64,000 nucleotides of DNA from Clostridia bacterium (GTDB lineage Bacteria > Bacillota > Clostridia > Christensenellales > CAG-138), in the NCBI GenBank assembly GCA_036677445.1, contig JAVBWI010000004.1, forward strand, positions 342,786-406,785. Direction: 5' to 3'. The position numbers were made by a program, and so were the translations under genes. Numbering within the stretch: the first letter of the stretch is position 1; every line of letters starts with the position of its first letter. This document shows positions 1 to 64,000 of the stretch, piece by piece. Below the pieces are notes generated by a model. That model worked only from the letters and a program-made list of their open reading frames with translations, searched no databases and had not been told where the DNA came from.

Positions 1-1
1 A

Positions 2-712
2 GAAGATGAAATCGTCAGCCGCCTCCTAAAGCTTCCCGGCGGCACGCAAAAAGCCAAGAAGGCAAAAAAGATGATCAGCGTATTCCGCAACTTCGTCGGC
101 GCACGGGAATACCCGAAATATTTCTGGATCTGCCGCTACGCGATCTACAAACGGGCGCTTTTGAAGGAAGCCGAAAAGCTTGCGGCCGCGGGCGTTATCA
201 ATAGCGTAAGCGACGTATTTTATCTTTATTTTGACGAGTTCCGCGAAGCGGTCGGAACAGGCTATGCGGACCAAGCTCTGATTGAGCAGCGCAAAAAAGA
301 ATACGCCCGTTATGAAAAGCTGGCGCCGCCGCGCATAATCTTGTCAGACGGAGAAGTTCCCTCCGGAGAATATAGCGGCGACAACACCCCCGAAGGCGCG
401 CTTATCGGCGTTCCCGTGTCGCCGGGCGTAGTCGAGGGCCGCGCGCGGGTAGTCTCCCGGTTAGAGGACGCCCATGTTGAAAAAGGCGATATTCTTGTGA
501 CCTCTTTTACCGATCCAAGCTGGACGCCGGTCTTTGTCTCCATTGCGGGACTTGTCACCGAGGTGGGGGGCGAGATGTCGCATGGCGCGGTGATTACCCG
601 TGAATACGGCCTTCCGGCAATCGTCGGCGTGGAAAACGCGACAAAGCTGATCAAAGACGGGCAGAGGCTGCGTCTGAACGGCACGGACGGATATTTGGAA
701 ATGCTGGAGTAG
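2..712 (+). CDS. PEP-utilising enzyme family protein, C-terminal part (swivelling phosphohistidine domain); 5' end lies outside the window
   Basis: The frame is open from nt 2, with no stop before the first ATG at 71. The C-terminus carries the PEP-utilisers phosphohistidine signature GGEMSHGAVITREYGLPAIVGV seen in PpsA/rifampicin-phosphotransferase-like enzymes. The stop at 710-712 is followed by a hairpin terminator. Confidence 0.8.
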   Translation, partial: EDEIVSRLLKLPGGTQKAKKAKKMISVFRNFVGAREYPKYFWICRYAIYKRALLKEAEKLAAAGVINSVSDVFYLYFDEFREAVGTGYADQALIEQRKKEYARYEKLAPPRIILSDGEVPSGEYSGDNTPEGALIGVPVSPGVVEGRARVVSRLEDAHVEKGDILVTSFTDPSWTPVFVSIAGLVTEVGGEMSHGAVITREYGLPAIVGVENATKLIKDGQRLRLNGTDGYLEMLE

Positions 713-749
713 TTAATTACCGCATCTGTTCTGTGACTCACCAAGCGTC

Positions 750-782
750 AAAAAACGAGCCAAATCCAGGCTCGTTTTTTTG
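750..782. terminator. Bidirectional hairpin terminator between convergent genes
   Basis: An A-run, the stem ACGAGCC (755-761) paired with GGCTCGT (769-775), then a T-run. It sits between the PEP-enzyme gene (+) and comFB (-). Confidence 0.7.
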
Positions 783-819
783 CAGACCTTCTGTCAGCCC
801 TTTCCCCAAGGCCTATCTA

Positions 820-1128
820 TTACCGGTGGTGCAATAATTGATCCCCATGTTTTAACTTATGGCGAGGGTATTTGTCAACGACCGCGATTGCATTCAAAAT
901 CGTGGCTGTGATATCCGCCTGGCATTGGGCCTTCATGGCCTCATAACGCGCGTAGATATCGCCGCCTACGCTGACGATATATTTGGGCGGCAGGTTATTG
1001 AGCGACAGCGCCAATACGTCCGTGCGGCAGCGTTCGCAACAGCATACGTCTGCCTCCTGCATCAGTTCATCCAGTTTGCTGTCCACCAGTTTTTCCATCA
1101 GGTTATGAAGAATTACTTCGGAAGCCAA
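820..1128 (-). CDS. comFB: ComFB-family protein (late competence development protein ComFB fold; family members bind cyclic dinucleotides)
   Basis: 102 aa with the typical N-terminus (NLMEKLVDSKLDEL) and the Cys cluster CCCERCRTD. A TTG start follows AAGGAA by 9 nt; the alternative ATG is at 1098. Confidence 0.7.
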   Translation of the reverse strand: MASEVILHNLMEKLVDSKLDELMQEADVCCCERCRTDVLALSLNNLPPKYIVSVGGDIYARYEAMKAQCQADITATILNAIAVVDKYPRHKLKHGDQLLHHR

Positions 1129-1339
1129 GAAACATCATTCCTTTTCGTTTTATTCATGATTACCCATCGGCGGCTTTCACGCGGGAATAGTACAATACCC
1201 AAACGGCCATCATTCCTTTTATACATAGTTTATCATATTGCAAGAAACTATTCACTATATTTGCCGATTTATCCCAGCGGATAACAGATCCGGGAGCGGT
1301 GCGGGTTCTGATACGGAACGGCGCCGATTTTGACATGTG

Positions 1340-1368
1340 TTGATGCATTCTCCCGCCTGTGAGATAAT
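1340..1368 (+). promoter_or_regulatory. Candidate sigma-A promoter of dinB
   Basis: TTGATG (1340-1345), 17 nt spacer, GATAAT (1363-1368) with an upstream TG (TGaGATAAT), 34 nt before the ATG at 1402. Confidence 0.35.
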
Positions 1369-1401
1369 ATACCTGACCACGCAGCTGAGGAGAGACCTGC
1401 C

Positions 1402-2607
1402 ATGGACCGGGTCATTTTACATTGCGATTGCAACGGGTATTTTGCTTCGGTCGAATGCATCGACAGGCCGGAGCTAAAAACCGTGCCCATGGCAGTGTGC
1501 GGCGACCCCGACGGGCGGCACGGCATCATTCTCGCCAAGAATGAGCTTGCAAAGGCGTTTGGCGTCGTTACCGCAGAAACCGTCTGGCAGGCAAAGCGCA
1601 AGTGTCCTGCGCTGGTGCTGGTCGAACCGCATCATGACAAATATCAGTCATACTGCGAAAAGATCAACGGAATTTATGAGCAGTATACCGATCAGGTGGA
1701 AGCCTTCAGCGTGGATGAAAGCTGGCTGGATGTCACGGGCAGCCTGCATTTGTTCGGTTCGGGCCGCGAGATCGCGGATACGCTGCGGCGGCGCATACGC
1801 GAGGAGATCGGGCTGACCATCTCTGTCGGCGTATCATTCAACAAGACGTTCGCAAAGCTTGGCTCGGACTATCAAAAGCCCGACGCCACAACGGAGATCA
1901 CAAGAGAGAATTTTCAGCAGATCCTCTGGCCGCTTCCCGCGGGCAATATGCTGTTCGTTGGAAAGACCGCCGCGGATATACTCTATCGTCACGGCATCAA
2001 TACAATAGGCAATATCGCCGCCGCCGGAAAAGAGCTGCTTTGTCAGCTATTGGGGAGAACCGGCGAAACCGTTTGGGAATATGCCTGCGGCCGGGACGAC
2101 AGCCCCGTCAAGCGCATAGGCGAGACCGACCCTGTCAAAAGCGTCGGCAACAGCGTTACCTTCTGCCGGGATTTGGCAGGCATCGAGGACATTCGGGCCG
2201 GACTATTGATGCTCTGCGATCAGGTAGGCACACGCCTGCGCAGGCAGGGGCTATATTGCACCGTTTTGCAGGTGCAAATCAAGGACCCTTATCTTCGCGT
2301 CATCTCCCGGCAGCGAAAGCTTAATAACCCGACCCACCTCACAAAAGCATTGCTGCAGACCGCCTTGGAAATCACGGCGGCGGCATGGAATCCGCAATCC
2401 CCCATCCGCATGCTGATGGTAACGGCATCCGGACTCACTGCAGACGGAGGCGGGCAAACCAGCATTTTCGATGATGCCGAACGTCAGCAGCGAAGCGCCA
2501 AACTGGAGAACGCAGTGGATAAGATACGCAGCCGGTTCGGAAAAGACGCCGTGCAATACGGCACCGTGCTGCATACCGATATCGTAAGGAAGAAAAAACG
2601 GGAATAG
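1402..2607 (+). CDS. dinB: DNA polymerase IV (Y-family translesion polymerase)
   Basis: N-terminal ILHCDCNGYFASVE and the catalytic SVDESWLDVT motif; 401 aa, the usual DinB length. Confidence 0.9.
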   Translation: MDRVILHCDCNGYFASVECIDRPELKTVPMAVCGDPDGRHGIILAKNELAKAFGVVTAETVWQAKRKCPALVLVEPHHDKYQSYCEKINGIYEQYTDQVEAFSVDESWLDVTGSLHLFGSGREIADTLRRRIREEIGLTISVGVSFNKTFAKLGSDYQKPDATTEITRENFQQILWPLPAGNMLFVGKTAADILYRHGINTIGNIAAAGKELLCQLLGRTGETVWEYACGRDDSPVKRIGETDPVKSVGNSVTFCRDLAGIEDIRAGLLMLCDQVGTRLRRQGLYCTVLQVQIKDPYLRVISRQRKLNNPTHLTKALLQTALEITAAAWNPQSPIRMLMVTASGLTADGGGQTSIFDDAERQQRSAKLENAVDKIRSRFGKDAVQYGTVLHTDIVRKKKRE

Positions 2608-2619
2608 ACGGGGCACGAC

Positions 2620-3145
2620 AAAGGCGGCACAAGCATGCCGCCCCAGACTGTCGATAAGCCCCTTGGGGGATTCGGGGGCCGCAGCCCCCGGAGGCTTCCA
2701 ACCGCCGCCAGCGACATGTGCGGTGGCGGCGGAAAGCCTTGCGGCGCAAGGCTTTCCTTGACAGGAACAACCGCCCGTGCCGTAGGTACAGGTTGTTCCT
2801 GTAATCGTCGAAAAAGTGCCATAGCACTCGACACGCTGGGGCGGCATAAACGTGCCGCCCCAGCGTGCTGACAAACCTCCCCCTTGGGGGTCGTAGGGGA
2901 TCGCAAATAAGGTACTCGGGGTTCGAAAATCGATTCACAGGATCGATTTTTGGCTCTTATGAGCCAACGAACCGCTTCCCCACGGGAAGCCCCCACATTT
3001 AATCAAATCTGACGACATGCACATCAGATTTGCGGAAAAAGGTGCGTAAAAGCGCACTTTTAACCCACAGAAACTCGCTGATAAAGTCCGCAGACTTTGT
3101 CAGCGGCCTGAAAAGGCGGCACAAACGTGCCGCCCCCTGCTGTTC
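2620..3145. repeat. Mosaic multi-hairpin intergenic repeat array 1
   Basis: At least 10 consecutive inverted repeats in about 530 bp. Three are copies of GGCGGCA-N6-TGCCGCC (2623-2642, 2840-2859, 3115-3134). There is a 15-bp perfect stem at 2832-2846/2853-2867, plus GGAAAGCCTTGC-ggc-GCAAGGCTTTCC and CAGGAACAACC...GGTTGTTCCTG. Modules recur at 35250-35705 and 39245-39480. Confidence 0.85.
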
Positions 3146-3160
3146 GGAATTATTTCTTCG

Positions 3161-3628
3161 CTAGTTATTGCTGACACCCAACGCGCTCAGCGTGGCATTG
3201 ACGATTGTCAGACCGGGCGTAATGTCAATAATCGAGTTGGTGGACAGAACAACCGTATACGTATAGGTACCGGGTTCCAGGTTCGCGTCGAACAGCTGGA
3301 ACGTAAAGGATTCGGATTCCAGCACGTTTACCAGCGTTGCAAATGTATAGGTGGAGCCCACATTCACAGGCGCGCCATTATCCTTTACGCGCAGCACTTC
3401 AAAGTTCAAAGTAACGGAAATGCCCAGCGGGAGGCTTATGATCCCGGTGAAATTGAGCAAAATGGAGGGGTCGGATAAATGGTCGGCATCCAACGTAACG
3501 CTTACCACCGTAATCGGGTCAGAAAACAAGGTCGTGATAATGGGAAGCGGGCCGGCGCCGCCGGTGGCTGCATTTAATGCAACAGTATCTGTATTGCGTG
3601 GTATCGATGGCCTATAACAACCATTCAT
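3161..3628 (-). CDS. Hypothetical protein, Thr/Val/Leu-rich, predicted beta-rich, no TM segment (possibly a clostridial DUF4489-like protein)
   Basis: 155-aa ORF with a good RBS (GAAGGAGATAATCACC-ATG). The hairpin at 3115-3134 followed by TTTT on the minus strand acts as its terminator. The family assignment is from memory only. Confidence 0.6.
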   Translation of the reverse strand: MNGCYRPSIPRNTDTVALNAATGGAGPLPIITTLFSDPITVVSVTLDADHLSDPSILLNFTGIISLPLGISVTLNFEVLRVKDNGAPVNVGSTYTFATLVNVLESESFTFQLFDANLEPGTYTYTVVLSTNSIIDITPGLTIVNATLSALGVSNN

Positions 3629-3839
3629 GGTGATTATCTCCTTCTATTTTTTCAGCGAATTCCTCTGTCAAGAAATCGTCTGTGATAGTACATTCTATTC
3701 AAAGTAATTCTCTATTGTTAATGCATTCATATCGCAGTGATACCATGCTCCGTTCGCGGTACAAATATGCCGATGAAGTCGTTTGTGAGATTATGATATA
3801 CTCAATAAACGGTGGTCTACCATTCAATGCGAGGTAAAT

Positions 3840-4871
3840 ATGAGGAAAATATTTGCAGTCATTACGATATTTCTTGTTTTTGCGGCTTCCATCGCGCTTT
3901 ATTTGAGCGGCGTTACGCAAAGCCATCCGAAGGGCGAAGTAGACTTCATCGAGGAAGTGGAGCTTGGCGGCATGAAGCAATGGATTATGGCCAACGGCAG
4001 CAAAGAAAGCCTGCCTGTTCTGTTATGGCTCCACGGCGGGCCGGGTTCGTCTCAAATGCCGGTCGCGCGGTATTTCAACAGCTCCCTGGAAAACAATTTT
4101 ATCGTCGTGCATTGGGATCAACGGGGCGCCGGAAAATCCAACCCCAATCGGTTTGATGAAAGCACGATGACATTTGAGCAGTATGTCTGGGACACGCATG
4201 AATTGACTCTGTATTTAAAAGCACGCTTTCATCAGGAAAAGATCTATTTGCTGGGGCATTCGTGGGGATCCCAAATCGGTCTTATAGCCGCGAGCAAATA
4301 CCCCGGCGATTATATTGCATATATCGGAGTGGCGCAAATCATTGATTCCAACGCAGGCCAGCGTATCGCTGCCGAAGAATTGACGAAAAGAATGATCGGC
4401 GAAGATAGGACTGCGGATCTTACGAAATTGCATAGCCTCTATGGCCCGCCTTTTCGGAATCACGATGAATACGTGACTTTTGCGAAACTGCTTGATCGAT
4501 ATCATATGAACATGGATATCGGTATGGACAGGCTTGCGATGGCCGCGCTGGGCTCCGGCGTTTATAGCCTGAAAGATTTCTCGGCATGGCTTTCAGGCGC
4601 AACCCGCGGCAGCGGGCCTATGTGGGAAGAAATGCAAAGCTGGAATGCACCGGAGCGGGTGCCGCAGATCGATATCCCTGTGTTTTTTATTTCCGGCGAT
4701 CAGGACTACAATGCGCCGCTTGCCCTGGTGCAAGCTTATTGCGATACGCTTAAAGCGCCTTTGGGCAAAGAAGTCATTGTGTTCCCGGGTTCTGCGCATA
4801 CCCCTTTCTTTGCAGACGCCGTGTGTTTTAAAAAAGTGATGGACGACATCCAAATAAAAACGCTGCACTGA
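3840..4871 (+). CDS. Alpha/beta-fold hydrolase (proline iminopeptidase-like) with N-terminal membrane anchor
   Basis: N-terminal hydrophobic segment IFAVITIFLVFAASIALYL, HGGPG oxyanion motif, nucleophile elbow GHSWGS. Confidence 0.8.
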   Translation: MRKIFAVITIFLVFAASIALYLSGVTQSHPKGEVDFIEEVELGGMKQWIMANGSKESLPVLLWLHGGPGSSQMPVARYFNSSLENNFIVVHWDQRGAGKSNPNRFDESTMTFEQYVWDTHELTLYLKARFHQEKIYLLGHSWGSQIGLIAASKYPGDYIAYIGVAQIIDSNAGQRIAAEELTKRMIGEDRTADLTKLHSLYGPPFRNHDEYVTFAKLLDRYHMNMDIGMDRLAMAALGSGVYSLKDFSAWLSGATRGSGPMWEEMQSWNAPERVPQIDIPVFFISGDQDYNAPLALVQAYCDTLKAPLGKEVIVFPGSAHTPFFADAVCFKKVMDDIQIKTLH

Positions 4872-4958
4872 AAAACCTATCCAGCAATATCATACAAGAA
4901 GTTCTGTTGCGTTCATGCGACAATACTGCTAAGAGGAAATGAACACCCGGAGGCATCC

Positions 4959-5795
4959 ATGGCGAACGAAGTGCGGACAATCTGCTTTGACGCGCAGCTT
5001 AAGATAGAGGCGTGCCGTTTTAAAGGCATCCTGCAAAAATTCCCCAACCATTTTCACGACCATTATGTGATCGGCTTTATTGAAAACGGCCGGCGGCTGC
5101 TGTGCTGCAATCGCCAGGAATGCATGGTCTGCCGGGGGGATATCATGCTTTTTAACCCACACGACACCCACCGGTGCGAGCAGGCCGATAAAAACGCGCT
5201 GGATTACCGATGCATCCATATACAGCCGGATGTCATGCGCCAAACGGTATATGAAATCACGGGGCAAGACTACCTTCCCCGCTTTACGCCGCCGGTGCTT
5301 TTTCGAAGCGAGCTTGCCAGTTCGCTGCGCGAGCTGCATTTGATGATATTGCAGGAACGGATCACCTTTGAGAAGGAAGAGCTGTTCTTCTTCCTGATCG
5401 AACAGCTGATACGGGATTATTCCGAACCCGTTCCCGCGCAGGCGCCGGAAACCGGTGCGCCGGAAATTCAGGCTGCGTGCTCGTATTTGGAAGCACACTA
5501 TGCGGATGCAGTTTCTCTGGACGAGTTAAGCGCCGCCGCCGGTTTAAGCAAGTACCACTTTTTGCGCTTGTTCACGAAGGAAAAAGGCATTACGCCGTAC
5601 AGCTACCTGGAGGCAATCCGCATCGGCAACGCCAAAAGACTGTTGGAAGGCGGCATGCCGCCCGTCGAGGCCGCATTCCAAACGGGCTTTAGCGACCAGA
5701 GCCATTTTACAAACTTTTTTAAGCGGCTGACCGGACTCACTCCCCGCCAATACATGCGGATATTTGTATCCGAATCCATACAGCCCCTAGCATGA
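4959..5795 (+). CDS. AraC-family transcriptional regulator (cupin sensor plus HTH)
   Basis: C-terminal AraC HTH (LSAAAGLSKYHFLRLFTKEKGITPYSYLEAIRIGNAKRLL ... QSHFTNFFKRLTGLTPRQY); GGAGG RBS. Confidence 0.85.
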   Translation: MANEVRTICFDAQLKIEACRFKGILQKFPNHFHDHYVIGFIENGRRLLCCNRQECMVCRGDIMLFNPHDTHRCEQADKNALDYRCIHIQPDVMRQTVYEITGQDYLPRFTPPVLFRSELASSLRELHLMILQERITFEKEELFFFLIEQLIRDYSEPVPAQAPETGAPEIQAACSYLEAHYADAVSLDELSAAAGLSKYHFLRLFTKEKGITPYSYLEAIRIGNAKRLLEGGMPPVEAAFQTGFSDQSHFTNFFKRLTGLTPRQYMRIFVSESIQPLA

Positions 5796-5823
5796 TGCGT
5801 TTAAATCTATCAAGGAGAATGCC

Positions 5824-6243
5824 ATGACAGACCAAATGAAGTGCGTAATGATACTCGATGATGCGCTCCCCACAGGGGTTCTTGCGAATACCGCGGCGAT
5901 ACTGGGCATCAGCATGGGAAGCATTGCCCCGGAATATATCGGGCCGGATGTAAAGGACGCCTCCGGCCTGCCGCACAAGGGGATTATTACACTGCCCGTA
6001 CCCATCCTGAAGAGCAATAAAGAAGCGCTGTGCACTTTACGCGAAACTCTTTGTACACCCGCATACAGCGACGTCGTGGTCGTCGATTTTTCGGATGTCG
6101 CACAGGGCTGCAACATCTATGACGATTACATGCAAAAAGCCGCGGATACCCCTACCAACGAGCATACCTATATGGGGCTTGCATTGTGGGGCAGCAAGAA
6201 AACCATCAATAAACTGACAGGGAACATGCCGCTGCTCAGATAA
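5824..6243 (+). CDS. DUF2000-family protein
   Basis: 139 aa starting KCVMILDDALPTGVLANTAAILG and containing VVVDFSD, typical of DUF2000; AAGGAG RBS. Confidence 0.6.
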   Translation: MTDQMKCVMILDDALPTGVLANTAAILGISMGSIAPEYIGPDVKDASGLPHKGIITLPVPILKSNKEALCTLRETLCTPAYSDVVVVDFSDVAQGCNIYDDYMQKAADTPTNEHTYMGLALWGSKKTINKLTGNMPLLR

Positions 6244-6356
6244 TGTTCCCAACAGGAAGTGCGGGGCCTTCGGCATTGATTTTCATTCCGCTAAAACCAG
6301 CATATAAAGTGCAGCTTAAAATATCCTCCGCAAACATACAATGAAGGGCAAGCATA

Positions 6357-6938
6357 TTGAGGAGGATGACCGTTATGACGATGCAGACTGATAACGCGAA
6401 CATTCAACGCTTATTAAATCAGGTGGAATTGTCAAACACACTGCGCAGGCTATGGACCGAACATGTGATGTGGACAAGGGCGTTCATTATCAGCACGGCA
6501 TTTGACCTAAATGATTTAAAGGCGGTGACCGACCGGCTGCTGCACAACCCTGCGGACTTTGCAAACGTACTCAAGATATTTTACGGCGATCGGGACGCAA
6601 AAAAATTTGAGGAGCTTTTTTCCCAGCATCTTCTTATCGCGGCGCAGCTTGTGAACGCGGTTAAAACGGACGACCCGGCCGCCGAGGAGCTTCACAACAA
6701 ATGGTACGCGAACGCGGACGAGATTGCGGATTTTATGGCCGGCATCAATCGATATTGGGACAAAGCAGAATTGCAGACAATGCTCTACGACCATTTAAGT
6801 CTTACCGAACATGAAGCGATGCAAATACTTTCAGGCCAATATACCCAGAGTATCGCCCAGTATGATGCGATACAGGATCAGGCGCTAAAGATGGCGGATG
6901 ACATGACCTATGGGATTTTTAGGCAATTTCAAATTTAG
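6357..6938 (+). CDS. Hypothetical all-helical protein (conserved in spore-forming Firmicutes; function unknown)
   Basis: The ORF has a GAGGAGG RBS at 6360-6366. In-frame ATGs lie at 6366, 6375 and 6381, and 6375 has the best spacing. I recognised no catalytic motif. Confidence 0.55.
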   Translation: MRRMTVMTMQTDNANIQRLLNQVELSNTLRRLWTEHVMWTRAFIISTAFDLNDLKAVTDRLLHNPADFANVLKIFYGDRDAKKFEELFSQHLLIAAQLVNAVKTDDPAAEELHNKWYANADEIADFMAGINRYWDKAELQTMLYDHLSLTEHEAMQILSGQYTQSIAQYDAIQDQALKMADDMTYGIFRQFQI

Positions 6939-7021
6939 AATTGGGTATATTTCTCTCCGAAACGTGTTTTTGCGGGCGCCCATAGCCTGGCATCCAGATA
7001 ACACAAAAATCCAACTGTCAA

Positions 7022-7055
7022 AACGCCATATCCTGCTTCATGCGGATATGGCGTT
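7022..7055. terminator. Hairpin terminator between convergent genes
   Basis: 12-bp perfect stem AACGCCATATCC (7022-7033) / GGATATGGCGTT (7044-7055), followed by TTTT on the minus strand. Confidence 0.6.
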
Positions 7056-7092
7056 CATCTCTCTCGTTGTCTGTTTGGTTGGTAACAACGAA

Positions 7093-8082
7093 CTATTTCA
7101 GTGCATATTCGCGCAAAAGCTTCAGCAGAGCAGGCACATTGTTTTCCGCCTGCAATCTGTGTATCTCCTCTTTGGGCAACGACCTGGCAATACGCATAAT
7201 AGCGTTGGCATGCTCTACGAATGCTTTGGTCGCCTCGTACCCATCCATGCGTGCGGGCCAATTATCCATGACATACCAGCCGTCATAGCCGATATCGTCC
7301 AGCTTCCAGAAAAACTCCAGCGACTGCCACAGGCTGACGGTCCCGAAAATCAGGTCGTCGTCGGCGCGCCCGTAATTGTCGTTGAGATGAATCATGGACA
7401 GCCGGTCATATGCGTGCGCCAGCGCCACGCTTTCGGCGGGGTTTTCCATGCCGAAGAGCGCATGGCCGTAATCCACAATGATGCCCAGGTTGGGAAGCCC
7501 GATTTTCTCGCAAAGCAGCAGCACTTTGCCGGTATCCGACGCATACTGGTAGGTGAGCGGCTCATATTTTTTGTATTCGATGGTTACTTTGACGTCCGGC
7601 CGGTATGAGGCGACCTCCTGGATGCACTCCGTCATATACCCCCAGCGCAGCGCATAATCGTCTTCAAACGGATAGTCGTAACCATCGTGCGCCATCCAGA
7701 ACATGATGTCGATCGCGCCGCTCTCGGCGGCATAATCCATGGACTCCTTTCCAAGCCTGACGATCTCGCGCCGTACGGCCGGGTCCCTGGAAGTAAAGGT
7801 CCCGTGTTTCCATTTTGCATTGATATAATTGTCCGGCGCAATAGTCCCCACCCGCATGCCGTAACCGTTTACCAGTTTTTTCAGCACGCCGGGGTCCATC
7901 GCATGCTCGTCATACAAATAGCTCATTGCGCCCACGCCGCCGATTTTTGCGAACAGCTCGCACTGCTTTTCATACGGGACATCCGCCTCCGGGCCTTTGT
8001 ATCCGCTTGATACAAACCTGTCCCGCATGTTGGAGAACGCCGCACCCGAGCACTGCAGCTTTAACAGATGCTTTTCTTCCAT
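7093..8082 (-). CDS. Sugar phosphate isomerase/epimerase (xylose-isomerase-like TIM barrel)
   Basis: 329 aa with the AP-endonuclease-2/xylose-isomerase-like pattern (IMFWMAHDGYDYPFEDDY, IVDYGHALF, MIHLNDNYG). It lies directly upstream of rhaM. Confidence 0.7.
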   Translation of the reverse strand: MEEKHLLKLQCSGAAFSNMRDRFVSSGYKGPEADVPYEKQCELFAKIGGVGAMSYLYDEHAMDPGVLKKLVNGYGMRVGTIAPDNYINAKWKHGTFTSRDPAVRREIVRLGKESMDYAAESGAIDIMFWMAHDGYDYPFEDDYALRWGYMTECIQEVASYRPDVKVTIEYKKYEPLTYQYASDTGKVLLLCEKIGLPNLGIIVDYGHALFGMENPAESVALAHAYDRLSMIHLNDNYGRADDDLIFGTVSLWQSLEFFWKLDDIGYDGWYVMDNWPARMDGYEATKAFVEHANAIMRIARSLPKEEIHRLQAENNVPALLKLLREYALK

Positions 8083-8087
8083 TGCTC

Positions 8088-8399
8088 TTATTCCTTTCCG
8101 CTGAATTCAAACAGCAGGGTAAGCGGCGTCATACCGCCTTCTTCATTGAATACCAGAATATCGCGCATATAAGCGTCCCAGCGCTTTTTTACGTTGCTGC
8201 CGCTGAGCACCCGCCCGACGCGCTCGATATCGTCGGTTTCGAAATATTCTATCAGCCTGGTACCGGTATTCCAGATTGTATAATTGCGGATGCCCGCTTC
8301 CAGCATCAGCGCATATTGCTCCGGCCAGAGCGCATCGTGCCGCCGCTTGTATTCCTCCTGCGAACCGGGCTTTAAGGCAAATTCATGCATGAACTTCAT
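8088..8399 (-). CDS. rhaM: L-rhamnose mutarotase
   Basis: 103 aa; KPGSQEEYKRRHDALWPE...AGIRNYTIW... matches the RhaM/RhaU family. Confidence 0.85.
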   Translation of the reverse strand: MKFMHEFALKPGSQEEYKRRHDALWPEQYALMLEAGIRNYTIWNTGTRLIEYFETDDIERVGRVLSGSNVKKRWDAYMRDILVFNEEGGMTPLTLLFEFSGKE

Positions 8400-8400
8400 A

Positions 8401-9387
8401 TTACTTAAATCCGCCTCCGCGCATGGTATCGATGAGTACGGCCAACAGCAGCACCGCGCCGCGTACCAGCAGCTGATAATAGGACTGTATGGAAAGCAGC
8501 GTCATGCCGTTATTGATGATCATCAATATCATCATACCCAGAAAAACACCGGAAATATTGCCCTTGCCGCCCGCAAGTCCCAGGCCGCCAATCAATACGG
8601 AGGTCGTGATCTCGATTTCGGACCCGACGCCGGAAGCGGGGATGGATGTCATCACCTGGGCGGCGCCCAAAATGCCCGCAACGCCCGAAACAAAGGCGGC
8701 GATGATCATACCGATAAATCTTGTCCGGTTTACGTTGATGCCGGAAAGGAAAGCGGCCTTGGGATTGGCGCCCACCGCATATACCTTGCGCCCAAACGGC
8801 GTGTATTTCAGCACGAAACCGGCAATGATGAAGGAAATCAGCAGAATCCATACAGAGGTGGGAATACCGAACACACGGCCCTGCCCAATGAACCGGAGCG
8901 TTTCGTCCGTCAGCGGAAGGTTCTTTGCCCCGGTGAGCATGTAGGCGAAGCCCCTGTAAACGTTCATGGTGCCCAGCGTCACGATGATGGGCGGAATTTT
9001 GCCGACCGTCAAAAGAGTCGCGTTGATAGCGCCCAATACGAGGCTGGCCGTCATCACCGCAAGCATTGCAGGCCAAATGGACCAGCCCAACATATTCAAA
9101 AGCACGCCCAGCAGCGTCCCGCAGAACGCGGACGTGGCGTACTGGGAAAGCTCCAGCGCGCCCATGAGCATGTATATCGTCAGCCCTGCCGCCATCGTAC
9201 CCGATACGGACGCCGCAAGGCCGATGTTCAGGATATTGTTCACCGTAAAGAAATATGGGGATAATGCCGACATGATTGCGCACAGCACGATCAGGGCAAT
9301 CAAAAGACTGAAATTATAACTTTTCACAAAGTTCTTGAGCCAACCCCTGAGCCTGCTTTCTTTACCCAACGACAGGGTGTTATTCAT
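8401..9387 (-). CDS. Sugar ABC transporter permease (RbsC/AraH family)
   Basis: 328 aa with multiple TM segments. Its start overlaps the stop of the upstream ATPase gene by 8 nt. Confidence 0.85.
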   Translation of the reverse strand: MNNTLSLGKESRLRGWLKNFVKSYNFSLLIALIVLCAIMSALSPYFFTVNNILNIGLAASVSGTMAAGLTIYMLMGALELSQYATSAFCGTLLGVLLNMLGWSIWPAMLAVMTASLVLGAINATLLTVGKIPPIIVTLGTMNVYRGFAYMLTGAKNLPLTDETLRFIGQGRVFGIPTSVWILLISFIIAGFVLKYTPFGRKVYAVGANPKAAFLSGINVNRTRFIGMIIAAFVSGVAGILGAAQVMTSIPASGVGSEIEITTSVLIGGLGLAGGKGNISGVFLGMMILMIINNGMTLLSIQSYYQLLVRGAVLLLAVLIDTMRGGGFK

Positions 9388-10897
9388 CGTCTTCTCCTCC
9401 TATTGCCGTTTCCAGCAGTTTTTCCTGCGTAAATTCACATCTTTGCAGCTCGCCTTTCAATCGGCCCTCGTGCAGGACCACGATCCGGTCGGACATCGCA
9501 ATGACCTCAGGAAGCTCGGAGGAGACCATGATAAAGGCGATGCCCTGCCGGGAAAGATCGTTTATAAGGTTGTACAGCTCGCTCTTCGCGCCTACATCCA
9601 CGCCGCGGGTCGGTTCATTGAGTATGAGCACTTTGGGTTCGGCCGCCAGCCATTTGGCAACAACCACCTTCTGCTGGTTTCCGCCGGAGAGTGAATCCAC
9701 CGGCGTCTCCTTGCCAGGGGTCTTTATACCCAGGCGCTCTATCCATTGCGAAACCAGCCGGCTTTCCTTCTTAAAGTTCAGAAGCCTGATTCGGCTGCAT
9801 ATCTTTTGGATCACATTGGCGGAAATATTGACGCCTACCGAATGCAACAAAAACAATCCGGATCCCTTCCGGTCGGAGGGTACATAACCGATACCGTATT
9901 TTTTTGCATCTTTTGGGGAACGGATATCCGCAACCTGGCCGCAGATTTTAATAGTGCCGCTCTTGCGTTTCCTGGCGCCGAATATCATCTCCACCGTTTC
10001 CGTGCGCCCGGCGCCCATCAAGCCGAACAGGCCGACGATTTCGCCGCTGCGTACATGAAAGCTGATATCCTGCACATATTCCGACGAAAGCTTGTTCACT
10101 TCCAGAACGGTTTCGCCGATACATCTGCCATCGCGGCTGGGGTACATTTCCGTTATCTCCCGCCCGACCATCAGCGCAATAAGCTCCCGTTTGCAGGTCT
10201 CGACCGTACGCAGGGACTGGATGCTTTTGCCGTCGCGCATGACCTGCACTTTGTTGGATATTTCAAACACCTCGTCCAAACGGTGCGAGATATAAATAAT
10301 TGCGGTCCCTTCTTCTGCGAGCTGCTTGATGAGACTGAACAGTATGATGATTTCCTCCGCATTGAGCGCGGCGGTAGGCTCGTCCATCACGAGAATCTTC
10401 ATTTTTTTCGAGAGCGCTTTTGCGATCTCTACCATCTGCTTTTCCGCGATGGACAGCGACGATACCGGCGTAAAAGGATCATATCTGTTAAGGCCTACGC
10501 GCGCGAGCAAAACGGCCGTATTTTCCTTAAGTTTTTGGTAATCCACCAGTTTTCCGCCCGCTTTGTACGGCAGATTCCCCATGAAAATATTTTCCGCGAT
10601 GGTAAGGTGATCGGCGCTGTTCAGTTCCTGGTAGATTACGTTGACGCCCATGCGGATGGAATCCCGCGGGTCGGAAATAGAAACCTTTTTGCCTTCAAAA
10701 AAAATTTCGCCCTGATCCGCATGGTATGCGCCGGAAAGGATCTTGATCAGCGTGGATTTCCCCGCACCGTTTTCGCCCAGCAGCGCGAGTATATCTCCTT
10801 TTTCAAGTTCCAAATCAACATTCTGCAGCGCCTTTACCCCCGGAAACGATTTGTAGATTCCTTTCATCAGGAGCGCTTGCTCATTCGCCATGCTCAT
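9380..10897 (-). CDS. Sugar ABC transporter ATP-binding protein (duplicated ATPase, RbsA type)
   Basis: Two nucleotide-binding domains: Walker A GENGAGKST and GLMGAGRTE, signature LSGGNQQK, Walker B ILVMDEPT / VLILNEPT. Confidence 0.9.
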   Translation of the reverse strand: MSMANEQALLMKGIYKSFPGVKALQNVDLELEKGDILALLGENGAGKSTLIKILSGAYHADQGEIFFEGKKVSISDPRDSIRMGVNVIYQELNSADHLTIAENIFMGNLPYKAGGKLVDYQKLKENTAVLLARVGLNRYDPFTPVSSLSIAEKQMVEIAKALSKKMKILVMDEPTAALNAEEIIILFSLIKQLAEEGTAIIYISHRLDEVFEISNKVQVMRDGKSIQSLRTVETCKRELIALMVGREITEMYPSRDGRCIGETVLEVNKLSSEYVQDISFHVRSGEIVGLFGLMGAGRTETVEMIFGARKRKSGTIKICGQVADIRSPKDAKKYGIGYVPSDRKGSGLFLLHSVGVNISANVIQKICSRIRLLNFKKESRLVSQWIERLGIKTPGKETPVDSLSGGNQQKVVVAKWLAAEPKVLILNEPTRGVDVGAKSELYNLINDLSRQGIAFIMVSSELPEVIAMSDRIVVLHEGRLKGELQRCEFTQEKLLETAIGGEDDE

Positions 10898-11002
10898 TAT
10901 CCCGCCTTTCCTGAAAAGAACAAATAAGACTGTTCGCCGTACCGTAGGGGAATCGTGGTTCGTATGCGCAGTATTTGTGAAACTGCAAACGTTTTTTCAA
11001 TG

Positions 11003-11045
11003 GTACAGCACAGCATTCCGGTTTAAGTCAAATGCTGTGCTGTAC
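11003..11045 (-). promoter_or_regulatory. Intercistronic stem-loop between the binding-protein and ATPase genes
   Basis: 15-bp perfect stem GTACAGCACAGCATT (11003-11017) / AATGCTGTGCTGTAC (11031-11045). No T-run follows on the coding strand, so it is more likely an mRNA-stabilising or attenuating element than a full terminator. Confidence 0.5.
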
Positions 11046-11104
11046 AGTCTAACTTACCTTACGATACACGATAGTACCCATATCGTTCAATACGCATTGT
11101 GAAT

Positions 11105-12139
11105 TTAGCCGATATAATCCTTCACGTTGAAATGATCGATAACAAACGTTTGCGTGTTCAGCTCGTGCGGGATATTGTCGGTGCCGGTTTCGAGTATTTC
11201 CACCAGCGCGGGGATGGCGAGCGCGCCATAGCCTGCAAGGTTAAAGTTGACGGTACCCTTCCAGCAGCTGTCCGCCACCGTCGCGAGATGATCCAGCGCA
11301 AACGAATCGGCATTGTAGGAAACGATCACGCAATCGGCTTCACGGTCCATGGTCAGCGCCGCATTGTATGCGCCAAGGGCGCCCGCATCGTTGTTGGGAA
11401 GGATAAAGATTTTATGCGCGTCGGGATGCGCGGTCAGGAAATCGGTCACGATAGGCTTGGTATCGTCGGTCTGTCCGCTGTTGTCCTGCCAGATGATGTT
11501 GGCTTCTTCCGGCAGCAGCCCCTGTTCCTTCAGGTAATCCAGGCAACCGTCCAGCCTGGCCTTAACGCCTTCACCCGCAAAATACGGATACATGCAGAGG
11601 ATGTACTCGATTTCGCCGCCCCAGTTTTCCTTGACCCAATCGGTTACAAAAGCGCCGTTCACCTGGCCGGAGCCATAGTTATTGGCGCCTACGAGATGCG
11701 CGTAATCGTCGTACGCCACATCGCAGGTTACCAGCGGAATACCGCGCTCTTTGCATTGTGCAGAGGTGGTAAGGCCGACGTTGCCATCCCAGGTTGCGTC
11801 GATAATCGCATCCACTTCCTGTGTGAACATGTTCTGCAGCAGCGCGGCGGTCTTGGTGGCATCGCCGCCGTTTTCACCGATGACCAGTTCAATGCCGTTC
11901 TCTTCCGCAACCTTTTTCACGCCGTTCATGATCGTAATGGTTGCTTCGTCCACGCTCGAATACAGCATCAGGCCGAATTTGTAGGATTTCTCCGCCGGTG
12001 CTTCAGCCGCAGGGGCTTCGCTTTCGCCGGGCTGTTCGGCCGGCGTGCTTGCTGCAGGGCTGCTGGGAGCTGTGCAGGCTGTCATGGCGCTGATGGTCAA
12101 CAGTATTACAATCAACACACTCACAACGCGCTTCATCAT
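11105..12139 (-). CDS. Sugar ABC transporter substrate-binding lipoprotein (periplasmic-binding-protein type I)
   Basis: Signal peptide ending in a lipobox-like SAMTAC, then a Pro/Ala/Glu-rich linker and an RbsB-like body. Confidence 0.85.
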   Translation of the reverse strand: MMKRVVSVLIVILLTISAMTACTAPSSPAASTPAEQPGESEAPAAEAPAEKSYKFGLMLYSSVDEATITIMNGVKKVAEENGIELVIGENGGDATKTAALLQNMFTQEVDAIIDATWDGNVGLTTSAQCKERGIPLVTCDVAYDDYAHLVGANNYGSGQVNGAFVTDWVKENWGGEIEYILCMYPYFAGEGVKARLDGCLDYLKEQGLLPEEANIIWQDNSGQTDDTKPIVTDFLTAHPDAHKIFILPNNDAGALGAYNAALTMDREADCVIVSYNADSFALDHLATVADSCWKGTVNFNLAGYGALAIPALVEILETGTDNIPHELNTQTFVIDHFNVKDYIG

Positions 12140-12339
12140 GTACTTGTCCTCCTAATAATGTGTTTTATATTCGCCGGCCATCTGCCGGCAAATTGCATAC
12201 CATATTTTATAATAAACAGTAGTGTGAAGCCCTTTTGAACGCAATTATAAAACCCAGCACAACTATAAACACATATTAAACCATTAATAAGTAAATGTAA
12301 ATACTATTTATAGCATTTTATCGAAATAAATATAATGAA

Positions 12340-12377
12340 AAATAAATAAAAAAAGAAGCTCTCCATAGAGAAGCTTC
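12340..12377 (-). terminator. Intrinsic terminator of the DeoR regulator gene
   Basis: Minus strand reads GAAGCTTCTC-tatg-GAGAGCTTC followed by TTTTTTTTATTTATTTTT. Confidence 0.75.
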
Positions 12378-12406
12378 CGATACTTGCCACCTGTATTTAC
12401 AGGGTA

Positions 12407-13165
12407 TTATACCGTAACGACCTCAATAGGCACCGCACGCAAAGCGCTGATCTGCGCTTCATCCGCGGCGGAATCCGTGATGAGAAGATCCACATCCTTC
12501 GCGCTGCCCATCTGAATAAAGCTCACCATCCCTACCTTCGTATGATCGGCGACTACAATGACCTTCCTGGATTTGGACAGTATGGTCTGATTGATATCGC
12601 TCTCAAAGGGCGAGGAATTGGTAATGCCTTTTTGCGCATCGATACCGTCCACCGATAGAAAAAGCTTATCGATATTATACTCTTTGATTTGCTGAACCGC
12701 CTGCGCACCGTAAGTTGCGCCGATATTATGGCTGAACAGGCCACCTAAAAACAATATTTTTGCCTTGGGCAGACTGCGCAGCTCCTGCGCGATATAAATA
12801 GAGTTGGTAACCGCAATAAAGCTGATATCCGGGTCCACAAAGCGAGCGACCTGCTGCGTAGTGGTGCCCGCGTAGAACAGCACCGAATCGCCGGATTCTA
12901 TCAGGCCGGCGGCGTATTTGCCGATGCGTTCCTTCAGGTTGAGGTTCTTCTGATAATTATAGTTCAATTGAAAGCTGGAGTTTTCGCACTCGGCAACGAC
13001 CTTGCCGAACAACCGCCGGCATACGCCCTTGCGCTCAAGGTAAATCAAATCGTTGCGCAATGTTACGCTGGACACGTCAAAAAGCGAATTCAGCTCATTA
13101 ATGCTGATTTCGCGCCTTTCATTAATTAATTGCTGGAGCTTCGCCCTTCGCTGAGAAATATTCAT
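12407..13165 (-). CDS. DeoR/GlpR-family transcriptional regulator
   Basis: N-terminal winged HTH (RRAKLQQLINERREISINELNSLFDVSSVTLRNDLIYLE) plus a DeoR C-terminal sugar-phosphate sensor domain. I take the start at MNISQRR (13165) rather than the upstream in-frame ATG at 13213. Confidence 0.85.
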   Translation of the reverse strand: MNISQRRAKLQQLINERREISINELNSLFDVSSVTLRNDLIYLERKGVCRRLFGKVVAECENSSFQLNYNYQKNLNLKERIGKYAAGLIESGDSVLFYAGTTTQQVARFVDPDISFIAVTNSIYIAQELRSLPKAKILFLGGLFSHNIGATYGAQAVQQIKEYNIDKLFLSVDGIDAQKGITNSSPFESDINQTILSKSRKVIVVADHTKVGMVSFIQMGSAKDVDLLITDSAADEAQISALRAVPIEVVTV

Positions 13166-13316
13166 CTTCGCAGCCACACTTCCGGAGCGTCGGGTGGAGT
13201 TCCCCGCCCCCAAATAAATTCCTTATTTTATATAGTGCCATGACTGGCATGTAATGTCAATCCGGAATATTAAGAAATAACAAAATTGTAAGCGAAATAT
13301 AATGTCGCTCGAATCA

Positions 13317-13345
13317 TTGACATTGATAAAATCATGCTATAGAAT
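13317..13345 (+). promoter_or_regulatory. Candidate sigma-A promoter of the kinase operon
   Basis: TTGACA (13317-13322), 17 nt spacer, TAGAAT (13340-13345), inside an AT-rich divergent region. Confidence 0.45.
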
Positions 13346-13474
13346 ATAACCAAATTAATAAATAATAAATAACACATTCATAACATAAATATAATTTATA
13401 TGATGGTTGCAACATGGGCGCAATAGATATTTACCGGGAATTGCGCATGTGACCGGAAAAAGGAGGGAAAAGAA

Positions 13475-14872
13475 ATGGCGTCGATGGTATTGGCTTTGGA
13501 TATTGGCGCCAGCAACGGCCGCGGCATCGTGGGCCGGTATTCCGGCGGCATTCTGACTCTCGAAGAGATATATCGTTTTTCCAATAATTATACCCGTCTG
13601 CAAGGCGGCCTTTATTGGGACCACATGCATCTGTACCGGGAACTGCTCAATTGCCTTCGCGCGTGCAAAGAAAAGGGCTATACGCCGGACTGTATCGGCA
13701 TCGACGCCTGGTCGCAGGATTACGCGCTGGTCAATGCGGAAGGCCGGGTGATCGGGCAGCCCCGCTGTTATCACGACCCGGACGTAGCGGCGGACGCCGA
13801 CAGCGTGGATGCCATTCTGCCGCAGGATACGCTTTATTTCCACAACGGGCAGGCCAAGATATCCATTTCCACCTTGCGCCAATTGTATTACGATACCCGC
13901 CATAGCCGCGAAAGCTTGGCGCAAGCCAAATGGATGCTGTTCATTCCTTACCTTCTTTCCTATTTGTTATGCGGCGAAGCAGGGTATGATTTGACACTGC
14001 CCCCCATCGGCGAAGTCATGGATATCAACACCCGGCGTTTTAGCAAGCCCATCGCCGATCTGCTGGGCGTTGCGGATAAAATCCCCCCGTACCGCGAGTG
14101 CGGCAGCATTCTTGGATATACGGGCAGCTCCGTTTATGAAGAGACCGGTTACCGCGCGCTGCCCGTGGCCTGCGTAGGCGGGCACGACACCAGCTGCGCC
14201 GTCGGCGCAATCCCGCAGCCAAAAGACTTCCTGTTTGTCAGCAGCGGCACCTGGTCCATGTACGGCGCGGTGGTACAGCAGCCTGTTCTGACAGCGCAGG
14301 CACAGCGTTACCGACTGTGCAACAGCCCGCTGAGCGGGGGCAGGCTGTCCCTGCTTTCCGGAACGGTAGGAATGTTCGTGATACAGCAGTGCATGCTGGC
14401 GTGGCGGCGGGCAGGCACTCCGTTTACCTATGCGGATTTGACCGAATATGCGCTTACACATACGTCAAGCAGCAAATTCTCTTTTGACGATATCGATATG
14501 TCTTCGGCCGAAATGCCTTCGGAGGTAGCGCGTGCCCTGCAAAAAGCAGGTTTCCCCGCCCCCTCGACGCCGCAGGAGCTCTATGTCGCTTTTGCCAACA
14601 GTCTTGCTATGCGCACCGCAGAGGACCTGACCAATGCGGAACGCATCACCGGCAAAAGCTTCCCGGAAATTTACCTGGTCGGCGGAGGCTCGCAGGCTGC
14701 TGCGGTCAACAAGCGTATTGCGCAATACAGCGGAAAAGCGGTCGTGACAGGCCTCACCGAAGCGGCCGCAGCCGGGAACGCACTCTCGCAGCTGGTCGCC
14801 GTTGGCGCGGTAAAGGACTATGAAGAGGCTATGGAGGTAGCCGGACGGTCATTTCAGATGAAGCAGGTTTAA
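13475..14872 (+). CDS. FGGY-family carbohydrate kinase (rhamnulokinase-like)
   Basis: N-terminal LALDIGASNGRGIVG and C-terminal YLVGGGSQAAAVNKRIA motifs; the overall pattern resembles RhaB. Confidence 0.8.
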   Translation: MASMVLALDIGASNGRGIVGRYSGGILTLEEIYRFSNNYTRLQGGLYWDHMHLYRELLNCLRACKEKGYTPDCIGIDAWSQDYALVNAEGRVIGQPRCYHDPDVAADADSVDAILPQDTLYFHNGQAKISISTLRQLYYDTRHSRESLAQAKWMLFIPYLLSYLLCGEAGYDLTLPPIGEVMDINTRRFSKPIADLLGVADKIPPYRECGSILGYTGSSVYEETGYRALPVACVGGHDTSCAVGAIPQPKDFLFVSSGTWSMYGAVVQQPVLTAQAQRYRLCNSPLSGGRLSLLSGTVGMFVIQQCMLAWRRAGTPFTYADLTEYALTHTSSSKFSFDDIDMSSAEMPSEVARALQKAGFPAPSTPQELYVAFANSLAMRTAEDLTNAERITGKSFPEIYLVGGGSQAAAVNKRIAQYSGKAVVTGLTEAAAAGNALSQLVAVGAVKDYEEAMEVAGRSFQMKQV

Positions 14873-14964
14873 CAGCCACGGGTCTTGTCTTTGTGCTGGC
14901 AGGCAAAAGGCATGAGTGTAAGATATATGAACCAAAAATACGGCAAACCGGAGAGAAAAAAACG

Positions 14965-15774
14965 ATGAATTCAATTGCGTCAAAAATCGATTTCTACGAA
15001 AAGGCCATACAAAGCGCCGACGTATTTGACGTGGACGTTTGGTGGGACCCGGCGGCGAAGAGCGGCTTCCGGCTCTATCAAAGCTGGGCGGCGCAGTGGG
15101 AGGCATACCGGAAGTTCGGAATACGCAAAGGGCTCGTCACCAGCGGGACCGCCGCGCGTTACGACGCCTATGCGGGCAACGCCGCGCTTTCCGAACTGTT
15201 GGCGGGGCAGACTGATCTGCTTGGGTGCATGGTGCTCACGCCGGACATGTTCTTTTACGGCAAGGGAGAAAGGTACGTGGATGCGCTTGTCGCGCAGGGT
15301 TTTGCAGCGGCCAGGGTATTCCCTAAAAACTATATGCATTCCATGCAGCCTTTTGCCATAAACAGTCTGCTTTGTGTTCTGGAAGAAAGGCGCCTGCCGC
15401 TGCTGCTGTGGCACTCGCAGGTGGACTTTGCGGAAATGGACCGGATCTGCCGGGAGCACCCCGGGCTGAATATCGTCGTGGAAGGCCACGACATGAAGCT
15501 GCTCTACCATGCCCGGCAGTATACGGCGCTGCTGATGCAGCATCCGAATTTCTATATCGAAACGCATAATCTGGTACTGTTCCGGGAGCTGGAAACGCTT
15601 GCGGAACTGGCTGGCTGCGATAACCTGCTGTACGGATCCTATTTCCCTTACAACACGCCGCACCACTCGCTTTACCCTGTGACGACGGCCGGCATCACTC
15701 CCGAACAGCGCGAAGGCATATTGGGCGGCAACGCCCGCCGTATACTGCCCGGCGCGCGGAACGCTGCGAGGTAA
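14965..15774 (+). CDS. Amidohydrolase-2 family protein (metal-dependent TIM-barrel hydrolase)
   Basis: The start is taken at the ATG at 14965, after GGAGAG; the ORF track begins at an upstream GTG. The sequence is only weakly diagnostic (HSQVDF...EGHD...), so the family call is tentative. Confidence 0.55.
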   Translation: MNSIASKIDFYEKAIQSADVFDVDVWWDPAAKSGFRLYQSWAAQWEAYRKFGIRKGLVTSGTAARYDAYAGNAALSELLAGQTDLLGCMVLTPDMFFYGKGERYVDALVAQGFAAARVFPKNYMHSMQPFAINSLLCVLEERRLPLLLWHSQVDFAEMDRICREHPGLNIVVEGHDMKLLYHARQYTALLMQHPNFYIETHNLVLFRELETLAELAGCDNLLYGSYFPYNTPHHSLYPVTTAGITPEQREGILGGNARRILPGARNAAR

Positions 15775-15779
15775 CGAAC

Positions 15780-16571
15780 ATGATTATTGACACCCACATT
15801 CACCGGGGGCCCATGCCCAACCAATTTGTTTGCGATTACAGCCTGGAACGGCTGCTCAAAAGCATGGATGCGCTGGATATTTCCTTTGCCATAAGCTGCA
15901 ACACCTCCAGCCTGCTGCTGGAAGATTTTATTCTTGGCGCGGAACAGGCCGAAAGCGACTGCACGCAAAGCGGCGGCAGAATTAAAAGCTATTTCTATTA
16001 CCAACCCAAGTATGCGTCCGACTCCCTTGCCGTTATGAAAGCCTACCGGAACCACCCCGCTTTCTGCGGCATCAAAATCCACCCTTCCTGGGCATTTACT
16101 TCCGCAGACGACGAACTTTACCGCCCGGTTTGGGAATATGCAGAAGAGAATAATCTGCCCATCCTGTCCCATACGTGGGATGCCTCCAGCTATAACCCAA
16201 AGCAGATATTTTCCTTCCCTTCGCGGTTTGAGAAATATGTTCAGGAATATCCGGATGTGACGCTGATACTCGCGCACAGCGGCGGCCGCTACAACGGCAT
16301 TCTTGCGGCAGTAAAGCTTGGCGAGGCGTATCCGAATGTCTATTATGACACCGCCGGAGACATTTACGCCAACGGTTTTTTAGAGTATCTGGTGTCCCGT
16401 GTCGGTTCGCACCGGGTCATGTTCGGCAGCGACTATACCATGATGGACCAGCGCACCATGCTGGGCGTCGTGCTCGGCGCGGACCTTCCGGTTGCCGACA
16501 AGGAAAACATACTGTACAACACCGCGCAAAAAGTATTTGTAAATATTACACAGACAACAAGGGGGAAGTAA
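15780..16571 (+). CDS. Amidohydrolase-2 family protein (lactonase/decarboxylase-type TIM barrel)
   Basis: IIDTHIH at the N-terminus, ILAHSGG, and FGSDY near the C-terminus are typical amidohydrolase-2 ligand motifs. Confidence 0.75.
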   Translation: MIIDTHIHRGPMPNQFVCDYSLERLLKSMDALDISFAISCNTSSLLLEDFILGAEQAESDCTQSGGRIKSYFYYQPKYASDSLAVMKAYRNHPAFCGIKIHPSWAFTSADDELYRPVWEYAEENNLPILSHTWDASSYNPKQIFSFPSRFEKYVQEYPDVTLILAHSGGRYNGILAAVKLGEAYPNVYYDTAGDIYANGFLEYLVSRVGSHRVMFGSDYTMMDQRTMLGVVLGADLPVADKENILYNTAQKVFVNITQTTRGK

Positions 16572-16572
16572 T

Positions 16573-17706
16573 ATGTCCGGAACAGTCACGTTCGGAATCA
16601 TCGGCTGCGGTTTGATGGGCAAGGAATTTGCCGGAGCGGCGGGACGGTGGCCGCATTTGAACGACGCATGCCCAAGGCCCGAGATCATTGCCGTTTGCGA
16701 CGCCAGCCCTTCCGCGCTTACATGGTTTACGGATAGGGTGCAAAGCGTCAGGTATACCTATACCGATTACCAGGAATTGCTCAAAAACCCTGAAATCGAA
16801 GCAGTATACTGCGCTGTGCCCCACGCGCTGCACAAGCAGATCTACGTGGATATCATCGAATCCGGCAAGCACTTTATGGGCGAAAAGCCTTTTGGCATGG
16901 ACCAGGAGGCCAACACGGCGATACTTGCAGCCGCAGCGCGGCACCCGGAATCCGTGATCCGCTGCGCAAGCGAGTTCCCCTTTTACCCCGGTTGCCAAAT
17001 GCTGATTTCCCGGATCAAATCCGGTAAGCTCGGGCGAATCATGGAAGTCCGCGCAGGGCTCAACCACTCCAGCGACATGGACCCCGACAAGCCCATCAAC
17101 TGGAAGCGCGTGCTGCGCATGAATGGCGAGTACGGCTGTATGGGCGACCTTGGCCTGCACACCGAGCATGTGCCTTTCCGTATGGGCTGGATGCCTGAAA
17201 GCGTATGCGCCAAGCTTAGTAAATACATCGACCGACGTCCGGACGGAAAAGGCGGCTTCGCGCCCTGTGAAACCTGGGATAACGCCACGCTCGTCTGTGA
17301 CACAAGGGATGCGCAGGGCAATCTCTTCCCCATGTTTTTTGAAATGAAGCGAATGAAGCCGGGCGCCACCAACGAGTGGTATCTCGAGGCGCACGGCATG
17401 CAGTGCTCCGTCCGTTTCACTACCGACGACCCGAACAGCTTTTATTTTACGCAGACGCAGGGGGCCGAGCAGGCATGGTGCCGGCTGGCGGTCGGCAATA
17501 AGCCCCAATATTCCACGGTAACCGGGTCGATATTTGAATTTGGTTTTGCTGATTCCATCCTGCAGATGTGGGCTTCCTTCCTTAAGGAAATTGACGGGCA
17601 GGATCCCGGGTTCGGCTGTGTCCGCCCGGAAGAAACAGCCGTTTCCCACGCGCTGCATACAGCGGCATTACGCTCTCAAAAAGAACAGTCCGTCGTCAGG
17701 CTGTAG
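16573..17706 (+). CDS. Gfo/Idh/MocA-family NAD(P)-dependent oxidoreductase
   Basis: N-terminal Rossmann motif FGIIGCGLMGKEF, followed by the EKP motif (MGEKPF). Confidence 0.85.
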   Translation: MSGTVTFGIIGCGLMGKEFAGAAGRWPHLNDACPRPEIIAVCDASPSALTWFTDRVQSVRYTYTDYQELLKNPEIEAVYCAVPHALHKQIYVDIIESGKHFMGEKPFGMDQEANTAILAAAARHPESVIRCASEFPFYPGCQMLISRIKSGKLGRIMEVRAGLNHSSDMDPDKPINWKRVLRMNGEYGCMGDLGLHTEHVPFRMGWMPESVCAKLSKYIDRRPDGKGGFAPCETWDNATLVCDTRDAQGNLFPMFFEMKRMKPGATNEWYLEAHGMQCSVRFTTDDPNSFYFTQTQGAEQAWCRLAVGNKPQYSTVTGSIFEFGFADSILQMWASFLKEIDGQDPGFGCVRPEETAVSHALHTAALRSQKEQSVVRL

Positions 17707-17734
17707 ACGAATACGAACCACAAAGGAGTGTTTC

Positions 17735-18916
17735 ATGGATCCAAAGATTTCTATCGGAATAGACAATTGCTTTGCCATCAAGCGCTGGACCACGCCCGCC
17801 GAATGGACGCGCGTCATCAGGGATATGGGTCTTACGTACATCGAATGTGTGACGGATATCGACAACGAGCCTCTGTTGATGCCTGCGGAGTACATCCGGG
17901 ATTGGGCGGACGCCGTCAACGAAGCGCAGGCAAAGTACGGTACGCAGGTGGTCATGCTCTATTCCAATAATTCCACGTACGATACCACGGGTTTGGCGCA
18001 TCCGGATCCAAGGGTGCGCGCGCATATCATCCGGCATTGGTTCGGCAATTGCATGGATATGGCGGCCCAAATCGGCGCCAACCTCGGCTATTATGTGCAG
18101 GCGTTCCCCGAAGAAATTTTGTTTGACCGGCAGCGCTATGACATTGCCTCCGAACACATGCGCCAAAGCATGACGCTGATCAACAGCCTCGCGCAAGACA
18201 AAGGCATAGAAAAAGTAGCGCTCGAACAGATGTATACCCCGCATCAGATCCCCTTTTCCGTTACGGGCATGAAAGCCCTGATGGAGGATATTTTGCAGCA
18301 CAGCGGCAAGCCGCTGTATGTAACGGAGGATGTGGGCCACCACTGCCCTTATTATCTTGTGCCGACTGCCGCGCAGTTGCAAAGGGCATACGTGCGGTAC
18401 TGCGAGGATGGGTTTATTCCGGTCTGGCTGGGCAGCCGCGAGGCGCTCGCGCTGTTTACACGCGAACGGCGGCGGGACGGAAGGTTGGATACGGCTGACT
18501 TAAATGCGCTTATGGCGGATATTGCGCAAAACGGGCATCTGTTCAATGCGCCCGAGGACACCGACTGCTATTACTGGCTTGCACAGCTGGGCTGTTATTC
18601 GCCCGTTATCCACCTGCAGCAGACCGACGGCACCTATTCTTCTCACAAGGGGTTTACGCCGGAAAACAACGCGGCTGGTATCATCCACCCCGTTAAGGTG
18701 CTGCAGGCGCTGCAGAAAAGCTATGCCGCCCTGCCCGAAGCGGGCATGCCGCCGCGCTGTGAGCACCTGTATCTCATACTGGAGCTGTATATGAGCACGC
18801 GGGATATCGGCTACCAGGGGTTATACCAAATCGCGCAGAGCGTGGAATACCTGCGCCGGTTTATACCCAGAGACGGCATGCGGTTGAGCGAGCTGTTGAA
18901 ACTGAATCATTGTTGA
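17735..18916 (+). CDS. Xylose-isomerase-like TIM-barrel protein (sugar phosphate isomerase/epimerase family)
   Basis: The start is taken at the ATG at 17735, after AAGGAG; the upstream part of the 460-aa ORF overlaps the preceding gene. The N-terminus ISIGIDNCFAIKRW is typical of the family. Confidence 0.65.
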   Translation: MDPKISIGIDNCFAIKRWTTPAEWTRVIRDMGLTYIECVTDIDNEPLLMPAEYIRDWADAVNEAQAKYGTQVVMLYSNNSTYDTTGLAHPDPRVRAHIIRHWFGNCMDMAAQIGANLGYYVQAFPEEILFDRQRYDIASEHMRQSMTLINSLAQDKGIEKVALEQMYTPHQIPFSVTGMKALMEDILQHSGKPLYVTEDVGHHCPYYLVPTAAQLQRAYVRYCEDGFIPVWLGSREALALFTRERRRDGRLDTADLNALMADIAQNGHLFNAPEDTDCYYWLAQLGCYSPVIHLQQTDGTYSSHKGFTPENNAAGIIHPVKVLQALQKSYAALPEAGMPPRCEHLYLILELYMSTRDIGYQGLYQIAQSVEYLRRFIPRDGMRLSELLKLNHC

Positions 18917-18930
18917 CGGAGGTGTGTACC

Positions 18931-20469
18931 ATGCTGAAAAACATACAAAGATCATTGGAGGATTTGCTGGGCAAGCCTTACGTTGCGGCGGTTGAATCCG
19001 CCGCGGTTTCCATACTTGGCATACCCGCAAAGGAAGCGGATGCGCTGCTTCGGGAAAAGATCGATTTCTTCCCCGAAAGCTTTCAGGCGCGCTGCAGGAC
19101 GCTTGCAGAAAAGGTGGGCACGCAGGTTGTGCCCGCATTTGACGGCGCATTGGAAGGCGCACCCACCGAATCCTTCCGCCGGGCGACCCATAAGGATGCC
19201 GCGCCAATCAGCGGGTTGGGGTGCGTACGCATCGGGCAGGATGGCAGGGCCTATCTGGCCGCCAAAAGCGAGCATTACCACATTCCTCTTGGGCACAATT
19301 TCCCGGGCTATCGGCTCATTACCAAAGCGCGGCAGGCCGGCATACTCAACGCCACGCACAACAATACCCGCGGGTATATTACACGGCTGATGGAACAGCG
19401 CATTATCGCGGATATCAACGGGCTGGGCGATAATCCGGACGCGTTGTCAGAGGTGCTGGCCTCCCGCGAGCCAAAGGTGCTCAACAGGCTGATCAACCTG
19501 GAAACCGGCAGCCTGTCCGTGGAAGCCGCCCTGAAGATGATGCTCGCCCGCTTCTACCGCCTGGATAAAACCTTTGAAAAGCCCGAGTATGAGGGCAAGA
19601 TTCCCGTATTCCTGGTGATTGCGGATAACGACGGCGGCTGCGAGGCCAACTACCACGGCACCACCATACTTGCACAAACCCTGCGCGGCATGTGGCCCGC
19701 CTTCTACCGCCAGGCGGAAGAAAGCGGCCTGTACCGCGTGGTATCCGTAAAGCGCAACGATACGCAGGATTTTGCGCAAAAAATCGCAGCCTGTAACACA
19801 GGCTTGTTTAGGACTGCCGGCTTCCTGCACGAAATCGTGCTGATGAATTACGGCGGCATTTGCCTTACCCCCGCCTTCCTGCAGGAGGCTTACGTCCTGT
19901 GCAACGTCTACCATACACCGACGCTCGCCGATGAAATACAATCCTGCATGTGGTACGAAGGCCTGTTCCTGTTCCGGCAGTACGGTATCCGGCCAGATTT
20001 CGTGATCATAGGCAAGGGCTTCCCCGGCGGCGAATACCCGGCCAGCAAGGTGGTTACCACCTATGAAATGGACAGCCTGAACCAGTTTGGTGCGTTAGTC
20101 ACCAACGGGCAGGAAGAGCTGGCCAGCCTGGCTTACCTCATCACCATGGAGTTCGTACGGGAAAACGGCAAGGCTATCGCCTCCATGGGTGCTATCATAG
20201 AAGAAGGGCTGCAAGCGCTTGGCAGGGCAAATCCCGATAAAATCGAGCGGATCGAGGGCAAGGGGCATCTTTCCTCCATCCATTTTCAATCGGTAAAGAT
20301 GGCGGACGATTTCTCCCGTCACGTAAATGCAATGGGCATAGACGTAAGCGCACAGCTTTATAAGGCGAATTGCCCGCCCGCAGTGCTGCTCAAGCTGCCG
20401 TTGTTAATAGACGAAGCGGCGTTTGCTTTCCTGCTGGAGCGTTTTGAAACCGCGCTGCGCATGCTGTAA
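18931..20469 (+). CDS. Class-III (PLP) aminotransferase-like protein, unusually long
   Basis: ADEIQSCMWYEG (compare DEVQTG) and IIGKGFPGG (the Schiff-base Lys context). The start is taken at the ATG at 18931, after GGAGG. The product is 512 aa against about 430-460 aa for typical members. Confidence 0.6.
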   Translation: MLKNIQRSLEDLLGKPYVAAVESAAVSILGIPAKEADALLREKIDFFPESFQARCRTLAEKVGTQVVPAFDGALEGAPTESFRRATHKDAAPISGLGCVRIGQDGRAYLAAKSEHYHIPLGHNFPGYRLITKARQAGILNATHNNTRGYITRLMEQRIIADINGLGDNPDALSEVLASREPKVLNRLINLETGSLSVEAALKMMLARFYRLDKTFEKPEYEGKIPVFLVIADNDGGCEANYHGTTILAQTLRGMWPAFYRQAEESGLYRVVSVKRNDTQDFAQKIAACNTGLFRTAGFLHEIVLMNYGGICLTPAFLQEAYVLCNVYHTPTLADEIQSCMWYEGLFLFRQYGIRPDFVIIGKGFPGGEYPASKVVTTYEMDSLNQFGALVTNGQEELASLAYLITMEFVRENGKAIASMGAIIEEGLQALGRANPDKIERIEGKGHLSSIHFQSVKMADDFSRHVNAMGIDVSAQLYKANCPPAVLLKLPLLIDEAAFAFLLERFETALRML

Positions 20470-20543
20470 TACAACCGCACGCAGGAGAAACGGAACCGCT
20501 GTATTTCTGTTTCTCCTGCTATTTCAGATGGGAGGGAACGTAT

Positions 20544-21482
20544 ATGATCAATGAGCGTATGTATTTTCGCAAGGACGAACCGGAGGTACACCTCGATACC
20601 TACGTACTGCATCATTCCGATCAAATTCACACGGACAGGCGCAGGCCGGCGGTAATCATTTGCCCCGGAGGCGCGTATCTTCGCATCTCCGATCAGGAGG
20701 CGGAAGCCGTCGCCCTGCGTTTTGCCGCCAGCGGCTTCCATGCGTTCGTACTGAATTATTCCGTGGGCGAAGCTGCGCGGATGCCGCGCCCCATGCAGGA
20801 AATAGGCTGGGCGATATCCACCATTCGGGATTATGCAGCAAAGTGGTATATTGATCCTGATAAAGTCGCGGTATGCGGATTTTCCGCAGGCGGCCATCTC
20901 TGCGCCACCGCCAGCACCAAATGGCGGGAGATCGGCGAGCAGCTGGGCATTCCGCCCACGCTGGTACGGCCGGATGCGGCTTTACTTTGCTACCCGAGCA
21001 CGGATTTGAGCGAAGCCCTTCCGCTTTTGCCGCTCTCCATGTTTTCGGAAGGCGAAATCGACCCAAAACACCCGGAGCGGGCGGTGCTGGATTGCTTCAA
21101 GCCCGGCATCGTAGGGGTTGAGGGGCAAAAATGGCTGGACCTGGGTCTGCCCATGAACGCAATGCTATTGGGTACATACTCCCCGACGCAGGCACAGTTG
21201 GATGAGCACAGCCCGTATTTGCATGTGACCGGGCAAACGCCGCCTGCCTTCGTCTGGACGACCGCGAATGACGATCTGCTGCCGCCCGTAAACGCCATGA
21301 AATATGTGCAGGCGCTGATGGCGCATGACGTTTCCGTGGAGTTCCATATGTTTGGAAACGGCCATCACGGGCTTTCCCTTGCCGACCATACGACCGCACC
21401 AAATGAAGAGTTCATCAACCCGGCTTGCGCCGCCTGGTTCCCCATGGCCATTACATGGCTGCAGGGGTTGTGGGGTGTTTGA
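20544..21482 (+). CDS. Alpha/beta hydrolase (esterase/lipase, acetyl-esterase-like)
   Basis: HGGG-type oxyanion region (ICPGGAY) and nucleophile elbow GFSAGGH. Confidence 0.8.
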   Translation: MINERMYFRKDEPEVHLDTYVLHHSDQIHTDRRRPAVIICPGGAYLRISDQEAEAVALRFAASGFHAFVLNYSVGEAARMPRPMQEIGWAISTIRDYAAKWYIDPDKVAVCGFSAGGHLCATASTKWREIGEQLGIPPTLVRPDAALLCYPSTDLSEALPLLPLSMFSEGEIDPKHPERAVLDCFKPGIVGVEGQKWLDLGLPMNAMLLGTYSPTQAQLDEHSPYLHVTGQTPPAFVWTTANDDLLPPVNAMKYVQALMAHDVSVEFHMFGNGHHGLSLADHTTAPNEEFINPACAAWFPMAITWLQGLWGV

Positions 21483-21514
21483 GATACGCGCCGAATATAC
21501 GTTTCATAAAAGCG

Positions 21515-21691
21515 TCAGCTCTTTTTTCGCCGCATCTCTACAATTGCCCCTATCACCACGCCAATCGCCGCGCCGCCCAAGAGCCAAATGATCAGATTGC
21601 CCAGTATTGCTCCCAGGAGTATGCCAATGGCCGAACAAAAGCCTATTACCGTTCCCATTCCGATATAGTCGGCTAGTTTGCGTTGCTTCAT
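21515..21691 (-). CDS. Small glycine-zipper membrane protein
   Basis: The 58-aa product starts at the ATG at 21691, directly after GGAGGG; the ORF-track TTG start lies inside that RBS. It has two Gly/Ala/Ile-rich TM segments and a basic tail RRKKS. Confidence 0.5.
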   Translation of the reverse strand: MKQRKLADYIGMGTVIGFCSAIGILLGAILGNLIIWLLGGAAIGVVIGAIVEMRRKKS

Positions 21692-21948
21692 ATTTCCCTC
21701 CAAAAAATCCGCATGTTTTTTATCGATCCCAAGCCATTCCCATAAACTGAGAATACACTGCGCTCCACTATTATGTCAATCCGGTCCAAGTTATCACGGC
21801 CGGCTTTCTGAAAAATCCAGCGGAAAAACAAGGACCTGCGTCAGGCCTGCACTGTTCCTTCAAAATAGCAATGGAAATATATGACGTATTATAGTATTCT
21901 TAAAATACGGCTGTTTTACGACTTGCATATAACGGAGGAGGGCATCCG

Positions 21949-23202
21949 ATGACAACCTTTATCGAGCTATATAACCGGCTGGTAAAAGCCTCTTTGGAAA
22001 ATAACCTGACGGAGGAAGTCGATAAGCTGCGGCAGGAGAAATTTGATCCCCATCATTTGGACTGCCTGCTGAATCCTCACCGGCACCCGCCCGTCATCAG
22101 AATAGGAGACTGCACCTGCTCTGAAAGCGAAAAAGCCGCCTGTGCGGGCAAATGTCTGTTTGAGGCACTTTATCAGGATGAGAAGGGTAATATTTCCGTT
22201 AATAAGGATCTGTGTGTCGGATGCGCGGAGTGTATCCAAAATTGCCATGCAAAAAAGCTTACGGACAGCAAGGATATCCTGCCGGCGCTCGCCGCTGTCC
22301 ATCACGCCACAGCGCCGGTGTATGCGATGATCGCTCCGGCCTTTATTAACCAATTCACCAGCGACGTGACCCCGGGCAAGCTGCGTACGGCATTCAAAAA
22401 GATCGGATTTACCGGAATGTTGGAGGTTGCCCTGTTTGCGGATATACTGACATTGAAGGAAGCGCTTGAATTTGATAAGAATATTGTAAACGAGGAGGAT
22501 TTCCAGCTCACAAGCTGCTGCTGCCCGATGTGGATCGCCATGATTCGCAGAATTTACCACGAGCTCATACCGTACGTTCCCGGTGCTGTCTCCCCCATGG
22601 TTGCCTGCGGGCGGTCCATCAAGGCGCTGTATCCGGATGCGCTGACCGTATTCATAGGACCGTGTATCGCAAAAAAGGCGGAAGCGCGGGAAAAGGATGT
22701 CGCGGCTTCCACCGACTTTGTGCTGACATTTCACGAAATGCGGGATATTTTCGAGTTCGCGGGAATTCATCCCGCCGATATGCCGGAGGACGAGCGCGAC
22801 CATTCCTCACGCACCGGCCGCATTTACGCAACCACAGGCGGTGTGAGCGAAGCTGTGCAGGGTACGGTAAACCGACTGAATCCGAACCGCAAAATAACGG
22901 TGCGCGCTGCGCAGGCAGACGGCACCCCGGCCTGTAAAGCAATGCTGAATACTATACTCAGCAGGAAGATCACGGCGAATTTTATTGAAGGCATGGGCTG
23001 TGTCGGCGGTTGTGTCGGCGGACCCAAGGTGTTGATCCCCAAGGAAGAAGGGCGTAAAAACGTATACAAATACGGCAATGACGCGGTATACCAAACCCCG
23101 ATTGAAAATCCGTATGTGGTTGAGCTGCTGCGCCGTCTCGGGTTCGATACGGTCGAAAGCCTGCTCGAGCACAGCGATATTTTTACGCGCGACTTCTCTT
23201 AA
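21949..23202 (+). CDS. [FeFe]-hydrogenase-like protein (H-cluster domain plus N-terminal ferredoxin-like Cys motifs)
   Basis: H-cluster-type motifs TSCCCPMW (L1), GPCIAKKAE (L2) and EGMGCVGGCVGGP (L3), plus CVGCAECIQNC. Confidence 0.7.
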   Translation: MTTFIELYNRLVKASLENNLTEEVDKLRQEKFDPHHLDCLLNPHRHPPVIRIGDCTCSESEKAACAGKCLFEALYQDEKGNISVNKDLCVGCAECIQNCHAKKLTDSKDILPALAAVHHATAPVYAMIAPAFINQFTSDVTPGKLRTAFKKIGFTGMLEVALFADILTLKEALEFDKNIVNEEDFQLTSCCCPMWIAMIRRIYHELIPYVPGAVSPMVACGRSIKALYPDALTVFIGPCIAKKAEAREKDVAASTDFVLTFHEMRDIFEFAGIHPADMPEDERDHSSRTGRIYATTGGVSEAVQGTVNRLNPNRKITVRAAQADGTPACKAMLNTILSRKITANFIEGMGCVGGCVGGPKVLIPKEEGRKNVYKYGNDAVYQTPIENPYVVELLRRLGFDTVESLLEHSDIFTRDFS

Positions 23203-23335
23203 AGAATCCGGCATCGCATTTTATTCTGCATTTCAAAACACATTCGATTTAACGGCGCTTATTCTTTTCGAACAATGAAGAATAAGCGCCACTTGTGTTG
23301 CAGAGAATATGAATAACAAAACAGGAGGTGATATC

Positions 23336-23953
23336 TTGAAAAAAATAGTAGGTTTCATTTTGGTACTACTGATTCTTTGCCTGACCATGCAGCCCGCATT
23401 GGCGCAAGGAACGACCTATACGGTGGTCAAGGGCGACACGTTGTGGAAAATTGCAGTAAGATATGAAATCGGCATATCTGAACTGATACAAGCCAATCCG
23501 CAATTCAAAAATCCCGATTTGATTTATGTGGGTCAAAAAGTAAATATCCCGGAAGCCAGCTCTTTGCAGTCCTTCGAACAAGAAGTGATTCGGCTGGTCA
23601 ATCTCGAGCGTACAAATCGAGGGATACCTGCGCTCACAACCCATTGGGAGCTTTCCCGTGTGGCAAGATACAAGTCGCAGGATATGATAGTGAAAAACTA
23701 TTTTTCCCATACTTCCCCGACTTATGGATCGCCGTTCACAATGATGCAAAGCTTCGGGCTGAAGTTTTCCGCCGCTGCTGAAAACATCGCTTACGGTCAA
23801 CGGTCCGCGCAGGAAGTTGTAACAGCCTGGATGGGCTCCCCTGGCCACAGGGCAAATATCCTGTCCAATTCCTATACGCATACCGGCGTAGGCGCGGCAA
23901 AAACAGCCAGCGGCACGCTGTATTGGACGCAGATGTTCATGAAACCCTATTGA
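23336..23953 (+). CDS. Secreted LysM-domain / CAP (SCP, YkwD-like) domain protein
   Basis: A TTG start at 23336 lies 8 nt after AGGAGG and gives the signal peptide MKKIVGFILVLLILCLTMQPALA. LysM motif YTVVKGDTLWKIAVRY; CAP motif GSPGHRANIL. Confidence 0.8.
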   Translation: MKKIVGFILVLLILCLTMQPALAQGTTYTVVKGDTLWKIAVRYEIGISELIQANPQFKNPDLIYVGQKVNIPEASSLQSFEQEVIRLVNLERTNRGIPALTTHWELSRVARYKSQDMIVKNYFSHTSPTYGSPFTMMQSFGLKFSAAAENIAYGQRSAQEVVTAWMGSPGHRANILSNSYTHTGVGAAKTASGTLYWTQMFMKPY

Positions 23954-23989
23954 TCCCGTGAAATTGGTTTTTGCGGCACCAATAAATAA

Positions 23990-24160
23990 GGACTGTTGCG
24001 CTAAGTGCATACGCCGAATAATTATTCAGGCACTTAGCGCGACAGCCCGGGTTCCTACTCCAAGCGGGGCACAATCGAGCCGGCGAATCGTTTTAGAACT
24101 TTGTTTCCTCTCGCATTATGCATTGAAAATGCTTAATGCGACACCCTATTTTTTGTTTTG
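23990..24160. repeat. Multi-hairpin intergenic repeat array 2 (ends in a terminator hairpin)
   Basis: The long stem CTGTTGCGCTAAGTGC...GCACTTAGCGCGACAG, and a terminal hairpin TCGCATTATGCA-ttgaaaa-TGCTTAATGCGA (24111-24141) followed by a T-rich run. Both are shared with 62050-62270. Confidence 0.8.
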
Positions 24161-24173
24161 GGTAATACCATGC

Positions 24174-25529
24174 CTATTGAAAATTTCTCCCCACCAGATG
24201 CTGTACGTTGACCGGCAAATCATTAAGAACCTCTACGCGCTTACCGTATTTGCCCAAAGTCTTCTCTACAAGAACGTAATCCATACCCGGTATGATGACA
24301 TCGTTCCAGTGGTTCGCATAGCCTCTGACGGCAACATCCAGCATGGTAACGATCTGCTGGCCCAAAGGTTCGCAGCTGTCCAGCGTGATTGCGCCGTAAA
24401 ATTCCTGGCATTCCGTATACCCGGCATTGTGCGTGCCGGTATAGGGCTTCAGTTTGGACATATCGACAGATTTGCCGATCCGGGCCGATACCTCGGCGGA
24501 GCGGCTCTTAAAATACTCCACCAGCGCCTGCTCCTGCAGCCTTGCCGGTAAGCCGTTTTCTGCAACGTTCCGGTACGCCTGCAGGCCGATGCGGTAAGCC
24601 TCTTCCACGAAATCGAACCAATATTTCTGGTCCTGCGTCAGCTTGGAAGGGTGATTCACGCATACGACAGAGACCCGTTCGCACGCGGTCAGCCCGTCGC
24701 GCTTGGGGCCGACGCCAAGCATGACGTAATCACCCTCGTTGATCCTTTTATTCAGTGCCCGGCCGATCATCGTCCTATTCGATTCATTCGCGCACACCAT
24801 AACATCAAAGCCGTGCAGCTCAACGCCCAGCTCGGATGCGATGCAATACCCCCATTGCGCGACCTGCGTCTCATACATACCCGGCCGCATGACGGACAGC
24901 ATGCCTTCGAGCATCACGTCGCATATTTTCGAGGCCTCGCTGATCATACGCATTTCATTGGACGATTTGATATACTTCACTTTACACAAAACGTCGCGCG
25001 CGTCGACGATGTGCTCCTCTCCCCCCAGATACTCCCGAAAGAACTTAAAAAAGCTGATGGGGATGATCTGTGTCGGCGTCAGCAGGCCGATATTTTCCGG
25101 CTTGCCGCCGCAGGCCTCTTCAAAAACATCCTCGATTTTAACCGCTTCCACGGGATAATTTTCATCCGCCAGCTTCAGCATCTCGACCTTGCGTATTTTG
25201 CATCCCGAACGCGGCGCCAGCTGCTCGGCGCAGTATCCGCCTTCCAGCCCGGCCAAGAGAAAGAACCCGTTCCTGCCGACAATGCCCGCCACAGGCTCTA
25301 TGCTGATGTTCGTGTTGCCTGCAAAATACGGCACGTCGCCGCAATAATGCTCGTCGCTGTATACAAAGCCGGCGTCGATACCCGCCTTCTCCATCGCTTC
25401 ATATACTTTTTTGGCGCGCGCTTTGAATTCGGATTCGGGGATTCGGTACTCCTTATCAAAGCTGGGCGCACGTTTTAATACATCGGCGACGATTTCGGCT
25501 TCCTTCTTCCATTGCACGCCGTCAAACAC
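24174..25529 (-). CDS. M24-family (pita-bread fold) hydrolase with creatinase/prolidase N-terminal domain
   Basis: 451 aa with the overall Xaa-Pro peptidase/creatinase layout. The canonical metal-ligand Asp positions appear substituted (see findings). Confidence 0.7.
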   Translation of the reverse strand: MFDGVQWKKEAEIVADVLKRAPSFDKEYRIPESEFKARAKKVYEAMEKAGIDAGFVYSDEHYCGDVPYFAGNTNISIEPVAGIVGRNGFFLLAGLEGGYCAEQLAPRSGCKIRKVEMLKLADENYPVEAVKIEDVFEEACGGKPENIGLLTPTQIIPISFFKFFREYLGGEEHIVDARDVLCKVKYIKSSNEMRMISEASKICDVMLEGMLSVMRPGMYETQVAQWGYCIASELGVELHGFDVMVCANESNRTMIGRALNKRINEGDYVMLGVGPKRDGLTACERVSVVCVNHPSKLTQDQKYWFDFVEEAYRIGLQAYRNVAENGLPARLQEQALVEYFKSRSAEVSARIGKSVDMSKLKPYTGTHNAGYTECQEFYGAITLDSCEPLGQQIVTMLDVAVRGYANHWNDVIIPGMDYVLVEKTLGKYGKRVEVLNDLPVNVQHLVGRNFQ

Positions 25530-25531
25530 GG

Positions 25532-26464
25532 CTACTCCTCCCCCTTCTGTCCGCTTCTTCTGTTTTGTGTGGCCATTGCCTGTTCGGCCAGCCGCTTATA
25601 AGGTAAAAAATCCAGTTTGGGCCGCGGGTCGAAGCGCAGATATACTTCAATATATCTGCCATCGGCTATGCGTCTTTCCTTGCGGGCGCGGATCAAGCCG
25701 TCAATGATCTTTGCCTGCGAAGCGTAGTGCGCAATGCTTTGACAGACCTGCATTTCCACCTCTTCCGGCGCCACCAGAACGCAGTTGGCGCGAATATCCT
25801 CCGGCCGCCCGTGCAAAAGCGCGTCCTCCGGGTCGAGATCGGCCCAAACGGAATATTCTGCGACGCTTTTTACCGGGCTTGGATCTGCCCAATCCACCGC
25901 GCACGGATCCCCGCACTGCGGGGCATCGTATGCGGCCATCATGCTGGCCGCAACATGGTCGATATGCTCATGGTAGTGATTGGGCACAAGTACACGCGTG
26001 ATTTTCCTTGTCCGAAGCTCGGTAATCGCTTTTTTAAAGTGTCCTTCCTGGTCAAGGGCCACATTCCAGCCGATTTTGCTCAGGGCGCTAAAATCTGAAA
26101 TGTTAAAGAACACAATGTTACCTTCAGGGATGCCCAACGATTTGTAGCAGGCAAGCGTCTCCCCTTTTCGGGTCTCTACGATGGTATCGCGGTCCGCGAT
26201 GTTGCTGTAGCCCGCATTGCCGTTGCAAATAATAAAAATATGCACGCTCGCGCCGTCCTCCAGCGCGGCTTTGATTGCGTAACCTGCGCCGATGACCGCA
26301 TCGTCGTCATGCGGGCCGTACACGCAAACATTCTCGCTCGCGCCTGCCCAGCCCGGAAACAATGTTGTTAAGCCCGCGCTGATCTCGTGTGTATCGGTAT
26401 TTATACAGCTGTATTTACTCACCCTGCAACCTCCGACAATAGTATTGTGACATGCACCAGACAA
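25532..26464 (-). CDS. PIG-L/LmbE-family N-acetyl deacetylase
   Basis: VYGPHDDDAVIGAG (the PxHxDD zinc motif) and HYHEHIDH. Confidence 0.8.
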   Translation of the reverse strand: MSGACHNTIVGGCRVSKYSCINTDTHEISAGLTTLFPGWAGASENVCVYGPHDDDAVIGAGYAIKAALEDGASVHIFIICNGNAGYSNIADRDTIVETRKGETLACYKSLGIPEGNIVFFNISDFSALSKIGWNVALDQEGHFKKAITELRTRKITRVLVPNHYHEHIDHVAASMMAAYDAPQCGDPCAVDWADPSPVKSVAEYSVWADLDPEDALLHGRPEDIRANCVLVAPEEVEMQVCQSIAHYASQAKIIDGLIRARKERRIADGRYIEVYLRFDPRPKLDFLPYKRLAEQAMATQNRRSGQKGEE

Positions 26465-26590
26465 TAGACAAACGCAGCGAAATCAATTCGGCCACTGGAC
26501 TTAATAATTACAGTTCATTATTGCATTTCTTTCACCGCTTGTCAATTGTACGCACAAAGCCGGCTGTAAATGCTGTGTGCAATTTCCGTC

Positions 26591-26622
26591 GACAAAAAAG
26601 ACGCCCCAAAGGACGTCTTTTC
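26591..26622 (-). terminator. Hairpin with T-run downstream of the aminotransferase gene
   Basis: Minus strand reads AAGACGTCC-tttg-GGGCGTCTT followed by TTTTTGTC. Confidence 0.6.
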
Positions 26623-26632
26623 GGATCTATAT

Positions 26633-27940
26633 TTACAGCTTCTTATCGCATTCAGTAAAGAGGTCGTCGAATATATTGAGCACCCTGTCCAGCTCTTCAT
26701 AGGTGATGATCGCAGGCGGCTTGATTTTTACCACATTGCCCAGACCCAGATATTTACTGCCGCCGATGAGCAGGCCCCTGTTCATCGCTTCATCCACCAT
26801 ATACTTTTCAGCCGCGTAATTGGGCTCCTTCGTCTCCTGATCCTTGACCAACTCGATGCCGATCATCAGACCCGGGCCGCGGACATCCCCCATCACCCTG
26901 TGACGCTGCTGCATTTCCTTGAGCGCTCTCGTTACATACGCGCCCTTTTCACGGAACTGGCCGCAGATATCCTCTTCCTCCATAACGTCCAGCGTCGCGT
27001 TGCACGCCGCCATGCTGATGGGGAAGTGCGCGAATGTAAAGCTGTGGTCGCCGGGCGAGAGCGGCGCAAGATCGTCCCGCGCCAGCATGCCCGCAATGGG
27101 ATAGCCGCCGCCAAGCGCTTTGCCAAACACCAAAATGTCGGGAACCACGCCATACCGTTCGCTGGAGAAGTAAGTGCCCGGGCGGCCGAAGCCTGTCTGT
27201 ATTTCGTCCCAAATCAGCAGGATATCCTGCCGGTCGCAAATTTCCCGGACAGCCTTATAAAACTCCACCGGATACTCGATCATGCCGCCGTTGCCCTGAA
27301 TAGGCTCCATAATCAGTGCACAGGCGCCGCCATCCACCGCGTTCTTCACGGCGCCTTCCAGGAAGTTTGCACACTCCAGCCCGCATTCAGGGTACTTCCG
27401 GCGGAAGGGGCAGCGATAGCAATAAGCCTGCGGCACGCGCACCGCGTTATTCATGTAACTGAGGAAACCGTTATTGGGATGCGGCCAACAAACATTCATA
27501 CTTGCGAATGTCCGGCCATGGTATGCATCATAAAAAGATATGAATTTAGGTTTGCCGGGGCGGTTACGCATGGCCAGCTTTAACGCGCCTTCGACGGCGG
27601 TTGCGCCATGCAGGCAAAAGTTGACCTTGTTCAGGTTGCCCGGCGCCATTTCCGCAAGCCGCTTTGCCAGTAAAAGCTTGGGTACGGTATCGAAGGAGGT
27701 ACGGATGTGGGAATACAACGCCGCCTGTTCCTGAACGGCCTTTATCACCTTGGGATGGCTAAAGCCGATATTCATGCTCCATGCCTGCGACGTGCAATCC
27801 AAATACTCGCGGCCGTCATCCGCAACGATGGTGGATCCATGCGCCTCTTTCACGACCAGGTCAAAGCTTCCTCCGACATTGCCGCCCATGAGCGCGGCCC
27901 GGCCCGCCGCCAGCTCTTCCGGCGTAGCGTGTTCATACAT
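26633..27940 (-). CDS. Class-III pyridoxal-phosphate aminotransferase (GABA/diaminobutyrate/ornithine aminotransferase type)
   Basis: DEIQTGFGRPG and VFGKALGGGYPIAG motifs; 435 aa. Confidence 0.85.
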   Translation of the reverse strand: MYEHATPEELAAGRAALMGGNVGGSFDLVVKEAHGSTIVADDGREYLDCTSQAWSMNIGFSHPKVIKAVQEQAALYSHIRTSFDTVPKLLLAKRLAEMAPGNLNKVNFCLHGATAVEGALKLAMRNRPGKPKFISFYDAYHGRTFASMNVCWPHPNNGFLSYMNNAVRVPQAYCYRCPFRRKYPECGLECANFLEGAVKNAVDGGACALIMEPIQGNGGMIEYPVEFYKAVREICDRQDILLIWDEIQTGFGRPGTYFSSERYGVVPDILVFGKALGGGYPIAGMLARDDLAPLSPGDHSFTFAHFPISMAACNATLDVMEEEDICGQFREKGAYVTRALKEMQQRHRVMGDVRGPGLMIGIELVKDQETKEPNYAAEKYMVDEAMNRGLLIGGSKYLGLGNVVKIKPPAIITYEELDRVLNIFDDLFTECDKKL

Positions 27941-28073
27941 ATATGGTATTCTCCTTTCCTGTTCTTGAGCCCTACACTAGCACACGTTATGAACTATTTC
28001 AATATTAAAATGATTGATAATGGTCATATTTTAATAAATAGTTGCTTTGTTCAGCCATTTTGATGGATTGATA

Positions 28074-28103
28074 TTGAAACAAGCAGTTGTACCATGCTAT
28101 AAT
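28074..28103 (+). promoter_or_regulatory. Candidate sigma-A promoter of the DeoR regulator gene
   Basis: TTGAAA (28074-28079), 18 nt spacer, TGcTATAAT with the hexamer at 28098-28103. Confidence 0.5.
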
Positions 28104-28157
28104 CACAGGTAATTGATCGTAAACGTTCAAATACGCGCATTATGAAGGAGGCCTCCG

Positions 28158-28907
28158 ATGGTAGACCGTAACAGCGTACTGAAATTTATCAAGAAGAACG
28201 ATTTTACTACAACACAGCAGCTATGCGCTGAATTTGGCATCAGCGAAAGCACGGCAAGGCGGGTATTGGATCAGCTGGACTCTCTGGGGCAGATCACCCG
28301 CTTGCACGGGGGGGCGATGCCCGTTTCCGTAACCGGGCAGGCTACGGAGTTTCAAATGCGCAATAGCCTGTTCAAGCAACAGAAGATCGCCATCGCAAAA
28401 ATGGCCGCCGGAATCATCGAGGACTATTCCACAGTGATACTATTGGGCGGCACCACAGTATGCGAACTGTGTCCTTTTATAGAGAACCGTACTATCACCG
28501 TCATTACAAACTCTATTTTAGTGCTCAACGGGCTCAAATACTCGCGCAATGTACGGCTCATACTGCTGGGTGGGCTTTATAATTATCAGGAAGAGGAAGT
28601 GGGCGGTTTGCTGGCCAACAAGGGGCTGAGCACGGTACGCGCCGACCATCTTTTTATGGGCGCTTCGGGTTTTGACGAGCGCTACGGTTTTTCCACCACC
28701 AACGCAGCGGTGGATTTGTATATGAACTGTATTGAAACCAGCGTCACTACATCCGTGCTGGCCGACAGTTCAAAATATATGAAGGGCGGAGCCGCCGTCA
28801 CCGCTTCGTTGGAACAGGTGCAATACCTTTTTACAGACAGCGGGTTGGACCTCAGGGCGCGCAAAGCCATGGAGGAAAAAAACATTTCCGTCATGATCGC
28901 GGACTGA
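28158..28907 (+). CDS. DeoR-family transcriptional regulator
   Basis: N-terminal HTH (TTQQLCAEFGISESTARRVLDQLDSLGQI) plus a DeoR C-terminal domain. Confidence 0.85.
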   Translation: MVDRNSVLKFIKKNDFTTTQQLCAEFGISESTARRVLDQLDSLGQITRLHGGAMPVSVTGQATEFQMRNSLFKQQKIAIAKMAAGIIEDYSTVILLGGTTVCELCPFIENRTITVITNSILVLNGLKYSRNVRLILLGGLYNYQEEEVGGLLANKGLSTVRADHLFMGASGFDERYGFSTTNAAVDLYMNCIETSVTTSVLADSSKYMKGGAAVTASLEQVQYLFTDSGLDLRARKAMEEKNISVMIAD

Positions 28908-28910
28908 ACT

Positions 28911-30191
28911 CTACCTCCGCCTGTCGCGCGATGCGGGGATACCCAGCGCATTTCGGCAGTTCGTGACAGTCCGCTTTGTAACTCGCACGCCTTCCAAGGC
29001 AAGCAGACGGGCAAGCTCTCCGTCGCTGTAAGGCGCCAGCTTGTTTTCCGCAGCAACGATCTGGCCAATCCGCCGGCGAAGCTGGTGGGAGGACAAATGG
29101 GCATCCCCGGAAACGACGGAGGAAAACAGGCTCTTTAAGGCCAGCGTTCCCCGGGGCGTTTCCATATATTTGCCGTTTACGGCCCTGCTTACGGTGGATA
29201 CATGTATGGAAAGCGCGGCCGCCGCATCCGCCATTCTGACGGGCGAAAGGGCATCGCTGCGTTTGAGCAGGTAGTCGCGCTGGGCCGTGCAGAGATACTG
29301 CGCCACGCGCTGCACGGTTTCATGGCGCTTGCGCATGTTGCTGATAAGCTGCTTCGCCCGCAAAAGGCTCCTCCTTAAAAAAGCACATGCTTCCTCGTCC
29401 TGAGGGGAAACGGTCTTTAGATAGGCATAGGATATCTGCGGTTCCCGGTAAATGGCGTTTTGCATGGCGGCAACAGCGTTTCCGTCCTCTTCCACGCACA
29501 GCTTGAGCTCAGGTATAATATACGCGCTCTGCTTGGGCACGTAAAATTCGCTGCCGGGTTTCGGATTCATGGATTTGATGCATGCAATCAGCCCGGTTAC
29601 TTCCGCGCTGTCAATATGAAGCGCCGCCGCAATGAGGCCGATGCGGTTGAACGCCAGATCCACCAGATGATATTTTATCAGCCGATATAAACACATACGC
29701 CGTTCCTCCTGCCGCAGGGCCTGCAGCAGGAGGCACTGCGCAAGATCGCAGGCGCCTATGCCCGGCGGATCCATCCCGCGAAGCACCCGGCGCATAGCCG
29801 CCAATTCGCTTGCCGACGCGCCGGTTTCGGCCGCCGCCGACACAAAGTCGAGCTTTAAATATCCGTTATCGTCCACGCAGGAGATGAGAAATTTCAGTAT
29901 GCCGCGCTGCCGGGGTGAAAGCGCCAGCGCGCCGAGCTGATAGCGCAAATAGTCCTGCAAACCCATTTCGTCGGCCGCGGGACTGTCCGCATATGATAGC
30001 GCGTCGCCGTCGGATAAAAAAGCGGCGCCGTCATTGGGAAACTCCAGCAGGGGATTGGAATAGCACTCGTTTTTTATTGCCTCCAGAAATGCTTCCGTCG
30101 ACAGCTGCAAAACCGCAGCCGACTGTTGCTGCGCGAAACAAAACCGGGATTTCGGTACAGGCTGCTGGGTATTGGAGAGCGTTGGATTCAT
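28911..30191 (-). CDS. rpoN: RNA polymerase sigma-54 factor
   Basis: Gln-rich region I (AQQQSAAVLQLSTEAFLEAI...NPLLE), a PPGIGACDLAQCLLLQ core-binding motif, NPKPG, the HTH IHVSTVSRAVNGKYMETPRGTLALKSLF, and a divergent RpoN box VTKRTVTNCRNALGI. The start is taken at MNPTLS (30191). Confidence 0.85.
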   Translation of the reverse strand: MNPTLSNTQQPVPKSRFCFAQQQSAAVLQLSTEAFLEAIKNECYSNPLLEFPNDGAAFLSDGDALSYADSPAADEMGLQDYLRYQLGALALSPRQRGILKFLISCVDDNGYLKLDFVSAAAETGASASELAAMRRVLRGMDPPGIGACDLAQCLLLQALRQEERRMCLYRLIKYHLVDLAFNRIGLIAAALHIDSAEVTGLIACIKSMNPKPGSEFYVPKQSAYIIPELKLCVEEDGNAVAAMQNAIYREPQISYAYLKTVSPQDEEACAFLRRSLLRAKQLISNMRKRHETVQRVAQYLCTAQRDYLLKRSDALSPVRMADAAAALSIHVSTVSRAVNGKYMETPRGTLALKSLFSSVVSGDAHLSSHQLRRRIGQIVAAENKLAPYSDGELARLLALEGVRVTKRTVTNCRNALGIPASRDRRR

Positions 30192-30383
30192 AGCGATTCC
30201 CCCGCAATGTGTTTTATCACAGCATACCACACTAATTGCATTTACGATATCCAGCAGCGGAAATACCTCATTTCCACACAATCGCTTCTCTTTGTGTGGT
30301 GTTTACGCCCCATTTGTGCCCTTCACAGAAGTGGGAAATATATTTGCTGTATATGAAAATAGATAGGAATTGGAGGTCAACCC

Positions 30384-31037
30384 ATGGAAAACAACGACCG
30401 TACCCAAACCACACAGGCGCAGGCTTTGGTGTTTGATGTGGCAAATGCGGGCAGCACAGCCTGGTACGCCGCATTAGCGCCCCTGGGCGTGCTGCTATGC
30501 AGCGCCGTGGTAGCGTACCTTTGCTGGTATATGATATCCGACCTGAGCATCGTTTCCAAAATCATCGGCGGCCTGCTCGGACTTTTCTTCGTTGGCTACG
30601 TGACCTACTATTACCTTATGTTTTTTCAGAGCAGAAAACACAGCACCGGCCGCGTCGTGATGACAGATACGTACATAGAGTCCGTTACGCAGGAAGGTAC
30701 CAGGCGCTTCATGCTGTCCGACATCGTGTTCAGCATGAGCTACTCCAGTTCCACCAACCTTTGTATGATTGTGGCTACCGATACCGAATACATGACCATG
30801 GATTGCTCCTGCTGCTACCTGTTCACAAAAAAGGGCGTCCTGGCGCTTAAGCCCTTCTATGCCATCAATAAAAGGCTGATGGCATTCAATGAGAAACACA
30901 TCAACTACGTAAAGAGCAAAAAGTACCGCAAGAAGAATCCGTTCGAGATTGCACATTTCATTTTCGAGATCGAGTATTATACGCCCCGCGTGCAGGCACT
31001 GGTGGACCGGCTGCGCAGGGAATACCGGTTTCGATGA
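30384..31037 (+). CDS. Hypothetical membrane protein (two TM segments plus a cytoplasmic domain)
   Basis: 217-aa ORF with a GGAGG RBS and two hydrophobic segments (WYAALAPLGVLLCSAVVAYLCWY; IIGGLLGLFFVGYVTYYYLMFF). I recognised no family. Confidence 0.55.
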   Translation: MENNDRTQTTQAQALVFDVANAGSTAWYAALAPLGVLLCSAVVAYLCWYMISDLSIVSKIIGGLLGLFFVGYVTYYYLMFFQSRKHSTGRVVMTDTYIESVTQEGTRRFMLSDIVFSMSYSSSTNLCMIVATDTEYMTMDCSCCYLFTKKGVLALKPFYAINKRLMAFNEKHINYVKSKKYRKKNPFEIAHFIFEIEYYTPRVQALVDRLRREYRFR

Positions 31038-31139
31038 GGATAAAAATGGAATGTGATTGACATAAAAGGCAGAAGGGGGAATGTGGGGACATATCAGCGT
31101 TGCAATGCCATGATGATTTGACGGAGAAAGGAGGAGGTT

Positions 31140-31508
31140 ATGAAAGATCTGATTTATTCAACAACGGTTGTTAAAATCGGAGCCAGCGCACTGATGTTCC
31201 TCAGTGAGAAAATGCTGATTTTCTTTAATAAAAGAGCGCATTCCGACCTTGCGGAATATTCGGTGCTCATCGACGATGGCGAGGGCGGTTTTAACATTGA
31301 AACAGGGGATTATCTGGTTTTAGGAAACGCGCAATACCGCATCACGGCAATAGGTGATGTGGCTACCCGCAATTTCGAAATGCTCGGCCATGTCGTTGTA
31401 AGGTTCGACGGCAAGGATGTGGCCGCGCTGCCTGGCAATTTCCATGTGGAAAACAAAGAGATTGCCCCAATCACCGAAAACATGACCATATCGTTTGTAA
31501 AAAAATAG
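31140..31508 (+). CDS. srlB: PTS glucitol/sorbitol-family EIIA component
   Basis: 122 aa; the pattern VVKIG..A......MLIFF........L.E.S ... GDYLVLGNAQYRITAIGDVA...LGH is typical of SrlB/GutB. Strong RBS AGGAGGAGG. Confidence 0.8.
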   Translation: MKDLIYSTTVVKIGASALMFLSEKMLIFFNKRAHSDLAEYSVLIDDGEGGFNIETGDYLVLGNAQYRITAIGDVATRNFEMLGHVVVRFDGKDVAALPGNFHVENKEIAPITENMTISFVKK

Positions 31509-31535
31509 CGTACAAACATAAGGAGGTATTCATTC

Positions 31536-32060
31536 ATGGTAACTTTCGTTGAAAACTTTCAGGCAATATTTATCGCCTGCGGGGAAACCTTTTTAAGCCT
31601 GGTGGGCGGCATCGTTCCCATGGTGCTGGTGCTGCTCACTGTGTTCAACGCCATTTCCGCCTTGATCGGCGCCGAGCGCCTGGAGAAGTTCTCCAGGTTC
31701 CTCGCTAAAAACAGGGTCCTCTCTTACACCGTACTGCCCTTCGTCTCCTGGTTCTTCCTGTGCAACCCCATGGTATACAGTGCGGCGAAATTCCTGCCCC
31801 AAAGGCAGCGCGCCAGCTTTATCGACGTTGTTGCCACCACCAACGGCCCCATGCTTTCCATATTCCCGCACGTCAATCCCGCAGAGCTGTTCATTTGGCT
31901 GGGTATTGCGCAGGGTGTTGAAGCATTGGGGCTGCCCATCAGCGGCCTGGCGATCCGCTTCTTTATCGCAGGCTGGGTATTGGCGCTTCTGCGCGGCTTC
32001 ATCACCGAGTGGATTTGGGTATTCCTTGCAAAACGCGAGGGCGTTTCCATTGACGGTTAA
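31536..32060 (+). CDS. srlA: PTS glucitol/sorbitol-family EIIC component (SrlA type)
   Basis: 174 aa, hydrophobic; the N-terminus FVENFQAIFIACGETFLSLVGGIVP resembles the SrlA family. Confidence 0.8.
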   Translation: MVTFVENFQAIFIACGETFLSLVGGIVPMVLVLLTVFNAISALIGAERLEKFSRFLAKNRVLSYTVLPFVSWFFLCNPMVYSAAKFLPQRQRASFIDVVATTNGPMLSIFPHVNPAELFIWLGIAQGVEALGLPISGLAIRFFIAGWVLALLRGFITEWIWVFLAKREGVSIDG

Positions 32061-32075
32061 GGAGGTAAAGAAAAA

Positions 32076-33071
32076 ATGGCGAACTATAGAAGCGTTAAAA
32101 TAGGCAAAGGCGCCAACGGCTGGGGCAAGTACCTTATCGTCACCCCGACCGAGAAAAAGAATAAAGTCGTTTCCATCACGGGCGGCGGTATTCACCCCCT
32201 CGCCGAACGGATAGCAGAACTATCCGGCGGCGTCGCCGTAGATGGCTTTAAAAACCCCGTTTCCAACGACGAGGTATTCTGCGCGGTGGTGGACTGCGGG
32301 GGTACGCTCCGGACCGGCCTCTTCCCCAAGCAGGGCATCCCCACGGTAAATATTCTCGATGGCGGCCCTTCCGGCCCCATGGCGGATTACTGCACCGAGA
32401 ATAACTATGTTTCAGGCACAAAAATAAACAACATTGAGCCTACGGATGAGGCTGCATCCGTAGTGGCGGAGGCTGCAATGGAAAAGAAAGCGTACACCAC
32501 AAGCAAGGAAGAGGCAAAAGGCCAAAACAAATTCCTCAACGCCATCACAAAAGTCATGACCGTTGTTGGCCGGTTCATCGGCAAAATCGTCAACGTGTTC
32601 TTCGGCGGCGCAAGGCAGGCCGTAGACATGATGATCCGCAACGTGATTCCGTTCATGGTATTTATTTCCTTCCTCATCGGTCTTATGACCACCACCGGAT
32701 TTGGCAACTGGATTGCCGGCGGGCTTACCCCCTTTACCGGCACTGTGGGCGGGCTGATCATATTCGCATTGATTATCGGCATCCCCGTGCTCTCCCCCCT
32801 GCTGGCTCCCGGCGCCGTTGTGCAGTCCGTACTGGGCACCATGATCGGTACCCTGATCGCCACCGGCCAGGTATCCCCCTCCCTGGCGCTTCCGGCCCTG
32901 TTTGCCATCAGCGTGGTAGACGCCTGCGACTTCATTCCCGTTGCAGCCGCGCTGGGCGAAGCCGCGCCGGAGACTTCCAGAATAGCGGTTCCCGCTATGC
33001 TCTTCTCCCGGTTTATCACCGCCCCCATTGCAGTGCTGGTCGGCTTTGTGGCGGGCATCGGCTTATTCTAA
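32076..33071 (+). CDS. srlE: PTS glucitol/sorbitol-family EIIBC component (SrlE type)
   Basis: N-terminal soluble IIB part (KGANGWGKYLIVTPTEKKNKVVSITGGGIHPLA) followed by a membrane domain. Confidence 0.8.
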   Translation: MANYRSVKIGKGANGWGKYLIVTPTEKKNKVVSITGGGIHPLAERIAELSGGVAVDGFKNPVSNDEVFCAVVDCGGTLRTGLFPKQGIPTVNILDGGPSGPMADYCTENNYVSGTKINNIEPTDEAASVVAEAAMEKKAYTTSKEEAKGQNKFLNAITKVMTVVGRFIGKIVNVFFGGARQAVDMMIRNVIPFMVFISFLIGLMTTTGFGNWIAGGLTPFTGTVGGLIIFALIIGIPVLSPLLAPGAVVQSVLGTMIGTLIATGQVSPSLALPALFAISVVDACDFIPVAAALGEAAPETSRIAVPAMLFSRFITAPIAVLVGFVAGIGLF

Positions 33072-33179
33072 TACGTATTAACCCGTTTTTTTCAAAGAGA
33101 GAGTTTTTCGTCTGCCAACGTCTAACCAGCCGGTGCGGCGAAAAATTCTCTCCTGCGAAAAACAACGTGATTTATTTTG

Positions 33180-33208
33180 TTGAATAGCCGATCCATTGGC
33201 AATATACT
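33180..33208 (+). promoter_or_regulatory. Candidate internal promoter ahead of ptsH (sigma-A reading; overlaps a sigma-54-like TGGCA-N7-TTGT)
   Basis: TTGAAT (33180-33185), 17 nt spacer, TATACT (33203-33208). The same DNA also reads TGGCAATATACTTGT (33197-33211). Confidence 0.4.
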
Positions 33209-33247
33209 TGTAAATAAATGCTTTTTTGACACTATAACGGAGGATAT

Positions 33248-33505
33248 ATGACACAACGCTTTGAGGTCAAGGGTACCTGCGGGCTGCACGCACGCCCTGC
33301 GCTCCAATTTGTAGAGCTTGCGAAGCGCTTCGAAAGCAATATAACCATCGACAATTCCGGAAAACCCATCGATGCGAAAAGCCTGCTGGCGGTACTGTCC
33401 GCAGGCATCAGCGGCGGCACCGTCATTTCGATTACCGTAGAAGGCAGCGACGAAGCGGCCGCGATGAAAGCACTGGGGGAATATTTGAGTGTCCCTTTGC
33501 AGTGA
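33248..33505 (+). CDS. ptsH: Phosphocarrier protein HPr
   Basis: 85 aa with the His15 motif GLHARPA and the Ser46 context DAKSLLAVLSAG. Confidence 0.9.
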   Translation: MTQRFEVKGTCGLHARPALQFVELAKRFESNITIDNSGKPIDAKSLLAVLSAGISGGTVISITVEGSDEAAAMKALGEYLSVPLQ

Positions 33506-33548
33506 AACAACAGGCAATCCACATCACACACAAGGCAGGAGATCATAC

Positions 33549-35243
33549 ATGAAGGGTACTGCGGTCGTCCCCGGCTATGCCATTGGAAGGGCAGTGGTGC
33601 GTAAAAAATGCGAAAAAGAGATGCCCTTAGCGCTTGACGGCGATATGGCGGTATTGGCGGAGCTGGAACGCTTTGAAACGGCGCTCATAACGTCCATGCG
33701 CAAGCTGGACACATCCTACAAGACCGCCCGGGAGACGTTATCCGGCGAGGAAGCGGAGATATTCGCCGTACACAGGGCGTTATTGGACGACCCGACCCTG
33801 ATTGACGCGATACGCGGACGCATACGTACAGACAAACTGCCCGCTTCGCGCGCAATCGCTTCCGTTATTGACGAATATACCGCTCTGTTTGACAAAATGG
33901 ACGACGAGTATCTGAAGGCGCGCAAGTATGACTTGTTGGAGATCGGCTCCTACCTTACGCAGGCGCTGCATTTTGGCGACGCGGATTGCGCAGCCGGCGG
34001 CGAGGAGCCTTTTTTGTTGGTTACCGCCGAGCTTCTTGCGGGCGATCTTCTCGGCAAGGACGCCAAGCGGATTCTCGGCGTGATCGCCGAACGGGGCAAC
34101 CTTACCGCGCACGCGAGCATTGTCTGCAAAAGCCTGGGGATTCCCTTTGTGATCGGTATAGAGGGCATTACTGAGCTTGCCGCGCAAGGCGTCACGGCGG
34201 TGCTGGACGGCTTTACGGGGACTGTTTTCCTGGAGCCGGATGAAGAGACCTGCCGCAGTTACAGGCAGAAGATTGCGGAGCACAAAGCGCATACGGCGCA
34301 TTTGCAGCAGCTCGTTGGCATACAGGCAGCGACGGCGGACGGCGTGGAAATTCAGCTTTACGGCAATGCGGCTGGTGTTGTCGATGTAAAAGCCGCAGCG
34401 GAAAACGGGGCCGCGGGTATCGGGCTCTTTAGAACCGAGTTCTTATTTATGGACCGGCCGGATGTGCCGGACGAAGAGGAGCAGTTTTGCCTGTACCGGG
34501 ACGCCGCTGTCGCCATGAACGGGCGCTGCCTCACTATCCGCACGATGGATGTGGGCGGCGACAAGGAGATTGCCTCGCTGCAAATGCAAAAGGAGGAAAA
34601 TTCCTTCCTTGGCGTACGGGGGGTGCGTCTGAGCCTGATGCGGCCGGCGTTGTTCCGCACACAGCTTAGGGCGATTTTACGGGCCAGCGCTTACGGCTGC
34701 ATACGTTTGATGTTCCCCATGGTATGTTCAATAGATGAAATTCGGCAAATAAAGGGCATTGTCTTTGATGTGCAGCGGGAGCTGACGCAGCAAGGCATAT
34801 CCTTCGACAACGGCATGCATTTGGGCGTGATGGTGGAAATACCCTCCCTTGCCATAATGGCCGATCTGTTGTTCAACGAGGTGGATTTTGTAAGCATAGG
34901 CACCAACGATCTTACCCAGTACCTGCTTGCCGCCGACAGAACGAACTATGCGCTGCACGGTATCACGTCGGTGTGCCACCCAGCGCTGGTCCGCCTCCTG
35001 CAGAATGTGATCCGTTGCGGCGCCGCGGCGGGCAAGGAAGTTGGCGTATGCGGCGAAATGGCGGGCATGCCCCAATATGTGCCGTTGCTTTTAGGGATAG
35101 GCTTACGGGAATTCAGCGTAAGCCCTCCGCTTGTATCCACCGTAAAGAAAAGTATTCTGGATGCGGTCAGCACCGACTGCGCTGCGCTTGCGGCTTCCGT
35201 ACTAAAGTGTGCTACAGCCGAAGAGGCGGAGATTTTACTGTAA
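33549..35243 (+). CDS. ptsI: Phosphoenolpyruvate-protein phosphotransferase (PTS Enzyme I)
   Basis: Active-site His context GNLTAHASIVCKSLGIPFV, GLFRTEFLF, and the PEP-binding IGTNDLTQY. The start is taken at the ATG at 33549, after AGGAG. Confidence 0.9.
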   Translation: MKGTAVVPGYAIGRAVVRKKCEKEMPLALDGDMAVLAELERFETALITSMRKLDTSYKTARETLSGEEAEIFAVHRALLDDPTLIDAIRGRIRTDKLPASRAIASVIDEYTALFDKMDDEYLKARKYDLLEIGSYLTQALHFGDADCAAGGEEPFLLVTAELLAGDLLGKDAKRILGVIAERGNLTAHASIVCKSLGIPFVIGIEGITELAAQGVTAVLDGFTGTVFLEPDEETCRSYRQKIAEHKAHTAHLQQLVGIQAATADGVEIQLYGNAAGVVDVKAAAENGAAGIGLFRTEFLFMDRPDVPDEEEQFCLYRDAAVAMNGRCLTIRTMDVGGDKEIASLQMQKEENSFLGVRGVRLSLMRPALFRTQLRAILRASAYGCIRLMFPMVCSIDEIRQIKGIVFDVQRELTQQGISFDNGMHLGVMVEIPSLAIMADLLFNEVDFVSIGTNDLTQYLLAADRTNYALHGITSVCHPALVRLLQNVIRCGAAAGKEVGVCGEMAGMPQYVPLLLGIGLREFSVSPPLVSTVKKSILDAVSTDCAALAASVLKCATAEEAEILL

Positions 35244-35249
35244 AGTACC

Positions 35250-35705
35250 GACAAACCCTCCATGGGGGTGTGGGGGAGTAGAAGTGATGTACTCGGGGTT
35301 CTAAAATCGATTCACAGGATCGATTTTTGGCTCTCACGAGCCAACGAACCCGCTTCCCTACGGGAAGCCCCCCACTTAAATCCAATTTAACGACATGAGC
35401 GACATTTTCAGGCTGTCGATAAACCCCTTGGGGATTCGGGGACCGCTTTACAGTTCGCAATGGTCGCACCATTCTCATACGAGTGGTGCTCCCTTGCTCA
35501 CTGGCCTTCCGCCTCGCTTCATCTGCCACCGGCAGCACTCGGCTCCGGCTCCCGGAGGCTTAAGAACCGCCGCCAGCGACATGCGCGGTGGCGGCGGAAA
35601 GCCTTGCGACGCAAGGCTTTCCTTGCAGGAACAACCGCCCGTGCTGTAGGCACAGGTTGTTCCTGTAATCCTCGAAAAAGTGCCGTAAGGTACTTTTTCG
35701 ACAAG
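35250..35705. repeat. Mosaic multi-hairpin intergenic repeat array 3
   Basis: Contains near-copies of array-1 modules: 35290-35376 matches 2913-2997, 35552-35700 matches 2688-2822, and 35413-35440 matches 2650-2677. The module order is permuted. Confidence 0.85.
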
Positions 35706-35707
35706 CC

Positions 35708-38443
35708 TTAAAGCATGTCGGTATTTCGTTCGAACACCATCTTGCCCAGCAGCATCCGTTCGGAAACGGGGATGGATATACGAAAAGCCTTCTCAATGGT
35801 ATAGCTGATGTTTTCAACCAGCTTTCGCGTGCGCTCGTCCAGATTGAATGCACTGGATACAGTAAAGCAGTGGCCGCTGATCACGCGTTCGAGCATGAAC
35901 GTCATGTATACGTAGAGCCGCGTGCGCTCAAATCCTGTGATTTTATAAGAGAGGCTGCGGTCCAGCCAGACCACGCAGCGGCTGAAGGCTTCCTGTACCC
36001 TGCCGATATCGATGAAGGATACGTAGCGGCGGATGCTTTGCGCAAGCTCCTCTTCCGACATGAAGGATATGTCCGAGGAGCGTTCCCGTCCGAAATCATG
36101 GGTAATGCCGCGTTTACCGAGGATGGAGGCAAAGTCGATCAGGTTGGTATGCTTCAGAAACACCTCAAAGGGTACTACGCCCATCGCGGAATGGCTGTAG
36201 GAGAAGTTCACCATATCCACCACATAGCCGACGTTATCGGTTTCCATCATTTCCGACAGCCTGCGGTCGATCTCGCCATAGCTCCCGCACTGGTTAAAGC
36301 TTATGGTACGGATGCTGCTGCGGCGGTTACCCGAAAGATTAAGAAGGTTGCCGAGCATTTCCTTGATCTTTGTGCAGCAGGGCTCGTTCTCGCTGCATAC
36401 CACCAGCGCCACCGAGACCGCGCGCAAATCGATTGCGGCTTGGTTGCTCACCGGAATCAGGCTCTCCATAACGCGGGCATGGTCCCATTCGTTCTGTATG
36501 ATCTTGCTGGTCAGCACCACGATATTGGTCGTGGAAATATCATGAAACAGTACGCGGACCGGCATGTTCATGCGCTCGGAGAGGGTATGCGAAAGTATCA
36601 GCGCAGCGGTATCCTGTTCCATCACCACAAAGTTGGTTCCGCCCTGCGCGGCGCCGCCATCCTGCTCGCTCCCGCTGCCTGCCATCGGAGCCGCATCCAA
36701 CGGTTCAATATTGGTAATATCCAGCAATTTGTTCACGGTATGCGCAATTACGCGGTTGCTGTTGCCGTCGGAGGAAAGCAGATAGATTTTGTTTTCCGCC
36801 AGCTCTTTGTTGCGCACCACCAGGCGCATCCAGCAAAGCAGCGTGGCGGCATGGGAAGGCGATATGGAATAACGCCGAAGCAGCGGCTCTATAGGGTGCA
36901 GCGCCGCCGCGGTAGGCTCCAGTAACTCACTGGCCGCTGCCATCTTATGCATTGCGGCAAATATGCGCGAAGGCATCTGCTCGCCGTCCACGGCAGCTTT
37001 TATGGCATAATAGATGCCATACTGCAATTCACCAAGACTGTTCTTATCCTCCTGCAGGCTGTGCAGCGCCCTGCCAAGCTGCGCAAATATCTCCGCATCC
37101 GGACAAGCTTCGTCCGGAGGCATATAGCAGAACTGCTTTAAATAGATTTCGGTGGCACGGGTCATCGCCTGCGCCGAAGGCTCGGCGTTATCCTTGAGCT
37201 CAAACTTAAAAATACGGGACAGACAAAGGGGTGCGTTGGTATCGTCACTGTCGCCCGCGGGATATATGCAAAGCTCGGTTTCATAGGCTGTTTCGGCCGC
37301 GCGGTTGCTGATCGAATACATGGCCTGCAAAATAATATCATCGGAGAGCTGGCCCACGCCCACCCGAAGCGGCGGCAATGTGCAATCCAGGTACGCCTGT
37401 GAGCAGATGCTTTTGATATCGGCCATCAACTGCCCGGTGTTGCCGGGGCATTCATAGCGCATGAGGATGCTTACCACCTCTTTGCTCACAATGATGCGCT
37501 TCTGAATGTTGGTGCTTTCCTGTGTAAACGCGCGTTTTATCAAGCTGAAGCGCTCAGCCTGGCTGCGCTTTGAAAGCGGCGGCAGCTCGATGGTAATGGG
37601 GATACGGCGAAGGAGCGTGGGAATGAGCGCCTCCCGTGGGTTATAATTGGTAGCAAGCAGCAGCAGCACGTTGGCCGAGCGCTCCCGGTTTGTTTCCCCC
37701 ATCCGGCGGTATGTGCCCTTATCGATGATGGAGAACAGCATTTCCTGCCCTTGCGGAGGCAGGGAATGCACCTCATCCAGGAAGAGTATGCCGCCCTCGG
37801 CAAGCTCCACCAGGCCGCGTTTTTCATTTTTCGCATCCGTGTATGCGCCGGCTTCATGGCCAAAGAGCTGGGAAAGCAAAAGCTGCGGGTTATTGGCATA
37901 ATCCGAGCAGTTGAAACGAATGAACGGGTTGGCCTTGGAATAACGGCCGGTTTCTATTCCATACTGATACATCACATCCACAAGGAACGTTTTCCCGCAG
38001 CCCGTAGGACCGACAATCAGCGCGGGGAGGCCTTTGGGCGGATAGCTTATGGATGCCTTGGCGCTGTTGATAATTTTTACCGGAAAATATTTGGGGTCAT
38101 AGTACTTGTCAAAAACGGAAGGCTTGTCCTCCGCTATCGTTTCGCCCCGGAGCGCTTGCATCAGTTCCTCTGGCGCATAGCTTTCTCTCGCGGGAATAGC
38201 CTTTAATATGTTTTGGCACACCCCCGCGTGAAGATACCGGACAGGCCTGCCGCTGAGCTTAACGGCTTGCGACTCCTCCGCGAGACGGTTGAGCAGCCGG
38301 CTGGCATCACTTCGATGAATGTCCAGAGAATCCGCAATGGAGGAAGCGTCAAGCCCCATTCTGAGGTTGGGTTGCTCCAGCGCCTGCTTCGTACATTGTT
38401 CCAGGAGCGCCAATATGTCGTCAAGCCTGCTGCTCATGGGCAT
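35708..38443 (-). CDS. Sigma-54-dependent transcriptional activator with PRD/PTS-regulation domains (LevR type)
   Basis: N-terminal HTH; an AAA+ sigma-54 interaction module (Walker A GPTGCGKT, GHEAGAYTDA loop, Walker B GGILFLDEVH); and a long C-terminal region of PRD/EII-like length, 911 aa in total. The start is ATG 38443 or ATG 38437; the latter has better RBS spacing. Confidence 0.8.
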   Translation of the reverse strand: MPMSSRLDDILALLEQCTKQALEQPNLRMGLDASSIADSLDIHRSDASRLLNRLAEESQAVKLSGRPVRYLHAGVCQNILKAIPARESYAPEELMQALRGETIAEDKPSVFDKYYDPKYFPVKIINSAKASISYPPKGLPALIVGPTGCGKTFLVDVMYQYGIETGRYSKANPFIRFNCSDYANNPQLLLSQLFGHEAGAYTDAKNEKRGLVELAEGGILFLDEVHSLPPQGQEMLFSIIDKGTYRRMGETNRERSANVLLLLATNYNPREALIPTLLRRIPITIELPPLSKRSQAERFSLIKRAFTQESTNIQKRIIVSKEVVSILMRYECPGNTGQLMADIKSICSQAYLDCTLPPLRVGVGQLSDDIILQAMYSISNRAAETAYETELCIYPAGDSDDTNAPLCLSRIFKFELKDNAEPSAQAMTRATEIYLKQFCYMPPDEACPDAEIFAQLGRALHSLQEDKNSLGELQYGIYYAIKAAVDGEQMPSRIFAAMHKMAAASELLEPTAAALHPIEPLLRRYSISPSHAATLLCWMRLVVRNKELAENKIYLLSSDGNSNRVIAHTVNKLLDITNIEPLDAAPMAGSGSEQDGGAAQGGTNFVVMEQDTAALILSHTLSERMNMPVRVLFHDISTTNIVVLTSKIIQNEWDHARVMESLIPVSNQAAIDLRAVSVALVVCSENEPCCTKIKEMLGNLLNLSGNRRSSIRTISFNQCGSYGEIDRRLSEMMETDNVGYVVDMVNFSYSHSAMGVVPFEVFLKHTNLIDFASILGKRGITHDFGRERSSDISFMSEEELAQSIRRYVSFIDIGRVQEAFSRCVVWLDRSLSYKITGFERTRLYVYMTFMLERVISGHCFTVSSAFNLDERTRKLVENISYTIEKAFRISIPVSERMLLGKMVFERNTDML

Positions 38444-38515
38444 GTTACCTCCAATATTTCACCAACGCATATGGTATAGTATATCATAGGAACATGGCCA
38501 TCCGCCATTTTACCC

Positions 38516-38589
38516 TGGAAAGAACCCAAGCGGACAGCTTGAAAAGACCCAAGCGGACAACAATTGAAAAAGAACCCAGGCGGGCAACC
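38516..38589 (+). repeat. Three tandem direct repeats of about 23 bp in the divergent regulator/SIS intergenic region
   Basis: TGGAAAGAACCCAAGCGGACAGC / TTGAAAAGACCCAAGCGGACAAC / (aa)TTGAAAAAGAACCCAGGCGGGCAACC. The last repeat ends about 22 nt before the GGAGG RBS of the SIS gene. Confidence 0.8.
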
Positions 38590-38625
38590 GCGGAAGTAAG
38601 ATTTATCAATACGGAGGAATTTAAC

Positions 38626-39228
38626 ATGAAAACCGAAGCACTCTTAAGGGCAAAAGCGTCTTTTGGCATTGAAGCCAAGGCAATATCCGACACCTTCGCC
38701 CACATGGACTTTGCGGCATTCGGCAAAGCGGTGGACGCTTTAAGCCATTGTGCGCGCATCGGCGTGACAGCATGCGGCCATTCCGGCATCGCCTGCATGC
38801 ACTTTGCACATTCCATGTGCTGCATAGAACGCCCGTCCCGGTTTCTCTCCCCTTCGGAGGCGGTGCATGGCGCGCTCGGCTTCATTCAAAAGGATGATGT
38901 AATCGTTTGGGCTTCCCGCGGCGGAAAAACATCCGAACTGATCCCCATATTGGATATCTGTATACAAAAGCAGGCAATTATAATGGGCATTACCGAAAAT
39001 CCGGAGTCAATATTGGCAAAGAAATCCCACATACTCCTGCCCATGAAAGTAGAATGCGAAAGCGACAAATACAACAGCCAGTCCACCGCCAGCTTCATCG
39101 CGCTGAGTTCTGTGCTGGATGCATTGCAAACAGCCGTGCTGGAGGAAACGGATTATAAAAATGAAAGTTTTGCCCTGATACACCCCGGCGGCGCCGTAGG
39201 CGAGCGGCTCAATAAACGCAGCTTATAG
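38626..39228 (+). CDS. SIS-domain sugar-phosphate isomerase (GutQ/KpsF-like SIS domain without CBS domains)
   Basis: The start is taken at the ATG at 38626, after GGAGG. SIS motifs GVTACGHSGIACMHFAHS and ASRGGKTSE. Confidence 0.75.
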   Translation: MKTEALLRAKASFGIEAKAISDTFAHMDFAAFGKAVDALSHCARIGVTACGHSGIACMHFAHSMCCIERPSRFLSPSEAVHGALGFIQKDDVIVWASRGGKTSELIPILDICIQKQAIIMGITENPESILAKKSHILLPMKVECESDKYNSQSTASFIALSSVLDALQTAVLEETDYKNESFALIHPGGAVGERLNKRSL

Positions 39229-39244
39229 GAAACTGCGTTTGAGG

Positions 39245-39480
39245 ATGTCAAAAAAGTGACTGCGTCACTTTTTTGATCTTCACAGGAACCGCCTGCATCT
39301 TTGATGCGGTCGGCGGTTCCTGAAGGGAAAGCCTTGCGATGCAAGGCTTTTCCCTCGCGCCGCACATGTCGTCGCTCGCGAATAAAGCCTAATGTAGCAG
39401 TCATTTGCAGCCATCAAATACAAAGTCCGTAGGACTTTGTCGATGGACTGAACCCTCCATCCTTGTCGGGCTGGAGGGTT
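39245..39480. repeat. Multi-hairpin intergenic repeat array 4 (first hairpin is the SIS-gene terminator)
   Basis: AAAAAAGTGAC-tgc-GTCACTTTTTT (39250-39274); GGAACCGCC...GGCGGTTCC; GGGAAAGCCTTGC-gat-GCAAGGCTTTTCCC, which shares a core with arrays 1 and 3; CAAAGTCC-gta-GGACTTTG, related to 3075-3104; AACCCTCCA...TGGAGGGTT. Confidence 0.8.
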
Positions 39481-39842
39481 ATTTGCATTCCATCCCCTAA
39501 TTCTTTGTTCCGAATCAAAAAACACCGGTTCATCCAAATAGTGGAGTATCCAGTCAAACGTTAGCATAAGCGCAAAATAAGCATGTAATAAGTGAATAAC
39601 AAGTACAGCACGGCAGGATTTTATGTGTTTATGTACACGAATTCCGTATTTTTCATAAGTATCCATTACAATATACTTTCAAAAAACCACAAATAATAAC
39701 AATATGTGACCATCATACGAACATTCCATGTCATGCTTATGTTACATATCACAGCACGTCCCAAAGGCATGTATAGCGGCGTATGGGCCCTGTGCCGCAA
39801 ACGTTCTTTGGGACAGGCTGGAGCAAAAAGGAGAATAGGGGT

Positions 39843-41384
39843 ATGAAAAAGAAGCCGGCCGCAGTTGTCGCGGGAGTTCTGGTATGGTGCATGCTGTCCA
39901 CTACGGCGCTCGCAGTGGTGGATATAGACGATGTGGAAAAGACCGTCTATGCCAACGGGCATGCAATCGTCATCAAGGAAGACAGTGAAGACGCTGAAAA
40001 AACCATTGTGACTTCAGAAGAAAAAGACGCCGTGCGGGAAAGTGACGCGGGCAAGAACATCAAAAACTATACCGTATATGGCGGAAGCAAGCAAAAAGAT
40101 ATTACCGGAGATACGTCCGTTACCGTGGAAAGCGGGACGGTGAAGGACGTGTATGGCGGCAGCGGCGCAGGTACGGTTAGAGATTCCGCCGACATTACAG
40201 GAAGCACATCCGTAACCATCACGGGCGGTACGGTGACCGGTTCCGTCTATGGCGGCAGCGAGGGCAGGCTGCTCAATGACGCGGATATTTCCGGCAGCAC
40301 CGAGGTCGTCATTTCCGGCGGCACGGTAAACGGTTCCGTTTACGGCGGCAGCAAGAACGGCGGCGTAGGCGGCGATTCTTCCGTTGCCATAGAGAATGCA
40401 ACGGTCGGCGGCACAGTATACGGCGGCAGCGAGAACGGCAATATCGAGGGCGACACTTCCGTTTCTCTTGCGGACAGCACCGCAAAGGAGGTCTACGGCG
40501 GCAGTGAAAAGGGTAATGTACAGAGCACAGATGTGACGGTGGACAACAGCGCAACCGGAAATGTGTACGGCGGCAGCAAGACCGGCAATGTCACCGGGGA
40601 TGCCGGCACATCCGTCTCCATCATAAACGGCGCAAAGACCGGCAAGGTATACGGCGGCGGCAAGACCGGCAGCGCGAAAAAGACGCAGATTACCGTGGGA
40701 GGGGAAGACACCTCTGTGAATACCGTGTTTGCGGGCAGCGAAAAGGCAGGCATTACCATGAGCGCCGAAATCACGCTCGAAGGCGGGAATGTGACCTCCA
40801 AAAAGGTGTTCGGTTGGGGCGGCAACGATCTTTTAGCACCCGTCGGCCCGGTCAATGTGAACATATTCACGGAAAATGGCGCCGAAAACACCTATTACCT
40901 CTCACGTTTGTCCACCATCACCGTTGGCGATGCAATGATGGCATATAAGCTGATCGGTGAGGATGGGTACTACATCTATGCGCCGTTCACGTTTGCCGCG
41001 CGCGCCACGCGCGCCATCCCTGTAAAAACAGTCTATCAGGATAAAGCGGGCAACGTGCTCTTTACGATGGAGGAAAGCGTTACGCTGATGGAAGGCTATA
41101 CCACATCCCTCTCTTATCAATCCTGGAATGGCGCGTACGCAAACGCAAATAAGTATAAGCTGACCGGTACGCCGGCGGACGTTGCAATTGCCTTTGAGGA
41201 TGAAACAGACGCCTATACGTTCACTGTTGTGGCGGAGGCAATTTCCTCTGACGAACCCGATCCGGATCTCCCGTTGGGCATACCCCAGACCGGTGACGGC
41301 CCGTTTGCAGGCTACGTGATAGCCGCGCTTGCGCTCATGTCCCTGGCGGCGGCGCCGACACTGAAAAAGCGCCTGGCAAAGTAA
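39843..41384 (+). CDS. Cell-wall-anchored surface protein with about 10 VYGGS-type repeats and a PQTG sortase signal
   Basis: Signal peptide MKKKPAAVVAGVLVWCMLSTTALA. Repeats of about 20-24 aa (G-x-V-YGGS...GDTSVxI.GGTV). C-terminal IPQTGD, then a hydrophobic segment and KKRLAK. Confidence 0.8.
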   Translation: MKKKPAAVVAGVLVWCMLSTTALAVVDIDDVEKTVYANGHAIVIKEDSEDAEKTIVTSEEKDAVRESDAGKNIKNYTVYGGSKQKDITGDTSVTVESGTVKDVYGGSGAGTVRDSADITGSTSVTITGGTVTGSVYGGSEGRLLNDADISGSTEVVISGGTVNGSVYGGSKNGGVGGDSSVAIENATVGGTVYGGSENGNIEGDTSVSLADSTAKEVYGGSEKGNVQSTDVTVDNSATGNVYGGSKTGNVTGDAGTSVSIINGAKTGKVYGGGKTGSAKKTQITVGGEDTSVNTVFAGSEKAGITMSAEITLEGGNVTSKKVFGWGGNDLLAPVGPVNVNIFTENGAENTYYLSRLSTITVGDAMMAYKLIGEDGYYIYAPFTFAARATRAIPVKTVYQDKAGNVLFTMEESVTLMEGYTTSLSYQSWNGAYANANKYKLTGTPADVAIAFEDETDAYTFTVVAEAISSDEPDPDLPLGIPQTGDGPFAGYVIAALALMSLAAAPTLKKRLAK

Positions 41385-41400
41385 TCACATTAGTATTCTT

Positions 41401-41433
41401 ACGCCCCGCATGCACGTCTTGCGGGGCGTTTTG
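41401..41433 (+). terminator. Intrinsic terminator of the surface-protein gene
   Basis: ACGCCCCGCA-tgcacgtct-TGCGGGGCGT followed by TTTT. Confidence 0.8.
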
Positions 41434-41550
41434 CTGTTCCAAGAGGATGCCAGCGGCAGCCCCGCAAGCGTGAAACCCCGTACGCCCCGGATATATTTGC
41501 GGGAGCATGCAAACTGCAGACCGATTTTTGCAAACGCAAGGAAAAGGTAT

Positions 41551-42024
41551 TTATATCCGGGGAAATATGGATTGGACCGCACTGCGAATCTCCTGGTAGC
41601 TTGTACACCGGCACAGGTTGGATTGCAGCCATTCCTCTATTACATATTCTTCCGGCTGCCGGGGATATTGACAGTATAGCGCCTGGCATACCATTAAGAA
41701 CCCCGGCGTGCAATAGCCGCACTGAAACGCGTTATGCTCCACAAATGCCGTTTGAACGGGGGCCTTGCCATTGAGCCCCTCCACTGTCAGCAGTTCATGC
41801 CCAACGGCTTCCACGGCCAGCACGAGGCAGGATTTTACGGGCCAGCCGTCCATCATGACCGTGCATGCGCCGCAATCCCCATTTTTGCATCCCGGTTTTG
41901 CGCCGGTCAACCCAAGCTGCCCGCGCAGGACATCCAGCAAAATATCCGAAGGGCGCACCGCAACGCTGCGTATTTCCCCGTTTACCGTTAATTCTATGAC
42001 GACTTTCCCAGCATACCAAATCAT
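41551..42024 (-). CDS. Xanthine-dehydrogenase-family [2Fe-2S] small subunit
   Basis: CKNGDCGACTV and CGYCTPG cluster motifs. ATGA start/stop overlap with the upstream FAD subunit. Confidence 0.9.
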   Translation of the reverse strand: MIWYAGKVVIELTVNGEIRSVAVRPSDILLDVLRGQLGLTGAKPGCKNGDCGACTVMMDGWPVKSCLVLAVEAVGHELLTVEGLNGKAPVQTAFVEHNAFQCGYCTPGFLMVCQALYCQYPRQPEEYVIEEWLQSNLCRCTSYQEIRSAVQSIFPRI

Positions 42025-42875
42025 CCGCTCATGCCTCCAAGGGAATTATGCTCCCAGGTTTCAAGCAAATGCAGAATTGTATTTTTCAGCACGAATAGCC
42101 GGTAGACGCCCGACCCTTCCACATCGGTGTGTACCTTTCCTTTGAGCAGTGCAGCGGCCGCATCTGCCCGTGTTTGAGGCGGGGCGGCAGTATCGTTCAA
42201 TATGTTTTCCACTTCTTCGCTGCGGAAAGGAAACGCGCAAAGCCCCGAAAACGCGGCCCGCAGCTTGCTTTCCCGGCACAGGGCGGTAACGTTTACCAGC
42301 GGATAATCAATTCTTTCCTGTGTGGTTTTCTTGATATGCGCATAGGGGGCATGCAAAGCCCATACGGGAATATGCACCTGCGCCACAAATTCACCCGGCT
42401 TAAGGCACATACGCTGATGAAAAACGCGATGGATGCCCTCCGTGCGCATGCCATCCGGGCCATAGAGCAGCAGTTCCGCATCCGACAGCAGCAACGGCAG
42501 GCTGGCCTCCCGGTAAATGATCGTGCCACAGATATTGCCGCCGAGCGTAATGCGGCATTGGTTGGTATGATCGGCGACCCGGCCGCATGCAGTTCCCAGC
42601 AGCGGAAACAGTTTCGATTCCTTTATGCGGTTGAGCGTATTGGCGGCGCCGATGACAAGTTTCTCTCCGTCGAGCTCCAGCACCAGGCATTCGGGGATGT
42701 TTTTGATATCGATCACCGCGCCCGGCCGGATACTGCCCGCGCGGGACATGGTAATGATTTCGCTGCCGCCGCCGTAATAGAGGGCCGGCTCTTCGGCTTT
42801 ATGCAATTGCGTATACGCTGCCGCCGCTTCCTGAAGGGAATCCGGTTTGCAATAGATGAAATCATACGGTATCAT
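42021..42875 (-). CDS. Xanthine-dehydrogenase-family FAD-binding medium subunit
   Basis: FAD-binding PCMH-type pattern (YYGGGSEII...). The start is taken at MIPYDF (42875), which forms an ATGA overlap with the stop of the large subunit and follows GGAGGTG. Confidence 0.8.
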   Translation of the reverse strand: MIPYDFIYCKPDSLQEAAAAYTQLHKAEEPALYYGGGSEIITMSRAGSIRPGAVIDIKNIPECLVLELDGEKLVIGAANTLNRIKESKLFPLLGTACGRVADHTNQCRITLGGNICGTIIYREASLPLLLSDAELLLYGPDGMRTEGIHRVFHQRMCLKPGEFVAQVHIPVWALHAPYAHIKKTTQERIDYPLVNVTALCRESKLRAAFSGLCAFPFRSEEVENILNDTAAPPQTRADAAAALLKGKVHTDVEGSGVYRLFVLKNTILHLLETWEHNSLGGMSG

Positions 42876-45202
42876 GTGTTCACCTCCGCGGCGAGGGCCC
42901 ATAGCTTTTCAGGCAGCAGCGGCAATTCGGAAATCTCCAGTCCCAACGCCGCGGAAAGCGCATTGGCAAGCGCTGCGGGTATGCCGATGATGCCGTGTTC
43001 CGAATACTTACGAACGCCATACGGCGAATCTTCCTCCGGCGTCTCCACGAAACCGATACGATAATCCGGTTCCTGGCCGGTATGCAGTAGCTTATACGTG
43101 CGCAAAGTAGGCGCTTGCAGCACGCCGTTTACATCATAGGTGAATGCCTCCCGGCTTGCCATGCTGACGCCCATCGCCATGCCGCCCGCCACCATTGCCC
43201 GCATGGCCTCCGGGTTGATGACAGAACCCACATCCATCACCGTGGACGCGGAAAGAATACGATAAGTAAACTCTTTTGTATCCACCTCAACCTCCACGAC
43301 CTGCGCGCCTACCGTCCAGGATGGTCCGGGTTGCCCTTTTCCAGTCAGGGGGTCGAGCATCGATAAACCCTTGAGCATGAACCCCCCACGGCCCAATACC
43401 GGCCCGCCTATGGAAACGCCGTCCTTTGTCTGGTATCCGTTGACAATATCCTTGAATTCGATAAACGCTCTCGGATTGCCGCGCATAGAAACCCGTCCAT
43501 GCGCAACCTCGATTTCATCAGGGGAGCAGCCAAGCGCCAACGCGCCGTTATTGCGCAGCTGGGCGATGATATCGTCCGCGGCACGCAGCACCGCATTCCC
43601 CGCCATATAGGCCGTCATGCTTGCTACCGTTTTCCAATGTTCGGGGCTCACCCTTGTATCCACCGGCATGACGACATGCACTTGGCTTGCATCCATTTTC
43701 AGCTTTTCCGCCAGTATTTGAGCCAGTTGCGTCTGACCGCCCGAGCCCATTTCCACCACGCCGGTATTCAGGTTAAGGCTTCCGTCGGGGTTAAACGTAG
43801 CCAACGCGCCGGATATCGCGTTGGTAGGTGGGTTTTCATTTTTCCACAGGCAGGCAGCGCCCTTTGCCCGTACGGTGTTTTCTTCCACCGAAACCACGGC
43901 GCCGCCATTCCATTTCGATAACAGTTTGACCTTTTGCAGGCATTGCGGAAGGTCGCCCAGATTGCTGCGCGTACACAGCACCTGCGATGGGGTCAAATGG
44001 CCCGAACGAATGGCGTTGCGAATGCGCAGCTCCAGCGGGTCGATGCCACATTTTCGGGCAAGCATATCCAGCGTGCGTTCTATGCAAAATGTATAGGATT
44101 CATGCGCGAAGCTGCGGTAGGAGGTCGCGAAGGTATGGTTTGTATAGACGCACAAGGCCTCGCATTTAAGGTTTTCGATATTGTACGGGCCGGTACAGTC
44201 CACAGCGATGGCTTTGGTCATATACGGAGAAATATCGGCATACGCGCCGCAATCCAGCCAATAGGTGATTTCCGCAGCCCGCAGCAGCCCGTCCCGGTCC
44301 GCGCCCAAACGAATATCAGCCTCCAGACCTATTCGGCAGGGCGCCAAAGCCATATCCTGTTCGCGCGGGATGATTACGCGCACCGGCTGCCCGTTGACGC
44401 TGCGGGATGCGATATATGCCAATATCTCCAGTAACACCGGCGCTTTCCCGCCGAATCCGCCGCCCACAAAGGGCACCCGCACCTGAATTTGGCCCGGCGG
44501 GATCTGAAAAGCTTCGGCAATTTGCGTACGCACCGCGTAGGGGGATTGGGAGGAAGCAGTGATGAGCACGGTGCCATCCGCGGCGATTTCCGCTTGCGCC
44601 GTGCGTGCCTCCATTGCCAAATGATCCGACGGCGGCAAAGAAAAGCGCTGCTGTACAACCATGTCGCTGTGCAAAAGGCATTCCGGTGCATCCCCTTTAT
44701 GTATGCGGTAGCGGCTGGCAATGTTGCTGTTTGGTTCCGGGTAAATATCCTGCCGAGTCTTTTTATAGCCGTTTGCCTGCGGGTGAAGAACAGGCGCGCC
44801 GGGCAGCAGCGCATCCGAAGGCGAAAGTACAGGCTGCAGCGCCTCGTATTCTATTTGAATAGACCGCACCGCCTGTTCAGCCGTCCATTCATCCCGTGCG
44901 ACCACCATGGCTACGGGTTCCCCTGCATAACGGACCTTATCCCCTGCCAGCGCAGGCCGATCCTGCAACAATGCCCCAAAAAGCATGGGACAATTTTCAT
45001 TAAGAACAATCGCTTTTACGCCATCCACTGCCCAGGCTTTCGAAGTATCGACGTGAAGAATGCGGGCGTGTGCATGAGGGCTTGTCAAAAGGCGCGCTGT
45101 CAGCACGCCCGTAAGCGGCATGTCGTCAGCATATTTGGCACGCCCGGTCACTTTATCCCATGCTTCTTTACGACGAACACTCTGACCAATCGCAGTATTC
45201 AT
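42872..45202 (-). CDS. Xanthine-dehydrogenase-family molybdopterin-binding large subunit
   Basis: 776 aa with an N-terminus typical of aldehyde oxidase/xanthine dehydrogenase a/b hammerhead proteins (GQSVRRKEAWDKVTGRAKYADD). Confidence 0.85.
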   Translation of the reverse strand: MNTAIGQSVRRKEAWDKVTGRAKYADDMPLTGVLTARLLTSPHAHARILHVDTSKAWAVDGVKAIVLNENCPMLFGALLQDRPALAGDKVRYAGEPVAMVVARDEWTAEQAVRSIQIEYEALQPVLSPSDALLPGAPVLHPQANGYKKTRQDIYPEPNSNIASRYRIHKGDAPECLLHSDMVVQQRFSLPPSDHLAMEARTAQAEIAADGTVLITASSQSPYAVRTQIAEAFQIPPGQIQVRVPFVGGGFGGKAPVLLEILAYIASRSVNGQPVRVIIPREQDMALAPCRIGLEADIRLGADRDGLLRAAEITYWLDCGAYADISPYMTKAIAVDCTGPYNIENLKCEALCVYTNHTFATSYRSFAHESYTFCIERTLDMLARKCGIDPLELRIRNAIRSGHLTPSQVLCTRSNLGDLPQCLQKVKLLSKWNGGAVVSVEENTVRAKGAACLWKNENPPTNAISGALATFNPDGSLNLNTGVVEMGSGGQTQLAQILAEKLKMDASQVHVVMPVDTRVSPEHWKTVASMTAYMAGNAVLRAADDIIAQLRNNGALALGCSPDEIEVAHGRVSMRGNPRAFIEFKDIVNGYQTKDGVSIGGPVLGRGGFMLKGLSMLDPLTGKGQPGPSWTVGAQVVEVEVDTKEFTYRILSASTVMDVGSVINPEAMRAMVAGGMAMGVSMASREAFTYDVNGVLQAPTLRTYKLLHTGQEPDYRIGFVETPEEDSPYGVRKYSEHGIIGIPAALANALSAALGLEISELPLLPEKLWALAAEVNT

Positions 45203-45365
45203 AGCCCTGCTCCCTGCGGATTTGTACCATATGCGCGCACTTAGCCCGCATAGCAGTTTCCTCTAACCTGCTTTTAGAATACACCAATTTCTGTTATGTA
45301 TTCACCGTGCACAATCATAAACTTAGCGGAAATGTCCAAACTATAAGAAACAGAAGGAGAGCGGC

Positions 45366-46481
45366 ATGTTCACCATTTTAAGCGGCATAGATTGTTATTG
45401 TCCGGAACATATCGGATGTAAAGATATTCTGATGGTTGGCGATAAAATCGTTAAAATTGCAGAACCCGGAACACTGCAACTGCTATATGACTTCGGTCAG
45501 GTGATCGATTGCAACGGGCTCTATGCGTTCCCGGGTCTTATCGACCAGCATATCCATTTGATCGGCGGCGGCGGCGAAAACGGCCCGGCAAGCCGAATTG
45601 AAGAAATCGGCCTGAATGAGATACTGCTTGCGGGCGTAACGACAGTGGTCGGCGTGCTTGGCTTTGACAGTTATACCAAGAGCCTGAAAAGTTTGTTGGC
45701 AAAAGCAAACACGCTGGAAGCCAAGGGCCTGACGGCCTACATTTATACCGGCAGCTATGCTATTCCCACCGTAACGATAACCGGCACCATTGCGGAAGAC
45801 CTGATATTGATTGATAAAATCATAGGCACGGGTGAAATCGCGATCGCTGATTACCGGTCCTCCCAGCCCACGTTTCACGCGTTCGCACAGCTTTCGGCCC
45901 AAACCAATACCGCCGGGCTGATCAGCGGCAAGGCCGGCGTCGTACATATCCACGTGGGGGATGGCAAAGAAGGCTTATCGCCGCTGGTCAAGCTGTTGGA
46001 AAATACCGATCTGCCCAAAGGAATATTTGTCCCAACGCATATGAACCGGAACCCCGTTCTGTTTTCGCAGGCTGTGGACTATTGCGCCGGCGGCGGAAAT
46101 ATCGATTTGACAGCGGGCGAAACCGAGGGCTTGCCGGTACCGCGCGCTGTTAAGCTCCTTATAGAAAGGCAGATAGACCTTTCAACGGTGACCATCAGTT
46201 CGGACGCCAACGGCAGCGCCGGGCAGGCGGTTGCAAAAATCCAAGCATTATATGAGGATATCGTCAACGGTATCGTGCGGGAGCAAATTCCCCCAAGCCA
46301 GATGTTCCGGTTTGTCACTGAAAATGTCGCAAAAGTTTTGAAACTGTACCCGACGAAGGGTGTGCTGCGCGATGGCAGCGACGCGGATATACTGATTACC
46401 GATCACGAATATCACATACAAAAACTATTCTGCAGAGGACGGCTCATTGTGGACGACTGTCAGGTTATAAAGGATGCGTGA
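45366..46481 (+). CDS. iadA: Isoaspartyl dipeptidase
   Basis: Close by-eye colinearity with E. coli IadA (PGLIDQHIHLIGGGGENGP, VVGVLGFDS, THMNRN). Confidence 0.85.
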   Translation: MFTILSGIDCYCPEHIGCKDILMVGDKIVKIAEPGTLQLLYDFGQVIDCNGLYAFPGLIDQHIHLIGGGGENGPASRIEEIGLNEILLAGVTTVVGVLGFDSYTKSLKSLLAKANTLEAKGLTAYIYTGSYAIPTVTITGTIAEDLILIDKIIGTGEIAIADYRSSQPTFHAFAQLSAQTNTAGLISGKAGVVHIHVGDGKEGLSPLVKLLENTDLPKGIFVPTHMNRNPVLFSQAVDYCAGGGNIDLTAGETEGLPVPRAVKLLIERQIDLSTVTISSDANGSAGQAVAKIQALYEDIVNGIVREQIPPSQMFRFVTENVAKVLKLYPTKGVLRDGSDADILITDHEYHIQKLFCRGRLIVDDCQVIKDA

Positions 46482-47313
46482 AAATATGTTAAATGGATAT
46501 CTGATGATCATCGGGGGCGCCGAAGATAAGCAGGGCGAACGTTCGATTTTAAGCCATGCGGCGGATATGGTGGCGCGCGATGAAATACTCACCGTGGTTA
46601 CGACTGCCACAAAATACCCCGAAGAGGTCGGAAACGAATATAAGGATGTTTTTTACAGGCTCGGCGTGGATAACGTGGATATCCTCAATATAGACTCACG
46701 CGATGACGCCAATAATGCGGACGTTTGCGAGATCATCCGCAAATCCAAGTGCATCTTTTTTACCGGCGGCGACCAGCTGCGTATCACCAGTATATTAGGC
46801 GGTACGAAGGTGAATAATGAACTCCAGAATCTATATAAAGAAGGCGGCGTCATTATGGGTACCAGCGCAGGCGCATCGGCAATGAGTTCAACAATGATCG
46901 TCCAGGGCAACGACAATGAGCCCGCACGCAAATGCACGCTGAAAATGGCGCCTGGGCTTGGTTTGATCAGCAACTGCATCATCGACCAGCATTTTGACCA
47001 GCGGGGAAGATTCGGACGGCTCCTTTGCGGTATAGCCGAAAACCCGGATGTACTGGGCATAGGCATCGATGAGAATACCGCGATCAAAGTGTTTCCGGAT
47101 ACGCATTTTGAAGTGATCGGCGCAAACTCTGTCACCGTCATAGACGGAAGCACGATACAGAGTTCAAACGTTGCCGAGCTGGAGCCAAATGAACTCCTTG
47201 CGATCATTGGCGTAACGGTACATATTCTTCCCTTTGGATACGGATTCGATATGCAAAACAGAAAAGTCATCAGGCTGAAAAAAGTTTCCGGAGACCAAGA
47301 TGAAGATAATTGA
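46474..47313 (+). CDS. cphB: Cyanophycinase (intracellular type, no signal peptide)
   Basis: IIGGAEDK N-terminus and the catalytic Ser motif GTSAGA. The start overlaps the iadA stop; the alternative ATG is at 46486. Confidence 0.85.
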   Translation: MRENMLNGYLMIIGGAEDKQGERSILSHAADMVARDEILTVVTTATKYPEEVGNEYKDVFYRLGVDNVDILNIDSRDDANNADVCEIIRKSKCIFFTGGDQLRITSILGGTKVNNELQNLYKEGGVIMGTSAGASAMSSTMIVQGNDNEPARKCTLKMAPGLGLISNCIIDQHFDQRGRFGRLLCGIAENPDVLGIGIDENTAIKVFPDTHFEVIGANSVTVIDGSTIQSSNVAELEPNELLAIIGVTVHILPFGYGFDMQNRKVIRLKKVSGDQDEDN

Positions 47314-49888
47314 CGTTTCGATTTTCAAAGGAAGAAATATATACAGCCATTATCCGGTAATCAAGATGATTCTCGATGCTGAAAAGCTCAGCATGACTCC
47401 CACCAAGCAGATCAAGGGATTCAACGAGTGGGTTCTTCAGGAATTTCCGGGCTTAAAAACCAACCACTGCGGTCTCGGGTATGAAGGCGGCTTTTTAGAA
47501 AAGCTCGAAGCCGGAACCTACCTCGCGCATGTCATAGAGCATGTGATACTCGAAATGCAGTATATGGCGGGATATAATGTGGCATTTGGCAAGACCCGCG
47601 TTTTGGACGAGCCTTCAAAATCCTATATCGTGTATGAATACATCAATGAAGTATGCGGCCTGGAATGCGGCAAGGCCGCCATACATATCATAAACTGTTT
47701 TTTAAAGAACAAAAAAGCGAATGTAAAGGACATTCTTGCTTATATTCAGCAGGTTTCAAAAGACGCCGAACTCGGGCCGAGTACCGCCGCGATCTATCAC
47801 GAAGCGCAGCGGCGCGGCATACCCGTCTGCCGAATAGGCCATGAGAGTTTAATTCAGCTTGGATACGGAAAATACCGGCGGATGCAGCAGGCAACGCTGA
47901 CGGATGCTACCTCCTGTATTGCCGTAGATATATCCTCCAATAAGCAATTTACAAAAATGCTGCTGCGTGACAATGGTATCCCCGTGCCGGACGGCAAGCT
48001 TGTATTCAGCGAGATTTCCGCTCTGCTTGCCGCAAAGCAAATCGGTACGCCGGTGGCAATCAAACCCCATAACGGCAACCAGGGCAAGGGCGTGCATCTG
48101 AATCTCAAAAGCCAGCGCGAAATCAAGGCTGCGTTTAAAGACGCATGTTCCCACAGCAATTCTGTGATTGTCGAAAAATTCGTCAGCGGCAAGGATTTTC
48201 GCGTTCTGGTGGTAGGCGACAAGGTCAGCGCTGTTTCAGAGCGCCGCCCCGCCTGTGTCACCGGCGACGGCGTGCATACCATCAGCGAGTTGGTTGACAT
48301 CATCAACCAGGATGAAAATCGCGGAGACCACCACGAAAAACCGCTGACCAAGATTAAGCTTGACACCATTGCGCTCAAGCTGCTAAAACGTGACAAGCTT
48401 ACCCCGGCCTTTGTTCCCGGCAAGGGCGAGATCGTAAAGCTTAGGGAAAACGGCAATTTGAGCACGGGCGGGACCGCGACGGACCGCACGGACGAGATAC
48501 ATCCCGAAAACGCGGAGCTGGCCGTGCGGGCGGCCTCCGTCCTTGGGATCGATATCGCGGGCATTGACTTTGTTACCGAGGATATATCCGCCCCCATCCG
48601 TGAAACAGGCGGGGTGATCGTTGAAGTCAATACCGCGCCGGGCATACGGATGCATTTGTACCCAAGCGAAGGAACGCCCAGAGACGTTGCGAAGGATATC
48701 GTGGAATATCTTTATCCCGGCAATGACGCATTAAATTTCCCTATCGTATCCGTAACGGGCACGAACGGAAAGACAACCACAACAAGGTTGATCGCGCATG
48801 CGCTCGCCTGCTATGGCAAGTCCGTAGGCATGACCAGCACATCCGGCACTTATATCAACGGAAAATGCATTCATAAGGGCGACGATACGGGTGCATTGAG
48901 CGCGAAGGCCGTGCTGGCCGATAAATCGGTCGACGCGGCGGTGCTTGAAACGGCGCGCGGCGGGCTTATCCGCGCCGGCCTGGGGTATGATCTCGCGGAT
49001 GTCGGCGTGATCACAAATATCGCGGACGATCACCTGGGGCTGAACGATATCAATACGCTGGAGGATCTGGCGTTTATCAAATCTCTGGTAGCGGAGGCCG
49101 TGAAGGACACCGGGTACGCGGTTTTAAACGCGGATGACCCGATGACCGGCTATATTCTAAAACGGGTAAAGGCAAACGTGATTCTTTTTGCAAAAGAGTA
49201 TGCAAAAGCAAGAAGCCTATACAGGGATTTTGCGCTTGTATATGTATCCGAAGGCATGATCATGATAGAACATGACAGCGTTACTACATCGATTATCCAT
49301 GTGGATCATATACCCATCACCAAGCACGGCAATATTCCATGCAACGTTGAAAACAGCCTGGCCGCGGTCGCAGCGCTGTACGCGCTTCGTATTCCTGCCG
49401 AAACCATTGCGTTGGGGCTGTCAAGCTTTGCCGATAATGCCGGACGATTTCAACTCCATCGCTTAGGCAATTGCTCCGTACTGCTTGATTATGGGCACAA
49501 CGCCCCCGGATACAAGGCGGTCATCGACGCTTTGCCTTCTTATCAGTCCAAGCGTTTAATCGGCGTCATCGGTATGCCCGGAGACAGGCAGGACTCGGCA
49601 ATGCAAGCCGTAGGCGAACTGTGCGCAAACGCATTCCATAAAATTTATATTAAGGAAGACGCCAATTTGCGCGGCAGAGAGAAGGGCGAAGTCACCGCGC
49701 TCCTATACGCCGCCTTGACAAGCCGCGGTTTCCCCAAGGAAAACATCATGGTATTGGCAGATGAGCTGGACGCATTGAAGCTGGCGGTCAGCGACGCCCA
49801 AAATGGCGATTTGATCGTTGTATTCTATGAAAAGCTGCATCCGCTCACCGAGTATATGCAGCAGTTAGCGGGACAAAACCATCCCTGA
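47300..49888 (+). CDS. cphA: Cyanophycin synthetase
   Basis: 862 aa: an N-terminal CphA domain, an ATP-grasp module, and a Mur-ligase-like module with GTNGKTTT. The start overlaps the cphB stop by 14 nt. Confidence 0.9.
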   Translation: MKIIDVSIFKGRNIYSHYPVIKMILDAEKLSMTPTKQIKGFNEWVLQEFPGLKTNHCGLGYEGGFLEKLEAGTYLAHVIEHVILEMQYMAGYNVAFGKTRVLDEPSKSYIVYEYINEVCGLECGKAAIHIINCFLKNKKANVKDILAYIQQVSKDAELGPSTAAIYHEAQRRGIPVCRIGHESLIQLGYGKYRRMQQATLTDATSCIAVDISSNKQFTKMLLRDNGIPVPDGKLVFSEISALLAAKQIGTPVAIKPHNGNQGKGVHLNLKSQREIKAAFKDACSHSNSVIVEKFVSGKDFRVLVVGDKVSAVSERRPACVTGDGVHTISELVDIINQDENRGDHHEKPLTKIKLDTIALKLLKRDKLTPAFVPGKGEIVKLRENGNLSTGGTATDRTDEIHPENAELAVRAASVLGIDIAGIDFVTEDISAPIRETGGVIVEVNTAPGIRMHLYPSEGTPRDVAKDIVEYLYPGNDALNFPIVSVTGTNGKTTTTRLIAHALACYGKSVGMTSTSGTYINGKCIHKGDDTGALSAKAVLADKSVDAAVLETARGGLIRAGLGYDLADVGVITNIADDHLGLNDINTLEDLAFIKSLVAEAVKDTGYAVLNADDPMTGYILKRVKANVILFAKEYAKARSLYRDFALVYVSEGMIMIEHDSVTTSIIHVDHIPITKHGNIPCNVENSLAAVAALYALRIPAETIALGLSSFADNAGRFQLHRLGNCSVLLDYGHNAPGYKAVIDALPSYQSKRLIGVIGMPGDRQDSAMQAVGELCANAFHKIYIKEDANLRGREKGEVTALLYAALTSRGFPKENIMVLADELDALKLAVSDAQNGDLIVVFYEKLHPLTEYMQQLAGQNHP

Positions 49889-50007
49889 TGGAAAACCGCA
49901 TGGGTACCACACTCTCTTATCTTATCTACGTATGCGATCAGGTCGCCTACGCCATAGCCGTTGGCGGCCACCTGCCGCATGTTGCCGCCAAAACGGCAGG
50001 CCTTCAA

Positions 50008-50031
50008 AGTCCGGAGTACCCGGACTTTTTC
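50008..50031 (+). terminator. Intrinsic terminator after cphA
   Basis: AGTCCGG-agtac-CCGGACT followed by TTTTTCTTT. Confidence 0.65.
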
Positions 50032-50085
50032 TTTGCGGCTCTGAATTAGGAAAAATCGTATCCGCATTAAAATGCGAAGTACGGT

Positions 50086-52206
50086 TTATTGACCGGCCGG
50101 CATGATTCTTTGCAGTTCGCGAACGATATCTTCAATTCGATAGGGTTTTTGTACAGCGCCGCTAAAACCGTATGCATGATAATTGGACAATACGGGATTA
50201 TTGGAATAACCGCTCGCAACAATAGCAACAACATCGGGATTCATATCTTTCATGCATTTCATTGCCTCTTTACCGCCCATACCCCCCGGAATTGTGAGGT
50301 CTAATATAACGGCATCATAAGGTTTCCCCATCTTCATGGAATTTCTGTAAAGATCAAGCCCGTCAGCCCCGTCATGAACGGCATCCGCCATATAGCCATA
50401 CATTTTTAACAAATCAGCCAAGGAATCGGCTATGGATTCCTGATCCTCAATCAGTAATATCCGTCCATTACCCGGCTGAATTTCTTTTCCATTTGTTTGG
50501 ACTTCAGTTTTTTTACGAGATGCCGGAAGATAAATATGAAAAGCCGTGCCCTTTTCCTCTTCCGACTCAACCGTAATATAACCGCCATGCTTTTTTATAA
50601 TGGAATACGAAGTTGCAAGCCCAAGTCCGCTTCCTTTTTCTTTTGTGGTGAAATAGGGATCGAATATTTTGCTTAAGTTCTCGTTTGGGATTCCAATCCC
50701 CTGATCGATAACGGATAATTTTACATAACTTCCATGACTTATAGGCAGATTGTCGTTTGAGCCGGCAAAAAAATTATCAGCCGATATCCTTATAACGCCG
50801 CCGTTGGGCATAGCCTGATCAGCGTTAATAACCATATTGTTTATAACCTGGCTTATTTGCCCCTGGTCTATTTCCACAACATAGAGATCAGGGGCAAAAG
50901 AAAATTCGCACTTTACTTTGGAGCCCCGGAGGGCAAACCCGGCCGTATCCGATATCAGATCCGGCAATAAGGATGCTTTTTTTACCGGGCTTCCGCCTTT
51001 TGAAAAGGTAAGCAGTTGCCGCGTGAGCGATTCAGCGTTATGGCAGGTCTTTTCCACCATGTTCAGATATGGATAAACGCTTTCGTCGAGTTTGTATTTC
51101 TTTCTTATTAACTGCATGACGTTTAGTATCACTGTCAATTCATTATTGAAATCATGCGCAATTCCTCCGGCCAGAACTCCCAGGGATTCAAGCTTCTGCA
51201 CCTTTAATAATTCCATGTTGGCGCGTTCAAGTTCCGCGGTGCGCCTCGCAACAAGCTCCTCAAGATACTCCCCGCTTTTTTTCATTTGTTCCAGCAACAA
51301 AATATTCTCATAGGCTATCGCGGCCTGCATGCCCAATGTCATGGTTATCTCCTCATCCACATCGGAGAACCGCATACAATCCAGTTTATCCTTCAGGCAA
51401 ATCCAGCCGTAAACGCAAGTGGGAGAGGTAAACGGAACCGCCATGAGCGATTCCACTGATATGCCAGTTTCGCAGGTAAAAGAAGACGCCGACGGCCATC
51501 GGTACGGCAAGCGCCGGGTAACCACGCGATGTAGGATTTCTTCCGGGGGAAGCAAACCATCCGGACCGGAAGCAGCAGGCTCACCCTGGGCGTGGCTGAT
51601 AAAATACTCTTTTCCGCCATCCCTTTCAATCATCAGTACGGAATGCCTGCAATTGAAAAATTCGAGCAGGATTCGGGGAATACAGCACAGGAGTTTTTGC
51701 GGATCACGCTGTGCTACCATACTGTAGCTCAGATCCATCAGCACAGAAAGCTGAAGTCCTCCGATCTGCGAAAAAGACGATTCTGCTGGATTTTGACGGG
51801 GCACGTCCGTCACAGTCTGCAGATCTGTTAAGGCAGACGGAGCTCCCAGCAGCTCACTGACCGTCTTCAGAATAAACTCCGGATCGGAAGGCTTTGGAAT
51901 AACACGGCAGGTTCCATATGTTTCGTCCAAACGGATACTTTCCGGATAACGGCAGGAAGCGGTATAAAAAATGACGGGCGTCTTCTTCAGCGTCGATTCC
52001 AACCGCAGCTTGCGGACAAATTCCAGTCCGTCAATGGAAGGCAAAAGTATATCGCTTATAATAAGATCCGGCCGCTCATTGTATGCAAGCGTCAACGCCC
52101 CGGTACCCTCAACCGCCTCTAGTACATGATGTCCCGCGTAACTAAGCAGGCTAGCAAGCATTTGCCGGCTCATTGCGTGGTCTTCGACAATAAGGATAGT
52201 TGCCAT
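50086..52206 (-). CDS. Hybrid sensor histidine kinase (REC-GAF-HisKA-HATPase-REC)
   Basis: N-terminal receiver (DLIISDILLPSIDG), H-box GIAHDFNNELT, ATPase G-boxes (DQGIGIP, GSGLGLA), C-terminal receiver (AVILDLTIPGGMGG). Confidence 0.85.
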   Translation of the reverse strand: MATILIVEDHAMSRQMLASLLSYAGHHVLEAVEGTGALTLAYNERPDLIISDILLPSIDGLEFVRKLRLESTLKKTPVIFYTASCRYPESIRLDETYGTCRVIPKPSDPEFILKTVSELLGAPSALTDLQTVTDVPRQNPAESSFSQIGGLQLSVLMDLSYSMVAQRDPQKLLCCIPRILLEFFNCRHSVLMIERDGGKEYFISHAQGEPAASGPDGLLPPEEILHRVVTRRLPYRWPSASSFTCETGISVESLMAVPFTSPTCVYGWICLKDKLDCMRFSDVDEEITMTLGMQAAIAYENILLLEQMKKSGEYLEELVARRTAELERANMELLKVQKLESLGVLAGGIAHDFNNELTVILNVMQLIRKKYKLDESVYPYLNMVEKTCHNAESLTRQLLTFSKGGSPVKKASLLPDLISDTAGFALRGSKVKCEFSFAPDLYVVEIDQGQISQVINNMVINADQAMPNGGVIRISADNFFAGSNDNLPISHGSYVKLSVIDQGIGIPNENLSKIFDPYFTTKEKGSGLGLATSYSIIKKHGGYITVESEEEKGTAFHIYLPASRKKTEVQTNGKEIQPGNGRILLIEDQESIADSLADLLKMYGYMADAVHDGADGLDLYRNSMKMGKPYDAVILDLTIPGGMGGKEAMKCMKDMNPDVVAIVASGYSNNPVLSNYHAYGFSGAVQKPYRIEDIVRELQRIMPAGQ

Positions 52207-52212
52207 TGCATC

Positions 52213-52596
52213 CTACTCTTTTCTTCTGTTTGTTTGAATAAACGATTCAATCTGCCTGACGAATACTTCGGGTATAATCGGCTTGCTGATGTAATTATCA
52301 AATCCTGCGGCAAGTACCTTTTCCCTGTCTCCTACCATTGCGAGAGCGGTAACGGCAATAAGCGGGATATTTTTGAGTTGAGGATCATTTTTTATATAAC
52401 GCGCCACCCCGTAGCCATCCACCCTGGGAAGATGTATATCGCAAATGATCAGATCGGCCCTTTCCTGATGCGCCAGCCGTATTCCCTCTTCCCCATCCGC
52501 CGCCATAAGGACTGTATAGTTGAAAACCTGCAGCAGATAGGTAATGAGCTCAAGGTTGATGGAGTTATCCTCTATAACCAATATTCGTTCATGCAA
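52213..52596 (-). CDS. Single-domain response regulator (receiver only)
   Basis: 127 aa; [31 protein letters not shown]. All conserved receiver residues are present. Confidence 0.9.
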
Positions 52597-54229
52597 TATT
52601 TGTCAGCTCCTTATCTTTTCCCAGTACCAGCTGAAAGACGCTACCTTTGCCGAACTCGCTTTGAAATTCAATATGCCCGCCAAGCAATTCCGCCAGTTTT
52701 TTGCTTAGATGAAGGCCTAATCCCGTACCTTCATGCCGTCGGGCGCTGCTTGAATCCACTTGCGTAAAAGCCTGAAAAAGCTTGTCCTGATCCTCGGGTT
52801 TAATGCCTATTCCGGTATCCGATACGCTGAATTGCACCTGTGCCAGGCTATCGTCACACCGTAACTCTAACCGGACTTCTCCCTTTTCGGTAAACTTGAT
52901 CGCATTGTTGGCGAGATTGATCAGGATCTGGCTTACAGCCCGGCGGTCTGTATGCAGGATGATATCCTCATCCGGCATATTGCAGATTAATTTGAGGTAT
53001 TTATCATCCGCAATCGGACGAAGCGTATCGGCAATATCCTTTAGAACGCTTTTGCAGGATACCGGCTCCGGGTTTACCTCAACCTTGCCGGATTCTATCT
53101 TGGAAAGATCCAGAAGGTCGTTGATAAGCAAAAGCAAATGCTTGGCGCTTGCAGATATATTCTGGAGCTGCTTTTCCTGTTCGGCGTTAAGCGGTCCGGG
53201 CAGTTTCATCAAAAGCGTTCCGGTAAAGCCGATAATGGCATTGAGCGGCGTGCGCAATTCATGACTCATATTGGCAAGGAATCTGTCTTTGGCCAGCAAT
53301 GCATTTTCCAACTCGACATTTTTTTCCTGCAGCCTGTCCTCAGCCAGTTTCCGCTGCTCAATCTCCTGTTTCAGCTGTTTATTGGTTGCCTCCAAATCGG
53401 CCGTTCGTTCCGCCACCCTCTTCTCCATCTCGCCGTATGCCCTGTGCAGTTTTACCTCCGCCATATCACGCTCCGTCACATCGCGGAAAACTAAAATTAC
53501 GCCTATAATTTTTCCCCGGTCATCCTGAATAGGCGCGGCGCTGTCATCGATAGGAATTTCCCTTCCGTTCTTGGCAAGAAGCAATGTATGGTTGGCCAGG
53601 CCGACAACCGCCCCTTCCTGCATGACTCTTTCCGCAGGATTTTCAACGGTCAGGCGCGTATTCTTGTTTATAATCCTGAATACATCCGTCAGCTTCTCAT
53701 GCTGTGCCTCCTCTATCTTCCATCCCGTCAGTTCCTCTGCAACCATATTCATGAAGGTAACCCGGCCTTTGTCATCCGTAGCGATGACGGCGTCCCCGAT
53801 ACTTCTGAGTGTTGTCGAAAACCATTCTTCACTTTCTTTCAGCTTTTTTTCCATCTTGTGCTTATACAATGCCATGTCGATGGAGATATCCAGTTCGCGC
53901 TCCTTAAAGGGCTTGACGATATATCCATAAGGATCGGTTATTTTGGCGCGCTGCACCGTATCTTCATCCGCATAAGCGGTCAGATAAATCACAGGGATTC
54001 CATAGCTGGACATGATTTGCTTTGCAGCCCAAACCCCGTCGACCTCTCCGTGAAGCATGATGTCCATAAGCACCAGGTCAAAACTTATCTCCTCCGTCAG
54101 CTTGATCGCTTCTTCCCCGGATAATGCGATAACAGGGCAGGAATATCCTAAATTCATCAGCCTATGCTGAATATCCAGCGCCTCAATGCCTTCATCCTCA
54201 ACAATTAATATCTTGGCGTCAGTCATCAT
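52589..54229 (-). CDS. Hybrid sensor histidine kinase (REC-PAS-HisKA-HATPase)
   Basis: Receiver ([14 protein letters not shown]), a PAS region, H-box [11 protein letters not shown], ATPase motifs (DTGIGI, GTGLGL). Confidence 0.85.
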
Positions 54230-54240
54230 ACCGTCTCCTT

Positions 54241-57200
54241 TTATTTCATCGCTTCAAATAAAATGGTAAATCGGGTTCCGTTGTTTCTATCGATATAAAT
54301 TTCACCCTTGAGCTGCCTTACCAATATATTGACTATTTTAAGCCCCAGCGAATTGCTGTTTTGTATGATAAAATCGTCCGGCAGACCTATGCCGTTGTCA
54401 CCCACAACCAGCTTATACCTGTTTCCCGCGCCATGACGCAGATCGATTTGTATTTCTTTCTTCCGGTCAGGGCATCCGCCGGAAGCGGAAAAAGCGTATT
54501 TTAAGGCATTTGAAACAAGCTCGTTCATAATCAGAGCGCAGGGGATTATCGTATCGATGTTTAGCGTAATATCGTCTACGTATATTTTAGGGCTTATACT
54601 CCTCTCGCTAATACCATAAGACAAAAACAGATTGGCGATTAGGTTTTGAATATATTCAGGCAGATTGATCCTCGCCAGCGATTCGGACTGATACAGTTTT
54701 TCATGAATAAGCGCCATCGTGAAAATCCGGTTCTTGCTCTCCTTTAGTAACCCGATAACCAGTTCATCCGTAGTATAAAGCGATTGAAGGTTCAGCATGC
54801 TGTGAATGATCTGGAGATTGTTTTTTACGCGGTGATGGATTTCCTTAAGAAGCACCTCTTTTTCATGCAGGGCTGAACGCAAATGCGCCTCGCTGTCGTA
54901 TAGCTCCTCATTGGCAGCCGCAAGCTCGGCCGTCCGTTTCATCACGCGCTGTTCGAGTTCCCGGTTGAGCTTTTGTATTTCCGCCTCGGCCTTGTTGCGG
55001 TCGGTAATATCGATGCCCATCTCCAGAATAAGATTGGAGCCATCCGCGTCTACAAACGGGAAATCAAAAACGTCATAATCGCGGCCGTCCGGCCCGGTCC
55101 ATTTCCAGCTGCAGGGGGATTTTGTTTCCAAAACGCCGTAGGTTTGGCAATTCTCACATGGCTTATCGTGACCAAACAGGAATTCGAAGCAGCGCTTCCC
55201 ATGCGCTTCGCCAAAGCGCTCCCGAAATACGCGGTTGGCAAAGGGCGCGTGATAATCCGGGGTTAAGAGAACCACATATACCGGGAGTATCTCTAAAATT
55301 TCATTGAACCGCCGCTGTTCGACTATTACCTGCTCCTCGGCCTGCTTGCGGCGGGTAATATCTTCCTCCAATAGCTGATTGGTTCTGGCCAGTTCCGCAG
55401 TTCTTTCCAGAACCCGCATCTCCAGCTCCGCCTTTGCGCCCCGCAGCGCCTCCTCCGCCCGTTTCATCTCGTCCACCAACCGGGAATTTTCAAGAGAAAT
55501 TGCCGCCTGTGATGTCAGCAATTCCGTTAATTGCGTCTTTTCCGATGTAAAAACGGCGTCCGACAGACGGTTTTCCAGGTATAACACGCCTATCTTCTTG
55601 GACTGTTTGATAACCGGCAGGCAAAGAACAGATTTTAGCCGCATATGCCGGACCTCCGGATTATCCTTAAATATTCCCTCCTGCGCGGCGTTATTCAGTA
55701 CCAGCCGCTCTCCCGTCCTGTAAACGTAACGGGCAATGGCTTTGCAGATATCCCGCGTATCTTCCAGTTTTCTGTTGACCGTCCGTATGATTTGCTTTTT
55801 TACGACATGGCTTTCCGCATAGACAAACAGGCCATCGTTTTCCTGTATCAACAAATATCCGTGCTGTGCGCCGGAACTCTCGATCACCACATTCATAATC
55901 TTTTTTAACAGAGTATCCTGCTCTATTTCGGCGGCAATCGCAATAGACGATTTCATCAGATAATCAATATCCAGCGGAGGAAGGATATTGGGTGCGGCCG
56001 TCTCCAATTCCAATTGCGGAACGACCGCTTTCTCTTCCTTGAAATATTCAGGATATTTATTGATAAGATTTGATTCCTTGCGTTCCGCCCCACACGCCCG
56101 GTATAACCTGGCTGCCTCGGCAAAGTAAACCCTCTGCGTGCATTGGCCGGACTTCAACAGCAGTTCTCCAAGGCACTCATTGAGATGCCCTTCCAGAAAC
56201 GTATATTTTTGTTCATGTGCGATATTGATCGCGTCAAGATATAAGCTTCTGGCCTCTTTGAAGCTGCCAGCCACCCTTTCCCGTTCTGCGTATAAAAAGG
56301 CAAGGTAAGGTTTCAATAAGGGGCCTAAAGCCGCCCAGGTTTCAATTTTTTCAACAACAGGCCGGATTTCTGCTATAAGCTCATCAAAAGCACCGCCGGA
56401 TTCCTGTTCGAACAATTTCAGCTTGTTTAAAACCAAAAAGACATGCCATTGCCTTTTTAGAACGTTATCGGTAAGGCCGGATAAATATCGCTTTACCTCC
56501 TCGAGATACCGCCCCGCTTCTTCATATTCTCCAAAATAGTAATGGGATATCGCCATATGGACGCAGTAGCTGCCGGCCGAAGCAATATGATTATCCTTTT
56601 CCCACAAACGAAGCTTTTCATCCATTGATACATGGACGCAGTTCTTTTTCATGTGCCCGACCCAGCCGGCTTGCATCGCCTCGGCAAGTCTGGCTGAAAA
56701 TGCTAAATTGAATCGGTTCGAAAATTGAAGGCACTCGTTTGCATAGTCTTCAATTGCGGACATATCGGCGCCCTGCACCTGGAGATTCCACATTAACGGT
56801 CCGTAAGAAAGCCCCGCATTATACAGGTCGCCGCAGTTTTTCCCGCATTGGATCGACTTTAAGCAATACTCCACAATCTGCTTCGGATGGCTTCTTGAGT
56901 GCATATTGCACCATACGATACCGTTCATGCCCCTGGTTGCGCCAAAAGTATTCGGATATTTTGCGGAGAGATCGCGCGCAAGGTCCTCAAACCTGAATGC
57001 CTGTTCAAAGTCCCCCTGCTCTCCCAATAGAAGCCCCATGATGCTGAAGGAATATATGACCGATTCATCCATACCACCCGAGAGGCAATGCTGGGTAGAC
57101 TGCGCAGCGGAAAGATAAAGCTGCGGTACAAGGCCGGACATATACAGGTCGGGTATCAGCTCACTGTAGAAGGCAAGCTCAATTTTGCTCTTCCGTTCAT

Positions 57201-59856
57201 TTGTAAAAGGCATATTCAGGATCGCCTCATAAATATCGAAATCCTTTGCGAATATGTCGGATATCAGTCTCTCCCTTTTTCTTTGCGCTTTAACTGGGTC
57301 TTCCGGGATAGTCTTTCCAAAAATGCTGAGTCCTTTGTTGGCAGTCTCGATTGCTTTTATAAAATTGCCGATGGAAGACAACGAGGTCGTTTGTTCCGCC
57401 AGGCATTCTCCCTTGTCCAGGTCGGTTATTGCTTGATCCAACAACAGATTGAGCAACCTTTCGGAATTTGTGTAGTTCCCGCACATGAGCTCGGTTTTTG
57501 CCGCTTTTTTCAATATACTGAAGGTGCGCTGATAATGGGTTCCATTCCAGCAATCGTCCGGCAACAGCGATCTGCTGATTTGGAAATACTCATTTGCCGC
57601 TTCTGTAGCAAGCGTGTCAAGCGCCTTGTTGCCGGCATAGTAGTTTAAGTCCGACAGAAAATAGGCTTGCTGCCCGATTACTTTTTCTTCTTTCCCCATA
57701 TTAAGGTGTGAAACGATCGCAAAGAGGTTTTCTGCTTTTTCCAGCTCCATATCCGCCGGAATCGTTGTGAGGAGATAGTTTCCTACTTTTCGGTGTATCT
57801 GCCGCCGGTCCTCTGCCGGAATTAAGGATAATACCGCTTCCTGCACTCGATCATGTATGAATTGCAGCTGGCCCTTGTTCTCTATCAGCAGTCCCTGGCT
57901 TAGAACTGGTTTTAGCAGCTCATACAGCTCAAATAGAGACATTCCATTGATAGCGGAAATATCATTGGGTGAAAACGAATTCCCCATACACGCGCAATAT
58001 TTGAGCAAACCTGTCAAGCCCGGTGCGAGCTTCTGAATTTTAGCGCTAAAAAGCGCAACTACCGTAGTCGGCATATGCGATTGATTAACTTTGCCAACGT
58101 CCCAGCACCATTGCCTTTTTTCATCGAAAAAAAGCAGGCCTTCGTTGTAGAGATACGAGAGGCTTTCACTGACAAAAAGCGGGTTGCCTTCGCTTAGGGT
58201 GCTGATAAAATCCGACAATGTTTTGGTTTTTGAGCGGGGTGAATCGAGGATATAGGAAACCATCTCATGACAATGATGCGGTTTCAAAGATTCTAACCTG
58301 ATTTCCGTTAAAGGCCAGCCGCTGATCTTTGCATTTGTGATAAGCTTTGAGAGTGGGTGACTTGAATCAACCTCGTTATGACGGTATGCTCCCAGCAGGA
58401 AAAAGTAGGGATGATCCCTGTAATTGGCCATTATATTTGATAAAAAGTCAAAGGAGGCCATGTCGCACCATTGAAGATCGTCTATAAACAACGTCAATGG
58501 GTTTTCTTCACTGGCCAGACAAGTCAGAAACCGGTCAAAAAGATCATGATACCGGTTCAATGCCTCGACCGGCGGAAGCGCTTTTACATCGGGCTGCGGG
58601 CCAATCAGTATTTCCAATTCCGGGATAGCGTCAGTCAATACCCTGGCATTATTTCCTACTGATTGTAAGATTCTTTTTTTCCAGTTTGCAGCCCGCTCAT
58701 TGCTTTCGGTCAGAAAAGTTCTGATCAAGTTTTTAAGAGCCTGTATCAAGGAGCTATAGGGAATATTTTTTTGATAGATATCGAACTTTCCAGATGTAAA
58801 ATAGCCCTTATGCTTGACAATAGGATTTTGCAACTCCTGTATCAGGCGGGTCTTTCCTATGCCGGACAACCCGGATATCAGCAGCGAACGGAATTCACCC
58901 TTGACCACCTGCTCGTATTCCTGAAGTATAGTCCCGGCCTCTTTATCCCGGCCTACCATTTTGGAAACAAAGGGTATTTTTTGAATGCTTACGCATTTTT
59001 CTAAAAGAAATTCGCGTATTGCCCCGGTTTTTGCGTACTCAGCCTGGCATCGCATTAGGTCGGTTAAGAGCCCGCCGGCGCTTTGATAGCGTTTTTCCGG
59101 CTGCTTTATGATTAGTTTCGCAATGATTTTGCTTAATGCAACGGGGATATCCGGGTTGTGTATATGAACCTGAGGGGCTTCTTTTGCAAGATGTGAATGA
59201 ATCAATTCCAGCGGATCATCCGAATAAAACGGCAATTCGCCTGTCAATATCTCATAAAACACAATGCCCAGTGAATATAGGTCGGAAGAGAAAACAACCC
59301 GATGATTGATGCGTCCCGTTTGCTCCGGGGATGTATATGATAACGTATTTCTGATAAAGGAACGATCATAGATAAAATGGCTGACATCCCTGACATCCAC
59401 GGTGCTGATAAAATCTATTAATCTGATATCCGATATATTTGAACCGACAAGGATATTGTGCGGTTTAATTCCGCCATGGATGATTCCGGCTTCATGAATT
59501 TTCTCTAAAGCCTGTGTGAGTCTGTAAGCTAAAATAAAAAAATCGCTTAACGGTAATTGAGGATGCTCCTTTATAAATACATCAAGCGAAATCCCATTAA
59601 AATACTCCTGCGTTATAAAGCACATGCCATCTTTTACTTCAAAGGAATCCGGTGTAATCAGCAGTGGGTTTTTTATAACCTTAAGGTGCTCAATCTTCTG
59701 ATCAAACTGGGCTTTTTTATATCCGGAAAAATTTATTGATTTTAATACTTTAAGAACAAGTGTCTGATTCGGATTTGCTTGATGATATACCTTGAAGACG
59801 GCAGTGTGTGGAACCTCGGCTACCTTTTCTACTATTTCATAATTTAATATTTTCAT
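54241..59856 (-). CDS. 1871-aa multidomain signalling protein: degenerate Ser/Thr-kinase-like domain, AAA (AAA_16/STAND-like) ATPase, TPR-like region, GAF, PAS, HisKA_2-type histidine kinase
   Basis: Kinase-like N-terminus ([30 protein letters not shown]); Walker A GLSGIGKT and Walker [11 protein letters not shown]; GAF ([20 protein letters not shown]); PAS with CENCQ; H-box [13 protein letters not shown]; ATPase [20 protein letters not shown]. Confidence 0.85.
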
Positions 59857-59947
59857 GGATTTCTCTTTCCAGCCTTCAGTTAAGTATGAAATATATTAAA
59901 TTTTAATCTGAATAGGCGGTCATAGTACCGCCATCAGGTCTGCGTAT

Positions 59948-60742
59948 CTATGCGACACCTTCCGGAAAACTGGCCATTTCGCGGCCATGTTTCATTAACA
60001 GCCTGTCCGCCACAAGCGCTATGAATTCTCCATTGGTGGGTTTATCGTACTTTGAATAGATTTTGCAGTCAAAGAATTGGTTAATATTTTCAATCTTGCC
60101 GCGTTCCCATGCAACCTCTATTGCATGGCGGATGCCTCGCTCTACTTTACTTGACGTTGTTGAGAACTGTTTCGCGATACAGGGGTATAGCTCTTTCGTC
60201 AGGTGGTTAATGAGTTCGGGGTTATTGAATACCATTCGAATTCCTTCCCGGAGATAATGATACCCTTTAATATGTGCCGGGATTCCGGTAGCGAGAAAAA
60301 TGAGCGTGATTTCTTCGCTAAGCGTTTTCGGCGGCTGAGGCGAGGCAGACTTACTTGTCTCCGGCTGCGCCGTTGTAAGCATATCCAGCATCCTCTTGTA
60401 CAGCGTTTCCGGCTCTATAGGTTTCGCCATGTAATATCTGGCGCCTAGTGTGAACGCGTAACGGATCATACTCTCGTTGCGGATAGCGGAGACCACGATC
60501 ACCGCCGGCTGTTCGCCCCCAATCCTTCTGAGATTCTCAAGTATGCCCAGCCCATCCAGCTTCGGCAAAATTAGACCCATCAGCAGGGCGTCGTACCGCT
60601 TTAAACGCATTTTCTCAAGGGCTTGACGTCCATCCGTAGCAATATCCACCAACTGTACTTTTTCCTGCGCAGAAAGGTACTTGTATACGAAATCACGGTA
60701 CTGCGGATCGTCATCCACGAGCAGAACAGCATACTTAGACAT
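59948..60742 (-). CDS. Spo0A-family transcription factor with an atypical receiver (Gly at the phospho-acceptor position)
   Basis: The C-terminal domain is near-canonical Spo0A (GIPAHIKGYHYLREGI, SKVERGIRHAIEVAW, KPTNGEFIALVADRL). The receiver aligns gap-free with B. subtilis Spo0A but reads LLMGLILPKLDG where Spo0A has LVLDIIMPHLDG. The start is taken at the ATG at 60742, after AAGGAG. Confidence 0.85.
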   Translation of the reverse strand: MSKYAVLLVDDDPQYRDFVYKYLSAQEKVQLVDIATDGRQALEKMRLKRYDALLMGLILPKLDGLGILENLRRIGGEQPAVIVVSAIRNESMIRYAFTLGARYYMAKPIEPETLYKRMLDMLTTAQPETSKSASPQPPKTLSEEITLIFLATGIPAHIKGYHYLREGIRMVFNNPELINHLTKELYPCIAKQFSTTSSKVERGIRHAIEVAWERGKIENINQFFDCKIYSKYDKPTNGEFIALVADRLLMKHGREMASFPEGVA

Positions 60743-60796
60743 TTGATTCTCCTTGTCCCCTGCTATTTCATTTATAATCTTAACCGATGGCCGAAA

Positions 60797-60917
60797 TTCG
60801 TCACGAAAACCGAAAAAATAATAATTCAATTTGTCAGTATATAATAGTATAATAGCATGGTAAAATTACCGTTACAAGTTAGAATGTGTCAGGTAATTTG
60901 TCGAAAAATAGGTCGAA
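60797..60917. promoter_or_regulatory. 0A-box-like heptamers in the divergent promoter region
   Basis: TGACGAA on the minus strand (60797-60803), TGTCGAA (60899-60905) and GGTCGAA (60911-60917) on the plus strand. The consensus 0A box is TGNCGAA. Confidence 0.4.
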
Positions 60918-61071
60918 TGAGGCGTACCAAATCGTACCGGGACATGTAGCGTAAAGTAAAAACCTTATCAAATTATCGGATAATATGCTGCGCGACGGTA
61001 TACTTATAAGACCGTTGCAAATATGTTTACAAAACATCATGCCTACAAGCTAAGAGAGTTGTGGAAAACAT

Positions 61072-61584
61072 ATGAAAGAAAAAACCTGCTGTTTTGCCGC
61101 ACAAAACCGGCGGATTATATCCGACGAAGATAATCCCGGTTGCATTAGGCTTATTCTTAAAATTACTCTGGAGATCGAGTTAATGATAAAAAAAGGATGC
61201 AATACATTCATAACCGGAATGGATTGGAGGTCGGAGCTTTGGTTCGCAGAAGCAGTACTTGATTTGAAACGTGCTTATCCACAAAAAAGTATTAATCTTA
61301 TCGTCGTTCAGTATGCGGGGCAAGCCTCACGATGGAACAAATATTATCTGGATCGTTATAAACGCGTACTCTTGCACGCCGATGATAAGGTAACATTAGG
61401 GGCAGACTATTATAACGGTTATATGCAGCAGTTAAATCAATATATGATAAGGCATTCGGCTCACATGATAGCTTTATTTGCCGGCAGGAAGGAACCTGTT
61501 ATAGCTTCCGATCCGGATACAGTGATTATAAACCCAAACGACTTTTTCGTGAAAAAGCCGCGCATTTTTTCAATCGTAAAATAG
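61072..61584 (+). CDS. DUF1273 / SLOG-family protein (YpsA-like)
   Basis: 170 aa; KTCCF..., CNTFITGMDWRSELWFAEAVLDLKRAYP and LNQYMIRHSAHMIALF resemble the YpsA/DUF1273 family. The usual TGHR-type N-terminal motif reads FAAQNRR here. Confidence 0.6.
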   Translation: MKEKTCCFAAQNRRIISDEDNPGCIRLILKITLEIELMIKKGCNTFITGMDWRSELWFAEAVLDLKRAYPQKSINLIVVQYAGQASRWNKYYLDRYKRVLLHADDKVTLGADYYNGYMQQLNQYMIRHSAHMIALFAGRKEPVIASDPDTVIINPNDFFVKKPRIFSIVK

Positions 61585-61629
61585 CGGGTTAGCTTAGCAT
61601 CTAAACCATTAAGGAAGCAGGAATAATAA

Positions 61630-62013
61630 GTGTCACATCGAATTTTGATTGCCGATGATAACAAGGACTTTACCAGTATTTTTAAAGACTACATTTCCTT
61701 ATATAATGATATCGAACTTGTTGGAATAGCGGAAAATGGCTGCAAGACATATGAAATGCTGTTGCAGGAAAAGCCTGACCTGTTAATTTTGGATCTTGTT
61801 ATGCCTGATATGGATGGAATCGAAGTCCTTCGCCGGATTCGTGACATGGACGGCGTCAAACCCGCAATATTCGTGATTTCCGCGCTTAGCAACGATGCTA
61901 TCACCCGTGAGGCTCTGACGCTGGGAGCTTGTGCTTATTTCATTAAGCCAATCAACCTTGAATCTATCGTCTCTCGAATACGCGCAGTTATGCAAACCAC
62001 GTCACAAGTTTGA
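61630..62013 (+). CDS. Stand-alone Spo0A-type receiver domain protein (no DNA-binding domain)
   Basis: GTG start. The 127-aa product aligns gap-free with the Spo0A receiver (ILIADDNKDF, ELVGIAENG, PDLLILDLVMPDMDGIEVL, ISALS, YFIKP) and stops right after the receiver. Confidence 0.8.
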   Translation: MSHRILIADDNKDFTSIFKDYISLYNDIELVGIAENGCKTYEMLLQEKPDLLILDLVMPDMDGIEVLRRIRDMDGVKPAIFVISALSNDAITREALTLGACAYFIKPINLESIVSRIRAVMQTTSQV

Positions 62014-62049
62014 GATGAAGTCTTGCTCCGGATTAAACTCATAGCCTGC

Positions 62050-62270
62050 TGACAGGCCTCTTAGGGGGTGTGGGGGATCAAAATCCCCACACCTATTCAA
62101 AGTGGTTTTTCGAACAATAAAAAGGGGCTGTCGCGCTAAATGTTCAGGCACTTAGCACGACAGTCCGGGTTCGTGCCCAAACAGGGCAAAATCGGTCCGA
62201 CGGGCCGATTTTAGAACCCCTTTACCTTTCGCATTATGCACTGAAAATGCTTAATGCGGCAACCCCTTTT
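62050..62270. repeat. Multi-hairpin intergenic repeat array 5
   Basis: GGTGTGGGGA-tcaaaa-TCCCCACACC; CTGTCGCGCTAA...TTAGCACGACAG; AAAATCGG...CCGATTTT; and the terminal hairpin TCGCATTATGCA-ctgaaaa-TGCTTAATGCGG (62229-62258) followed by CCCCTTTTT. It shares modules with array 2, and GGGGGTGTGGGGGA with array 3. Confidence 0.8.
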
Positions 62271-62353
62271 TATCGATCTTACAGCATCTACCATACCTTC
62301 GCCGCTACGCTTTTGCAGCAATGCAGGGACAGCACCGGCACTCCTTAATCTGT

Positions 62354-62641
62354 CTATTTATATACCGTAGTATAACCTTCCATAGAATGGCGATGGCCAT
62401 CGTTATAAGTGGTTAACCCTCTGTAATGGTGATCATGCCCGCCATTTACATTTTCCTCGGGCCCGGTAGTAAATTCAAACCCGTGTAAATGGTTATCATT
62501 AATTGTAGTACGCCCATTGATGCGATGCGTATGTCCTTTTATATTCGGGCTGGCGCTCGTCTCACCGTCATAATAGTGAATATGGCCGTCATTTAAGGTT
62601 GTTTGGCCTGTAAATCTATGCGTATGCAGTCTCATCGACAT
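62354..62641 (-). CDS. ymaF: YmaF-family His-rich repeat protein
   Basis: The start is taken at the ATG at 62641, after GAGGTG. Four repeats of H-x-H...G-x-T...D/N-x-H-x-H/Y (HTHRFTGQTTLNDGHIHY, HTHRINGRTTINDNHLHG, HDHHYRGLTTYNDGHRHS). Confidence 0.75.
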   Translation of the reverse strand: MSMRLHTHRFTGQTTLNDGHIHYYDGETSASPNIKGHTHRINGRTTINDNHLHGFEFTTGPEENVNGGHDHHYRGLTTYNDGHRHSMEGYTTVYK

Positions 62642-62877
62642 AAGAATCACCTCTTATTGACCATTTTATGTAAACGCTTTTTTTGTGTGCCTGAACGTGC
62701 ATTGCATATAAGAATATTAAGCGTGTCTTTTATACAATATCTTGTGGTGTGAGGATTCGGAAAAATTTAGAAAAAACGCCCACTTCGCGTTAATGTGGCA
62801 AAAGGCGGGCATTTTACTTATATAAGTAATACTGTTTTCACAGATTCAGTTTATATGAAAGCGAGCCTCGATTCTAC

Positions 62878-63190
62878 TGTGAAACTGCACCCAAAAGATA
62901 GACAGTGTGGTACACTGAATAATGGAAGGGGGGCAGTTTCATGCCCAGAGGGAAGCCCAACAAAGAGTATACAGGAGAGTTCAAGCAATTTGAGATTCCA
63001 AATCACGAGCGGGTGCGGCAATGGGAACGTATTTATCTGGAGGAAGGCTCTGCGGGGCTATATGTGGAACGGCGAGGCCATGGCGGAAAGGGGCGTCCGC
63101 CAAGCTGGACAAGCAGGTAGAAGAAGATCTGACAGCTGAAAATCAGCGGCCTCGGGCTGAGAATGCGTACCTAAAAAACTTGCAAAGCTT
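62878..63190 (+). pseudogene. IS3-family (IS150-group-like) insertion-sequence remnant: left end plus decayed orfA, no orfB
   Basis: A TG-initiated candidate terminal repeat TGTGAAACTGCACCCAAAAGATAGACAG at 62878. The reading frame from ATG 62941 gives MPRGKPNKEYTGEFKQ / FEIPNHERVRQWERIYLEEGSAGLYVERRG and then needs a frameshift near 63100 to continue as KLDKQVEEDLTAENQRPRAENAYLKNLQSL, an IS3 OrfA leucine-zipper-type tail. No DDE transposase follows. Confidence 0.6.
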
Positions 63191-63191
63191 A

Positions 63192-63228
63192 AGGGCTTGC
63201 CGCCCGCTCTTCACAGGCGGCAAGCCCT
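63192..63228 (-). terminator. Terminator-like hairpin downstream of the flavoprotein gene
   Basis: 13-bp perfect stem AGGGCTTGCCGCC (63192-63204) / GGCGGCAAGCCCT (63216-63228). On the minus strand the T-run begins about 14 nt after the stem. Confidence 0.5.
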
Positions 63229-63260
63229 CTCGGCTGCCCATGACGCCCGGGCAGATGCTG

Positions 63261-64000
63261 TTACTTCACGTAGGAGGCGGCCTCCCGACCGGCGATACGG
63301 CCGCTGCCAAAGGCGTACATCATAGTGGTGCCGCAGATGTCGTAGTAAGGCTTGTGGTACATGCTGCCGCCATCCTGACCCGCCACATAGAGGCCAGGGA
63401 TCGGCTTGTTGGATGAATCGAGCGCCTGCAGCTTTTCGTTCACCTTCACGCCACCCAGCGTACCAAAGCAACCAGGGAGGAATTTCACTGCATAGAACGG
63501 CCCCTCCGCAATAGGGATCAGGTATACGTCGCGCTTTAAGAGATCCGTATCTTCGCCTGCGGCGACCAACTCGTTGTAGCGTGCCACGGTGGTGGAAAGA
63601 TCCGCAAGGCCGGTTTCGTCTTGGAGCGTCTTGATGCTGTTCGCCTTCCAAACGAAGCCGTTTTCAATGCCGAATCCCATCTCGCGCGGGAGCTCGCTCA
63701 ACGGCGAATTTGCCCCAGCGAACATGGGCGGCACGCCGGAGGTGGAGCCGTAGAAGCTCAGCCGCTCCAACTGCGGGGCCTGCTTTTCCGCCTCGTCTGC
63801 GGGCAGTAACTCCTTGAGGCCGCCCGCTACCAGCATATCGTATGTCTTCTGATCGAAAATGACATAGTACGCTCCCATGGAGGAAGCGGCTGCGCCGCCC
63901 TGATTGAGCGGCTGCTCGCGGAACAGGGCCTCGTTGAAGTAGCGATCTCCGTTGGAGTTGACCATCAGTAGCGCTGCTACCGAGAGCAGGTTGATATGGA
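63261..64000 (-). CDS. FAD-dependent oxidoreductase (fumarate-reductase/flavocytochrome-c flavoprotein family), C-terminal part; 5' end outside the window
   Basis: The frame stays open to the window edge. The C-terminal motif GLYVAGQDGGSMYH...GSGRIAGREAA is typical of this family. Confidence 0.75.
   Translation of the reverse strand, partial: HINLLSVAALLMVNSNGDRYFNEALFREQPLNQGGAAASSMGAYYVIFDQKTYDMLVAGGLKELLPADEAEKQAPQLERLSFYGSTSGVPPMFAGANSPLSELPREMGFGIENGFVWKANSIKTLQDETGLADLSTTVARYNELVAAGEDTDLLKRDVYLIPIAEGPFYAVKFLPGCFGTLGGVKVNEKLQALDSSNKPIPGLYVAGQDGGSMYHKPYYDICGTTMMYAFGSGRIAGREAASYVK

What the first reader, a model, noticed from the sequence alone, without database searches (positions are those of the whole stretch)
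61630..62013. Stand-alone Spo0A-type receiver with an intact Asp, encoded 0.9 kb from the Asp-less Spo0A paralogue
The 127-aa product (GTG start) matches the Spo0A receiver better than the neighbouring full-length paralogue does: ILIADDNKDF, IELVGIAENG, KPDLLILDLVMPDMDGIEVLRRIR, FVISALS, AYFIKP. It ends immediately after the receiver, and I see no effector-domain remnant in any frame downstream, where a hairpin array follows. The locus therefore encodes a phosphorylatable Spo0A receiver without an output domain, and a Spo0A output domain whose receiver cannot be phosphorylated. Possible readings are a split or in-trans regulatory pair, a phosphate sink or Spo0F-like shuttle derived from Spo0A, or a truncated spo0A copy. 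It appears co-transcribed with the DUF1273/SLOG gene, with a 45-nt gap.
Basis: partly seen in the sequence, partly recalled or inferred. Interest (0 to 1): 0.55.

Follow-up and report, generated by a model that had tools for sequence, protein, structure and literature searches.

The report
Stand-alone Spo0A-type receiver, SLOG-linked
This is a real, conserved small signalling protein that is just the phosphate-receiving half of the sporulation master regulator Spo0A; it is always encoded behind a YpsA-like gene and usually beside sensor kinases, and in this lineage next to a Spo0A copy that can no longer be phosphorylated, so it is not a broken gene.

Summary
ORF 61630-62013 (+, GTG, 127 aa) is a complete receiver domain with every catalytic residue (D9/D10, D55, S84, K106). 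It scores far better against Spo0A receivers than against Spo0F, CheY or any other regulator, and better than its neighbour's own receiver does. No Spo0A DNA-binding remnant lies downstream.

It is not a recent truncation. Homologues at 40-98% identity are all stand-alone (121-150 aa), and dN/dS is 0.09-0.19.

The most constant partner is the upstream YpsA-family SLOG gene. SLOG then REC recurs in six independent loci, plus one locus where the REC has decayed. Soluble PAS/GAF histidine kinases lie beside most family members. A divergent Spo0A paralogue lacking the phospho-Asp sits next to the pair in four loci (Gly here and in a 97% relative, Glu in two others). It is absent from at least one long contig. 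Asp-less Spo0A also occurs elsewhere with no REC nearby.

Best reading: a functional single-domain response regulator of Spo0A ancestry, phosphorylated by neighbouring kinases and acting through protein contacts. The most likely contact is the SLOG partner. An in-trans pairing with the Asp-less Spo0A copy remains an open and more novel option. I rate it a new variant of a known kind, of moderate interest.

The parts
61630..62013 (+). Stand-alone Spo0A-type receiver (single-domain response regulator), 127 aa. The phospho-acceptor D55 is at 61792-61794.
   Evidence: The AlphaFold2 model has pLDDT 91.4 and a full (beta-alpha)5 fold; the best PDB match is phosphorylated Spo0A-N, 1qmp, TM 0.88-0.89. 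dN/dS is 0.09-0.19.
61072..61584 (+). YpsA-family SLOG protein, 170 aa, 45 nt upstream of the receiver. It is the receiver's conserved operon partner.
   Evidence: Pfam PF06908 scores 53 bits. The profile hits B. subtilis YpsA (2nx2) at E 3e-8. SLOG then REC order is seen in the window, L008, L090, L091/L092, L093 and L145/L146, and as a decayed REC in L144.
60840..60862 (+). Conserved promoter/operator block TATAATAGTATAATAGCATGGTA upstream of the SLOG-REC pair.
   Evidence: The block is nearly invariant in the window, L008, L090, L091 and L093, although the proteins are only 42-78% identical. It is unique in the window.
60899..60917 (+). 0A-box-like pair, TGTCGAA ... GGTCGAA, in the SLOG leader.
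   Evidence: A TGTCGA core sits at the aligned place in L093 and a degenerate one in L091. A single box is not above chance window-wide (6 found, 6.6 expected).
59948..60742 (-). Spo0A-family regulator, 264 aa, with Gly in place of the phospho-Asp. It is transcribed divergently from the SLOG-REC pair.
   Evidence: TIGR02875 scores 255.5 bits and Spo0A_C 131.5 bits. The sequence reads LLMGLILP with codon GGT. The L091 and L093 counterparts have Glu.
54241..59856 (-). 1871-aa Ser/Thr-kinase / AAA_16 / GAF / HisKA_2-HATPase protein directly downstream of the Spo0A-family gene. It is a candidate phosphodonor.
52589..54229 (-). REC-PAS-HisKA-HATPase kinase (546 aa).
52213..52596 (-). Second single-domain receiver (127 aa) of a generic, non-Spo0A type.
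   Evidence: The same type recurs in L093 and L005.
50086..52206 (-). REC-HisKA-HATPase-REC hybrid kinase (706 aa).
62005..62270 (.). Highly structured convergent intergenic region (several hairpins) between the receiver gene and ymaF (62354-62650, minus strand). It probably holds the terminators.
   Evidence: There is no Rfam match.

Best explanation
The gene encodes a functional single-domain response regulator that descends from a Spo0A-type receiver domain and has been stand-alone for a long evolutionary time. It is transcribed with the upstream YpsA-family SLOG gene from a conserved promoter. I infer that it is phosphorylated on D55 by the soluble PAS/GAF (KinA-like) and HisKA_2 histidine kinases encoded beside it. 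Its kinase-docking helix alpha1 keeps the classic Spo0A pattern (DDNKDF..I..Y.S). Having no output domain, it must act through protein-protein contact. I commit to its constant operon partner, the SLOG protein, as the most likely target; YpsA-family proteins inhibit cell division in Bacillus and Staphylococcus. On this reading the module is a kinase-fed branch parallel to Spo0A. The Asp-less Spo0A paralogue next door would be a lineage-specific addition, possibly regulating the operon or regulated by it.

Shown: intact catalytic residues and fold, Spo0A ancestry, conservation as a stand-alone gene, purifying selection, and synteny with the SLOG gene and with kinases.

Inferred: phosphorylation by these kinases, co-transcription, and the SLOG protein as target.
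For: - **Spo0A-type receiver:**
- **Intact active site, invariant across the family:** D9, D55, S84, K106 and P107.
- **Confident full fold:**
- **Stand-alone homologues:** 121-150 aa at 51-98% identity, and about 15 more 50%-identity clusters at 42-54%. Full-length Spo0A-like proteins reach at most 50% identity.
- **Purifying selection:** dN/dS 0.19 against L008 and 0.09 against L090; synonymous sites are saturated against the others while 55-62% amino-acid identity is kept.
- **SLOG then REC in six independent loci:** the window, L008, L090, L091/L092, L093 and L145/L146. A REC pseudogene sits behind SLOG in L144.
- **Conserved promoter block upstream of SLOG in five loci:**
- **Kinases adjacent in the window, L093, L145, L005 and L012:**
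- **Alpha1 helix:** matches clostridial Spo0A at 8 of 14 positions and its own neighbour at 2 of 14 (alignment).
- **YpsA function:** PMC6459960.
Against: - No expression, phosphorylation or interaction data exist.
- The SLOG proteins lack YpsA G53, a residue needed for YpsA activity (PMC6459960). They are only distant YpsA relatives, so a cell-division role is an extrapolation.
- More distant members of the REC family (L002-L004, L005, L012, L014) have no SLOG gene within the DNA held, so SLOG cannot be the universal partner of the wider family.
- The conserved adjacency of an Asp-less Spo0A in four loci is not explained by this model alone.
- The organism is unidentified, and it is unknown whether it sporulates or has another spo0A.
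Confidence: 0.55

Rival explanations
1. Split response regulator. The phosphorylated stand-alone receiver binds the pseudo-receiver domain of the adjacent Asp-less Spo0A paralogue as a receiver/pseudo-receiver heterodimer. It thereby switches that protein's DNA-binding domain on or off, so phosphorylation control is supplied in trans.
For: - The divergent arrangement of an Asp-less Spo0A next to SLOG-REC is kept in the window, L008, L091/L092 and L093. In these loci REC identity is only 59-62% and Spo0A identity is about 55-60%.
- The Asp is replaced by Gly (GGT) here and by Glu (GAA) in L091 and L093. Each is one step from an Asp codon, which suggests two independent losses inside the module. 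The REC keeps its Asp under purifying selection.
- The paralogue keeps the acidic pair, the Ser and the Lys, and keeps the Spo0A recognition helix SKVER.IRHAIEVAW.
- An 0A-box-like pair lies in the shared intergenic region.
- There is precedent for typical/atypical regulator heterodimers: BldM-WhiI (PMC4125116), CmrR-CmrT (PMC12548384) and a review (PMC12632262).
Against: - SLOG-REC occurs with no Spo0A_C within 10 kb in L145 and without it upstream in L090.
- Spo0A proteins of the same clade lose the Asp (Gly, Ala, Glu) at the 'HD-gene then spo0A' locus with no REC or SLOG within 6 kb. Asp loss therefore does not require an adjacent REC.
- In L005 the neighbouring Spo0A-like protein keeps its Asp.
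- The two receivers are only 33.6% identical and fall in different clades.
- No interaction could be computed with the tools available.
Confidence: 0.2
2. Phosphate sink or Spo0F-like shuttle. Because it looks like a Spo0A receiver, it competes for, or relays phosphoryl groups from, the kinases that feed the organism's real Spo0A, or the hybrid kinases of the cluster. It thereby tunes the threshold or timing of that pathway.
For: - The receiver is of Spo0A type with a classic alpha1 docking helix.
- It sits next to KinA-like soluble PAS/GAF HisKA kinases in most loci, and next to hybrid kinases in the window and L145.
- Single-domain receivers commonly play such roles (established knowledge: Spo0F, CheY-type sinks).
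Against: - It is not a Spo0F relative (54 bits against 97 for Spo0A).
- The Spo0F marker neighbourhood used by Davidson et al. (PMC6136694) did not appear among the flanking genes scanned.
- No Hpt or Spo0B-type domain was seen in the cluster genes scanned.
- This model does not explain the strict linkage to the SLOG gene.
- The presence of a phosphorylatable Spo0A in this genome is unknown.
Confidence: 0.2
3. It is a recently truncated or decaying spo0A copy (a pseudogene fragment) with no function of its own.
For: An IS3-like transposase fragment and a synteny break lie 0.7-1 kb downstream. In one relative (L144) the REC has indeed decayed.
Against: - The ORF ends at the same domain boundary in all homologues down to about 40% identity.
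- There is no Spo0A_C remnant downstream.
- dN/dS is 0.09-0.19.
- The gene and 200 bp downstream are collinear with L008, so the rearrangement lies beyond it.
Confidence: 0.03

Closest known systems
Spo0A receiver domain (N-Spo0A; PDB 1qmp/1dz3, 9phz)
   Same: It is the best sequence and structure match: 97 bits; TM 0.88-0.89, rmsd about 1 A. The catalytic residues are the same, as is the ADDN[KR][DE]F alpha1 pattern and the K-P motif.
   Different: There is no linker and no Spo0A_C DNA-binding domain. The score is below the TIGR02875 cut-off (129.9 against 200). The motifs MPDMDG and SALSN replace MPHLDG and TAFGQ. The gene is not at a spo0A locus.
Spo0F (single-domain phosphorelay receiver of Bacillus)
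   Same: It is a stand-alone receiver of about 125 aa and is likely fed by soluble PAS-containing kinases.
   Different: Sequence similarity is much lower (54 bits). It does not group with Spo0F in the tree. The Spo0F marker neighbourhood and a Spo0B gene were not seen among the genes scanned (PMC6136694).
Typical/atypical response-regulator pairs (Streptomyces BldM-WhiI; C. difficile CmrR-CmrT)
   Same: A phosphorylatable receiver and a pseudo-receiver regulator of the same family are encoded side by side. Heterodimer control is an obvious hypothesis (PMC4125116, PMC12548384, PMC12632262).
   Different: In those pairs both partners carry DNA-binding domains. Here the phosphorylatable partner has none, and the two receivers are only 34% identical. 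No interaction has been shown.
Spo0A paralogues of Clostridiales
   Same: Extra spo0A genes are known: 10 of 118 Spo0A-encoding genomes have two and one has three (bioRxiv 10.1101/2022.02.25.481979). The neighbouring 264-aa gene fits this pattern.
   Different: In my searches of the paper library I found no description of stand-alone Spo0A-type receivers or of SLOG linkage.
YpsA (B. subtilis SLOG protein, PDB 2nx2)
   Same: The upstream gene belongs to the same Pfam family and keeps E55 and W57.
   Different: It is distant (E 3e-8). It lacks G53, has an MK[ED]xxCCFA N-terminus, and is linked to a receiver rather than to gpsB (PMC6459960).

Membership tests
Response-regulator receiver domain (PF00072), phosphorylatable type | Score above the Pfam gathering cut-off and a (beta-alpha)5 fold | tested here: met
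   81 bits against a cut-off of 30.2. The AlphaFold2 model has pLDDT 91.4 with five strands and five helices. TM to 1qmp is 0.88.
Response-regulator receiver domain (PF00072), phosphorylatable type | Catalytic quintet: acidic pair, phospho-Asp, Thr/Ser, Lys | tested here: met
   D9, D10, D55, S84 and K106 are present. D9, D55, S84 and K106 are invariant in the eight-member alignment.
Response-regulator receiver domain (PF00072), phosphorylatable type | Actually phosphorylated by a kinase or a small phosphodonor | not testable with these tools
   This needs biochemistry.
Spo0A (NCBIfam TIGR02875 equivalog) | Whole-protein score at or above the curated cut-off (200 bits) | tested here: not met
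   129.9 bits, covering profile positions 4-125 only.
Spo0A (NCBIfam TIGR02875 equivalog) | C-terminal Spo0A_C DNA-binding domain (PF08769) | tested here: not met
   It is absent from the ORF and from all frames downstream.
Spo0A (NCBIfam TIGR02875 equivalog) | Receiver closer to Spo0A receivers than to any other regulator family | tested here: met
Spo0F | Stand-alone receiver | tested here: met
   127 aa with a single domain.
Spo0F | Sequence affinity to Spo0F, and the Spo0F gene neighbourhood (aldolase, transaldolase, CTP synthase) as used in PMC6136694 | tested here: not met
   Spo0F chains score about 54 bits against 97 for Spo0A. The genes scanned around it are SLOG, ymaF, an FAD-binding protein and the Spo0A/kinase cluster.
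Spo0F | Transfers phosphate to a Spo0B-type phosphotransferase | not testable with these tools
   No Spo0B or Hpt domain was seen in the cluster genes scanned. The rest of the genome is not available.
Receiver/pseudo-receiver heterodimer pairs (BldM-WhiI type) | A typical and an atypical (Asp-less) receiver protein encoded or expressed together | tested here: met
   The window, L008, L091/L092 and L093.
Receiver/pseudo-receiver heterodimer pairs (BldM-WhiI type) | Physical heterodimer with a regulatory consequence | not testable with these tools
   No complex prediction or assay was available.
SLOG-linked stand-alone Spo0A-type receivers (the group defined here) | Receiver of 121-150 aa, at least about 55% identical to the query, directly downstream of a YpsA-family gene on the same strand | tested here: met
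   The window, L008, L090, L091/L092, L093 and L145/L146.

The most novel reading that the evidence does not exclude
The stand-alone receiver is the detachable, phosphorylatable 'receiver subunit' of the neighbouring Asp-less Spo0A paralogue. REC~P docks on the pseudo-receiver and gates its 0A-box binding, giving a split Spo0A in which sensing and output are separate polypeptides. The SLOG protein would be co-expressed as a second, nucleotide-linked input or output.
Probability: 0.15. Interest if true: 0.75.

Novelty: new variant of a known kind. Interest (0 to 1): 0.5.

Why it matters
Spo0A is the master switch for sporulation and for many stationary-phase decisions in Bacillota. How clostridial lineages wire kinases to it is still being worked out. 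A conserved family of free-standing Spo0A-type receivers points to an undescribed branch of Spo0A-type signalling. These receivers are tied to a YpsA-like (cell-division-associated) SLOG protein, to soluble PAS/GAF kinases and, in one lineage, to Spo0A copies that have lost their phosphorylation site.

The module offers a natural test case for two questions:
- How are pseudo-receiver transcription factors controlled? This is an open question according to PMC12632262.
- How do new single-domain regulators arise from multidomain ones?

The limits are that the organisms are uncultured or unidentified, and that nothing here has been tested experimentally.

Tried and rejected
- **Remnant search:** tblastn with the neighbour's Spo0A_C domain against 61901-63300 found nothing. 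This rules out a frameshifted full-length gene.
- **Genome-collection scan with the REC family alignment:** The top hits were mostly full-length Spo0A at 34-48% identity, plus two stand-alone genes (L012, L014). The window's own species was not among the loci returned.
- **Metagenome scan with the SLOG alignment:** it returned only remote SLOG relatives (34% identity or less), none with an adjacent REC or Spo0A_C. This was uninformative for co-occurrence.
- **Organism identification:** The listing of cluster members returned no names. I could therefore not test whether the genome has a second, canonical spo0A.
- **First bootstrap tree:** the Biopython run timed out. I replaced it with my own NJ and bootstrap. 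Deep nodes are poorly supported, so monophyly of all stand-alone receivers is not established.
- **Rfam on 60700-62900:** no match, so there is no known riboswitch or sRNA in the SLOG leader or the hairpin region.
- **PADLOC:** only faint hits (under 19 bits) to one candidate family for the two receiver proteins and nothing for SLOG or YmaF, so I rejected a defence-system reading.
- **0A-box count:** window-wide counts are not above chance. Only the position of the pair is suggestive.
- **One dN/dS row (REC against L093):** it was computed out of frame and is disregarded.

Full report
**1. The observation**

The ORF 61630-62013 (+) exists as described: GTG start, 127 aa, TGA stop. AGGAA lies 8 nt upstream, and homologues share the N-terminus.

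It is a receiver domain (Pfam PF00072, 81 bits). Its affinity is specifically to Spo0A:
- NCBIfam TIGR02875 gives 129.9 bits over profile positions 4-125. The next 24 families listed (NarL, CheB, RssB, OmpR, CheY and others) give 67 bits or less.
- Among solved structures, Spo0A receivers score 97 and 94 bits, Spo0F about 54 and CheY 57-65.
- An AlphaFold2 model is confident (pLDDT 91.4) and has a complete five-strand, five-helix fold. Its best PDB matches are the phosphorylated Spo0A receiver 1qmp (TM 0.88-0.89, rmsd 1.0-1.2 A).

The catalytic residues D9, D10, D55, S84 and K106-P107 are all present.

Against ten clostridial and two Bacillus-type Spo0A receivers the ORF scores 88-116 bits, while the neighbour's own receiver scores 72-89 bits.

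No Spo0A_C remnant exists downstream in any frame. The region 62005-62270 is a run of hairpins (z = -6.1) with no Rfam match.

**2. The neighbour**

The gene at 59948-60742 (minus strand, 264 aa) passes the Spo0A equivalog cut-off (255.5 against 200 bits) and has a Spo0A_C domain. At the phospho-acceptor position it reads LLMGLILP with codon GGT, and the 97%-identical relative L008 has the same codon. This is therefore not a sequencing error.

Its receiver lies in a 100%-bootstrap clade with Spo0A proteins annotated from Clostridia, Eubacteriales and Christensenellaceae MAGs. It is only 33.6% identical to the stand-alone receiver. The stand-alone gene is therefore not a recent copy of its neighbour's N-terminal half.

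**3. Not a truncation**

- The word-indexed search found only stand-alone proteins of 121-150 aa at 51-98% identity.
- The exhaustive representative search added about 15 more single-domain clusters at 42-54% identity. The nearest full-length Spo0A-like proteins reach at most 50%.
- All of them end at the same alpha5 boundary.
- dN/dS is 0.19 against L008 and 0.09 against L090. Against more distant members synonymous sites are saturated, yet 55-62% amino-acid identity is kept.
- The window is collinear with L008 through the gene and 200 bp beyond it. The indel (62214-62354) and the synteny break (after 62690, followed by an IS3-like fragment) lie further downstream.

**4. Gene neighbourhoods**

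*SLOG then REC, same strand, with a short gap:*

| Locus | REC identity to query |
|---|---|
| Window | – |
| L008 | 98% |
| L090 | 78% |
| L091/L092 | 62% |
| L093 | 59% |
| L145/L146 | 55% (SLOG 40%) |

In L144 the SLOG gene (48% identity) is followed by a frameshifted, N-terminally deleted REC remnant. This shows that the pair is ancestral and can decay.

A 23-nt block, TATAATAGTATAATAGCATGGTA (60840-60862), is nearly invariant upstream of the SLOG gene in five loci. This argues for a shared, regulated promoter.

*Spo0A-family gene divergent from SLOG:* this is seen in the window, L008, L091/L092 and L093. All lack the Asp (Gly, Gly, Glu, Glu). GGT and GAA are each one step from an Asp codon, which suggests two independent losses (inference).
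- It is absent within 10 kb in L145.
- It is absent from the flank available in L090.
- In L005 (REC 55% identical, no SLOG) a Spo0A-like gene with an intact Asp lies two genes away.

*Kinases:* soluble PAS/GAF HisKA kinases, often hybrid, flank the receiver in L005, L012, L093 and L145. The window carries four signalling genes downstream of the Spo0A gene. One is an 1871-aa Ser/Thr-kinase/STAND/GAF/HisKA_2 protein.

*No signalling context:* the L002-L004 group lies between a glycosyltransferase and a polysaccharide deacetylase.

*Asp-less Spo0A without a REC:* in the neighbour's clade, both P0175 (Asp present) and P0181 (Gly) sit at an 'HD-domain gene then spo0A' housekeeping locus with no REC or SLOG within 6 kb. 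P0177 (Ala), P0187 (Gly) and P0279 (Glu) also lack the Asp. Asp loss in this Spo0A lineage therefore does not depend on an adjacent stand-alone receiver.

**5. Mechanism**

Shown:
- The protein has every sequence and fold feature of a phosphorylatable receiver.
- It descends from a Spo0A-type receiver.
- It has been maintained as a separate gene under purifying selection.
- It is linked first to a YpsA-family SLOG gene and second to cytoplasmic sensor kinases.

Its alpha1 helix (NKDFTSIFKDYISL) matches clostridial Spo0A (NKDFCDILYEYLSK) at 8 of 14 positions. It matches its neighbour (DPQYRDFVYKYLSA) at 2 of 14 (alignment). It is therefore built to dock on Spo0A-type phosphodonors.

I infer that it is phosphorylated at D55 by neighbouring kinases and acts by protein contact. 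I commit to the SLOG partner as the most probable target because it is the only constant neighbour in this clade. B. subtilis and S. aureus YpsA inhibit FtsZ-dependent division (PMC6459960). However, the module's SLOG proteins are distant relatives and lack G53, so that function is extrapolated.

Two rivals remain alive:
- In-trans control of the Asp-less Spo0A paralogue by receiver/pseudo-receiver heterodimerisation. BldM-WhiI and CmrR-CmrT are the closest precedents (PMC4125116, PMC12548384, PMC12632262).
- A phosphate sink or shuttle acting on the kinases of a canonical Spo0A.

The three are not mutually exclusive.

**6. Comparison with what is known**

Single-domain response regulators, Spo0A paralogues (bioRxiv 10.1101/2022.02.25.481979) and pseudo-receivers are all known kinds. 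In the paper library I found no description of stand-alone Spo0A-type receivers, of their linkage to YpsA-like genes, or of Asp-less Spo0A paralogues paired with them.

The protein fails Spo0A membership because it has no Spo0A_C domain and scores below the cut-off. It fails Spo0F membership on sequence and on neighbourhood. It is best described as a new, conserved variant: a Spo0A-derived single-domain regulator.

**7. Verdict**

Interest is moderate (0.5).

Noticed in passing
window 60840-60862 (also L008 7211-7233, and upstream of SLOG in L090, L091, L093): The 23-nt block TATAATAGTATAATAGCATGGTA is nearly invariant upstream of the SLOG gene in five loci whose proteins are only 42-78% identical. 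It is unique in the window. It is probably a shared promoter/operator, possibly bidirectional.
   Followed up: partly
window 60899-60917: A perfect 0A box, TGTCGAA, and a GGTCGAA 12 bp further on lie about 37 nt downstream of the conserved block. A TGTCGA core lies at the aligned position in L093 and a degenerate one in L091. The second box is mutated in L008. The window-wide count of TGTCGAA is at chance level.
   Followed up: partly
window 62005-62270, 62214-62354 and 62690 onward: The convergent intergenic region between the receiver gene and ymaF folds into several hairpins (z = -6.1). A 141-bp stretch (62214-62354) is absent from the 97% relative L008. Synteny with L008 ends at 62690. Beyond that the window carries an IS3-like orfA fragment (62941-63120) and the start of an FAD-binding/TetR block that L008 lacks.
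   Followed up: partly
window 52213-52596 (-); L093 2230-2646 (-); L005 6640-6969 (-): A second, non-Spo0A type of single-domain receiver, with the motif I[IF]CDIxxP..DG[YF].VA, recurs in three of the loci that carry the Spo0A-type stand-alone receiver. This hints at a multi-receiver network.
   Followed up: no
proteins P0177, P0181, P0187, P0279 (loci L097-L099 for P0181): Spo0A proteins at the housekeeping 'HD-domain gene then spo0A' locus in related Clostridia MAGs also lack the phospho-Asp (Ala, Gly, Gly, Glu). P0279 (Glu) was seen on 894 contigs. Phosphorylation-independent Spo0A may be common in this lineage.
   Followed up: partly
L144 10500-10700: Directly after a SLOG gene (48% identical to the window's) lies a frameshifted, N-terminally deleted remnant of the stand-alone receiver (LILDIVMPNM / IEVLRWIHD..VFMISAIS / AIACEAMALGSCA in three frames).
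   Followed up: yes
window 54241-59856 (-): An 1871-aa protein combines a Ser/Thr protein kinase, an AAA_16/STAND NTPase, TPR, GAF and a HisKA_2-HATPase histidine kinase. It lies immediately downstream of the Asp-less Spo0A gene and is conserved in L008.
   Followed up: no
window 61072-61584 (+): The module's SLOG proteins share an invariant N-terminus, MK[ED]xxCCFA. They keep YpsA E55 and W57 but replace G53, a residue required for YpsA activity in B. subtilis.
   Followed up: partly
window 62354-62650 (-): A 98-aa YmaF-family protein with repeated His-rich GHxH / NDxHxH units is convergent with the receiver gene. It is also present in L008, where no gene was called for it.
   Followed up: no
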